DNA from: Octopus sinensis
Lineage: Eukaryota
Reading direction: 5' to 3'
Assembly: GCF_006345805.1 (NCBI RefSeq)
Contig: NC_043005.1
Location: forward strand, 55,428,001-55,492,000
DNA: 64,000 nt
In this document: positions 1 to 64,000 of the stretch, piece after piece
Numbering within the stretch: position 1 is the stretch's first letter
How the letters are laid out: the number at the start of each line of letters is the position of its first letter
Made by a program: the position numbers and the translations under genes
The notes under the pieces: model-generated
Database searches by the model: none
The model's input: only the letters and a program-made list of their open reading frames with translations
What the model was told of the DNA's origin: nothing

Positions 1-318
1 GTGTTACTGGTAATGTTGGTGATGATGATGATGCTGATGGCATTGGTAGTGGTGGCACTAGTGTTGCTTGTGTTGGTGTTCATAGTGGTGGCGATGGGTG
101 GTGATATCGACGACGACGATGATGATGATGATGATGTTGGTGTTAATTGTGATGCTACTGATGCTAGTGATGATGATGGTGATAATGATAGTAATGTCAG
201 TGATGAAATTGGTGATGATGTTTGTGACATTACCGATGTTGTAGTTGTTGTGGCTGTTGTTGTTGATGGTAGTGGTGGTGGTGGTGGTGGTGGTGGTGGT
301 GATGGTGATGGTGATGGT
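1..318. repeat. Trinucleotide low-complexity tract (GAT/GGT/GTT)n
   Basis: Runs of gatgatgat, ggtggtggt and gttgtt; the ORF at 1..360 is only their translation. Confidence 0.95.
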
Positions 319-599
319 CTACGAAAAGAAGTATTGATGAATCTTTCTTGTCGTCATTAATCAATGAATGAAGGACGGTGAGTAAATGAGTTTGCTACGT
401 TCCTTAGATTATGAAGTCTGCCTGATAGAATTGTCGTTATCAAGCGGAATTCCCACATGGCTATGTAACATGGTAAGTTGTAGAATTTACAAAAACACAC
501 ACATATACATACACACACACATATAAAAAAACAGGTTGGAAAGCTCAAAACAACTTATTGATTTTAACAAAAGTAAAGTAAAATAATATGAGTGAGAGG

Positions 600-766
600 G
601 TGTATATATATGTGTGAATATATGTATATAAATATATACACATGTCTGTATGCACATGCACACATATGCATATATCTATCTATATCAATATATGTATACA
701 TGCATGTATATGTTTACACACATACACACACATATAAATATACACATATATGCATGTATCTTTGAG

Positions 767-798
<32 letters not shown>

Positions 799-915
799 TA
801 CATATATGTATAAATATGTCTATATATATATGCATATATATATGTGTGTGTGTGTATATATGTATATATGTAGATACATGCACTGTGTGTATCTATGTAT
901 ATCTATGTGTTTGTG

Positions 916-963
<48 letters not shown>

Positions 964-1070
964 AATGTATATATATGCATATATATATATGTGAGTGTGT
1001 ATATATATGTATATATGTGTGTTTGTGTATGTGTGTATATATATATATACACACATACATACATACACAT

Positions 1071-1115
<45 letters not shown>

Positions 1116-1140
1116 ATATATATATTGTATGTTATATAAT
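600..1140. repeat. Compound (TA)n/(TG)n/(CA)n microsatellite; representative of dozens of similar tracts in the window
   Basis: Directly visible dinucleotide mosaic; it produces spurious YI/CV/HT ORFs. Confidence 0.95.
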
Positions 1141-1865
1141 TTTGTTCATTTCATTTTAAGTAAATATATTTGTTTGTTTATTTTTCTTCCAAACACTTTT
1201 TTTTGTTTTAAATCAACATGAGACCATTGAACCAAAGGGGGTTTTGATAAGGCTGCCATTTGAGGTCAAAGATAATTAGATGTATTCAGTCTTAACTAAA
1301 TTAATTACAAAATATGTAATAACAGAGGCTGATCAAAAAGTAATCAGGTAACATCAAATTTATTTATTTATCTATTTATTTATTTATTTATTTATTATTT
1401 ATTTATTCATCTTCCTCCACCCACTCTTTATCATCATCATCACCATCATCAACATCATTGTTATTGTTATCATAGTCATTGCTGTTGTTGTCACCACCAC
1501 CACCACCACCACCATCATCATCATTATCATCGACATCGTCATCATCATCATTATTAAACTCATCTTTTATTTTTACCATTTAATGCTAATGATAACATCC
1601 AGTTAAATGGAACAACATCAGCAGCAGCAACAGCAACAACATCAACAACAACTGCATCAGCAACAATGTCAACAACAACAGCAGCAGCAGCAACAACACC
1701 AACAGCTTTCCAATTTTTTGGATCTCCACATGATAGCAAATGGTGAATGGGGGAGAAAGAGAGAGTGGAGGAGGGGTTGGCTGGGGTTCAAATCTCTATA
1801 CAAACAGAATAAGTGAAACAGTTGACAACAGGGAAATATCAAAACAACTGACAATCTTGAAATAT

Positions 1866-2490
1866 TGGTTTCAAATTTTGGCACAAGGCCAGCAATTTCG
1901 GGGGAGGAGATAGGTTGATTACATCGCCCTCCAGTGGGCAACTGGTACTTATTTATCAACCCTAAAAGGACAAGAAGCAAATTCAACCTTGAGGGTATTT
2001 GAACTCAGAATGTAAAGACAGAAGAAATGCTGTTGAGCATTTTACAATTCTGTAAAACAATTCTGCCAATTTACTAACAATTCTGCCCACTTGCTAACAA
2101 TTCTGCCAACTTGCTAACAATTCTGCCAACTTGCTGACAATTCTGCCAACTTGCCAACAATTCTGCCATTTTGCTGACAATTCTGCCAGCTTGCTGACAA
2201 TTCTACCAGCTTGCTGACAATTCTGCCAACTTGCTAACAATTCTGCCAACTTGCTCCCTTATTAAAGTTAAGTATTACTTTCAAGTTTTAGCACAAGGCT
2301 AGCAGCTTCAGGGAAGGGATTAAGTCAATTACATCGACCCCAGTGCTCGACTGGTAATTATTTTATTGACCCTAAAAGGATAAAAGGTAAAACCAACCTC
2401 AGCAGAATTTGAATTTGGAACATAAAGACGGATGAAATATTGCTAAGCATTTTGCCTGGCATGCTAACAATTCTACAAGTCTGCTGCCTT
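1866..2490 (-). mobile_element. Two tandem copies of a tRNA-derived SINE (family B; Meta/MESC-like central domain)
   Basis: Copies at ~1866-2260 and ~2278-2490 are reverse complements of the family seen on + at 16140-16555 (gactttgcctttcatcc...gtcgataaattaagtacc core). The domain name comes from recalled similarity. Confidence 0.75.
2057..2255. repeat. 20-bp minisatellite, ~10 copies (acaattctgccaacttgct[a/g])
   Basis: Directly visible tandem units. The same motif occurs once at the head of other family-B SINE copies (~2462-2485, ~45882-45900). Confidence 0.95.
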
Positions 2491-3296
2491 ATTATGGTTA
2501 AAAATTAAAACCCACAATACTGCTTAGAATAACATCCTAAAATTGTTATCTCCCACATTTGGTCAAAAAACAAAAATAAAAAAAAACAAAAGGAAACAAA
2601 AAAGTAAAACAAAAAACCCAAAGTACACACTAAAATTACGGCCACATCAATAGCTTCATTAACTGAAGATTGTCAGTGGGCTGGTTGGTGCACTTACGTT
2701 GTCAGTGTGGTAGTGTGCATAGTAACACAATACAGAAAAACATTTTTGATTGAGTCTCCATTTCCTCTACCCCCACCCCATCCCCCACTGTGACCATCAA
2801 TGGAACTTGGTAGAATCAGTAAAATAGCAGATAAAATATTTTATGGTATTATTTACACTCTGAGTTCAGATCACACCAGGGTCAACTTTATTTTTATGGA
2901 GTCTCTACATGATTGTTGGGTCTGCTAGAAACAGCAGCCAAACCATTTAACGTTCATTTTTTTGTGGGATTTATTTTATTTTGTATAGTCACTATGGCTG
3001 GATAACCTTCCTAACACCAACCACTTTACTAAGTGTACTAGGTGCTTTTTCTTCTTCTTCGTGACATCAGTACAAATGATGGATAGCCTCATAATTTGCA
3101 AGGCTAAGGCCCTAAAGTGGTCCATGAGACTGAGGGAGGATAGAACAGAGAATGAGTGATGATCCTAGATGGAGGAATGAGCAAATGGTAAGAGATGAGA
3201 ATAGAGATGTATGGCAGAGTACAGAAGAAAGCAAAGGGATTACTAACAAGGCTGAGTAAAATAAGACGGACAGAATGGCTACTCTTGCTAAAAAAT

Positions 3297-3366
<70 letters not shown>

Positions 3367-3367
<1 letters not shown>

Positions 3368-3915
3368 ACAATAATACCTTACTTTACAAGGACCTACTTT
3401 ACAAGACCCTGGGTTTACAAGTATTATTTTTCAGCTCACTTTTGTATGGTGAGCTGAAATTTTTCAAGCACAAATTTTGAATGAAGTGCAAAAGTTTCTA
3501 CTACCATAACAAATGCTTCTACATGTTACCAAGAAATTTATAGAGAGCAAAAAAAGCTTCTTCTAAGCAAACAACTCAAGACTTGTTTTTTTAAAACGAA
3601 ATCTACAAGTCTGTCTACGAGTGCTTGTGAATCGGCGATTGCGTCTACAAGTGATAGTGTTATAATAATAATATTCTTTATTGTAAGTGATCTTGACATT
3701 CTTTTTATTTTATATAAACTATTCTTTACATTCTACTGTTGTTTTATTGCCATTTATCTGTAAGTATTATAGATTTTATGAGTAAAATATTTTTCTGGGA
3801 ACGAATTATGATTTTTAACATTGCTAATATAGGAAATTATTGCTCTGCTTTACAAGTTTTGCTTTACAGACAGTCTTTGGGAACAAATTAACTCGTACAT
3901 TGAGACATTACTGCA
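3367..3915. mobile_element. Degenerate Tigger/pogo-like non-autonomous DNA transposon (MITE)
   Basis: Imperfect ~24-bp TIRs tacaataataccttactttacaag / ctcgtacattgagacattactgca with mostly transition mismatches, and repeated ctttacaag sub-terminal motifs. Confidence 0.5.
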
Positions 3916-3967
3916 TTTGTATGCATGTATGTATGTATGTATGTATGTATGTATGTATGTATGTATG

Positions 3968-3998
<31 letters not shown>

Positions 3999-4805
3999 TG
4001 ACTGTGATTGTGTGATGTTTATGACATTTATAATAATATTACAATGAGAACTAGAAATGAAATGAAAAGCAGGAGCTTGAAGCAGCCATTTTTGCATGTG
4101 TTGTTCACAAAGATTTTTAAATGAAAGAACATAAAGATAAGCATCTTCTTCAAACTTTCTTTTCATATTCCAAAAAATACTCAGACAGTGGATATCAAAA
4201 AAAAAAAAAAAAAAAAAAATAGGTTCATTTTACCAGCTGATGGTCAGAAATGAGCAACTCTGAGTACTGCAAATCAGAGCCTTTCAGTTATAAAGTATTA
4301 AGGAATACTCTACATTTGTATTGAATCCCGTAATGTATCACTTCTGGTGAATCAACATATAGATGTGTGTGTGTGTGTGTGAAGAAATAGGTGGAAAACT
4401 AGTGATGTTGATTATGATTTTCAACAATACATTTGGGTCTCCCATGTAAACAAAACAAACGAAACTCTATATGAAGAATGTCATATCTCTATCAATCTGA
4501 AACAGAGATTTGTAAAGATATGAACAACAGCAACAACAACAACTACTACTACTTCTACCACTATTACAAAAATGAAGACAACAACAACAACGATGTAAGA
4601 ATAAAATACAAACAATTGATGTTATGTTCATGCCATATAAATATCGATATTTCAATAAAATTTTTTTGTTTCAAATTTATTTTGACTTGCGTTTTTTTTC
4701 TATTCAAACTAGTTGAAATAACAACTATTTATCAACTGTGTGTACCATGTGACATGAAGGAGAATGAGTACACAACATTATGATATAACTTTATGATAAG
4801 CCAGC

Positions 4806-5575
4806 TATTGGGTCAAGTCATAAATAATTTACGTTGTTTGGAAGTAAATTGTAACAATGCATTTCGAACTTCAGATGTTTAAAATTGAAATGGAAACTAC
4901 TGTTTTTAAAAAAAGCCTCATCTGTCATTCATATTAAACAGTGAAAGCGTGCACGTCATAGTTTAATATTAAAGTACATATTCGTCATGTGATGAGAGAG
5001 TTTAAGAATGGAAAAAATCACTACAGAAACAGCTAAAAAAAATATGCATGTTTATGGCCAAGGTGGCATTAATGATCAGCAAGTGCATAATTGGTTTTCA
5101 GAGTTTTGTTCCAGAGATTTGTCATTGAGAAATCAAACTCAGACCGGGATGCTTATCAGACTTTGATCAAGATGCTTTAAGAGAATTAGAGGATTTCAAT
5201 CCTCGTAAAAGTACTTGGGAATTAGCAATTGACCTCAACACACCCGATTTATCATCTACCACCATATGGAAAAGATAGGAAAAGTCATCAAGCTGGCTGC
5301 TTCAATTCCCCATACTGTTTGTGAGAAGAATAGGGAAGATCATATATCCATAATGACAAGTCTTCTTTCAAGACAGAGAAATTACCTGTTTCTCAATAAT
5401 ATCATTACTGGTAATGAAAAATTGGTCTTTTATGACAATATTTGCGACAGGAGGTAGTGGATTGACAAGACTAAATCTATCTCTAAAACTAACCTCAAAG
5501 GCTGAGCTCCATAAAAAGAAGATTATAAAAGGAAGAGCTCCATAAAGGAAGATTATAAAAAGAAGAGCTCCATGT
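4806..5575 (+). pseudogene. Mariner transposase relic
   Basis: ORF 5266..5457 reads ...IPHTVCEKN...FLNNIITGNEKLVFYDN, a degenerate WVPHEL and ITGDEKW.YDN. A TIR-like tattgggtcaagtcataaata lies at ~4806. Multiple stops and frameshifts. Confidence 0.85.
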
Positions 5576-5808
5576 TATGGCTTGTTTTGTGCCAAACCAA
5601 TCCACATGGTGCAAAATATATATGAACAAAAGACATTTAAGCATTTACACTTGAAATAAGATGTCACTACTTTTAATATCATCTACGGTAATTTTTTTAA
5701 GTGATGATATTAACAGTAGTACTATAGGACATCATATTTTGAGCATAAATGCTTGAATGTTGTTTAATTATATATATGTGTGTGTATATAAATACACACA
5801 CACACACA

Positions 5809-5880
<72 letters not shown>

Positions 5881-5889
5881 GATAGATAT

Positions 5890-5922
<33 letters not shown>

Positions 5923-6077
5923 GGCATGGCTTGGTGGTTGTGTAATTGAGAAATTCACTTTCAAACCACAAAGTTTTAAGTTCACTCCCACTGCTTGGCA
6001 CCTTGGGCACTTATCTTTTATTGTAGTTCCAAAGCCTTATAGGTAAATTTGGAAGATGGAAACTGAAAGGAGCCCGT
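5923..6077 (+). mobile_element. Degenerate 5' half of family-A SINE
   Basis: Similar to the 7137-7290 head (cccactgcttggcaccttgggc...atggaaactgaaag). Confidence 0.7.
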
Positions 6078-6142
6078 TATCATCATCATCATCATCGTTA
6101 TCATTGCCACCACCGCCACCACCATCATGGTCATCATTGTTG

Positions 6143-6188
<46 letters not shown>

Positions 6189-6944
6189 ATTAAAATCATC
6201 ATTTTAATGTCCATATTTCCATGCTCACATGGGTCAGAGAAGTCTTTATCGGAGTCTTCTCAACTGGATGCTCTTCCTGAGGCCAACCCTTGCCTGCTTC
6301 CACACAAGGCAATGATACTTCACCCTATTGAAAAAAAATGAACAACCCACGCTTGCTTACACACAGTTTATGAGTCTTTTATTGACGAACATTGCACAAC
6401 ATGTCAAAGCATGTCAAGGAGACCAGACATGCTTCCACAATAAACATGCTCATATATAATATGCATGTGTGTGTGTGTGTGAGTGTTTGTGAGTGTGCGT
6501 GTGTGTGTGTGAGTGTTTGTGAGTGTGCGTGTGTGTGTCTTTGTCTTGTCATCAAACGATATATTGACAATGAGTATCATGCTCGTGCAAGTAGCATTAT
6601 TCATTTCCAATTTTCCATGACAATAAAACATGTCCAGCCATGGCAAAAAAAATTGCTTTGCTTGGAAATAGATGAAGATCAACAATGAGAAGGAGATTGA
6701 GCTTCAAGAAACCTGCTTCATTGGATTCCACTTAAAAATGAGCAAACATGGAAAAGTGAACGTTAAAATGATGATGATGATGATGATATAAATTTATGTG
6801 GCTATGTCTAATTTATTTACCTTTCTCGCTTCATATATTTTATATAAATACGTGTGTGAGTGTGTGTATGTGTGTGTGTGTGTGTGCATGTGTGTGGGTG
6901 TATACATATACATTGATCTCTTGAGCACCACCAGCAAAAAATTT

Positions 6945-7118
6945 TTTTTCCTTTGTCTTCCCTTCTCGGGATCTTTCCTTCTCCTTTGTTTCCGACGAAG
7001 AGCTCCGCTCGAAACGTTAAACCCTCCTTCCCTTCTTTCCTGAGCGTCAAATAATACTTTAATTGTTCCACGTCCTCGCGTTGCTGTGTTTTTTTCTGTG
7101 TTTTCGTGTTTGGATTAA
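6945..7118 (+). mobile_element. Short pyrimidine-rich Penelope-type pseudo-LTR module
   Basis: Non-coding ~170-bp unit next to (TA)n that contains a minimal hammerhead motif. Confidence 0.5.
6988..7022 (+). ncRNA. Minimal type-I hammerhead ribozyme motif (variant core)
   Basis: GTTT-CCGACGA-A-GAGC tcc GCTC-GAAA-C-GTT-AAAC. Stem I is GTTT/AAAC, stem II is GAGC/GCTC and stem III is loop-less and palindromic. The core has U4->C. Confidence 0.6.
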
Positions 7119-7136
7119 CTATATATATATATATAT

Positions 7137-7496
7137 AGGAGTGACTGTGTGGTAAGTAGCTTGCTTACCGACCACATAGTTCCGGGTTCAGTCTCACTGC
7201 ATGGCACCTTGGGCAAATGTCTTCTACTATAGCCTCGGGCCGACCAAAGCCTTGTGAGTGGATTTGGTAGACAGAAACTGACTGAAGCCCATCGTATATA
7301 TGTATACATATGTGTATGTGTATGTGTGTGTTTGTATGTCTGTGTTTGTCCCCCCAACATCGCTTGACAACTGATGCTGGTGTATTTGCGTCCCCATAAC
7401 TTAGCAGTTCGGCAAAAGAGATTGATAGAATAAGTACTAGGCTTACAAAGAATAAATCCTGGGATCGATTTGCTCAACTAAAGGCGGTGCTCCAGC
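7137..7496 (+). mobile_element. Family-A tRNA-derived SINE with internal microsatellite
   Basis: A-box-like gtgactgtgtggt, B-box-like ggttcagtc, then ccttgggcaa, a central (TA/TG)n and the conserved 3' half cttgacaac...aataagtact...gctccagca. Confidence 0.9.
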
Positions 7497-7529
7497 ACAC
7501 ACACATATATATATATATATATGCATATA

Positions 7530-7684
7530 TACGACGGGCTTCTTTCAGTTTCTGTCTACCAAATCCACTCACAAGGCTTTGGTTGGCCCGAGGCTATAGT
7601 GGAAGACACTTGTCCAAGGTGCCACGCTGTGGGACTGAACCCAGAACCATGTGGTTGGTAAGCAAGCTACTTACCACACAGCCA
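7530..7684 (-). mobile_element. Family-A SINE 5' half, inverted relative to the 7137 copy
   Basis: Reverse complement of the SINE head (tttcagtttctgtctaccaaatccactcacaagg...cttaccacacagcca). Confidence 0.9.
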
Positions 7685-8385
7685 ATATTTATATAAATAT
7701 ATATAAATGTATGTTTATGTGTATATTTATACACAAAATACCTTTTGCTTCTTATGGTACCATGTCCAGACTGTAGGACATAAGCAATCATGTTCTCCCA
7801 GAATTCTCTGTTCTTTGTTTTTTGTAACAGTTCTCCTTTTCCTTTAAATCCTTTGTTTACTGCCAAAATCTCTATGCCCTCTTTGCTTGTCACATGACCA
7901 AGAAATCTCAGTGGCTTAGCACTTATTTCATGAAGCACTTTCCAGATTTACTGCACCTCAGATTATCACTTCTTCATTAGAAACACTTTGCCTGTCCATG
8001 CTGTCCTCAATATCTTCCTTAAGAACCACATTTCACAGCATTTTCTCATTTCTATTGTGTATAGATGCAATTATAGTTCAAGAAGTTTACAAAGTTTGTC
8101 TTTACAATCACATGGTTTCTGGTTTAATTCTATATTGTGTTGTAGCATAGGTTTTTCTAAGCCACACAAGTGAAATTTGGATGATGGAAACTGTGCAGAA
8201 TCCTGTCACATGTGCATCGTCGTCGTCGTCGTTGTCGTCCTCCTCCTCCTCCTCATCATCATCATCATCATCATTATCATCATCATCCAGTCTTGAAACA
8301 TTGTATTTTTCTGATTTAGTCTGGGAAAAGGATTAAATGTACACAAGTATGGGATACTCAACTGATTACAAGTTTATATCACAAG

Positions 8386-9531
8386 TATAAGGTGATACCA
8401 CAAGTTCCTAGACTAGTTATGTTTAATAAAAAAATAACTGCCCTTTCATATTGGGAAAGAGATGGAATTCTGCAGGTGCTAAATCTAACAAATCAGGTGG
8501 GTGCAGAAGCAATACCATATTGTTTTTGGTGAGAAGCTCACAAATGTGGAGAGCTTGGTGAAAAATCCATTTCTTTGTGCTCCACAGATCTGGTCACTTT
8601 CACCAAATGTCCACCCTCAAATGCTTCAAAACGTCACAGTAGAACTCTTGATTGATGGTCTGGCCCTAGAGAATGAATTCTCGATGGGCAGTGCCTCATT
8701 TCTGGGAGTGATGCTCATAATCTTCTAGGGATGTTCTTCCACTTTTGAAGCTCCCATGCCACTTGAAACATTTCATACGACCCATTGCTTCATCACTGTA
8801 AGCTTGCTGAAGCATGCTCAATGTCTCTGTAGCAGACTTTCCAAGTTTAACGCGAAATTTCATGTTGGCTCTTTGTTCCTGTCCATGACAAAATTGCAGA
8901 CTACAGCATACACATGATCACAAAAGCACAAATTTCAAAACTTGCAAAGTAAAGTGTTATTACACTCAGCGCACCGCCTCATGAAGGTCACTGCTAGCTC
9001 TCACTGTGCTCATGCAACCATATCTTCTCTTCTTCTTGTCTTGAGACAGAATTCACCCGGAGTGGGTTGAGCTGGCTTCATTCATCCTCAATACTGCATC
9101 TCACAGAAACACCGACCAGGCCTGGCGATTTGAGGCTAATGACCACATGATCTCCAGCCACTCCTTATTCCAGTGGTGAATGCCATAGACATGGGGGCCT
9201 AGGTTGGGTTCCAGATCAGCCTTGACTGTCATCAGCCAGGTTTTTCGTTGTCCACCACATCGTTTTCGCCAACCCTGAAGGGGAGCTGGGGCAATTGCTT
9301 CATAGATGAATTCTCCTGGTTGACGACGGAGAGCATGACCCAGCCAACCCAGGATGACTTGTCGGAGGGAGGTGATTTTGCATTGGTGTCATACAGAATT
9401 GTTGGAGACAAAGTGATGCCATCGGACATGAAGGATGCGGCGTAGATAGAAGTGATCGAAGGACCCTAGTCACTTAATATCTGTTGGTGCACTACAGAAC
9501 TAGTCCAGGAACTTGTTGATACCACCTCATA
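8386..9531 (-). mobile_element. Internally deleted mariner element with TIRs and TA TSDs
   Basis: TIRs TA|taaggtgataccacaagttcctagactagtt and aactagtccaggaacttgttgataccacctca|TA. The minus strand gives EQRANMKFRVKLGKSATETLSMLQQAYSDEAM...FKSGRTSLED and GQTINQEFYCDVLKHLR. Confidence 0.85.
9026..9476 (-). mobile_element. 5'-truncated RTE-clade LINE 3' end nested in the mariner
   Basis: The minus strand gives FDHFYLRRILHVRW...WLGHALRR...GWRKRCGGQRKTW...LASNRQAW, followed by an (AAG)-like tail. Candidate TSD atatct at 9020-9025 and 9477-9482. Confidence 0.8.
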
Positions 9532-10129
9532 GGAATTTAGATGATTGAACAAATGAATGTTCATTGTTGTGACCAACAGAAAATATTTAACACAAAGACT
9601 TAAGAAAAAGAGAAATACAGTGGAGGTGTTCACAGTATGATTGTTTTTGATTTAAAGTTATATTCGCTAACAGCATAGACAATTATACTGGCCAATCTCT
9701 GTCATTAATTATTAATATTACTTACTGTTATAAATCAGACATGAATCAAAACTTCTTGAAATGAAAGTATATGTAGATAAGACTTCACAGATGGTCGTTG
9801 AACTTAAAACTTGTTGCTCAAATTAATTATTCATTGTTACAGTTCCAAACTTAGGAAACTTAACTGTTATTTTCTTTCAAACATTTTTTTATCATTTTTT
9901 AAAACTCATTACAAAATTTTAGTTATTTTGTTTCCATTATTTAAAAAAATTGTATATGTGTGTGCGTGCATGTGTATATGTGTGTGTGTGTTTGTGTACA
10001 TATATACATATATTCATGTATGTATGTATGTATGTATTCATGTATATTGCACTTGAGCAGTGTATACAATATGTTCATTCATACATATACTCACAGACAC
10101 ATATATATACACATATATATGTACATAAA

Positions 10130-10179
<50 letters not shown>

Positions 10180-10301
10180 ACTTTATATATATACACACAC
10201 ATATATATATATATATGAACATCATCATCAACATAATCATCATCATCACCATCATCATCATTTATATATATATATATGAAATATATACGTATATATATAG
10301 A

Positions 10302-10722
10302 TAGAAGTGGCTGTGTGGTAAGTAGCTTGCTTACCAACGACATGGTTCCGGGTTCAGTCCCACTGCATGGCACCTTGGGCAAGTGTCTTCTACTATAGCC
10401 TCAGGCCGACCAAAACCTTGTGAGTGGGTTTGGTAGATGGAAACTGAAAGAAGCCTGTCGTATATATATATATGCGTGTGTGTGTGTGTTTGTGTGTATG
10501 TTTGTGTGCATGTTTGTGTGTCTGTGTTTGTCCCCCCCAACATCGCTTGACAACCGATGCTAGTGTGTTTACATCCCTGTAACTTAGCGGTTCATCAAAA
10601 GAGACCGATAGAATAAGTACTAGGCTTAGAAAGAATAAGTCCTGGGGTCGATTTTCTCGACTAAAGACAGTGATCCAGCATGGCTGCAGTCAAATGACTG
10701 AAACAAGTAAAAGAGTAAAAGA
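10302..10722 (+). mobile_element. Full-length family-A SINE
   Basis: Head, central microsatellite, 3' half and (agtaaaag)n tail are all visible. Confidence 0.9.
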
Positions 10723-10835
10723 GTATATATACATAAACACACACACATATACACACATATATATACACATATATATATATAAATACATACGTTCATATAT
10801 ATATAAATACATACATTCATATATATATATATATA

Positions 10836-12737
10836 TAGTCAGTCCACCTGTGCATACCTTCCTTCTTGTGACACTTGTGAAGACCTGTTGAGACAAGTGA
10901 AAATCAAATCAAATCAAAAAATCAAAAAATCAAAACAAATCAAATAGATGAACATCAATGGAATTTGTATCTTTGTGGTACCAGTGCCGGTGGCACACAA
11001 GAAAACCATCCGAACGTGGCTGTAGCCAGTACCGCATCGACTGGCCTCCGTGCTGTGGGCACGTAACAAACACCATCCGATCGTGGCCGTTCGCCACCCT
11101 CATCTGGCACCTGTGTCGGTGGCACATAAAAACACCATCTGAATTCCCGGTAAGACGAGTCAGGCCATAACCCGTGGCCCCTACCAGGGATGTAGTCAGT
11201 CCACCTGTGCATACCTTCCTTCTTGTGACACTTGTGAAGACCTGTTGAGGCAAGTGAAAATCAAAACAAATCAAAATAGATGAACATCAATGGAATTTGT
11301 ATCTTTGTGGTACCAGTGCCGGTGGCACACAAGAAAACTATCCGAACGTGGCCGTAGCCAGTACCGCATCGACTGGCCTCCGTGCTGTGGGCACGTAACA
11401 AACACCATCCGATCGTGGCCGTTCGCCAGCCTCATCTGGCACCTGTGTCGGTGGCACATAAAAACACCATCCGAAGACCCGGCAAGAATAGTCAGGCCAT
11501 AACCCGTGGACCCTACCTGGGACGTGCATACCTTCCTTCTTGTGACACTTGTGAAGACCTGTTGAGGCAAGTGAAAATCAAATCAAAACAAATCAAAATA
11601 GATGAACATCAATGGAATTTGTATCTATGTGGTACCAGCCTCATCTGGCACCTGTGTCGGTGGCACATAAAAACACCATCCGAAGACCCGGCAAGACTAG
11701 TCAGGCTATAACCCGTGGTCCCTACATGGGACGTAGTCAGTCCACCTGTGCATACCTTCCTTCTTGTGACACTTGTGAAGACCTGTTGAGGCAAGTGAAA
11801 ATCAAAACAAATCAAAATAGATGAACATCAATGGAATTTGTATCTTTGTGGTACCAGTGCCGGTGGCACACAAGAAAACTATCCGAACGTGGCCGTAGCC
11901 AGTACCACATCGACTGGCCTCCGTGCTGTGGGCACGTAACAAACACCATCCGATCGTGGCCGTTCGCCAGCCTCATCTGGCACCTGTGTCGGTGGCACAT
12001 AAAAACACCATCCGAAGACCCGGCAAGAATAGTCAGGCCATAACCCGTGACCCCTACCTGGGACGTAGTCAGTCCACCTGTGCATACCTTCCTTCTTGTG
12101 ACACTTGTGAAGACCTGTTGAGGCAAGTGAAAATCAAAATCAAATCAAATCAAATCAAATCAAAACAAATCAAAATAGATGAACATCTTGTGAAGACCTG
12201 TTGAGGCAAGTGAAAATCAAAATCAAAATCAAATCAAATCAAATCAAAATAGATGAACATCAATGGAATTTGTATCTTTGTGGTACCAGTGCCGGTGGCA
12301 TACAAGAAAACCATCCGAACGTGGCCGTAGCCAGTACCGCATTGACTGGCCTTCATGCTGTGGGCACGTAACAGGCACCATCCGATCGTGGCCGTTCGCC
12401 AGCCTCATCTGGCACCTGTGTCGGTGGCACATAAAAACACCATCCGAGCGTGGCCGTCTGCCAGCCTCGTCTGGCACTGTCGGTGGCACATAAAAAAAAA
12501 AAACACCATCCGAGCGTGGCCGTTCGCCAGCCTCGTCTGGCATCTGTGTCGGTGGCACATAAAATCACCCACTACACTCTCGGAGTGGTTGGCGTTAGGA
12601 AGGGCATCCAGCTGTAGAAACCCTGCCAGATCTGACTGGCCTGGTGCAGCCTTCGGGCTCCTCAGACCCCAGTTGAACCGTCCAACCCATGCTAGCATGG
12701 AAAGCGGACGTTAAATGATGATGATGATGATGATGAT
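10836..12737 (+). mobile_element. Multimeric SINE-like array (family D): ~5 units of ~330-360 bp ending in one RTE-like 3' module and a (GAT)n tail
   Basis: Unit starts (tagtcagtccacctgtgc) at 10836, 11193, ~11524 (deleted), 11734 and 12066. The terminal module is ggaagggcatccagctgtagaaac...gcatggaaagcggacgttaaa(tga)n. Confidence 0.85.
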
Positions 12738-12854
12738 ATATATACCAGACTACCCGTAACCTGTTGGGTCACCAGGAAACTTCCCAGAAACGGAATTTTG
12801 TTTTGTGGGTATTTTCTTTTCCAGGTTATTTTGCATGCTTCCAACAAATGTGAC

Positions 12855-13390
12855 ATCAAAAGGTTACAGTTTCTTCCCTTTCAGGATGAAGTTAAATTCA
12901 GAACATTTTTCCATTATGCACTGTTTTGGGTATTTATACCCCCAAACCCCAAATATCTCAATAACTACTGCTCCAATTTATGCGAAACTTGTTTCATTCC
13001 ATTCATATTAACATTTCAGAGTAAAGTTAATTCATAGAATTTTCCCATTATGCTCCTGTTTGGGTGGGTAACATTGCAAGCAAGCAAGTAAGATTCAAAC
13101 TAACTTTTAATGTATTATATATATATATGTATAAAACATTAAAAGTGGGCTTGAATCTTCCTTGCTTACTTGCAATCTTACCCAGCTAAACTTGTGCATA
13201 ATGGGAAAATACTATGAAGTAAATGGCCCCTGAAATGTGAATGCGAACGGAATAAAACAAGTTTTGTGTAAATCAGACAACTGGTTATTGAGATATTAGG
13301 GGTTCGGGGGATTTAAATACTCAAAACAGTGCTTAAGGCCAATTCTCCAAACATAACTTCACCCTGATAGGGAAGAAACTCTTACCTTTC
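12855..13390. repeat. Diverged ~260-bp inverted repeat centred on (TA)n at ~13115-13132
   Basis: Matching segments include agtttcttccctttcagg / cctgatagggaagaaact, aatatctcaataac / gttattgagatatt and ttttcccattatgc / gcataatgggaaaa. Confidence 0.85.
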
Positions 13391-14288
13391 AATTAGACAC
13401 AGTGACTAGACAATGAAAAAATACGATTTGTTTTTTATAGTAAATGTTTCTATTTCTGTGTTTGTTATACACAATATTTTAATCATTTAGAAATATTTAT
13501 AAGAGAATGTGATTTCAAAAATGTAAGTTGTTTGTACAGTAAGTATTTATATTTTAGTTTTCTTTAAACAGACAATATTTTAATGTTTTTATTAAATTAT
13601 TTTCAAGTAAATATCATTTCAAAAATTTGTTTTAGTATTTTTAAAAAGACCCATTCATAAACTCAGCGTGAAATAATTTTTTCCCATAAATTTTTTCAAG
13701 TGCATTCAATATAACTCACCTCCAGTGACTCAGCTGCTATTTCTAACATGCCCTGTTACCATGTAATAGCTATTTGCGATAAAGGACCTAAAATACCTGT
13801 TACATGGTAGCAGGGTGTGCAAGAAATAGCAGGCAAATCTCTCCTTCGAAGTGCTCAAGAGATTACAACTTGGTCATCACACAGCACTTATAGATTACAT
13901 TTTTGTGGAGACAGGAACCTGCAAGAGGGCATGATTCAGATGTACAACATTTGCAAGTTTTTTCTATTTGTTCTCTGGTTGGGATTTACAATTAGTGATG
14001 TTGATGTTGGTTGGTTTGTTGTTAGTGGGAGAGAATCCATATTGGAATTTATATTAGTATTGGATTGGAAAGTTGTAATAGAATTAGTATTTGTTGTCGC
14101 ATAGGTAGGTTTGTGGTATGTTTTGAAAACTCCATCTATCTTATTTGAGATATCGTTTTCTTTTATGTAAGTTGGACAGTATATTCTTAATTTTCACACA
14201 TTTACATTTTTCTCTTTGATTAAATACATCTTTATGTGTAAATAGATGTACCTAGCTTGCTTGTTGTTGCTTTATTTATATGTGTGTG

Positions 14289-14340
<52 letters not shown>

Positions 14341-14427
14341 AAGAAAACAGAAAATGGAGATAACATTTATGAACAATAACTCATTTGCATCAGTTATTAT
14401 TTATTAATGATTTACAAAAAGACTGCA

Positions 14428-14549
14428 TCCCATCTAACAGCTGTTTCTGCTGCCAGTGTTCTTTGGAATTACCATTATGATGCTAAGAGAATATTTATCA
14501 TAGTTTGTAATAAAACCAATTTGAATCATGGGGCTTCATCAGAGTGGGA
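14428..14549 (-). ncRNA. Type-I hammerhead ribozyme motif
   Basis: Minus strand TCCCACT-CTGATGA-A-GCC..(~75 nt)..GGCAGCA-GAAA-CAGCTG-TT-AGATGGGA. The core is intact, stem III is palindromic and stem I has 7 bp with one bulge. Stem II closure is imperfect. Confidence 0.6.
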
Positions 14550-14879
14550 AAATAAATAAGAAAAAAGAGACAAGAAAAGGAGAAGGAAAAGTTGAATGTG
14601 GTGAGAGCCATGTCATGTTGCATGTAGAGCCATTGGACGATAAGTAAATGACCAAAATTCAAAATAAAAGGGGTATTTGATAGAATATTCTTATGCAAGG
14701 GGCATAAGTTATAAAAATCATAGCTATTTGTACAAACAAGATAAGTCAAAAGAGGAATAAAATTACAATAAAGTGTTAGTAGTAATAATTATATTTATAG
14801 TACTAAGTAATAGTATTTATAATAAATTGCTTATTTATTTGATATAATTTTTCACTTACTACTAGTAGGCATTTCAGTC

Positions 14880-14970
14880 AATCCACCTATTGTCCAAAGT
14901 AGGTAGACCATGGACCACTGCCAGATATAATTGGTCAGTTAGGATTTGGAAGCAAAAGACTGGCTATTAA
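14880..14970 (-). pseudogene. Possible Penelope-like RT fragment
   Basis: The minus frame reads LPNPN*PIISGSGPWSTYFGQ*VD, resembling the P.RPIISG.G motif of Penelope RTs if both stops are point mutations. It lies close to the hammerhead motif. Confidence 0.3.
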
Positions 14971-15047
14971 TAAACCATTATTCTATGGGGTAAATATACG
15001 AATGCTATATGTTATAAGGGGCACAGAGCCATTTAAGGTAATATAAA

Positions 15048-15151
15048 TATAAAAATATAAATAAAATAAAATAAGACTAATAAAATAAGAAGAAGAATTA
15101 GAATATTTAGAAAATTTATTAGACTTATTTTATTTTATTTATATTTTTATA
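15048..15151. repeat. AT-rich 37-bp inverted repeat
   Basis: tataaaaatataaataaaataaaataagactaataaa / tttattagacttattttattttatttatatttttata, with one mismatch. Confidence 0.8.
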
Positions 15152-15174
15152 TATGACATGGAGAACTGGAAGCC

Positions 15175-15602
15175 ATCAGAATATTAGAAAAGATTTACTT
15201 GTATTGTGATGATTCGCACTAACTATCAAAATGATTGCAGCTCTGAGCACACTGTAAAGGCAGTAAGACATGATATGGACATCATAAAAACCAAGTTCCT
15301 CCAAAGTGTGATGGTCTTTTGTTATTGTCTCCAGCAAGGGTAATACATCTTTGAATAGAGACCTAGGCTCAAATCAGACAGCTATGTGAAGCTACTGGAG
15401 ACTGTGGTCAATCTCTGGCTGGGCTGCTGCTGGAAGGCCATATATTTGGCAACAGGAATCAGATCCTTGCCATACCTTTGGAAAGAGTCAAAGGTAGTTG
15501 TCAGAGAATTTCTAAGTCTTTAACAGTCCTAATTCCTGGCTTCTTAATTTCCTTCAGTTGCAACCTTATGGATTACTATGTGTGGGGTGCAGTTGAGAAA
15601 GG
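15175..15602 (+). pseudogene. Tc1/mariner (maT/DD37D-like) transposase relic
   Basis: Broken frames give TKFLQSVMVF, YVKLLETVV, GRPYIWQQESDPCHT and CNLMDYYVWGAVEK, i.e. degenerate WQQDSAP.H and SPD.NP.DY motifs. Confidence 0.75.
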
Positions 15603-16139
15603 CATATTATGGTTATACCAACAAGCTGAATTGTTAGCAACTCGTTGACGCTACACCGAAGAAGCCAGGGAACAGAAGAAAGAAGACATGCACCCAACAC
15701 CAGAGCTGAAGACACCTCCGAAAGGAGGGGGCCCCGCCACGTCAAAACGGTAAAGGACTAGAGGCCGAAAACGGACATGTTTCTTCCTGATGATGTCTTG
15801 AGCTAACTGGATCCTATAAAGCAGCTGTTGTCATAGCAGACCACGAAACATGGTTGTAATTCCTCAGATACCTAAATGTTCCAGCGACTTAATGAGCAAG
15901 CTTACTTTATTTACATTAATTAACATTAATTTACATTAATATACACATGTATTGTATAATGCTGAACAGACTAATTAATGCAAATGTGAATGCATAATTT
16001 CTTCCATACTGAAATTTAAATTACATGAAGAAAGTTGTGAAACGGCCATGATCCTATGGTAGTCATAAATATAATTCACTGCTCATTCCTCCTGACTTTA
16101 TGTTTTTACATACACTTCATGAAATAATTTTAGTGCTCA

Positions 16140-16555
16140 GAAAGGCAGCAAGCACTTAGGGCGAAATGCTTGGTGATATTTCGTCTGTCTTTACGTTCTG
16201 AGTTCCAATTCCACCAAGGTTGACTTTGCCTTTCATCCTGTCAGGGTTGATAAATTAAATACCAGTTATGCACTGGAGTCGATGCAATCGACTTAATCCC
16301 TTTGACTGTCATTGTTTGTTCCTCAATGTTTAGCCCTTGGTGGGCAATAAAGAAATAAGAAACTTCAGCATGTAGGGTGAAATGCTTAGTGGTATTTCAT
16401 CTGTCTTTACGTTCTGAGTAAATTCCACCAAGGTCAACTTTGCCTTTCATCCTTTTGAGGTCGATAAATTAAGTACCAGTTGTGTACTGAGGTTGATCTA
16501 ATCGACTGGCCCCTTCCCCAAAAATTGTAAGCCTTGTGCCTAGAGTAGAAAAGAA
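16140..16555 (+). mobile_element. Two tandem family-B SINE copies
   Basis: Repeated gaaatgctt.gtg.tatttc.tctgtctttacgttctgagt...actttgcctttcatcct...gataaattaa.taccagtt at ~16160 and ~16378. Confidence 0.85.
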
Positions 16556-16689
16556 TTTTAGTACTCAGATTTTCTGAACTTCCAGTTATTTGGACACACT
16601 ATATTACACTTCTTTCTAATTGATTATTATGTAGACTGATAGTCAAGTCTGTAAGAGGAGCTTCCTGAGATTGCCCCATGAATCTCTGA

Positions 16690-16830
16690 ATGTGGCACCA
16701 CATGGCTGCTTTTACATGGCACTGCACAGGTAATTTTACATGGCACAGTATGGATGCTTTTATGTGATGCTGCACAGGTACTTTTACATGGCACCATACA
16801 TGGACGTTTTTTACAAGGCACCACAATGAA
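16690..16830 (-). repeat. Degenerate ~20-30-bp tandem repeat (ttttacatggcac...) related to the family-D subunit
   Basis: Recurrent cttttacatggcac; its reverse complement gtgccatgtaaaag resembles gtggcacgtaaaaagc. Confidence 0.6.
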
Positions 16831-16873
16831 TGCTTTACGCAACCAGAAGGATTAGTCTTAACACTTCTACACA

Positions 16874-16907
<34 letters not shown>

Positions 16908-17230
16908 CACACAAACATATTTGTTTTTAAGCATATTTTCTTTTTCTGTCACTGGTAACTTCTGTGAGAAATCTCAGAAGCTTGCAGCCGATTCTTATGA
17001 CTGCGAAAGATGAAGGGACCAGACAGAAATCCTTGTATAATTTCAAGTTTGTAATAATTTCCCAAAGGAGTTAACAGCTGTATTGTAATTCTACAATTTG
17101 AAAGGTTTATTTTTTTTTAATATTTTGTCTCTGTTTATTTATTTTTTCTTGTATTATTCTTGTTGCTACTACTATTGGTGCTTGTTGTTGTTGTTATTGT
17201 TGTTGTTCTCTTCTTTTGCTACTACTACTC

Positions 17231-17262
<32 letters not shown>

Positions 17263-17728
17263 GATGCTGCTGTTGCTGCTACTACAACTACTACTACTAC
17301 TACTACTACTACTGTTGCTGCTGCAGCTGCTGTCACTGTTACTGCTGCTACTACTACTACTACTTCCCCTCCTCTCATACTATCTTCTTCCCCCTCTTCC
17401 TTTTTCTACACCTCACTGCTTCCACAACTCCTCACCTCCTCCTGCTCCTCTGCCTCCCCCTCTCGTTCCCCCCTCTTCCTTTCCCCCTCCTCTCATTCTG
17501 CATTGCCATTGTTTCAAGCATCTTTTACTTAATCCTCTTGGGAAAATATCATTGCTAATCTATGACTCCAAAAACATTCACACAACTGCACTTTATATCT
17601 CTGTATCTTTACACCTCTCATTACTATCTCACAGATGCACAACCTTACCAGATTCACTCTCTGGGGGATTTCTTTAACCCACTAACTATATTTCTTACTT
17701 TGATCTGTGTAATTTTTTTCTTATAATC

Positions 17729-17889
17729 TGGCGTGGCTGTGTGGTAAGAAGCCTTGCTTCTCAACCACATGTTTTCAAGTTCAGTCCCACTGTGTGACAC
17801 CTTAGGCAAGTGTCTTCTAGTATAGCCCCAGGCCAACCAAAAGCTTGTGAGTGGATTTGGTAAATGGAAGCTGAAATAACACTATTGTG

Positions 17890-17964
<75 letters not shown>

Positions 17965-18179
17965 GTCTATTTGTCTGTCTGTCTGTCTGTCAGTTTATCT
18001 ATATGTGTATATATATATGCACAAGTGTGGCTGTGTGGTAAGAGGCTTGCTTTCCAACAACATGGTTCTGGGCTCAGTTCCACTGCATGGCACTGTGGTC
18101 AAGTGTCTTCTGTAATAGCCTCAGGTTAACCAAAGCCTTATGAGTGGATTTGGTAGATGGAAACTGAAGGAAGCCTTGT

Positions 18180-18217
<38 letters not shown>

Positions 18218-18692
18218 TGTATAGATCTATGTGTGTGTGTCTTTGTGTCTACTGTGTTTGTTCACCTCGTCACAGCTTGACAACTAGTGTTGGTGTGTTT
18301 ATGTCCCCATAACTTAGCAGTTTGGCAAAAGAGACTGATAGAATAAGTGCCAGGCTTAAAAGAAAGACACCACCAAAATAAGTACCAGGCATCAAAAATA
18401 AGTACCGAGGATCGAATTGTTCAACCAAAACCCTTCAAAGCAGTGCCCCAGCATGGCCACACAAGGCAAGTAAAAGATAAAAGAGAAATGCATGTGTGTT
18501 TGTCTTTACATTTGTGTTTGTCACCCTCCATCACTTGATAACGAGTGTTGGTTTGTTTACATCCCTGTAAACCAATGGAGTAAGTACCTGGCTTAAAAAT
18601 AAATACTGGGGTCAATGTGTTTGACTGAACCTTCCAAGGTAGTGCTCCAGCATGGCTGCAACCCAATGAGCAAAACAAGTAAAAGATAAGAG
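17729..18692 (+). mobile_element. Cluster of family-A SINE pieces separated by (CTAT)n and (TA)n
   Basis: Heads at ~17729 and ~18022; 3' halves at ~18240-18480 and ~18495-18690. Confidence 0.8.
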
Positions 18693-18805
18693 ATAAGTTG
18701 GCAGTGAAGAAATATTCCAGCAACATAATCTTCCAAAGTATTTACAAAGTTTACATAGCTGTCTTCTATTGCATTTTTATAAAATCCTGTTTATATCTTT
18801 ATACA

Positions 18806-19403
18806 AACTGGCACATAAAAAGCACCTTTCGAGCACTGGGCCTCACGGAGGCAATATGATCAATGCTGGTGGCACATGAAAAGCACCTTTTGAGCATTGG
18901 GCAATGTGGCCGATGCTGGTGACATGTAAAAAAAGCATCTTTTGAGTGTTAGGCCTCACTGAAGCAATGTGACCAATGCTGGTGACATGTAAAAAAAGCA
19001 TCTTTTTAGTGTTGGGCCTCATGGAGCCAATATGATCGATGCCAGTGGCACATGTAAAGTACCTTTTGAGTGTTGGGCAATGTGACCAATGCTGGTGACA
19101 TGTAAAAAAAGCACATTTTTAGTGTTTGACCACATGGAGGCAATGACACGACTGAAACTTTTGTCAATATGCTGTGCTTCAGAAGAAGACCCATCAAGCT
19201 AAATGAAATCATAGTCGTGGCAGATACTAGTGTCATGCAATTGGCACTCATGCTGGTGGCATGCAAAAGCACCCATTACACTCTTGGAGTGGTTGGTGTT
19301 AGGAAGGGCATTCAGCCATAGAAACCATGTCAAATCAGACTGGAGTCAGGTGCAGCCCCTCAGCTTACCAGCCCTGGTCAAACTGTCCAACACATGCCAA
19401 TGG
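18806..19403 (+). mobile_element. Older family-D element with ~45-60-bp subunit repeats
   Basis: Repeated gctggtg(g/a)cacatgtaaaaa.gca.c.ttt.gag subunits, followed by ggttggtgttaggaagggcattcagcc. Confidence 0.75.
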
Positions 19404-20147
19404 AGGTGCAACCATACCGAATTGCGTCCCAATCTCCCATAGCAGTACAGTTTACAGTGGGTGGCCCTGCTGGATCTAGGATGATATGGCTGAGATGTAC
19501 GAAGAGCGTCGATCATCATTAATTGTGTCTGTTCATTGGTGGTGCTTTTTCTGCATTTGAGGCTGACTGGAGGTATATTATCATCTCTGGGTGACCCTGT
19601 TTGTGTTCTGGGTTATCCTGCTTGTGTGTTATGTATGAAACTGTGCTCCCTGTCTGTAGGATGCAGAGAGTGTCTACCTTCTTCACACACTCTCTTTCTT
19701 CCTTCTTCACACACTCTCTTTCTTCCTACCTGCTTTTCTCCAGCCTTCTCTACTCCACTCTGTTTGTCTCTCTTCTATCACTTATTGGTACCAAAAGACT
19801 ATCCAATTTTTATCACCCATCCTTTTTTTACTTGACCTAGGTAAAATATATTTTTTCATCTCCTGCCTAGTATTCACTTCAGACCCCCAGTTTGTCTTAT
19901 CTTTTTACTTTTCATTCTTTTCTTCCCTTCTATCTTCTCTTCAACAATCTCATCTTTCTATCCTTCTCCTGAACTCATCATACCTTTGGAATACAAGCAC
20001 CACTATTTTCTTTCTTTTTATGTTAGTTTTTGTCACACTGTGTCCCATATTTTGAAATACTTACAATTTGTATATTTATTGCTTATGATTGCTTCACTTG
20101 ACATGTTTCTGAAATTAAGCAATTTAATATACAAAATATATTTTACA

Positions 20148-22248
20148 GGCCATCATGCTGTGGGCACATAACAAACACCATCCGATCGTGGCCGTTCGCC
20201 AGCCTCATCTAGCACCTGTGTCGGTGGCACATAAAAACACCATCCGAAGACCCGGCAAGACTAGTCAGGCCATAACCCATGGCCCCTACCTGGGACGTAG
20301 TCAGTCCACCTGTGCATACCTTCCTCCTTGTGATACTTGTGAAGGCCTGTTGAGGCAAGTGAAAATCAAAATCAAAATCAAATCAAAACAAATCAAAATA
20401 GATGAACATCAATGGAATTGTATCTTTGTGGTACCAGTGCCGGTGGCACACAAGAGAAAACCATCTGAAAGTGGCCGTAGCCAGTACCGCATCGACTGGC
20501 CTCCGTGCTGTGGGCACATGACAAACACCATCCGATCGTGGCCGTTCGCCAGCCTCATCTAGCACCTGTGTCGGTGGCACATAAAAACACCATCCGAAGA
20601 CCCAGCAAGACTAGTCAGGTCATAACCCATGGCCCCTACCTGGGACGTAGTCAGTCCACCTGTGCATACCTTCCTTCTTGTGACACTTGTGAAGACCTGT
20701 TGAGGCAAGTGAAAATCAAAATCAAAATAGATGAACATCAATGGAATCTGTATCTTTGTGGTACCAGTGCCGGTGGCACACACTTTGTGGTACCAGTGCC
20801 GGTGGCACACAAGAGAAAACCATCCGAAAGTGGCCGTAGCCAGTTCCGCATCGACCGGCCTCCGTGCTGTGGGCACGTAACAAACACCATCTGATCATGG
20901 CCGTTCGCCAGCCTCATCTGGCACCTGTGTCGGTGGCACATAAAAACACCTTCCGAAGACCCGGCAAGACTAGTCAGTCCACCTGTGCATACCTTCCTTC
21001 TTGTGACACTTGTGAAGACCTGTTGAGGCAAGTGAAAATCAAATCAAATCAAAATAGATGAACATCAATGGAATTTGTATCTTTGTGGTACCAGTGCCTG
21101 TGGCACACAAGAAATCCATCCGAACGTGGCCGTAGTCAGTACCGCATCGACTGGCCATCGTGCTGTGGGCACATAACAAACACCATCCGATCGTGGCCGT
21201 TCGCCAGCCTCATCTAGCACCTGTGTCGGTGGCACATAAAAACACCATCCGAAGACCCGGCAAGACTAGTCAGGCCATATCCCATGGCCCCTACCTGGGA
21301 CGTAGTCAGTCCACCTGTGCATACCTTCCTCCTCGTGATACTTGTGAAGGCCTGTTGATGCGCAAGTGAAAATCAAAATGAAATCAAAACAAATCAAATC
21401 AAATCAAATCAAAACAAATCAAAATAGATGAACATTAATGGAATTGTATCTTTGTGGTACCAGTGCCGGTGGCACACAAGAAAACCATCCGAACGTGGCC
21501 GTAGCCAGTACCGCACCGACTGGCCTCCGTGCTGTGGGGCACGTAACAAACACCATCCGATCGTGGCCGTTCGCCAGCCTCATCTGGCACCTGGGTCGGT
21601 GGCACATAAAAACACCATCCGAAGACCCGGCAAGACTAGTCAGGCCATAACCTGTGGCCCCTACCTGGGACGTAGTCAGTCCACCTGTGCATACCTTCCT
21701 TCTTGTGACACTTGTGAAGACCTGTTGAGGCAAGTGAAAATCAAAACAAATCAAAATAGATGAACATCAATGGAATTTGTATCTTTGTGGTACCAGTGCC
21801 GGTGGCACGTGGCACACAAGAAAACCATCCGAACGTGGCCATAGCCAGTACCGCATCGACTGGCCTCCATGCTGTGGGCACGTAACGAACACCATCCGAT
21901 CGTGGCCGTTTGCCAGCCTCATCTGGCACCTGTGTCGGTGGCACATAAAAACACCATCCGAGTGTGGCCGTCTGCCAGCCTCGTCTGGCACCTGTGTCGG
22001 TGGCACATAAAAAACACCATCCGAGCGTGGCCGTTTGCCAGCCTCGTCTGGCACCTGTGTCGGTGGCACATAAAATCACCCACTACACTCTCGGAGTGGT
22101 TGGCATTAGGAAGGGCATCCAGTTGTAGAAACACTGCCAGATCTGACTGGACTGGTGCAGCTTTCGGGCTCCCCAGACCCCAGTTGAACCGTCCAACCCA
22201 TGCTAGCATGGAAAGCGGACGTTAAATGATGATGATGATGATGATGAT
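20148..22248 (+). mobile_element. Second multimeric family-D array with the same terminal module and (GAT)n tail
   Basis: Unit starts at 20298, 20648, 20971, 21303 and 21673 after a 5'-truncated first unit. The terminal module is nearly identical to 12560-12737. Confidence 0.85.
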
Positions 22249-22663
22249 ATATACTGCACATTATACATTTAATTCAAATCAAAAATATACAAATGTATAT
22301 CAGTTTTTTTTTGTTTTTTTTTTTTGAAGTGTGATGAATTTTAAAGTTTTTTAGTATCTGATAACAATGTTGAACAGGTGAGTTTTAATAAATTAATAAA
22401 AAATAATTAAGAGAAACCCTACTTTTCTAATTTAAAATTGTTAATCCGCTTGTACATTTTGAATTTTTTCCTTTATTATCAGTTCTGTGTACCATGTTAA
22501 GTCCACCAGAAGCAAAAATAAGGAAAATTTCAGATTTCTTTGGCATTGCATCATGTCAAGAGAATGTAGGACCTTTGGAGATTGTAGAGATGCGATTCTG
22601 TAAAAAAACATCTGACATCTGATTGTTTAGAGAAACTTCAAATGTAACTGTTACCAACTTCTC

Positions 22664-23520
22664 TTGAAAATCAACAAACTTTTTCATCGTGCCGTAATCA
22701 AATACCTGCAGAAGAAGTGTTTAGCTCTCAAGAACATTCATGCTGACATGGTCGATACATTAGGGGATGATGCTCCAGCATTATCAACAGTACAAAAATG
22801 GCAGCTGAATTTAATAAGGGAAGAGAGAGTCTTGAGAAGATCCATGGTCTGGACGTCCTGCAGCTGCCACCACCGAGGAAAACATTGATCATGTTTACCA
22901 CATGGTGATGGATGACAGGTGATTGACTATAAAGCAAATAGTCCAACGTTATTAGCATATCCCATGAGAGTGGAAAAGATTCTGCACAATGAAATTAGCA
23001 TCACAAAGGTTTGTGCTTAGTGGGTGCCACATCTTCTGACACTTCATCAAAAATGCACCAGACTGATCACATTATGGGAATATGTGATAGTGTTTGAGAC
23101 AGATCCAACTTGTTTCCTTGAATGTTTTCTAAGCAAGGATGTGTGTTTGGCTTCATCAGAAAGAAAGAGGCAATCCATGCAGTGGAAACACTCCATTTCA
23201 CCTGCTCCAAAGAAAGCAACGTCATTTTGTCTACAGGGAAGGTAATGGCCTCAGTTATTTGGAATGCAAAAGGCATTGTACTTGTTGACTATCTTCAAAA
23301 TGACTACACCATCAATGGAGATTTCTATACCAAATTGCTAAGGTAGTTATGAAAGGCTGTCAAGACCAAATGCCCAGAAAAACTGATGAAGGGGGTCTTG
23401 TTTCATTAGCACAATGCTTCAGCACACAAGTCCTTGGTTTCAATAGCGTGACTGGCTTGAACTGGTTGATCACCCTCCCTATTTTAGTGATTTGGTTCCG
23501 TTTGACTACAGTGTGTCTCC
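22664..23520 (+). pseudogene. Mariner transposase pseudogene
   Basis: HRAVIKYLQKK..., WVPHLLT, KVMASVIWNAKGIVLVDYL...TINGDFY and HPPYFSDLVPFDY (YSPDL motif) in broken frames. Confidence 0.9.
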
Positions 23521-23645
23521 CAAAATGAATAAACGCTTCACTGTAACTGTATGGTGAACAATATATTTTGCATTGTGGTTTGTGAAAAAGTATGGTGATT
23601 ATTATTATTATCATTCTTCTTCTTCTTCTTCTTCTCTTCTTCTTC

Positions 23646-23691
<46 letters not shown>

Positions 23692-25229
23692 TTTTTTTTT
23701 TCTTCTTTCAAATTTGCTTCCATTTCTTGCCGAGTGTCTTCCCGACTCCTAGGGCAAAGAAACTCATAGCATACATTGGTAGGCCATTAAACCAAACTCA
23801 GTAGTTCGTTCATTTTTTTTTTTTTTTAAATTAAATTAAAAAAAAGTTAAATTAAAATACATGAGCAGCAACAGTTCTCACATCGACAATGCTCTTCTCA
23901 ATACGTGTGATGTACCAGTTAAGACAATCTTTTGCACTTCTTGCAGGGATGGTAAGCCAGGGATCATTCTCATATAATTTTCGGTTCCCTTCTTGATCAT
24001 TCCTAGTGCTCCTACGATCACTGGTAGTGTAACCGCCTTGAGATGCCACATTTTCTCAATTTCAATGAGTAGGTCTTTATATTTTCTGAGCTTGTCAAAC
24101 TCTTTCGCTGAGATATTATGATCACAGGGGATGCTCATGTCGATCAATAAGCAAACTTTATTGTTTTGGTCTTTCACAACAATATCTGGTTTATTGGCCT
24201 TGATGGTTCGGTCTGTATGTACTGGAAAGTCCCACAGAATGGTTACATTTTCTCCTTCAGTTACAGCCTCAGGGTGGTGATTATACCACTTGTCGGCAGT
24301 TTTGATATTGTAATGCCGACTTATTAGCCAGTGGAGATATTGGCCAACTCTGTCATGTCTTAATTTATACTCCACTGGTGCTAAGACTTTACATCCAGAG
24401 ATTAGGTGGTCCACTGTTTCAATCATGTCGTTGCAGAATCGGCATTTTGGGTCTGCTCCATTTTTCATCACATTGGCCTGGTAGTTCCGGGTTAATAGGC
24501 TTTGATCTTGAGCAGCCAGGATGAAACCTTCGCTCTCTGCTTTTAGCCTGAGCTCCGTAGCCACTGATGGGTTTGCTTCTGGTCAACATCAGCTTGTTTG
24601 CTGCGGGTCACATATTTGCCGTGCAGAGGTTTCTCCTCCCACCTATCAGCCAATTACTTGTGCGCTTTCTTCATTGCCATCATTTTCACCTTCTTTGCAA
24701 CAATAGTTGCCGTACTTCCCTCGGGTTGTTCAGTTTGGGTATCCTGCACGAGATCAATAGCAAATTTTTTGCTTTCCTTTATGATAGAATGAAGCTTCTT
24801 TCGTCTCTCGTGATTTTCCACGAGCTTTAGCATCCAGTCATTCGATATTTCGAGATATTTGGCCAGTCCAATTGTGGTTGTTTTGTAAGCTAGTTCAAAT
24901 TGGATCAGGCCTCGACCTCCTTGGGCTCTGGGAAGGTAAAGGCGATCTACGTCTGCCTTTGGGTGGTGCATCCTATTACAACTCAGCAGCTTGCGTATTT
25001 TTCTATCTATATTCTTTACTTCACTCATAATCCAGTTCAACACATTGTAGCTATAAGTAACAACTGGAACTGCTAAGGAATTTATAGCTAACACCTTGTT
25101 ACGTGCATTTAGTTCAGATTTCAGGACTGCACGAACTCTCCTATAACATTCCTTCCTGATTTTCTCTTTCATGCTTGCATGCTGAATACCAGAGCCTTCA
25201 TTTATCCCTAAATATTTGTATGTTTGTTC

Positions 25230-25232
<3 letters not shown>
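23692..25232 (-). mobile_element. 5'-truncated R4/Dong-clade non-LTR retrotransposon inserted in (TAA)n
   Basis: YKYLG RT end, CCHC finger CRFC...HLISGC, RHD, PD..D restriction-like endonuclease (KPDIVV...LLIDMS) and KLRKY. (ATT)n tracts flank both sides. Confidence 0.92.
23878..25215 (-). pseudogene. R4-clade ORF C-terminus (RT thumb, zinc finger, RLE endonuclease), disrupted around 24560-24660
   Basis: ORFs 24654..25172 and 23878..24564 in the provided track. Confidence 0.9.
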
Positions 25233-25278
<46 letters not shown>

Positions 25279-25309
25279 GATTATTATTGTTATTATTATT
25301 ATTGTTTGA

Positions 25310-25565
25310 GGATGCATAGCCTAGTAGTTAGGGTGTTGCACTCCCGATCTTGCGATCATGATTTCAATTCCTAGACTGGCTGGTGCATTGTGTTCTTGAG
25401 CAAGACATTTCATTTCACAATACTCTGCGATCACTTTGACACCTGATGCATGGCACACTGTGCACCTGTTCAGAGGCAATGGCAATTTGATGGAGAGAAC
25501 AAGATAATGTGTAGCACTCACATTTCATCACTATAAACAAATCATTTGTTCAGATCATTTGGAAA
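25310..25565 (+). mobile_element. Family-C tRNA-derived SINE (degenerate)
   Basis: tagcctagtagttagggtg...gatttcaattcc...tgtgttcttgagcaagaca; related copies at ~32520-32810, ~52629-52945 and ~62575-62845. Confidence 0.65.
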
Positions 25566-25674
25566 GACTGAATGCTAATGCAAGAATCCATCATGTACAC
25601 CCAGTCCATATTGCTAAGATTTTGTCAATAAAGAAATCCAACTTTTAAAAACTATTCCTGGGAAAAGGAAAATT

Positions 25675-26072
25675 GCTGTGTGGTTAAGAAGCTCAGTTTC
25701 TCAATCATGTGGTTTTTGGTTCAGTTCCACTGTTTGGCACCTTGGGCAAGTGACTTCCACTATAGCCCTTGACTGATCAAAGCCTTGTGAATGCATTTGG
25801 TAGACAGAAACTGAGCGGAAGCTGGCCATGTATGTACATATGTGTGTGTGTGTGTGTGCATGTGTGCTTGTGTTTGTATCCACACCCAAAGCTTGGAAAC
25901 TGGTGTTGGTTTGTTTCTGTTCCTGCAACTTAGTGGTTCTATAAAAAAAAGTCTGTTAAAACAGGTACCAGATTTAACAAATAAGTAATGGGGTTGATTT
26001 GTTCGACTAAACCCTTCAATGTTCTACCCCAGCATGGCCACAGTATAATGGTCAAAATAAGTAAAATATAAG
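25675..26072 (+). mobile_element. Diverged family-A SINE
   Basis: Head, (TG)n centre and 3' half are recognisable. Confidence 0.8.
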
Positions 26073-26204
26073 CATAATAACAAAGATTGACAATTTTTCA
26101 TCCATTGGTGGTGGTGGTGGTGGTGGTGGAGGTGGTGGTGGTGGTGGAGGTGGTGGTGGTGTCGGCAGCAGCGGTGATGGCGATGATAATGATGATGATG
26201 ATGT

Positions 26205-26235
<31 letters not shown>

Positions 26236-26766
26236 CGTAGTGGTGATGATGATGGTAGAGATAATGATGAAAAAGGTGGTGGGATGGTGGGGGTAAGGGT
26301 TGGTAGTGGTGGTGGTGGCGGTAGGGGTGGTAGTGGTGGTGGTGGTGGTGGCAGTGGTTGTGGTGGTGGTGGTGATGATTATGACAACACAACAGTAATG
26401 GAGGTGGTGGTGGTGGTGGTGGTTGTGACAGTGATAATAATGAATATGATGATGATGGTGGTGGTGGTGATAACGATGATGATGATTGTGATGATACTGG
26501 TGATTGTAATGAGAGTGGGGTGGCAGCAGTTGGTGGCAGGTAGTGGTGACAGTGCTGGTTAGTATAGCGTACTTAGAGACGACAGACAGGTAGTTAACAA
26601 GATAGATTGATTGATACAGCCAGGCAGATAGATTGTTACCTGCATACATTAATAGAGAAATAGATAGGTTCGTAAAGAGAGCAATACATCAATACATATA
26701 TAAGATTGTACAAATATAGTACCAACCCACACAAATACATATAGACCTTCATATACACACACACAA

Positions 26767-26797
<31 letters not shown>

Positions 26798-26874
26798 CAT
26801 ATATATACGTTTATATATATGTATATATATATATATTATATTGTATATATTATATATATATATATATATACATG

Positions 26875-26907
<33 letters not shown>

Positions 26908-27089
26908 TTTTATGCTCAATGTAAATTCATTTGTCTATATATATATAAATAACTATATACCTGTGCATATCCGATTATCTTCTGAATATATTTAGTTACA
27001 CATATCTATTTCTCTCTATATATCTATATGCTGTGTGTGCGTGTGCATGTGAGTGTGTGTATATATATATGTGTGTGTATGTATATATA

Positions 27090-27352
27090 TGGCCGTTGCC
27101 AGCCCCGCCCCGACTGGCCCCCGATCGTGGCCGATCGTGGCCGTTTGCCAGCCTCGTCTGGCACCTGTGCAGGTGGCACATAAAAAGTACCCACTACACT
27201 CTCGGAGTGGTTGGCGTCAGGAAGGGCATCCAACTGTAGAAACACTGCCAGATCGGACTGGGCCTGGTGCAGCCTCCTGGCTTCTCAGACCCCAGTTGAA
27301 CCGTCCAACCCATGCTAGCATGGAAAACGGACGTTAAACGATGAGGATGATG
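27090..27352 (+). mobile_element. 5'-truncated family-D element (terminal module only)
   Basis: gtggcacataaaaagtacccactacactctcggagtggttggcgtcaggaagggcatcc...acgttaaacgatgaggatgatga. Confidence 0.9.
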
Positions 27353-27427
27353 ATATATATATGATATATATATATATATTATATATATATGTATGTATGT
27401 ATGTATGTATATATATATATATATGGA

Positions 27428-27462
<35 letters not shown>

Positions 27463-27542
27463 TATAATATATTATATATATATATATTATATATATATAT
27501 ACATATATATATGTATACATATATATATATATATACATATAT

Positions 27543-27827
27543 TTAATAGGGAAGGCCGGTTTATAGGATTACCCATAAAGGGTTTAGCTTTATTGCCTAT
27601 TGTCAGACCCCAAAATCTGTTGACCTTAGAGCTCTTCAAAATATGGAGGGGAAAAAAACCTCACTATGAAGATAAAAAATATCTTTGTAGTGGGGCTTTT
27701 CCCCCTACATATTTTGAAGAGATTTTAGCCCAACAGGTTTTGGGGGTCTGATAATATGTGATAAAGCTAAACCCTTTATGGCAGAAAACCCAGGTAATCC
27801 CATAAACCGGCCGGCCTTCCCCATTAA
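27543..27827. mobile_element. Foldback MITE-like element bounded by TTAA
   Basis: The whole element is one imperfect palindrome (ttaatagggaaggccgg...ccggccttccccattaa; cataaagggtttagcttta / taaagctaaaccctttatg). Confidence 0.75.
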
Positions 27828-27899
27828 AATATACACTGCTCTACATCTTGGAGTGTGCTTCTTCTCCAGATATATTATCTATCTATCTATATTATATAT

Positions 27900-27955
<56 letters not shown>

Positions 27956-29302
27956 CACATATATATGCATATACATATGTATATATATATATATATATTA
28001 TATATATATATATACGTGCGTGCGTCACACACTCACACATGCACACACACACACACATATACACACACATATGTACATACACAGATGCACTAGTGGTCAC
28101 TTAAGTACTAGTCAATACATCATAATGGCAGAAATACAAATCTTAAGCTACAGAATCAGTAAAATCAGTTATAAAATGCTTTTTAAATTGTCCAATCTCA
28201 AAGTGAAATGCAATTCCTCACCCCTGACTGCATCTCTCTTTGGCAAGCATTAGACTCTTCTGCTGACCAAAGTTACTATAGAGCAATTACTTATTATAGC
28301 AGAAAAACTTAGTTGAATACCATTATTTTAGTCTTGTCATTATCAGTGGAAGGATAAATGAAAACTCTAGATTTATTTCGTCTCGCAAAGTGCGGAGGTG
28401 TAATGGTAGGGTAACCCCCCACTTCCACATACACACACACACACACTCACACATATACACATACATACATGCACACACACAAAAACTGAAAGAAGACAAA
28501 AAGAAATGTAAGAAGAAATTGATTAAAAAGTAGTTGATTTGTCGGTTAGATATGAAATCTGCAGGAGATATTGGGAAATACTTAAAAGTTAGCAGATTAA
28601 AGAAGTGGTATCAAAATAAAGGATAACAAAAAAAAAAAAAATGGGAGAGAGAAAGAAAAAATATGAGGACAGCAGACAGATAGATAATAGGGCAATTGAA
28701 GATACACAAATGTGAATGTGATGGGGATTGAGTAATATAAGCGATTTAATCTTTAAATGTTTATGTCAGCAGATTAGACGCATAGAAATAAATATATGAA
28801 AGACAGACAGACAGACAGTTGCTAATATCACTGCTTTTGTTGGAAGAGTATGGGAAAACAAGAAACAAATAAATGTAGAATGAAATAAAATAAAAATAAA
28901 ACAGAATAAAATAAAATATCTAAGACCAATGTTGACAGAATTATCACTTGAACTAGTGTGAGATTGATAGTCTAGTCAGAAAATGACACGTATGCCTACC
29001 TCTTGGTCATTTGGTTGGAAAGATGCCAGTCTGTCACTTTGTATCCCCTGGGAGATGTCCTTTCACAAACTCATGTCTGGTCACATAATTTCAGCATCAA
29101 ATACATTCACTTTGGTATTTTGTATCCAATTCATCTTAAATCTAATATAGATTTATAGACTAACACTTGTTTATAGTAATATATCACACCAGACTACAGC
29201 TAACAAATGTCTTTATATCCATACAACTATAGATGTATGCGCACATGCATACATACTTTTTATACATACATACACATACATACATATATATATATAAATA
29301 TA

Positions 29303-29367
<65 letters not shown>

Positions 29368-29676
29368 GTATATATATTATATATATATTTATGTGTGTGT
29401 GTATGTATATTGTCTATATATGTTTGTATGTATATGGTCTTCATAAAATACATTTTTTTACATATCTCTGTAAACATAATATCTACACATAAATCTATTG
29501 ACATACATAAACAATGTTTTTTTTATGTAAAAAGATTGTAAACCCATAAAAGCAATATCTATGTCTGCATACATACATACATACATACATACTACATACA
29601 TACATACATACATGCATACATACATATATACATACACATACATACATACATACTTATGTACATACATGCATACATT

Positions 29677-29738
<62 letters not shown>

Positions 29739-30434
29739 TATGCAAACACAGGTATGTACATGTTAGTATGTACTGGCATGTATATATGTATGTATATGTA
29801 TGTATATATGCATATGCACACACATATATTTACATACATTTGCAAATGTATGTATGTGTTTGTGTGTGTGTGTGTAGTGCGATGTGTAAAGTTTAGGAAG
29901 ACTTGTTCTATCTTTTCAGAAACATAACACCCTCTCTAGTGTTGATGTCATAGAAAAGTACACCAAGTACACCAAGTACACCTTATAAAGTAAGACAATG
30001 TCAGAAAGGGTATCCAGCCATGGAAACCAACCATAAAAAATTTCCCTTATATATCAGATATCAGACATGGTCCCCCCAACTAACCAGCAGAGTTGCAGAT
30101 CATCATCATCATCATCATCATTATTATAATCACCATCACCATCATCATCATCATCATCATCACTATCGTTATCGTCGTCATCATCATCATCCTCATCATC
30201 ATCTTAACGTCCAATTTTCCATGCTTGCATTGGTCAGAAGGTTGTTATTGATGCAGATTTACTGATGCCTTTCCTGTTCTAGCAGAATATTGAGAATGAG
30301 TGATACTGCTTTTACAATTACTATGTGATGTCAAGACAAAGAGACACAAACATAGGACACTCACTTTCACACACACACACACACACACACATAAATCTAT
30401 GTATGAGTGTGTATATATATATATATATATATAT

Positions 30435-30805
30435 ACTACATATGTGGGAAATTCTGTCTGTGGGTGTATTTCTGGAGTTGTTAGCTAACTCCTCCTACAT
30501 CGTTTTATCAATTTTGATGAAATTTGACACATGAGTAGAACTGATGACTGGAAAGCTCATGGTATACTCAGATTGTTGAAAAAAAAAAATCGATAATAGG
30601 GCCCCTGGAAGGGATCCTTTTATATATGTCTAATATATTTTATTTTAAAAGTCTAGGGAAATAACCCATTTCCCCCAGAATGGATCCTTATATACAGCCA
30701 AGGGAAATAACCTATTCATATTCCTAAATTATTTGGTAAAAATGAAATTGAGCATGCTTATTTCTTAGTATTTGAACTGTTAGTTATTTTTGCAATTTAT
30801 CTAGT
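30435..30805 (+). mobile_element. Possible Helitron/Helentron-derived non-autonomous element
   Basis: Follows (TA)n, contains ctgtctgtg and caattttgatgaaatttgacaca (a motif recalled from DINE/HINE-like repeats), and has ctag near 30801. Confidence 0.25.
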
Positions 30806-31344
30806 ACAACCCTTAAACAAGTAAATAGTAATTTCGTAAACAACAGATCCACTTATTTTGGTTAGTGGCCTATTCACGAATATACCAACACTAGCGCCCT
30901 TGAGGGTAATATTCTCTGGGAATGCGCCAAAGGCTTTTTCAGAGTTATTTATTTTGAATTGTTATTATCTCATATCTGATTAGCCTGTTATTATGTAACA
31001 TGCTTCATGATTTTAGTATACATACCTTATTAGTATTTCTTCCTATGTTCTATATACTCTGGGAACACATTAAAGCCCCTTTCAGTGCTACTTTATTTGA
31101 ATTCATACTATCGGGTCGCTAGTTTCATGTTATTACATAACTGACTCTACAATTTGGGTATTCATAACTTATTGGGAATTCCTAAAAACAAGATCCTGTG
31201 TAAGACAGTTTGGTATTTTCTGTAAATGCACAAAAACCATTTTATGGGCTACAGGCTTACATACTTTGTATTGTTGTTATTGGATTAGTGAAACAATTAT
31301 GAGAACAGAACGAAGGGATAAGCCCCACTTTCCTGGGAATTACC

Positions 31345-31500
31345 ACTAAGAAAAAATGTTCTCAAGAAAATTTTAGCAAATGCCAGAATGTAAGTGAGCA
31401 AAACACATGAAGAGAAACAAGCTAGATCTCTTTTCATTTGTCTTACTCACTTACATTCTGGCATTTGCTAAAATTTTCTTGAGAGCATTCTTTTCTTAGT
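31345..31500. repeat. Near-perfect ~54-bp inverted repeat (long hairpin)
   Basis: ctcaagaaaattttagcaaatgccagaatgtaagtgag / ctcacttacattctggcatttgctaaaattttcttgag is a perfect 38-bp core. Confidence 0.9.
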
Positions 31501-31683
31501 AGTAATACCATAGCGGATCTACTTCTAGCATATGGATGTCCACGTAGTGGTCATCCCCTCTTATATGTAAGTATCACAATTTTTTCTGTATCTTCAGATT
31601 TTAATATGCTAGACCACTTGTTTTAAATTGATATTAATCAAATTAATATTCAATTTTTGACCCTTATTATTTAAAATTTACAT

Positions 31684-31749
<66 letters not shown>

Positions 31750-31896
31750 GTCATCAACGTTTAATGTCCGTTTTCCATGCTAGCATAGACGAATTAGGTA
31801 CTTAAGTTGAGATACCAGAATTTAATACGGTATTATACATACAGTTTGAAAATAAGGTGGTTAAAATCAAAATAAGCAACAGGATATCCAGAGGTA

Positions 31897-31984
31897 ATGC
31901 AGTACAATCGTTTCAAGGGACTCCATTTAATTCAACAATGCAACCATTATATAAATTTAAATGCAGAGCAATCCTCAGCTGCAT
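31897..31984 (-). ncRNA. Degenerate type-I hammerhead ribozyme motif
   Basis: Minus strand ATGCAG-CTGAGGA-..long stem II..-GAAA-C gatt G-TA-CTGCAT. Stem I is a perfect 6 bp and the site is GUA, but the base of stem II is mismatched. Confidence 0.5.
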
Positions 31985-32348
31985 AAATACATAGAATTAA
32001 ATTAAATTAAAACAGATGGACTCAATAGTATAGTTTTATCTAAAATCTCAAAGAAGTTAAGGAGATAGACAAAGAACATGCTTTCTCCACTTCAGCTTAG
32101 AAGCTACTAAGGTATCAGGAAGAAAGAGTTGTAAGAGATCTAGCTTGTCACATAGATATATATATATATAAAATAAATAATATAATTTATATATACACAT
32201 GCATATATGGGTACAGGACGTCGTCAACGGTGCAAATAATATGAAATACGTAAACAAGGAACAAAGGAAAAACAGGACAAGTTAATACCGAAAAAGGACC
32301 CTTCATCAGTTGTCAGTCGTCTATCTACAGCTCATTTTGAGACATATG

Positions 32349-32387
<39 letters not shown>

Positions 32388-32995
32388 CATACATATATAT
32401 CTATTTATACATACATACTTATATAAATATTTATATATGCATATATACATGTATATATACATATATATCTATGTATATATTTATACATACATACACACAG
32501 ACATATATGTATATGCAGACATGGCATAATGGTTAAAAATGTTTGCATTGCAACCATTAGATCCCAGTTTCAAACCCATTGTTTGACAACTTGAGCAAAT
32601 GTCATTTGCATGCATTTAGATCTACCTAAATTTCATGAGTAGAACTGCATAGACAGAAATTGTTTAGGAACCCATGAAATGGACACTATCCTGTAACTGT
32701 AATTCAATGGTCTGGTCTAGTCACACTGTTTCATATACATCTGAGGCGCATTCAACCACTTTGCATACTAATTCTTTCATGAGCCATTCAGTTGATCACA
32801 AACAACTGGAAACTACATGTATATTTATGTCTCTGTGTGCATAAATTTATGACAATATGTCTGTTAACATATTTACATATATATATATAGACCCACCACA
32901 CACACACAATATATATACATATATATTATATATATATATTATATATTATATATATATACATATATACACACATATATATATAGATAGATATATAC

Positions 32996-33030
<35 letters not shown>

Positions 33031-33097
33031 ATATATATATATATATACATATATACACACATATATATATAGATAGATATATACATATATATTACAT

Positions 33098-33147
<50 letters not shown>

Positions 33148-33746
33148 TATATATATATATAATATATGCCATGTATGTATGTTATACAATAACATGAATA
33201 AATTTTGAGTAGTTATACTGAAAATACTTTTTCCATGCAAGGTGATTAGCAACTGAGCTCAATGAAAGTAGAAAACAATGAGATTTCGATCAATATATAG
33301 ACAATGATATATAAGTGCATGTAATATGAAGAGACACTTGAAAATAAAGTGAAGCCAGATATTGAAATAAGTATATCTATATGTATACAATGTAATCAAT
33401 CTCCAGACGCTGTCGCTGGCTCTCTGATACTCGGCAAAGACTGAACATGCACAGAGCTCTGCATATACATACAAACACATGCAGATACATACAAACACAT
33501 GTACAGACATAAATGCACACACACACACATACAAACACACTGCATATATGCATATGTATATATACATATATACTTACGCACACACACACACATAAGTAAT
33601 ACATATACTTATGTATTATATATACATACATTATCACAGACACAGACACAAATACATATATATATATGTAAAAGTTCAAAGAAACGATGTACAGCCACAG
33701 CAAGCATCTATCTTTCTTGTTCTCTGTCTATTTATCTAACTCTCTG

Positions 33747-33806
<60 letters not shown>

Positions 33807-33807
33807 A

Positions 33808-33881
<74 letters not shown>

Positions 33882-33939
33882 ACTATTATCTATCTATCTA
33901 TCTATCTAACTATTATCTATCTATCTATCTATCTAACTA

Positions 33940-36900
33940 AACAACAACAACAACCACAGGAAAAACCACAAAAACCAGCATTATTGCCCACACCACAGTA
34001 TGGACGGCTAATAAAGAAGCTATATGCAGAAATGCATGAAAAGTAACAAAGAACGGACCAACCCAACCAAACAACACCACCACCTGCGCCAAGAACAGAA
34101 TCATCACCACCAACAACAACCAAACCAATTCCAACACCGAGAACAACAACGAAGAAGACAAGCACCAAGGATGTAGGAGAGACAATCACCACACCAAACC
34201 CCCCAGCATCACCCCCCCGCACACCACAACAATATCTACAACCGCACAAACAGACCCAGATGCTTTGCCCTTACCTCCTTCTGATTCGTCAGACTTTTCA
34301 TCTAACGATGAAAGTTCGACAGAATGGCAAATAGTCATCGGGGGTAAAAGAAAAAGATTAAAAAAAACAAACAAGAAAACGCAACCAAAGCAGGGAGATA
34401 CCTGAACCCTGAAAGCTCCATACACAACCAAACAAGCACGAACACCACAAAAATACACACAATGCTATCAGCGATAGACACCAAAGACTCCAAACTAATG
34501 GTGTACATCACAGCCCACACAAACATCTGTGAAGATGACTTCAAAACTAACAACCATCTACGCACTACACCACCCAAACACATCAAAATACTACACATCA
34601 CACAAACACAACACCACACACTCAAAGCCCTCTTTCCAAATGCGGTTGGGGGGTTTCAAAAATACCTTTCGAAAAAACTCTATAAAAACCTCCTCCAAGA
34701 CACATCAAAGGACGAGGAAGCCAAAACTTTCGACACAAGTAAGTAACTCTCTGTACCTTCCTTTTTGTGTTTTAAAGCACACACCCCAATAGAATCATGG
34801 TCAAGATTGGTTGTGTGAATGTGCATGGCTTGGGGTCTCCTTGGAAACAAGGATACCTCCTAAATGACATCAAGTCACACGATTTGGAGACCAGACTCCA
34901 CGAGCCACGGGCCCTAAAGTCCATGTTTGGCGGACAGTTTAACATTTATTTTGCTCCCTGTCTGCCGAGGATGGGCGGTAGTGGCACCGTGGTACTTTTT
35001 CAAAAGAGCCTGGATCTCGAAGTCAAGATGATATTCGAAGACCCGGAGGGTAGACTGGTTGTTCTGGATGTCGACGGCAGCAATGGGTGAGCTTTTCGAC
35101 TCGTATCAGTCTACGCACCGCCTTTAACAGGTCGGCCGGATCTCTTTCGACGTCTAGAATTATTCCTGGGAACGTCTCGTCCTTTACTTTTAGTGGGGGA
35201 TTGGAATGCTACCTTGGACACGCATCTAGACTATGTGGGGAGAGACAAAAACAGAAGGGGATGCAAATGCCTCAGAAACCTGCTCAGACGATTCCAACTG
35301 TCTGACAGGTACCGACTCGACCACCCAAATGCACCAACATGGACATGGAGCAACCGCAGTGGGTCGTCGAGATCGTATCTAGATAGGATACTGTGTAGGA
35401 CAGTAGACAGGGATAACTTAGGATGTCCACAATTCCACACAGTCAGCTACACGGATCACAAATTCGTGACGTGTACGCTAGACTTAAATAAGGCACATAG
35501 ACAGGGTCCTGGTTACTGGAAACTGAACCCATCTTTCCCGTTCAGACAGGTTTTCAGAGACAGAATCAACACATTAGTAAAAAGGGCTTTAACGGGAGCC
35601 ATTGTCAACAACAAATGGTGGTTCGCCCTCAAGAGAGCAGTAAAAGCGGAAGCAATTAGATATAGCAAGACACTAGCCGTAGATAGAAATAGAGTGGAGG
35701 GTGAGTTAGTTAAGAAGTTAGAAGAGGCAATAAGAAGCGGCATCACATCCGACGTTTTAGCGGCGAGGTTAGCCCTTGACCAACACTTCAACGCCAAACA
35801 CAAAGGGTGTGCTGTCAGGGCTAGGATGCGTGCTCTAAGGATGGAAGGTGTTGGAGCCGCGAGGGACGCCCGGGTGGCGGAGGCGCAGCAGGGCAACAAA
35901 GCCACCATTCGGTCTCTGGTAGATGAACAAGGGCGTGAATTGCTCGAGCCCAGCAAGATGTGCGAGACATTTCAGCGGCACTTTGCCCGGCTGTACGGGA
36001 CGAGTGGTGAGCGTGAACGCAGGGTGGACTTCAGTGCCAACCTGCACAGCCTACCACGACTCTCGGCAAGAGAGGCAGAGTGCTGTGAAGGTGCCATCAC
36101 GGCGGCGGATGTGCAGGACGCGATGGCAGAATGCTCGAGAAACAAATCGCCGGGTTTGGATGGTCTGCCCTACGAGTTTTACAATTGTATGCCAGACTTG
36201 TTTGGAGACGTCTTGGCAGCGGTATACTGCAACTGGCAGCAAAACGGGAGCATACTCGGTTTTGTGAGTCGAGGAGCCGTAACGCTGCTGAAGAAAAATC
36301 CAAACAAGGGGAACATTATAGATAACTTTAGACCAATCACTCTGCTCAATGCAGACCTGAAAATTTTGACCAAGGTGTTAGCCAAGAGGTTGGCGCTTGT
36401 CATCAAGAAACTGGTCGAAAACGCACAAACGTGCGCCGTGCCGGGCCGGAGCATCCATGACAACCTCCATCTGATGCGCTACATCATAGACAGAGTAGTT
36501 AAGGAACCTGGCATGGGTGGGGCCCTGATCAACTTGGATCAATCGAAAGCCTTCGATAGGGTAGACCATCGATACTTGGAGGCAGTCCTGAGAGCGGCTG
36601 GTTTCGGTCTTGTCTTCCGCGGCTGGATAGCTGCCTTGTACAGAGGCATCCGTTCGGTAATTCGCGTAAATGGACATCTATCGATACCTTTCGACATTGC
36701 ACGTTCGGCGAGACACTGAAAGACTACGAAGTGGTGACAGGAGCAAAAATCAACCGGGAAAAGTTAGTGGGCTTGCGGCTCGGCACCTGGAGAAGCAAGC
36801 CCATGCCGTCCACCAGTACCTCCGTCGTGGGACGCTGGACGGACGGCCCGGTTGAGTTGCTCGGGGTCTGGTTCGGTCCGGACCTCCAAATGGAGAAGAA

Positions 36901-38010
36901 CTGGAACGAGATAACGAGTAGGGTGGTCACTCTCGCCCGGCAATGGGCCAAAACAACTCTGCCGTCCCGGGTCGACCTTGAGTGACTTCAACACAATCAA
37001 AGCATTCTATAGGGGATTAGTGGAGGGGAGGGACGACGACGATCTTGGGGCAAACCTGGGCGTCGACGAGGAATACCTGACCCGCCTGTTTGAAACGACT
37101 TTCGGGTCGGGATCTATGGACAACTTCCAGAGATCCCTGGCCTGGCAGTGCTACCGAGAAGCGCTACCCGTTCGAGATAAGCTCTATAGGCATGGCTCGA
37201 GGAACACGGGGCCGACCTGCCCGAGATGCGGGCAGAGCGACGAAACCGTTCTGCACGCAATCGTGCCGTGTCCAACAATCTCCGACCTGTGTGCTTATAT
37301 CGAACAACTGCTGTCACGTGTGGGACATGTCGGTTTATCAGCCGAGTCTATCGTTAATATCGTCACGCCTCCTTCCTTCAAACGGGAAGGAAGAGCTATT
37401 TTTATCATACTTGTGGCTATGGCGAAAGAATGTATCTGGTGGACGTGCCTGAAAGGATTAGAGACAAACACTTTCCTCTCTGGTCAATCTCTCATCAACT
37501 TCTTCAAGTATCACTTGAAGAGGAAAGTGAGAGTAGAGAGGCAAGTGTTGCCTAGTGAATGTTTTAAAAAAAGATGGGTGAATGTAGCAAGGATGGCACA
37601 TATGAATGACGAAGCCACCTTGACTATGATCCTATGAACCGTAAAAATTAAGACAGAGAGCTGCTTATTTGTAAAAAGAAATATAACATGTGACTTCATT
37701 GACCGAGGTTACCGTGGTATTTTCCGTAGGCTTTTCTTTCCACGGGTAAACCTCACTTGTCCTCCCCTTTACTCTTTATATTGACATTTCTGTGATAACG
37801 ATCCCTATTGATCAATTTTTTTCCTTTCCTTTTCTTTTCCTTTCCCTTTTTTTTTAAACTTTATCCCCCCCCCTTTTTTTGTCCTCTTTCTTTCCTTTTA
37901 CGATCACTTTTGATCGAAAACCAACCCCCCTTTTTTTACCCCCAAAAGAAAAGCTCTACCTTGTGATTTGTCCTGTCTGTGTGCAGCCTTGTGTGGCTAA
38001 TAAAGAAACA
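33940..38010 (+). mobile_element. Tx1/L1-clade LINE, 5'-truncated and internally deleted, inserted in (TATC)n
   Basis: Thr/Pro-rich ORF1 remnant, ORF2 with APE-RT-zinc finger, pyrimidine-rich 3' UTR and AATAAA at 37999-38004. (CTAT)n lies on both flanks. Confidence 0.92.
34797..37637 (+). pseudogene. Tx1-like ORF2 (APE endonuclease, reverse transcriptase, C-terminal CCHC)
   Basis: NVHGL, YAP, GDWN, SYLDRIL and TDH (APE); KSPGLDGLPYEFY, FRPITLLNAD and LDQSKAFDRVDH (RT); CPRC...HAIVPC. There is an in-frame stop at 35088-35090, and the RT QG/YADD region is deleted at ~36710. Confidence 0.92.
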
Positions 38011-38043
<33 letters not shown>

Positions 38044-38335
38044 GTGTATATATATATATATATTTATATGTATGTATGTACATATGCATCTATGTATATC
38101 TGTATATAAGTATTATAGTTGCGCAGATGGACATTTATGAGTATGACGGTGTGACTAAGAAATTTGCTTGCCAAACCACTTGGTTTCACGTTCAATCTCA
38201 CTTAATAGCACTTTGAACTAAAGTCTTCTTTTAGAGCCTCAGGCTAACCAAATGCATTTGGTAGATGTAAACTGAATGAAGTCCAACACACAGACACATA
38301 TATATATTTATATGTGAATATATGTAAATATGGAA

Positions 38336-38372
<37 letters not shown>

Positions 38373-38383
38373 ATGTATGTATG

Positions 38384-38606
38384 TATCTGTAAATGTAGTA
38401 TGTGACAATTATTCAGTAGCCATGATAAAACTCTGAGTTTTGGATGCCGAGGTGGAAATCTACACCACCATCTCTTCAGTTATGCAGACATTGGAAAAAT
38501 ACTATGAAAAATGACGAGATGGCGGCGTGGATATCCACCTCAGCGTCTGAAACTCAGAGTTTTATCATGGCTACCGAATAATTGTCACATATTACTTTTA
38601 CAGATA
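38384..38606. repeat. ~95-bp inverted repeat whose arms each carry a damaged hammerhead motif
   Basis: atgtgacaattattcagtagccatgataaaactctgagttt / aaactcagagttttatcatggctaccgaataattgtcacat. Confidence 0.85.
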
Positions 38607-38690
38607 AATTCCTCTATTTACATAATATCGAGGTCTCTTTAATTCTTTTGTTGTCTTACCATTTTTATCAATATATATATATATATATAT

Positions 38691-38826
38691 TATTCATGAA
38701 CAAGAATATTATTGACAGTGACTTTGTAGTTTTGGCCTGCTAAACTATCATTGACCAGTAGTCTGATGATAGCTTAGCTAACTGAAACTTTCAAGTCACT
38801 ATCAGTAGCATTCTTGTTTAAGAATA
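38691..38826. repeat. Inverted repeat containing a hammerhead motif in its right arm
   Basis: tattcatgaacaagaatattattgacagtgactt / aagtcactatcagtagcattcttgtttaagaata. Confidence 0.8.
38758..38802 (+). ncRNA. Minimal type-I hammerhead ribozyme motif
   Basis: GTAGT-CTGATGA-T-AGCT tagct AACT-GAAA-CTT tc AAG-TC-ACTAT. The core is intact, the cleavage triplet is GUC, stem I has 5 bp and stem II has one mismatch. Confidence 0.65.
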
Positions 38827-39161
38827 ATAAATTTGTACTCTAATGAAAAGTGTAGAGTAACCTATAAGATTAATGCAAAACTGTTCTTATCATAATTGAA
38901 CATAAAACCAAACATTTGTGCGTATGTGTGTGTGTGTGTGCGTGTGTGTGTGCGTGTGTGTATGTGTGTGTGTGTTTGCGTGCGTGTGTGTGTGTGTGCG
39001 TGCGTGTGTGTGTGTGTATGTGTGTGTGTGTGTGTATGTGTGTGTGTATAAGATGGCTGTTGACTCATTAATCAAGTATGACTTTTCTCAACACCATCAC
39101 TGACAGGGTGATGCATACATTTAGGCACCATCTAGTTAAAAAGCAACAACATACAGACTTG

Positions 39162-39397
39162 TATTGGGTTGGTGCATAATAATTGTGGCTTTTTTTCAAC
39201 AAATTTTATGCACCTAACAAAAACATCTATAAATGATTATTCCGGAGCATATTCACCATCTACTTCAATTACTGCTTCCCATTTGCTTGGCAGACGGTCA
39301 GACTGTCATTTAAAGATGCTTTTTTTAAATATTGTTATTGATTTTGTTGAATAAAATTTGTTGAAAAACGCTGTAATAATTATGCATCAACTCAATA
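39162..39397 (-). mobile_element. Mariner-derived MITE
   Basis: TIRs TA|ttgggttggtgcataataatt / aataattatgcatcaactcaa|TA. The interior retains the transposase C-terminus LPSKWEAVIEVDGEY on the minus strand. Confidence 0.8.
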
Positions 39398-39739
39398 GAT
39401 AATATGGTACTGAATATTTACAGTTTAAAATTACTATAAAATGGTTTGAGATGAACACGACTATTTAGTCTAACAAAAGATTCACAAATTTTTCCCCACA
39501 GACATGAAAATACTTTGATTTTGTTATAGAGAACACTGAAAATTGTTAATGTGAAACTTTATGTACCTCGTCAACCCAGACGTACTTCTGTAGATCTTAC
39601 TGCAAATAGATCAAGATAATTCGAGAGATTTTAACTGCAAAAAGTCAGCAGGGAACTAAATAAGTACTTCTATCTGTCCAGCTTGGATGAGACAAATATG
39701 GTTGCAGGCATCACAAGTTAGGAGAGAAGTGTTATTGGC

Positions 39740-40660
39740 CATAAGCAAACCCTTTATTGCTTCTCTTTTTTATCACTGCATATTTCTGCATGTTACCTTC
39801 AAACAAGGCACACCTCAAATTTCTCTCTTCCATTTTGGTCAATCCATCACCTCACTCTTCTAGTTATTATGCATCATTTCAAAATTCTTTAGAGAAATAC
39901 ATATTGAATCTCTGAAACACATTTTTGGTTTACATTGAGACCTCTTTGCTCCTTTTATTTGATCATATAACTGTTGTTTAGGCATGTGTTGATCAGTTTC
40001 CTTTATCAGATGGCCAATCCAGTGATGTCTGTCATTGATGAATTTCAGTTTTAAATCCATTCACCCCAGGACACTCAAGTACTTCAGAATCTAATACTTT
40101 GTGTATTGGTCTACTTTTCAGTAGGCAGTTGTGGTCAAATATTTGAAAATTTTTTAAAGAATTAAAATTGCTATGCTCAAGTACAATTTGATACAAATAT
40201 AACTTTGGGCATTTAATATAAAAATTCTAATGTTCAGACCTATGTTCCAAACTTTTGGCCATGACTGTAGAGTGCAAATATCTCTGATGAAATCATTCTA
40301 GTAATTTGATGTGTTTCCTAGGTAATGTCCATGTCTCATATAAGTAAAGAAAGGGTGGATGTACACAAGCCTTGTCCACTGCAACCTTTGTGTTGTTTGG
40401 TAATATTTCTATTAGACCAAATCTGCCCTTCAAGATTTTTGAAAGCCTGAGATGTTTTTGGAAGACAGTTAGCTATTTTATCATCTAACAAACAAACATG
40501 ATTCAACACATTCCCAAGATATGTAAATTTATTCACAACATTCAGCTTTGTATTTTGAAGAAAAATCTCAGGTTCATAATACAAGTAGGAAGCTGGTTGA
40601 AACACAAGAACAGTTTCATCTAAAGTTATTGTTAGCCCAAAGCCATATAAAATTCATCAG
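39740..40660 (-). pseudogene. Old RTE/BovB-like LINE fragment
   Basis: LNVVNKFTYLGN...SQAFKNL...IWSNRNIT and WIGHL...MPKQ.LY.QI...KRS..KPK..FRD in ORFs 40336..40605 and 39860..40060. Confidence 0.8.
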
Positions 40661-41024
40661 GTTTAAGCATTAGGTGACGCAGGTCCCTGGTTGAATAGGT
40701 TACCTAGTCACAGCCAAGCATTTGCTGAAGATTGGAGATGATATTGATATTATGATTGTGGATAATAACTTTCATTAATATAAGGAGTATTTCCCTTTTG
40801 CTTGACCATAAGAGTGTAATTCTTGCAGTCTTAAGACCATACGCTTTTTATTTTATGAGAGCATAAAACATATTAGTGTTATGACAACCAGCAGCTGACT
40901 GAATATCTTTTGACAGATTCCTTCACCAATTTTCTTTCATACTTCTTACTGCTCTCTGTACCCCTGCTTTAACTCATTTTAGTTAATTGATTGTGTAATT
41001 GTCAGGCAAAGCTATATAAAAAAA

Positions 41025-41295
41025 GGTAGACAGAAGCTGAAAAGAAGCCCATCGTATATATGTATATATTTATGTGTGTGCCTTTGTGTCTGTGTTTGTC
41101 CCCTCCACCCCATCACTTGACAACCGATGTTGGTATGTTTACATCCCCGTAACTTAGCAGTTTGACAGAAGAGACTGGTAGAATAGGTATCAGGCTTACA
41201 AAAAACAATTCCAGGGGTCAATTTCTTTGAGAGAAAGGCAGTGCTCCAGCATGGCCCCAGTTAAATAACTAAAACAAATTAAAGAATAAAAGAAT
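41025..41295 (+). mobile_element. Family-A SINE, 5'-truncated
   Basis: ggtagacagaagctgaaaagaagccc...gctccagcatggcc. Confidence 0.8.
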
Positions 41296-41617
41296 GCATG
41301 CACATGTAAATATATACATACATATTTGTGTGTGTGTTAGTTTGTGTGTGTGTTTGTGTGTGTGTGTGTTTGTGTGTGTGTATGTGTGTGTGTGTGTGTG
41401 CCTTTTAGCCTTACATAGTGCAATAACTGTAAGCGAAGTTCATTGACACACAAGCTGTGATAATTGTTTCCAATCTTCCATGCAGATGTCTGGTTATAGA
41501 AAAAATTACCTCAAAGATTTCCATTTAACCTGTGCAATCTTGGAAGAACTTAAATGGTAACAATAAAGATGACAACCTGTGTATACTTGCATGTGTGTGT
41601 GTGTACATATATATATA

Positions 41618-42483
41618 TTTTTTTCTTGGGGCTGGCCGAGTTGGAGCAAATATCAGAATTGAACAGCCGAAATTTGCTATGATGATTCGGTGTCTGACTG
41701 AAGATTGAAGGCTTCGAATGATTTGTCTGTGTTCCGTGTTCGTCCCTTCCTGTATTTCACGTTCATTATATATAAAACATTCATTAGTATATTATGCGGC
41801 GTTACGTGCACCCCCCCGTTTGTTTGTCCAATTTTAAACCCTGCACGACTTCTATACACACTGTCTTTTACTACCCGCCATTGCTTCTTCACCAAACTTT
41901 TTGGCGCCCTCCGATTCTTCCCCTCTTTCCTCCCCCTTCTCCATCCTCCTTAATCCCTTCTTTCTCCTTTTCTCTTGGTCACTGATTCTGTCCCCTGCCT
42001 TCCAGCCTCTTTGATTCCCTCTCTCCTGTCTCTCTTTTTCTCTCTCTCCTGCGACCTGCTGCTTTCTTAAACCATTCTGTTGGCCTTCGTATCTCGACCA
42101 ACATGTGTCCCCGCTACCGAAACGGTAATTATTTCTACGCCAGCTATGTTGTTGTTGTGTTTTGTCTCATTTGGTTCTAAAGTCGTATGACAACCATCGT
42201 TATATATGTTTTGTTTATTCATTACTGTTTTCAATTTCGTTTTTTCGTCTCTTGTATTCACATCCGTCTGTGCGTTCACATTCCTGTCTTCTACCAAGAA
42301 ATCTAATGCTTACAGCTTAGTTTTTTTCTTGGGGCTGCCGAGTTGGAGCAAATATCAGAATTGAACAGCCGAAATTTGCTATGATGATTCGGTGTCTGAC
42401 TGAAGATTGAAGGTCGAATGATTGTCTGTGTTCCGTGTTCGTCCTTCCTGTATTCACGTTCATTATATATAAAACATTCATTA
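41618..42483 (+). mobile_element. ~865-bp non-coding element with ~165-bp terminal direct repeats, flanked by (TA)n
   Basis: 41618-41786 matches 42321-42483 (ttcttggggctg...aaaacattcatta). The interior is pyrimidine-rich and the ends are not TG..CA. Confidence 0.65.
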
Positions 42484-43074
42484 TATATATATATATATAT
42501 ATGTATATATAAATACACACCACATATAATTATATATATATATATGCATAGACATGTATATATATGTGTATATACATATGTATGTGTGTGTGTGCATGTG
42601 TGTGTGTATGCATGCATGTCTGTGTAGATATGTGTTTATATACATATATGCATGCGCACTTATATGTAGATATTTAGATATGTAAACACACACACTCACA
42701 CACGCATACACTCACACATGCATATACTAATGCACGCATATGCACATACATAGAAAGTGAGATATTTGTGAATAGAATGTTTACATGTTATTTATTACAT
42801 TTCTCAAACACAAAATGAAGAAAAATCGTGGAAGACAGAGAGATAGAATGAAATAATGAGATAGAGAGAGAGTGAAAAAAAAGAGAGAGAGAGAAAGAAA
42901 GAGGGAGAGAAAGAAAGAGAGAGAGAGTAAGATAATAAGAAACTGTCCTTTTGGAAAACATACAAAAACCAAACTAACTGATTCATGACCTGAGATATAG
43001 GAATATCCTACATATTTTTACTAGGCCATGTATAAACTATATTTTCACAAAGTGATTTATGTACCACACACACA

Positions 43075-43124
<50 letters not shown>

Positions 43125-43488
43125 ACACACACACACACACAACACACACACACACATTCACGCACACATACACACACACAAACACACACACACACACACA
43201 CATACACACACAAACACACACACACACATACACTATCTAGCCATATATATATATAATATATAATAATAATAATAATAATATATATATATATATATATATA
43301 TGATTATTTATTTGTTTATGTGAAATCATGTGTTGAAACTGATATTGTTATACTGGGGGTGGTCATATTTTGCCAATTAACTTGACCTCCATATATTTGG
43401 TCTTCAACCTTATTATTATTATTTTAGTTTCTTTGTCAAAGCAATGTCCATCCTCAATATAATGATATATGTATATGTATGTGTATAT

Positions 43489-43541
<53 letters not shown>

Positions 43542-43747
43542 TATATATATATATATACATACATACACACCCACACGCACATATATATATATATAAGTAT
43601 ATATAGATATACCTATCTATACACACACATATATATTATATATATATATACGTATATTTGCTCACACAGGCAATTATGTATTCACACATGTACAAGGATG
43701 CATACATGCACACACACACATGCACACACACACATTCACAGGTGCAT

Positions 43748-44112
43748 GCATGGCTGTGTGGTAAGAAGCTTGCTTCCCAGCCACATGGTTCAGGATTCAG
43801 TCCCACTGCGTAGCCCCTTGGGCGAGTGTCTTCTACCGTAACCTCGGGATGACCAAAGTCTGTGAGTAGATTTGGTAGATGGAAACTGAAAAATGCCCAT
43901 TGTATACACACACACACATATATATATATATATTTGTGTATCTGTGTTTGTCCCCCCACCATCAGTTGGCCACCTATGCTGGTGTGTTTACATCCCCATA
44001 ACTTAGCAATATAATAAGCACTACAAAGAATAAGTCCTGAGGTCGATTCATTTAACTAAAGGCAGTGCTCCAGCATGGCTGTTGTCAAATGACTGAAACC
44101 AGTAAATAAAAG
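43748..44112 (+). mobile_element. Family-A SINE
   Basis: Head, centre and tail are recognisable. Confidence 0.85.
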
Positions 44113-44582
44113 AATATATATATAAATATATTTATTTATTTATTTATTTATTTACTTTAATCAAAGACATTCCAAATATGACCAACCATTATATTTTTTG
44201 CCTATGTGGTGCAAGAAACTAAGGACTATACTATCTAATGTCATTTATATCTTATTCTAAGGTGGTAAGGTGGTATTTGTGGGAAATTCAGCTGCTATTT
44301 CTAGCAGATAGTGTGACTACATAGAAGCACTCTTTTTAGCTGATAGTTGCTGCTACTGTGGATGTTGTTGTTGTTGCTGTTGTTGTTAAAGGTGGTGATG
44401 TAGGAATGGTGGGGTCGGTGGTGTAGAGGTGCTGGGGTCAGTGGTGACCAAGAAATTAACGAGTAATGAGTAATAACTCTGATTAACACTTGTTGTCTTA
44501 ATCCTAGTATGTGTCTCTTTGATGATATTTCACCAGCCAGGACATTAGTTTGCTGTTTCACTATAATTACTTTGTTTGATAG

Positions 44583-44644
<62 letters not shown>

Positions 44645-44801
44645 ACATACACACACAGAAATACATATATGCAAGCACATTTTCTCATACACATATGCAC
44701 ACATACACATCACATTTTAGTACATGCATGCAAATATGTATGTATCCACACACATACACATATAAATACACAAACATGCACAGACAGACATATACATGTC
44801 C

Positions 44802-44845
<44 letters not shown>

Positions 44846-44865
44846 TTATTTATAATATATATATT

Positions 44866-44897
<32 letters not shown>

Positions 44898-44907
44898 TTA
44901 TATATGT

Positions 44908-44966
<59 letters not shown>

Positions 44967-45504
44967 ATAAATATATATATATATGTGCTGGGATACAAAT
45001 GTTCATATACATATGCACATGCACACACACAAGATGACACTCACACATAAGGTTACATACATATGCATATGTACCCACACATATGGATGCATACATGCAA
45101 ACATATCCTTGCATACAGATATTCGCTCACACAAACAAACACACAGGCAAACATGCATTGACACACATGCACAGGAATGCATACATGAATGCACATATAT
45201 AGGCACATCCACATATACACACATACACACACACATACAAATACTCATACACACACATGCATATGCATACACGCACACACACACATACATACACACACAC
45301 AAGCACACACAAGCAAACAGACACATACACAAACACACACACAGACATACACACACGCACGCACACACACACAACCACACACACAAACACAGAGAAACAC
45401 AAACACACACACAGGCATATGCACACACAAACACACACACACAAGCACACTCACACAGACGTAGACACACACACAAACACAGGCACACACACACACACAT
45501 TATC

Positions 45505-45830
45505 TTTCACCATTTACTTGTTTCAGTCATTATCTGGGACACCACCTTGAAGGGCTTCATTAAAATTGAAATCGACCCTAGTGCTTATGTTTTCTTAAGC
45601 CTGATTAGTTATTCTGTAGGTCTTTTTTATGCCAAACTGCTAAGGTATGAGAATGTTAACAAACCAACACCGATTGTCAGGCAGTAGTGGGGGACAAATA
45701 CAAACTCAAAGATGCACACACACAGATATATATGTGTGTGTATACATGAAGGGCTTCTTTTAGTTTCCATCTACCAAATCCACTCATAAGGCTTTGGTCA
45801 GCCTGAAGCTGTAGAAGAAAGACACTTGCA
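45505..45830 (-). mobile_element. Diverged family-A SINE
   Basis: ttacttgtttcagtcatt...ctaccaaatccactcataaggctttggtc. Confidence 0.75.
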
Positions 45831-45925
45831 TTTGAACTCTAAGCTTAAAGACATGAAATGCCACTAAGCATTTGTCCATCATGCTAACAATTCTGCCAGC
45901 TCACCATCTTTATTGTAACAATGAT

Positions 45926-45980
<55 letters not shown>

Positions 45981-45983
<3 letters not shown>

Positions 45984-46528
45984 GCCCTGATGCTGTACCA
46001 GGCAGTGGCTCTCATGGCTTCTGATCTTAACTGATTAGAAGTGTTATCATGTACATTGATTTGTCTTGGTGTAAAAGATGGGCTAGAGCAAATATTCTGC
46101 TCAATACCACAGATTTACTTGTCAGTTGTTTGACCTTAACCAGTTGAGCATGTCCCTTAGTGGCTGACAATATTTGCATCTCTGATCATGAGCAGAAGTA
46201 GTGGGGGAGCATCATAGCTGTGTGTAGAAAAGAATTTTTAGAGGTTTGGATAATTCACCTCTGGAAACATGGGTGTTTCGTTCAACATCCTTAAACAATC
46301 CTTATTCAGGGACCTTTTGAGCAGGATGGGCTACTCGACATGAAGAAAATTCTAACTGGGCTCCATCTGCAAGGTCATGCACTGTTTATCTTGATATGAG
46401 ATGCACATATGGTTGTGATGCATGTGCCTGGTGTACCCTTATCAGACAAGTAGTCATGATGGGTATCCTGGGCTTCATATATTTTACCCCAGTGTCACTT
46501 TGATGGCATGCACTGCTCTCTCACTCAA
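45981..46528. mobile_element. Non-coding element embedded in (TAA)n, possibly non-autonomous R4/Dong-related
   Basis: A higher-complexity ~550-bp block flanked on both sides by (AAT)n, with no credible ORF. Confidence 0.45.
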
Positions 46529-46564
46529 TGATAATAATAATAATAATGATAATAATAATAATAA

Positions 46565-47156
46565 TCATCATCATCATTTAGCGTCCGCTTTCCATGCTAG
46601 CATGGGTTGGACGGTTCAACTGGGGTCTGTGAAGCCAGAAGGCTGCATCAGGCCCAGTCTGATCTGGCAGTGTTTCTACAGCTGGATGCCCTTCCTAACG
46701 CCAACCACTCCGTGAGTGTAGCGGGTGCTTTTTACGTGCCACCCGCACAGGTGCCAGACGGAGCTGGCAAACGGCCATGGACGGATGGTGCTTTTTACGT
46801 GCCACCGGCACGGGGGCCAGGCGAAGCTGGCAACGGCTACGATCAGATGGTTCTTTTTATGTGCCACCGGCACGGGGGCCAGTCGAGGCTGGCAATGGCC
46901 ACGGATGGTGCTTTTTACGTGCCACCGGTTTGGAGGCCAGTCAGGGCGGGGCTGGCAACGGCCACGATCAGATGGTTCGCTTACTTGTCACCGGCACTGG
47001 TATCACAGCTGCAATTTCCATTGATGTTGATTGACTTCGATTTTGGTTCTGCTTTCTGATATCTGATTTGATTTGGTTTGATTTTGATTTTGATTTTTGA
47101 TTCTCACTTGCCTCAACGGGTCTTCACAAGTGGAGTTTTGTGTCCCAAGAAGGAAA

Positions 47157-47158
<2 letters not shown>
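46565..47158 (-). mobile_element. Monomeric family-D element
   Basis: The reverse complement has ccttcttgggacac...gaagacccgttgaggcaagtg, (aaatc)n, ~5 gtggcacgtaaaaagcacc subunits, the terminal module and (GAT)n. Confidence 0.9.
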
Positions 47159-47196
<38 letters not shown>

Positions 47197-47256
47197 TTAA
47201 TAAAATAATAATAATAATAATGATAATAATAATATAATAATAATAATAATAATGAT

Positions 47257-47380
47257 ACGCAAAACACTTTCAATACAGTAACCATCAGAGCATCACAACA
47301 AATCACAGCGCATACCCAAGGCACACAGAGCTGCGCTCAGTAGTGAAGTGAAAGCACGCTATAAAAATAAAACTATTGAG
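47257..47380 (+). mobile_element. 3' stub of a second R4/Dong-like LINE in (TAA)n
   Basis: Begins RKTLSIQ* (compare LRRALSM* at 23878), has a short UTR and is flanked by (AAT)n. Confidence 0.55.
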
Positions 47381-47957
47381 TAATAATAATAATAAGGCGC
47401 AGGAGTGGCTGTGTGGTAAGTAGCTTCTTACCAGACAGACGTGCTGTTTTTTGCTCCGGCAAATGTCACGTGTTAACGTGAATTATTGAACATTTTACGG
47501 CAACAGGTAGGACATTTTGGACATTTTTGGAAGCATAGTGAGGTTTATTGCTAGCCGTTAATACTTTTTTGGCATTAATGTTAATTAGCGTTAACACTTT
47601 TCTGCGCGTAACAAGCTTCACTTTGCTTCGGATGTATTTGTTCTGCCTGTTGGCGTATTTATTGTCTCACCTTTTAGTGAGAATTGTGTATTTTGAAGAG
47701 GCATAGCCCCTCCTCAAAAATTAATTTGTTCGCTTGGATTTACCACGGAGAACCAATTGTGCTTGGATTTACCACGGAGAACCAAGTGTGCTGCAACTAG
47801 GAGTACCCTGTTTCGTGAGGATTACCAGTTGCAGAACTGTGTTGCCATTATTTGAACTGTCTTCCTTCGTCCTTTTCTTTGTTCTGTCTTTCTGTTCTGT
47901 CATTGTGTTTTTTTCTTATTGGACTTTGAACTTTTAGTTGAACTTTTTTTCAAAATC

Positions 47958-49168
47958 ATGGCAACAAAAGAAACCACTGCTTTGGAATGGGAGGTTGTCC
48001 CACCCAAGCAGTGGATTGAAAGTCTTGAGAAGAGGACGGTGGTCCTACGAACCTATTCTAGGTCACGTGGAGCTATCGCCCTCTTCGACAGGAGCACCAT
48101 AGAGAAAGAGTTGGGGGACCACCTACCAACGATAAAGTTTATTTCTCGGGGGAGTAAATTTGCAACGGTGTGGTTGCTGTTTGGTACCCCCGAGGAAGCT
48201 AGCAGATTTGCTAGCGAGCCACTGGAGGGAGAGGAAATTTTGTTCCTCCCCTCGTATTGTGACAGAAAAGTAAAAAGAGCCTGGGTTTGTGGGCTGCCCC
48301 CGGGCACGGAGGCGGAATGGATCGAGAAGACCATCCGGCGAGGCCTGGGGATAGCGGACCCAGGCTACTGAGTGTGAAAATGGCTCCCGCGGTCGCCTGG
48401 GAGGGGTCAAAGGCAACTTTGACCCTGTGGACACCGGTGGCCGTGGGAGAAATGAAATTCCCGGACTTCCTGAGAATGGCTGGGCACAGGTACCCGGTGA
48501 TACTCGAGGGACGCCCCCCCCCAAGTGTCACCTGTGCCTGAAGCCCGGACATATCAAGAGGAATTGTCCCGGGGGCCATGGTGGTGCCCCGGAGCATGAA
48601 GGGGAAAAGGCGCCCGCCGCCCCCTCATTTGAGGGGGAGACGGTGGAAGTCGTGGAGGAGGTTGCCTCCACGAAAAGAAAGAGACAGGCGAGCAACAATG
48701 GCTGCTCGCCAAAGAACGCTCAGGTGGCGGAGAGGGATAGCGATCCCCCGAGTCTGGTGACGGAGACCCTGGGTCAGCAGTCTCCCCCAAAAGAAGGAGG
48801 AGAAAAAGAAAGAAAGGTCGGGCAGCTGATATCCATGAGCCGCAGACGTTGGCAGGAACTGTGCCGCCAACGAAAGAACTGAACGTATTGGTCCTCTTCT
48901 ATAGAGGAGGAGAAATTGAAAAAAAAATGATGGAAGAGTACCACAAGGAGCTCCTTTAGCCTTCACACAGGACCCCGAATGGCCTCCGCAGATAGCTGTG
49001 GAGGCCGTGGCGTTCGACGTGATGCTTGGGCTAAAGGAGCTCAATGAAGATTATAGCTTGGTCCCGGGCGACGCGAACTCGGAACTTGATTACGTTCTGA
49101 GGGAGGCATGTATGATGGTGGAGGGCGCAGGCACAAGCTATTTCGAGGACAATATATGTAATTATTGA
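47958..49168 (+). pseudogene. LINE ORF1-like protein with CX2CX4HX4C zinc knuckle, frameshifted in this assembly
   Basis: MATKETTALEW...VCGLPPG (frame of 47919..48371), ...RYPVILEGRPP (48287..48541), KCHLCLKPGHIKRNCP (48427..48882), and a further open frame ending ...EDNICNY* at ~49168. Confidence 0.75.
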
Positions 49169-49175
49169 ACTGTTA

Positions 49176-49312
49176 GTATTAATAATGGACTGCTAAGTCC
49201 AAAAATTGGAAAATTGAAAGAGGTTTAATACATCGTTTTGCATTTTTATTAATAATGGACTGCTAAGTCCAAAAATTGGAAAAATTGTAAGAGGTTTAAT
49301 ACCTCGTTTTGT
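49176..49312. repeat. ~70-bp tandem duplication in the element's 3' UTR
   Basis: tattaataatggactgctaagtccaaaaattggaaaa...agaggtttaatac.tcgttttg occurs twice. Confidence 0.9.
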
Positions 49313-49847
49313 GTTTATCTTTAAAAAGAACAATGTTTTAGAGAAGCGAAAGTCGGCGGGCGCTTTTTGTCTTCTCCCATCCTTATCATCTGTCTTTCAT
49401 TATCATTCACTTCATTAATGTCCTCGTCCAGCCCGCAAAGCTAACTTAATCTGTGTACTGCCTTTATGGCAAATGTTTTGAAATAAAGTAGCTTGCTAAC
49501 CAACCACACGGTTGCGGGTTCAGTCCCACTGCGTGGTATCTTGGGCAAGTGTCTTCTGCTATAGCCCCGGGCCGACCAATGCCTTGTGAGTGGATTTGGT
49601 AGACGGAAACTGAAAGAAGCCTGTCGTATATATGTATATATATGTATATGTGTGTGTGTTTGTGTGTCTGTGTTTGTCCCCCTAGCATTGCTTGACAACC
49701 GATGCTGGTGTGTTTACGTCCCCGTCACTTAGCGGTTCAGCAAAAAGAGACCGATAGAATAAGTACTAAAAGGCGGTGCTCCAGCATGGCCGCAGTCAAA
49801 TGACTGAAACAAGTAAAAGAGTAAAAGAGTAAAAGAGTAAAAAAAGA

Positions 49848-49881
<34 letters not shown>

Positions 49882-51479
49882 CGACGATGATGATCATGAT
49901 GATAACTATTAGCCAGGCCCCTTACAAAAATGTGTGGGAAGTGGCACTTAAGTTTGAGAAAAATGATAGAACTAGTGAGAAATGTTATACACTATATGAA
50001 TAAAATTATAAAGCATAAATATTTGTATGGAAATAATAAAAAATATTGCTAAAATGCACAATAATTAAAATAAGATATAATTCTTCCAACTAACTCGTCA
50101 CCAATGTAATTATCATCAGTACAAAATTCTCCCAGCTACTTTTTTTCTGAGAACTGTGTTAAATCTAAAAAGCTCACAACCACTGTATGAGTGGTTTAAA
50201 TTGCCTCGTTCTACATGGGAGTCATAGTTAGTGTTGTTGTTGTTATTGTTATCACTATCTTCAAAATTATTTGTTTGACAATTTGAAATATTTTTTCTAT
50301 TCGTTGTTCATTAAATTGCTCATTTTCCTTCTTTTGGTTCAGGCTATTGTATGACTTGTTTTTGTACTGTCTGTCTCAACACATTTGCTATTGTAATGTT
50401 TTATTTTTTGTGCTGTGTTTGTGTCTGGCAGTCATTTTCAATGAGAACAACTTCTTCCTTCCCTTACATTTGTTCAGGAGTCTCAGAAAAAAGATTATGG
50501 ATACTGCCCTTTGTCATCTGAATAAATCATAAAGTATATAGAAAAAATATTGGGAACAGACTGAACAAGCTGCAGTATTAGACAGTGAAGGAAATACAAA
50601 ATAGCTGGACAACCATACAGGACATTGAAAGAAACATGACATGGCTACTCTACCCTACCATATAGTGAAAAAAAACTTAGCATGGTAACATTTACCACAC
50701 TGGATAGTGAAAAGAGTACAGTGTGGTTACATTACCACACTGTACTCCATACAATATACTATTGCATGTTCAAGTGCACAGCATGGTTCTCAACAAGGCA
50801 AGGGTGATAATATAATAGATGAACTAGATCAGGGATCAAACCAAATCATCAAAATTCCCAAATAATCTGTTCCAACAGGGTTAACTTTTACTACAGCAAT
50901 AGTTGCTATAACACAACCAAACTACAACACACCACCACCACCACCACCACCACCACAACATTGACAATCAACTTTAGCTAAAGTAAGCGCCTCTGTGTGG
51001 TTGCTACTAGAAATAGCGACCAGATTTCTCTCAAATCACACCTTAGTATGGTGGAAAAACGCATTAGATGGATAAGATTGTTAAGACGGGGAAAACTTTT
51101 GATAATAGGCCTGCTTGATCAGTGATAACCCCTGGAACTATATATAATAGGCACAAGCATGCAGACCACTTCCTAGCTATGGAGATACACACTGTGCAAC
51201 ACTGTGTGGGACTGTGACTAAGGCCAAGTGTCTTCTATGAAAGCTTGAGGTCAACAAAAAATATGGAAGTAGATTGTGTGCATTTATGTGTGTGTGTGTG
51301 TGGTGTGCATGCATGCATGTGTGCATGTGTGTGTATTGATATATATATATGCATATATAGGGGTGTGTGTTTGTGTGTGTGTGTATGTATGTATGTATAT
51401 GTATATGTGTGTGTGTGTGTATTAAATATATATATATATATACAGGTAATGATCCCCTTCAATCAAGAATGGCCATGGG

Positions 51480-51780
51480 TATTGCACCGAGAAAGTTACC
51501 CTCCCAGGTACAAGTTCAGACAAGGTTGCTTATGGAAGACCAGCAGTTGCCCATGCATACCAGCCTCCCATCTTCACACCACCAGTGCTATCCAAAGAAA
51601 GGCAAAGACTGATACAGCTTGGCATCAGTGACATTGCAACTCATATCTACAGATAAGTGAACTGAAACAACATAAAATAAAGTGACTTGCTCAAGAACAC
51701 AACACACAGCCTGGTCCTGGAATTGAACTCACTACCTCATAATTATGAGCCTGATATTCAAAGCAATGAGCCATGCATCT
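51480..51780 (-). mobile_element. Family-C-related SINE
   Basis: cttgctcaagaacacaacaca...ggaattgaac; reverse-complement similarity to 62575-62845. Confidence 0.65.
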
Positions 51781-51781
51781 T

Positions 51782-51809
<28 letters not shown>

Positions 51810-51812
<3 letters not shown>

Positions 51813-53600
51813 CTGTGTGTATGTCTTTGTCTTTTTTATCCCCCACTCCACCAGTTGACAACCAGTGTTGGTGTGTTTGCATCCCTGTAACTTAGTGGAT
51901 CAGCAAAAAATGAAAATGATAGAATGAGTGTCAGGCCTAAAAAAGAAGTATTGGGGTCGATTCACTTGACTAAAAACTCAAGACTGTGCCCCATTATGGT
52001 CACAGTCTAATGACTAAAAGAAGTAAAAGATAAAAGATAGAGGCACAGGAGTGGCTGTGTGGTAAGTAGCTTGCTAACCAACCAAATGATTCCGGACTCA
52101 GTCCTACTGCGTGGCACTTTGGGAGAGTGTCTTCTACAATAGCCTCGGGCTGACCAAAGCCTTGTGAGTGGATTTGGTAGATGGAAACTGATAGAAGCCC
52201 ATAGTATATGTGTGCGTGTGTGTGTGTATTTTGTGTCCATGTTTGTCCCTCCCACAACCATCACTTGACAACTGATGCTGGTGTGTTTACATCCCCATAA
52301 CTTAGTGGTTCGGCAAAAGGGACCGATAGAATAAGTACTCGGCTTACAAAGAATAAATCCTGGGGTCAATTTGCTCGACTAAAGGCGGTGGCCACAGTCA
52401 AATGACTGAAACAAGTAAAAGAATAAAAAAAGGAAAAGAATATACATAGGCATAAGCGTGGCTAGTTGGTAAGAAGCTTGCTTCCAACCACATAGTTCCA
52501 GGTTCAATTCCACTGCATGGCACCTTGGGCAAATGTCTTCTACTATAGCCTCAGGCTGACCAAAGCCTTGTGAGTGGATCTGGTAGGCAGACACTGAAAG
52601 AAGCCCATCATATATATGTATATGCAACGGCACATGGCTTAGTGGTTAGGGCATTCGGCTCATGAGCATAAGTTCATGAGTTCAATTCCCAGTGACGTGT
52701 TATGTCCTTGAGCAAGACACTTTATTTTATGTTGCTCCAGTTCACTCATCTGACAAAAATGAGTCATACCTGTATTCCGAAGGGCCAGACCTGTCACACC
52801 CTGTGTCACGCTGAATTACCCTGAGAACTGCATTAAGGGTACATGTGTCTGTTGAGTGCTCAGCCACTTGCACGTTAATTTCACAAGCAAGCTGTTCCAT
52901 TGATCGTATCAGCTGGGACCCTCATTGTTATAACCAACAGAGTGCTCCTGTATATGTATCTGTTTGTGTGCCTGTGTTTATCCCCACCATCATCGCTTGA
53001 CAATCAATGTTGGTGTGTTTACATCCCTGTAACTTAGCAGTTTGGCAAAAGAGACTGATAGAATTAGTACTAGGCTTACAATGAATAAGTCCTGGGGATC
53101 GATTGATTCAGCGAAAGAAGGTGCTCCAGCATGGCCACAATCTAATGACTGAAACAAGTAAAAGATAAAAATATACATACGTATAGGCGCAGGAATGGCT
53201 GTGTGGTAAGTAGCTTGCTAACCAGCCACATGTTTCCAGGTTCAGTCCCACTGCGTGGCATCTTGGGCAAGTGTCTTCTGCTATAGCCCCGGGCCGACCA
53301 ATGCCTTGTGAGTGGATTTGGTAGACGGAAACTGAAAGAAGCCTGTCGTATATATGTATATATATATATATATATAAGCATGTGTGTGTTTGTGTGTCTG
53401 TGTTTGTCCCCCTAGCATTGCTTGACAACCAATGCTGGTGTGTTTACGTCCCCGTCACATAGCGGTTTGGCAAAAGAGGCCGATAGAATAAGTACTGGGC
53501 TTACAAAGAATAAGTCCCGGGGTCGATATGCTTGACTAAAGGCGGTGTTCCAGCATGGCCGCAGTCAAATGACTGAAACAAGTAAAAGAGTAAAAGAGAG
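51810..53600 (+). mobile_element. Head-to-tail chain of family-A SINEs with a nested family-C SINE
   Basis: 3' half at 51810-52035; copies at 52042-52425, 52448-53170 (split by family C at ~52629-52945) and 53186-53600. Confidence 0.85.
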
Positions 53601-53899
53601 AGAGAGAGTAAAGAGAGAGTATGTGTGCTTGTGTGTGTGTGGGGTGGGGAGGGATGTCTATGTTTCTTTGTCTTGGTATCAAAGGATAGTTGGAAATGAA
53701 CATCACTGTCATACAAGCATTGAGTTCTGGTCAGTTCTAGTCTCGCATGAAATACATGTCCAGCCATGGAGAAATATCAACTTGCTCAGAAACAGGTGAA
53801 GGTAGGCCAAAAAAAAAGAAACATACAATCTGCCCCCAACTAATTTCATCCAACCTATGCAACCACAGGAAAAGTAGATGTTAAGAAGGCAATGAAGGG

Positions 53900-54436
53900 A
53901 TGATGACAATCATGATAATGATGATGATGAGGATGAATATGATGAGGAGGAGGAGGAGGAGGGGAGGAGGAAATGCAAAAGGATCAATGATGATAAAGAT
54001 GACGATGATGTTGTTGAAGCTGATGATGATGTTAATGATGATGCTGATGATGATGAGAAAGAGGAATTGGAGGAGAGGGGGAGGAGGAGGTGGATCAATG
54101 ATGGTGATGATGTTGATGATGAATATGATGATGGGTATGATGATGACGAAGATGACGGTGATGATGATGATGATGATGATGAGGATGAATATGATGATGA
54201 TGAGGAGGAGGAGGAGGAGAGGGAGGGGAGGAGGAGGAGGAGATGCAAAAGGATCAATGATGATAAAGATGACGATGATGTTGTTGAAGCTGATGATGAT
54301 GTTAATGATGATGCTGATGATGATGAGGAGGAGGTGGAGGAGGAGAGGTGGAGGAGTTGGATCAATGATGGTGATGATGTTGATGATGAATATGATGATG
54401 GGTATGATGATGACGAAGCTGACGGTGATGATAAAT

Positions 54437-54477
<41 letters not shown>

Positions 54478-54478
54478 A
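53900..54478. repeat. Tandem duplication (~260-270-bp period) of a (GAT/GAG)n mosaic
   Basis: atgcaaaaggatcaatgatgataaagatgacgatgatgttgttgaagctg at ~53973 and ~54243. Confidence 0.9.
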
Positions 54479-54984
54479 GCAACAATATCAACTATCATCT
54501 CACTATTACACAGCTACATCAGTACCACCAAACTATGGAAACAGCTCACACACACTATTGACTACAACTACCACCCCTACTGCACTCCACCACTGCTACC
54601 ACCACTACCACAATGTATAAGTGTACAGCTGCTGTTTGATAAAACGCAGACAGATATAAATGACAGAAGCTGCTAATTACATCTACACACACTGGAGAGG
54701 TGAAGCTTTGTATACACACAGAGAGACATATATGCACACATACTTACATATATTCATGCACACATACATATATACATATACAGATATGTGTATACATACA
54801 CACACACAGATATATATATATATATTATATATATACATACATACATACATAAATATATTTATTTTTATATATATATATATTTAAATATATACATATATAT
54901 ATATATATATATAACATACATATACATATGTAAACTTATATGTATAAATGTATATATATACATATACATACATCTAATATATAT

Positions 54985-55056
<72 letters not shown>

Positions 55057-55123
55057 GTATGTATGTGTGTGTGTATATGTATGTATATATATGTATATGT
55101 ATATATATAATATATATATATAT

Positions 55124-55171
<48 letters not shown>

Positions 55172-55709
55172 CTATATCTATGTGTGTGTGTGTTTGTGTA
55201 CGTGCATGTGTGTATGTGCATGTGTGTGTGTGTTAAAATATTTATGTATATACATATGTATGTACGTATGCATACATACATGCACACATATATATATGTA
55301 TAAGTGTATGTATATGTGCATGTGTATATATCCAAACATACACATAAGTGTGCAGATATAATAAATCTGTGAGCTGTAGCATTGTGAGTTATAGGATCCC
55401 AATGGGCTAATCTCTGGTTCATTGCATTTATAATGGCATTTAACAGAGACAAGGGAACTTATAAATGCTATCAGGGGATTTTGTTCGAAGAGCGCTGGTT
55501 TTTCACAATGTTTATATCCTTCTCCTCTCCTATATATACATATACATGTACATATATATGTATATATATATATATGGTAAAAGATAAACATACATACAAA
55601 TATACACATATAGACATATATAGATATATATATATATATATATGTCTGTATGTGTATATTTGTGTGTATATATATATATATTCACACAAAAATATATATA
55701 TATATACAT

Positions 55710-56073
55710 ATGGAACATCCTAGAAGAGTTAGTACCTAACTTAACTTTGGCATTGAGTGTTATACAAATGCCAGAACTAGCTGCCATTGTATTGTACCAA
55801 AGGTACCATCCACTATATCTATATTCAGGACCAGGTACTGCAAGTAGTCCGGGGTTCAAAGGCCCACAGCTCTCCAATGCCCTGTCACAAAAATTAAGAA
55901 ATTTGCATAAAGTGCAAATAGATGTCTTCAAAAAGGACCTAGACATCCTCTTCACCACAATACCAGATGAACCAATAGCCTGGCATGAGGTACAGAGGAA
56001 GGTAGTGGAATCAAGCTCCATTATACACCAAATATACCAACTGCTGGGGCAAAAGCACATACAAATGTGGTGA
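55710..56073 (+). pseudogene. CR1-like LINE 3' fragment
   Basis: GFKGPQLSNALSQKLRNLH..IDVFKKDLDILFTTIPDEP resembles the CR1 ORF2 C-terminus (.N.LP...FK..LD). Confidence 0.6.
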
Positions 56074-56168
56074 TGTGAAACACTCAGACTGAGGAAGTCA
56101 GAAAGACCCTGGTGGTACCTCCAGCATGACCACCGCCGCATGGCTGAAATGAGTAAAAGAGTATAATA

Positions 56169-56268
56169 NNNNNNNNNNNNNNNNNNNNNNNNNNNNNNNN
56201 NNNNNNNNNNNNNNNNNNNNNNNNNNNNNNNNNNNNNNNNNNNNNNNNNNNNNNNNNNNNNNNNNNNN
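56169..56268. other. Assembly gap (100 N)
   Basis: Run of n. Confidence 0.99.
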
Positions 56269-56379
56269 AGACACACTCCATCATATATATATAGATGTGA
56301 GGCAGAAAGGATGGGTGTGGTAAAATAGCATAATAATTATTATCATTTTTATACGCTGTTCCATCTTGGAAATGCATGT

Positions 56380-57140
56380 TTGATGCAGTGGTTACACCTT
56401 GGAATTTTCTCATCATGCTTGTTTACCAGGTTCTTAGTACTCAGCAGTAAACTCAATGCTTCCTCAAGGCAAAGGTCACATTTTCTGGATAGCAAATTAC
56501 ATGGGTGTGCATTTTTTTATTATTGACCATTTCATTTCCTATTTAATTTTTGATTCTTTCAGTCCCCATATGAGGTCTGCCAGTGAAGTTGCATTTTGTC
56601 TGTTTATTTTTCAGAATTACAAAAGGTAGTTGCGATAACGGACTTTAATTGGTTTTTCATGGTACCTATGTATACGTATTTATGTTGGGATGAGGAGATT
56701 GTGCATTTGCATACATTGTTTTTTGGATACATTGGTTCATGAGTGGACAAGCAAATTTTCTATGACATGTGCAGTTATTTGTACTATTATTATTTTTATG
56801 CTTATCCGGTGGCCTTTTGATTCTGCTTTCATGATGTTCTGTTTCACTGTTAGTGTCTGGAGTATTGTGGTATCGGCAGTCTTTTTTGTTGGATCGTTTT
56901 TGATGATTCATTTCAATTTTATTGCCACTGTCTTTTATGTTATCTGAGTTTTTGCAGTCTATCTGTTGTTTATTTTTGTCCTTGACCTCAAACCTTGTGA
57001 TGTTTTGATTCGTTTGTTCTCTGCCAGCAGGCGTTGTTTGTATGTTTAATTTCTTGTTGTTGTATTTATGTATGTAGTACTCCATGCTGTAAGATGTTGC
57101 ATATGATATTTCACTGTGTGCTTGTTGAATAATATATTCA
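56380..57140 (-). pseudogene. Penelope-like element C-terminus (GIY-YIG endonuclease region)
   Basis: Broken minus frames give LFNKHTVK.SY, CTCHRKFACPLMNQC, NATSLADLIWGLKE, KWSIIKK and KCDLCLEE. Confidence 0.8.
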
Positions 57141-57169
57141 AGTTTTATATCTAATTATATATAAACACA

Positions 57170-57328
57170 TGAGTGGCTGTGGTAATTAGCTTACTTACCA
57201 ACCACATGGTTCTAGGTTCAGTCCCACTGCTTGGCACCTTGGGTAAGTGTCTTCTGCTAAAGCCTCAGGCTGAACAAAGCCGTGTGAGTGGATTTGATAG
57301 ACAGAAATTGAAAGAAGCCTGCCGTATA
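57170..57328 (+). mobile_element. Family-A SINE 5' half
   Basis: gagtggctgtggtaattagctt...gaaagaagcctgccg. Confidence 0.8.
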
Positions 57329-57350
57329 TGTGTGTGCATATTGTGTGTGT

Positions 57351-57396
<46 letters not shown>

Positions 57397-57407
57397 ATAC
57401 ATATATA

Positions 57408-59192
57408 TAAATAAGTATCTAAATTATAATCAACAAATATAGTAATTAAAAATCCATATTTTTTCTATCAATAAACGTATTGTTACGACACACAGGGTAG
57501 GACCTCCGCGATTCGAACTGTTACGGAAATCCTCACACACAGGCCCGTTCGATGCACCGAATAAGCTACGGAAACTCGTCGGAGAGAGGAGAGAGAGGGG
57601 AGATATACACAACAACAACAACCGCAGCAGCACAGAAATACAGAGGCAAGATGGCAACAGAGGCAACACTGGCTTACATTTAACAACTAGTTTATATGAC
57701 AATCAATTGTTACAACATCAAGATACATCAAAGCATTTAAGGCAAACATTTAAAGGAGGACATGCACGTGACTACTCAATATAACATACAACAAGTCATA
57801 TATATATCAGCAACAGATCAAAGCATTTAAACATGCAAGTAACAATATAACCGTCCGGTAACGACACAACAAGTCATAATATCAGCATTTCAAAGGTACA
57901 CGTCCGAAGACAACAGTTCAATTTCAAATCACTTCAACAGATAACGTTCACAGTTCTTTTGCAAAACATATCACAGATAACGTCACATCAACAAGTCCTT
58001 TACTGTTCTTTTCACTGTTCAATACACCAATTCTTTTCACTGTCTCTTTACATCGTGACACGTATCAATACATAATCAAATACCTTAATTCCTAACTGAA
58101 TCGCCAGTGTCCCATGTTGCACTCATCTCTCTCTCAATCTGTTAACTCCAGCTTGCCAAACTCCTGCATCCCAAAGCTTGCTCCTAAGATTCCACTTACT
58201 CGCTCTGACTTCCAGAATCCGACTGTGCTCTTTGACGACCGACTACCAACTGCCAAAACCTCACTTCCTCTCTCTCCTTCCCACTGCCCTCATCTCCCTC
58301 TGTCTCTACTGCTTATACCCTCTCCATTTGCTCTCTGCCCTTACTGCCTATCTCTATCCTCAATCTCCCTTAGCCTTATACTTTATCTCTCTCACTACTT
58401 TTCTTCCTCTTCTTCAAGGGGTGTCTAGGACGACCTCCAATCGACCGCACAAGGCCAAAAGGTCCCATTACTCTCCCAGTAAACAAAGGACTGTCACTTT
58501 TCTTCCAGACGTGCCGGAACCATCATTCCAAAGTGGGTCAAGAAATACTGCACTAGCCAAAATCCATAACAGTATAAACAATGAATAAATTAGTCCATTA
58601 TTACTTATATAAATATTATAGACGTCTTTCGAAAATATTTATGAAATAAAAAATTAAAAATTAAATAATAATTTTTGAAATAAAAAATATGAAATGAAAT
58701 AATACACCCTTTTGGAGAGATAAGTAGACATTTTTATCTAAGAAATATTATTGTACTCTATATATGATTGTTAAATATGAATTTCTAATTTTTTTTATTT
58801 GTTAATGATAATGTAGATATGTACATTTACTTAATTATTATTATTTTATAATTATTATATCTGAACGTAAATTTTAAAATATTAGTTAGTCACTTTGTGA
58901 TTTAAATCATAAAACTGTTTTAATTTAACTAAAAGTTATTATATTTCTAGTACCATTATATTTAATGATAATAGTAATAAGTATTTTATAAACGATAAGT
59001 TATACATTTTTACTTTGGAATTTTTCATTTCTTATTTTTTATTTTTTATTTCATAAATATTTTCGAAAGATATCTATAATATTTATATAAGTAATAATGG
59101 AATAATTTATTTATTGTTTATATGTTTAATGATAGAAAAAATATGGATTTTTAACTACTATATTTGTTGATTATAATTTAGATACTTATTTT
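57408..59192. repeat. AT-rich foldback with ~170-bp arms; the left arm is interrupted by a solo LTR
   Basis: 57408-57480 plus 58572-~58660 match the reverse complement of ~59035-59192. Confidence 0.8.
57481..58571. mobile_element. Solo LTR (Gypsy-like), 1091 bp
   Basis: Termini TGTTA...TAACA with a 4-bp TSD GTAT at 57477-57480 and 58572-58575; no internal coding sequence. Confidence 0.85.
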
Positions 59193-59309
59193 TATATATT
59201 TATTATTTTATAATTATTGTATGGGAACTAAAATCTAAAAATATTAACACCAGATGTCAAGTAGTGGTGAGGGACAAGCACAAACATAAAGACAACCCCC
59301 CCCACACAC

Positions 59310-59469
59310 AATGCAGGCATTACTTTGTGATAAGAAGTTTGCTTTCCAACCACATGGTTCTGAGTTCAGTACCACAGCATGACACTTTGGACATCTATCC
59401 TCTACAATAGGTCCAGGCCAAGCAAAGCCTTGTGAGTTGATTTGGTAAATGGAAACAGAAAGAAATCTG

Positions 59470-59507
<38 letters not shown>

Positions 59508-59885
59508 TGTGTTTGTATTTGTTTGTTCTCCCACTGCTGCCTGACAACCAGTGTTGGTTTGTTTATATCCCCATAACTTAGCAGTTCAGCATAAGAGATC
59601 AATAGAATTGTACCAGGCTTAAAATAAATGTACTGGGTTTAATTCATTCATTCAACTAAAACACTTCAAGGTGATGGTCATGCTCCAGCATGGTTGCAGA
59701 CCAGACTTAGACAAATAAAAGATAAAAGATGTCAGGCTTCTCTCAGTTTCTGTCTACAAAATCCACTCATAAGGCTTTGATTAACACAAGGCTATGGTAA
59801 AAGACACTTGTTCAAGATGCCATGCAGCGGGACTAAACTCAGAAACATGTGGTTGGGAAGCAAACTTCTTATCACATAGCACACT
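59310..59885. mobile_element. Diverged family-A SINE (+) followed directly by an inverted 5' half (-)
   Basis: + copy at ~59310-59730; - copy at ~59732-59885. Confidence 0.75.
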
Positions 59886-60642
59886 TGTATCAAAAATATA
59901 TCTTTTACTCTAATAGCAGCTACTGTATGATAATAACTTTCACACATGTTATTGATTATATGAGTTACAAGCACATGTCACCTCTTTAGTGGATATTTTC
60001 ATCACCTTAGCAACTACCTTAGATGACCCAGTAAATTTTTTTTACTTTCATATCCTTAATGGGTTTTTCAACTGTACATCTGGTAATTTCTATACCTTGG
60101 TCTAACTCACTGGTTCAATTAAGGTAGCCATATGTAACCTGTCACTGTTAAGCCATTTTCTCTGCATGGGGTAAGGCATAGCATTGAAAACCACATGCTA
60201 CAGAATGTTGACTAACTCATATAAATATCCTGTCTGGTTTTCCATGTGAAACATCCAACACAGGAACTGATGTTATAAAAATATCATGCTCTATAGAATG
60301 CTGATTAACTAATGTCAACATCCCTTTGGATTCACCATCCGATACTTACAATGAAATGCATGGAGATCACTAAGATAGTCAAAATGATCACATAACCTGA
60401 ATTGACCAATGGAGATGAGAATACCATCAGGCAGAAGCCTATGTATTCTCAGAAATTTGAAATTTATTTTAAATTCTCTTCACTTTGATTCCAAAATTTT
60501 GCAATGAGGATGTTTTACACCCATGAAACTTTAGGTAATGTGGCGCTAAGTCAGCACATTATCAAATACATATAATACTAATTTAATGCTTTTAATGCTA
60601 CCTTTTATCATTTGTTCATCCATATATGTATGTATGTGTCTA

Positions 60643-60894
60643 TATGTGAGCATGTGTGTGTATGTGTGTGTACATATGTATGTATAAATATATTTGTAAA
60701 TATATAAATGTATATGTATATATATGTGTGTGTGTGTATATATATATATACACACACACACATGCATATATATATATATATAATATATATATATATATAA
60801 AGAGTAATATGTATATATATGCACATACACACATATATATGATGGGTTTGCATTCACATCTATAAAATATACATATACCCACATACATAGTAAT

Positions 60895-60965
<71 letters not shown>

Positions 60966-61080
60966 GAGCATGTGTGTGTATGTGTGTGTACATATGTATG
61001 TATAAATATATTTGTAAATATATAAATGTATATGTATATATATGTGTGTGTGTGTATATATATATATACACACACACACA

Positions 61081-61119
<39 letters not shown>

Positions 61120-61212
61120 AGTAATATGTATATATATGCACATACACACATATATATGATGGGTTTGCATTCACATCTATAAAATATACATATACCCACA
61201 TACATAGTAAAT

Positions 61213-61250
<38 letters not shown>

Positions 61251-61290
61251 CACACACACACACACACACCACACACACACATATATATAT
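60643..61290. repeat. Near-identical tandem duplication (~318-bp period) of a microsatellite mosaic
   Basis: tgagcatgtgtgtgtatg and gatgggtttgcattcacatctataaaatatac each occur twice, ~317-318 bp apart. Confidence 0.9.
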
Positions 61291-63686
61291 ATATATATTA
61301 TATATATATATATTTGAAATGGAGAGGAGTCATGGAGAGCCATTTAAAACACATGCCTTCAATTCCACCACATGCCATTATTTTCACTTTTGTTTCTGCT
61401 TTTTTTCATGATACCATTATCTGCTGTAATGTGTCAAAAAGCTTTGTCACACATCTGCGACCTGGTCTGTGTCAGGGATCAGGTCATGAAGTCTACTCCA
61501 AAACTATTTCACACTCTGTGGTATATAATGTTATCAAGAGATATAATCAAAGTGAAAGTAATAATATATATGTAGTTATATGTGTGTGTGTGTGTGTGTG
61601 TATGTGTGTGTGTGTGTGTGTGCATGTATGTATGTATGTATGTATGCATGCATGTATGTAGGTATGTATGTATGTATGTATGTATGTATGTATGTATGTA
61701 TGTATGTATGTATGTATGATTGTATGTATGTATTTATGCATGTATGTATTTATGTATGTATGTATGTATGTATGTATGTGTGTGTGAGTGTGCATGTATG
61801 TATGTATGTACGTATGTATTTATGCATGTATGTATTTATGTATGTATGCATGTATGTATGTATGCATGTATGTATGTATTTATGTATGTATGCATGTGTG
61901 TGTGTGCATGTATGTGTAGCTTTGTTTTTGTGTCTGTTGCCAAACATCACTTGAACAGCTGCTGTTGGTGTTTTTACATCCTTGTAACTTAGCAGTTTGA
62001 TGAAAGACACTGATATAAGTATCAGACTTTGAAATATATATGTGTGTGTGTGAAGTGTGTGTTTGAGAGTGTGTGCATGTGTGTGCACATGTGTATGCAT
62101 GTGTGTGTGCTGTGTGTGTTTTGTGTGCGTATGTATGCATGTGTGTGCATGTGCATGCGTATGTGTTTGTTTATGTGTGTGTGTATGTGTGTGTATATCT
62201 ATGTGTGCGCATGTGCATCACTCTTCCTTTCATGTCCTTTCTTCTATTCATTGTCCTATACTGTGGTATATCTAACGACAACAATAAATTTTTGTTCTTT
62301 GTGACTAGAGTTTTGCATTAATCCTGTTTAACTCTCCCATCTCTTTGACAGTCATCCACTATCCTCTTCCATGTACCACGCCCCTCATGTAACAAAGGAT
62401 TGTGACTCCCCTACCCATATTAAATGTCCTGTCACTCCAATTCTCACTATTCAGTCTCTCTCACATACCATGAGACATGTGCTAAGATTTGCATTGGATC
62501 TGTTTCTTTGACATGCATTCTACCTTCATCCTTCTTGTGCTGATAATCATCAATCTCTACTCTTTCCATTCCCAGACTGGGATGTGTGTTGTGTTCTTGA
62601 GCAAGACACTTCATTTCACATTGCTCTAGTTAACTCAGCTGTAGAAATGAGCTGCAACATCACTGGTGCCAAGCTGTATCAGCCTTTGTCTTTCCCTTGG
62701 ATACCATCATTAGCGTGGAGAGGGAAGGCTGGTATGCATGGGCGACTGCTGGTCTTTCATAAATAACCTTCCCTGGACTTGTACTTTGGAGGGTAACTTT
62801 CTAGATGCAATCCCATGGTCACTCGTGACTGAAGGAGTATTTACCCTTTTACTCTTTCCAAGCTGGTTGTTGACAGTCATCCCCTACTCTTCCTACTGTT
62901 CACTTCTGTTATTTTACCCACTCTGCTTTCCTTGCACCTTAATCACTAAGTCTCTACCATTATGTTCTTGCTCTTTTCATCTACACATCCTGGTTTTTCT
63001 TCATTACCACTTATTTTCTTTTACTCAACCCTCAGTAATGTGACTATACAAGAAGGAACCCACCATAGAATAGCATGGATTCTTTATTTTGAGATACTCT
63101 GTGTTTCTCTCAATTATTTTAAATGTAACAAAGAATTTAGTAAAATAACTTAGTTACCATTAAGTTAGTGTTAGGAACATAAATTGTGACTAAAGCTTGG
63201 TGGAAGATTTTGAAAACAAGACATTTGTATTACAGAGCCAGAGTCAGTTTCAGCCAGGTTGGTAATGAAAGGGTTAAGTGAATGAGGTAACTTTACTAAT
63301 ACTGGTGCAAACATATGCACTTTGTACACATTTTAAAGTGAATGACGAAAGAGCAGGGACAAGATAGGGCCAAAAAGACTTTTTAAACTTATCAACATGA
63401 CAATCTCTCACATACGCATGCCATGATAAATGATTACTAATACACTGTGTTAAATGGTGTGTTATAGGAGGGGCATTCAGTAATTATAAACCTAATCAAA
63501 AATGACTCATATGAGCAAAATGTATTCTTCCAGTTTGTCAGGGAGGGTGGAAACTCAATAAATTTGATTCAGACTGGTGAATCATCCAACCCATGCCAGC
63601 ATGGAAAGGAAATCATTCATATAATGATGATGATGATCATATATGTACAATGATCACATTGTTGTTTTCATAGGTGAAAACATGTA

Positions 63687-64000
63687 GGCGTAGGAGTGGC
63701 TGTGTGGTAAGTAGCTTGCTTACCATCCACATGGTCCCAGGTTCAGTCCCACTGCATGGCACCTTGGGCAAGTGTCTTCTACTATAGCCTCGGCCCAACC
63801 AAAGCCTTGTGAGTGGATTTGGTAAACGGAAACTGAAAGAAGCCTGTCGTATATATATATTATATATATATATATATTAATATATATATATATGTATATA
63901 TATATATGTATGTATGTGTGTTTCTGTGTCTGTGTTTGTCCCCCCAACATCGCTTGACAACCGATGCTGGTGTGTTTATGTCCCAGTAACTTAACGGTTC
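63687..64000 (+). mobile_element. Family-A SINE running off the window end
   Basis: ggcgtaggagtggctgtgtggtaagtagcttgc...cttgacaaccgatgctgg. Confidence 0.9.

Follow-up and report, generated by a model that had tools for sequence, protein, structure and literature searches.

A SINE in the 64,000-nucleotide window of Octopus sinensis DNA analysed here is interrupted by a retroelement that encodes a single protein. This is very probably a non-autonomous element with a predicted RNA-binding ORF1, which inserts at one base of one SINE and is likely copied in trans by a 5.4-kb LINE of L1/Tx1 type found at that same base. The data support a complete, multicopy, SINE-site-specific ORF1-only family, whose ORF1 carries the substitution pattern of purifying selection between subfamilies. 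A LINE at the same site shares its 3′ end and is found with ORF1-only elements in mixed tandem arrays. The family is young and lies inside an old radiation of ORF1-only elements.

The insert and its host SINE

All features of the locus are on the forward strand. As the first-pass annotation had proposed from the letters, a SINE is split by an insert of about 2.05 kb: BLAST places the SINE head at 47396–47417, with the same flank in 30/30 copies, the insert (an ORF1-only non-autonomous non-LTR retroelement of subfamily A) at 47434–49485 and the rest of the SINE at 49486–49830. The head terminates in GGCTGTGTGGT at 47417 and contains TGGCTGTGTGG (47406–47416), which is A-box-like; the B-box-like GGTTCAGTCCC lies in the SINE remainder (49517–49527). 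These motifs, read by eye, are the sole basis for a putative tRNA origin of the SINE, the head of which gave no tRNA match with ARAGORN or Rfam.

The insert opens with GACAGACGTG and closes with GAAATA. Its 5′ UTR (47434–47957), which differs in sequence between subfamilies and is likely to serve as an internal promoter, contains the 29-bp tandem repeat that had been noticed earlier (47732–47792 by TRF; 1–5 units across 30 copies). No ribozyme was matched in Rfam at the 5′ end of the element. ORF1 (47958–49161) encodes 400 amino acids in unbroken copies, arranged as RRM-RRM-CCHC with a low-confidence basic tail, and the zinc knuckle that had been recognised by inspection is present at 48523–48570, with a Pfam zf-CCHC E-value of 0.003 that is under the cut-off. 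Pfam returned no endonuclease or reverse transcriptase in the insert, as had been stated. The 3′ UTR holds a 70-bp duplication (49177–49240 and 49247–49311), present in 1, 2 or 5 units across 30 copies, which was absent from the earlier description. At 49459–49471 there is a 4-bp stem-loop, TGCC-tttat-GGCA, common to the autonomous same-site LINE. The end of the insert had been read as AATAAA; the letters are there, but the final AA doubles as the opening AA of the target repeat. Poly(A) is absent.

Target site and target duplication

The insert was searched against the 2.7-Gb genome, with the best 40 of 3,118 candidates scored and 30 loci returned. All 30 share their 5′ and 3′ ends, which makes this a multicopy family, and in all 30 the same SINE stands on both sides, interrupted at the same base, GGT^AAGTAGC. 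Family A is young, with a pairwise divergence of 2.0%. A 26-nt pattern from the 3′ end, taken without flank and common to subfamilies A and B, has 152 genome matches, 143 of which run directly into AAGNNGCT; two of the other nine were inspected and proved to be SINE variants. Insertion sites are thus not random, in keeping with the SINE targeting that had been suggested. The genome contains 59,901 uninterrupted exact SINE heads and 572 exact junctions of AATA with the SINE, which puts occupancy at roughly 1% of such sites.

The true target might be a tRNA gene, or some other small RNA gene, that shares the D-loop-like sequence and for which the SINE would merely offer about 60,000 look-alike sites. 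Such a target would fit an insertion point directly after an A-box-like motif and the nine of 152 ends off the strict pattern, with two of the nine inspected, and the available text of PMC4494074 describes Tx1 families that target small RNA genes such as U2. We consider it very improbable, however, as the bounded full-length family copies examined lie within the SINE or belong to an array at its insertion point, and the SINE head itself has no tRNA match.

Two repeats flank the insert, at 47418–47433 and 49486–49502, where an imperfect target site duplication of about 16–17 bp had been called. The right repeat is the host SINE's own target sequence and differs from copy to copy. The left one lacks one base relative to the usual SINE and recurs unchanged in 27 of 32 family copies whatever stands on the right side; together with the element start it has 59 exact matches in the genome (exact 5′ junctions). 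It is likely to be carried on the 5′ end of the element, so the call of a duplication holds in part: the duplication is partly element-borne, and its imperfection reflects a left copy fixed in the family, not decay.

The 135 SINE bases after the insert were compared with the insert itself over 30 copies. The SINE is about four times more divergent (0.085 versus 0.020, or 0.082 versus 0.019 with CpG excluded). Seven 5′-truncated inserts of 51–722 bp leave the SINE head intact and are flanked by duplications of 7–17 nt. The divergence of the SINE and the truncated copies together argue for target-primed reverse transcription into existing SINEs rather than for composite mobility. Were SINE and insert a single composite moving as a unit, the common site going back to one old insertion copied often, a left repeat identical in 27/32 copies and flanks that are always the same SINE would be expected. 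This seems to us extremely unlikely: besides the fourfold excess of divergence in the host SINE and the truncated inserts with intact heads, which contradict it, the host SINE exists in several variants that are also found uninterrupted, and very different ORF1-only lineages as well as a full LINE occupy the same base, including in mixed arrays. Two further comparisons were made. A Mantel test of insert against downstream-SINE distances gave r = 0.007, in a setting where two of three positive controls also failed, and linkage between variants of the head and the downstream SINE was not significant, with 11 intact SINEs available.

Other residents of the site differ in how the left repeat arises. 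In subfamily C the left repeat equals the right in 11 of 14 copies (4.5 expected, p=0.0004); C thus makes a true duplication, the left side matching the right locus by locus. In subfamily B the left repeat is fixed in 24/30 copies and left–right matches show no excess (14 versus 12.9 expected), and in the same-site LINE it is fixed in 17/18, including six of the seven with a differing target. Since the left repeats are fixed in A, B and the LINE, it would seem likely that a target-like RNA leader overwrites part of the duplication. This family-fixed 5′ leader bears on how the 5′ ends of LINEs are joined to their target.

ORF1 and the ORF1-only subfamilies

The reading frame had been put at roughly 400 residues after repair of about four frameshifts, and this agrees with what intact copies contain. 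Measured against L016, an unbroken natural copy, the window ORF1 has four frame-shifting indels, at about 48346, 48513, 48765 and 48946, two of which fall within homopolymers of 5 and 7 bases, and a fifth indel near 49150, three codons before the end. An unbroken frame of 400–401 residues is found in 4 of 30 copies and a broken one in the other 26. Across these copies 42 of 80 small ORF1 indels sit in homopolymer runs, which cover 13% of the ORF, and some of the breaks may therefore be assembly errors. Short-read contigs, which pool all copies, differ from the window in the number of letters at four break sites.

A model of the protein, built with AlphaFold2 on a 19-row ORF1 alignment, is confident at about residues 10–200 and not past 207. 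The top Foldseek matches are tandem-RRM proteins (hnRNP A1, E 1.5e-4). VIA-align superposes residues 14–103 on the La RRM (Z 9.6, rmsd 2.8, 82 aligned) and residues 100–186 on further RRM-like domains (Z up to 7.7); a single CCHC knuckle, below the Pfam cut-off, follows the RRMs. No L1 ORF1 Pfam family was found in ORF1, the fold being RRM-RRM-CCHC, and the protein is predicted to bind RNA. One close database relative exists, named as an Octopus sinensis protein. Profile matches bear the names of O. vulgaris, O. bimaculoides and Argonauta hians (7 named of 10 looked up). One frame of the clade's ORF1 (L110:6632-7474, minus strand) matches the public protein P0001 residue for residue, and P0001 carries the annotation of an uncharacterized host gene. 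Host gene sets are likely to contain ORF1s of this clade.

In the ORF1 protein search the best 150 of 12,204 candidates were scored (150 of 10,000–16,000 in each of the protein searches). Relatives at 61–70% identity are ORF1-only elements of about 2–2.3 kb at the same SINE site. Among 132 elements with both boundaries, 110 (1,496–2,556 bp) carry an ORF1 of this clade and no ORF2; the remainder are one with a nested unrelated LINE, three with a distant ORF1 and no ORF2, seven with ORF1 and ORF2, two ORF2 pieces and nine with no core ORF match. An ORF2 belonging to the element thus follows this clade's ORF1 in 0 of 111 bounded elements. With the ends shared by 30/30 copies and ORF2 absent from 110 of the 111, the exception being nested, the proposal of a complete non-autonomous family stands.

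The sole reverse transcriptase-bearing element of the 111, L148, was considered as an ORF2-bearing parent and rejected; it is an unrelated 3.2-kb LINE nested inside an ORF1-only copy (oriented 3446–6622, G000:C1:171.61 Mb) and ends in (GAT)n. Reverse-strand reverse transcriptase frames at 23878–25232 of the window may resemble this nested LINE in kind.

Substitution ratios in the ORF1 core point to purifying selection between subfamilies (dN 0.22–0.33, dN/dS 0.09–0.26), at pS of 0.61–0.77, where synonymous sites are near saturation. Within family A the whole-ORF dN/dS is about 1, as expected of copies once inserted. In a quick maximum-likelihood tree with a midpoint root, the eight sampled ORF1-only rows group together as a single clade (SH-aLRT 100, stem 1.47), and a second, shorter ORF1-only lineage is placed apart from it. 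At the 20 best loci of this shorter lineage, ORF2 follows the ORF1 core within 1.5 kb in none and the junction-motif end is present in 14. The subfamilies are mosaics: families A and B are 98% identical over the last 640 bp and 70% over the ORF1 core, and A and another family 94% over the first 1,470 bp and 78% at the 3′ end.

These results bear on whether the ORF1-only elements could instead be recent deletion or early-termination products of an unsampled autonomous LINE with a close ORF1, the ORF1 being a passenger. Scoring covered just the best 150 of the 12,204 ORF1 candidates, which leaves room for such a LINE, and the text of PMC3414825 available to us reports that non-LTR elements yield internal deletions. 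Against this stand the 0/111 elements with their own ORF2, the eight rows forming one clade on a long branch, the dN/dS of 0.09–0.26 between subfamilies, and the observation that at none of 40 loci chosen by their endonuclease does the element have its own ORF1 more than 34% identical to that of the window family. We therefore judge a passenger ORF1 to be very unlikely, to about the same degree as a small RNA gene target.

The same-site LINE and comparison with known systems

Of the first 72 exact junctions listed, 12 were at ORF1-only loci already in the set and 60 others were examined: 31 end an ORF1 without ORF2, six belong to full 5.4-kb LINEs, nine are ends of ORF2 sequence and 14 have no core match near the end, several of these being short truncated copies. 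The full LINE has a CCHC ORF1, 27–34% identical to that of the window family, and an ORF2 in which Pfam recognises an APE endonuclease (Exo_endo_phos), a reverse transcriptase (RVT_1) and a C-terminal zf-RVT. The closest solved structure to this ORF2 is L1 ORF2p (E 3e-65, versus 6e-20 for R2); the homologue search gave no Tx1-named match, and the assignment stays L1/Tx1-type.

To avoid selecting on the junction, 20 copies of the LINE were chosen by endonuclease sequence alone. One lacks a 3′ end and the other 19 all stop at the SINE site (19/19), where PMC4494074 speaks of target specificity from more than 20% of flanks of one type. The LINE is as young as family A (p 0.013 versus 0.020), and one copy, L181, has unbroken frames of 467 and 1,130 residues, the latter being ORF2. 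The youth of the LINE, its unbroken copies and its one-base target make the endonuclease a candidate for a new site-specific APE. Older relatives with 79–90% endonuclease identity end at the SINE site at 4/7 loci, and families at 59–66% identity do so at 0 of the 8 loci with a visible 3′ end, five more being without one. In one non-targeting LINE group, ORF1 relatives of 62–80% identity are followed by ORF2 in 20/20 sampled; as scoring covered the best 150 of 16,161 candidates, ORF1-only offshoots at a greater distance would have escaped it. The same clan contains another very young LINE family (L201–L204), which does not use the SINE; its members have identical endonuclease scores and frames of up to 1,134 residues.

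Helper and dependants have only the last ~40 nt of DNA in common, comprising the 4-bp stem and GAAATA. Given the low ORF1 identity and the lack of DNA similarity outside these ~40 nt, the same-site LINE is not their immediate parent. In 19 diverse ends picked by hand, the 3′ stem is paired in 96% of cells, with compensatory changes in two of four pairs (0/500 shuffles); the stem was itself defined on the window sequence and has four pairs only. Different ORF1-only subfamilies stand head to tail in single SINEs at eight loci (L032, L035, L041, L049, L053, L058, L069 and L070), and ORF1-only elements are mixed with the same-site LINE in single SINEs at L181–L183. L070 (G000:C7:10455000-10464999) holds at least five ORF1-only elements, of both lineages, at one SINE site, in an array that extends beyond the stretch examined. 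Mobilisation in trans by the autonomous LINE is likely on the evidence of the common site, 3′ end, age and mixed arrays.

The window itself also contains a LINE, at 35091–38004, which had been compared with the insert for its stem. It is a broken L1/Tx1-type LINE (APE, reverse transcriptase, zf-RVT) related to the SINE-targeting LINE, with an ORF2 about 50–60% identical to it over the main matches. The resemblance of its AGCC-ttgtgt-GGCT (37985–37998) to the stem of the insert is there, but this LINE is not the helper, because it ends in GAAAC(TATC)n and not in the SINE. It is possibly a microsatellite-targeting sister family.

Taken together with the domain predictions, these features suggest how the element might move. 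Transcription by Pol II would begin in its own 5′ UTR, at a start inside the target-like leader. ORF1p would coat its own RNA, so that the element borrows only ORF2p, which the 3′ stem-loop and GAAATA end would recruit from the helper. The helper endonuclease would nick the SINE opposite GGT^AAG and prime reverse transcription there, with a second cut about 7–17 nt downstream. The target-like leader of some families may, where a copy is full-length, overwrite part of the left duplication. As the AAGTAGCTT motif would survive insertion, arrays could accumulate and 5′ and 3′ modules be swapped.

ORF1-only LINEs and transposon-targeting Tx1 elements are each already known, separately. HAL1 elements have a poly(A) tail and an L1-type ORF1 and are not known to have a fixed target. 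They are non-autonomous, encode only ORF1p and arose more than once, as the consulted portion of PMC5753468 describes. The octopus family resembles them in being ORF1-only, in at least two lineages; it differs in that HAL1 derives from mammalian L1, whereas the octopus family is site-specific, has no poly(A), its GAAATA end lying directly against the target, and has an RRM-RRM-CCHC ORF1 without an L1 ORF1 Pfam family. A parallel to the fixed target comes from HeT-A and other telomeric Jockey elements, in which, in the available parts of PMC13534243, ORF2 was lost repeatedly and ORF1-only lineages beget new ones; in Drosophila such loss affects telomeric Jockey and apparently not non-telomeric Jockey. 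HeT-A is likewise ORF1-only, shares a fixed target with autonomous partners and forms head-to-tail arrays (PMC13534243, same parts). It is, however, a Jockey element at chromosome ends with a host function, while the octopus family belongs to an L1/Tx1-type clan in a dispersed SINE and has no known host role. The octopus family thus works like HeT-A or HAL1 and is neither.

Tx1 targets listed in the accessible text of PMC4494074 are DNA transposons, LTR elements, microsatellites and small RNA genes, among them Tx1D for Tx1L, Mariner-N4_AMi for Tx1-Mar with SINEU, and Harbinger for Tx1-9_AMi. There too an APE-type LINE targets a mobile element and non-autonomous dependants use the same target; unlike here, the targets in that text include no SINE head and the dependants are non-coding SINEs rather than ORF1-coding elements. 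The R2 and R2/R1 SIDEs, which are non-autonomous and site-specific, lie among R1 copies in tandem arrays, with a target duplication between (PMC3414825, in the portion available). They resemble the octopus elements in site specificity and in forming arrays, but are short, non-coding, ribozyme-led and in 28S rDNA, whereas the octopus element has no Rfam ribozyme match. Ag-Sponge is an ORF1-only LINE derivative of the CR1 clade, with no target specificity described in the available text (PMC5786205). ORF1-only LINEs are recorded there and in the available part of PMC5753468 from L1 (HAL1), Jockey (HeT-A) and CR1 (Ag-Sponge), and Tx1 is absent from that list. In the accessible text of two cephalopod repeat papers (PMC13282606, PMC8967140) L1-Tx1 is named only as a class, the Octopus vulgaris annotation in the first having 80 L1-Tx1 families and no target notes, and the available text of PMC8869645 and PMC4824008 contains nothing on a SINE-targeting ORF1-only system. 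In the openly searchable full-text literature we found no account of a LINE that targets a SINE and has ORF1-only members; the family may already have an entry in a repeat catalogue such as Repbase or Dfam.

We suggest, as a tentative reading that we hold with somewhat less than even confidence, that this is an undescribed octopus LINE clan for which one base of a SINE head is a safe landing site, and that, in a parallel to HeT-A, ORF2 was lost at least twice within the clan and not in its non-targeting sisters, leaving long-lived ORF1-only lineages that outnumber the helper. If so, a shared fixed target and tandem arrays would be what favours ORF1-only elements. The system joins ORF1-only LINEs with LINEs that target mobile elements, as parasites on three levels (the SINE, the SINE-targeting LINE and its ORF1-only dependants). 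It also offers a natural comparison for the persistence of ORF1-only elements, between the ORF2-less lineages of a site-specific clan and outside relatives, of which 20/20 sampled keep ORF2.

Other repeats were seen in the window. Two clusters, at 10942–12546 and 20047–22060, are made up of a repeat of about 300 bp in 10 copies. A 224-bp inverted pair (27131–27354 and 46561–46784) is 91% identical, and its copy at 46.6–47.1 kb contains an internally repeated unit that is present in L148 too.
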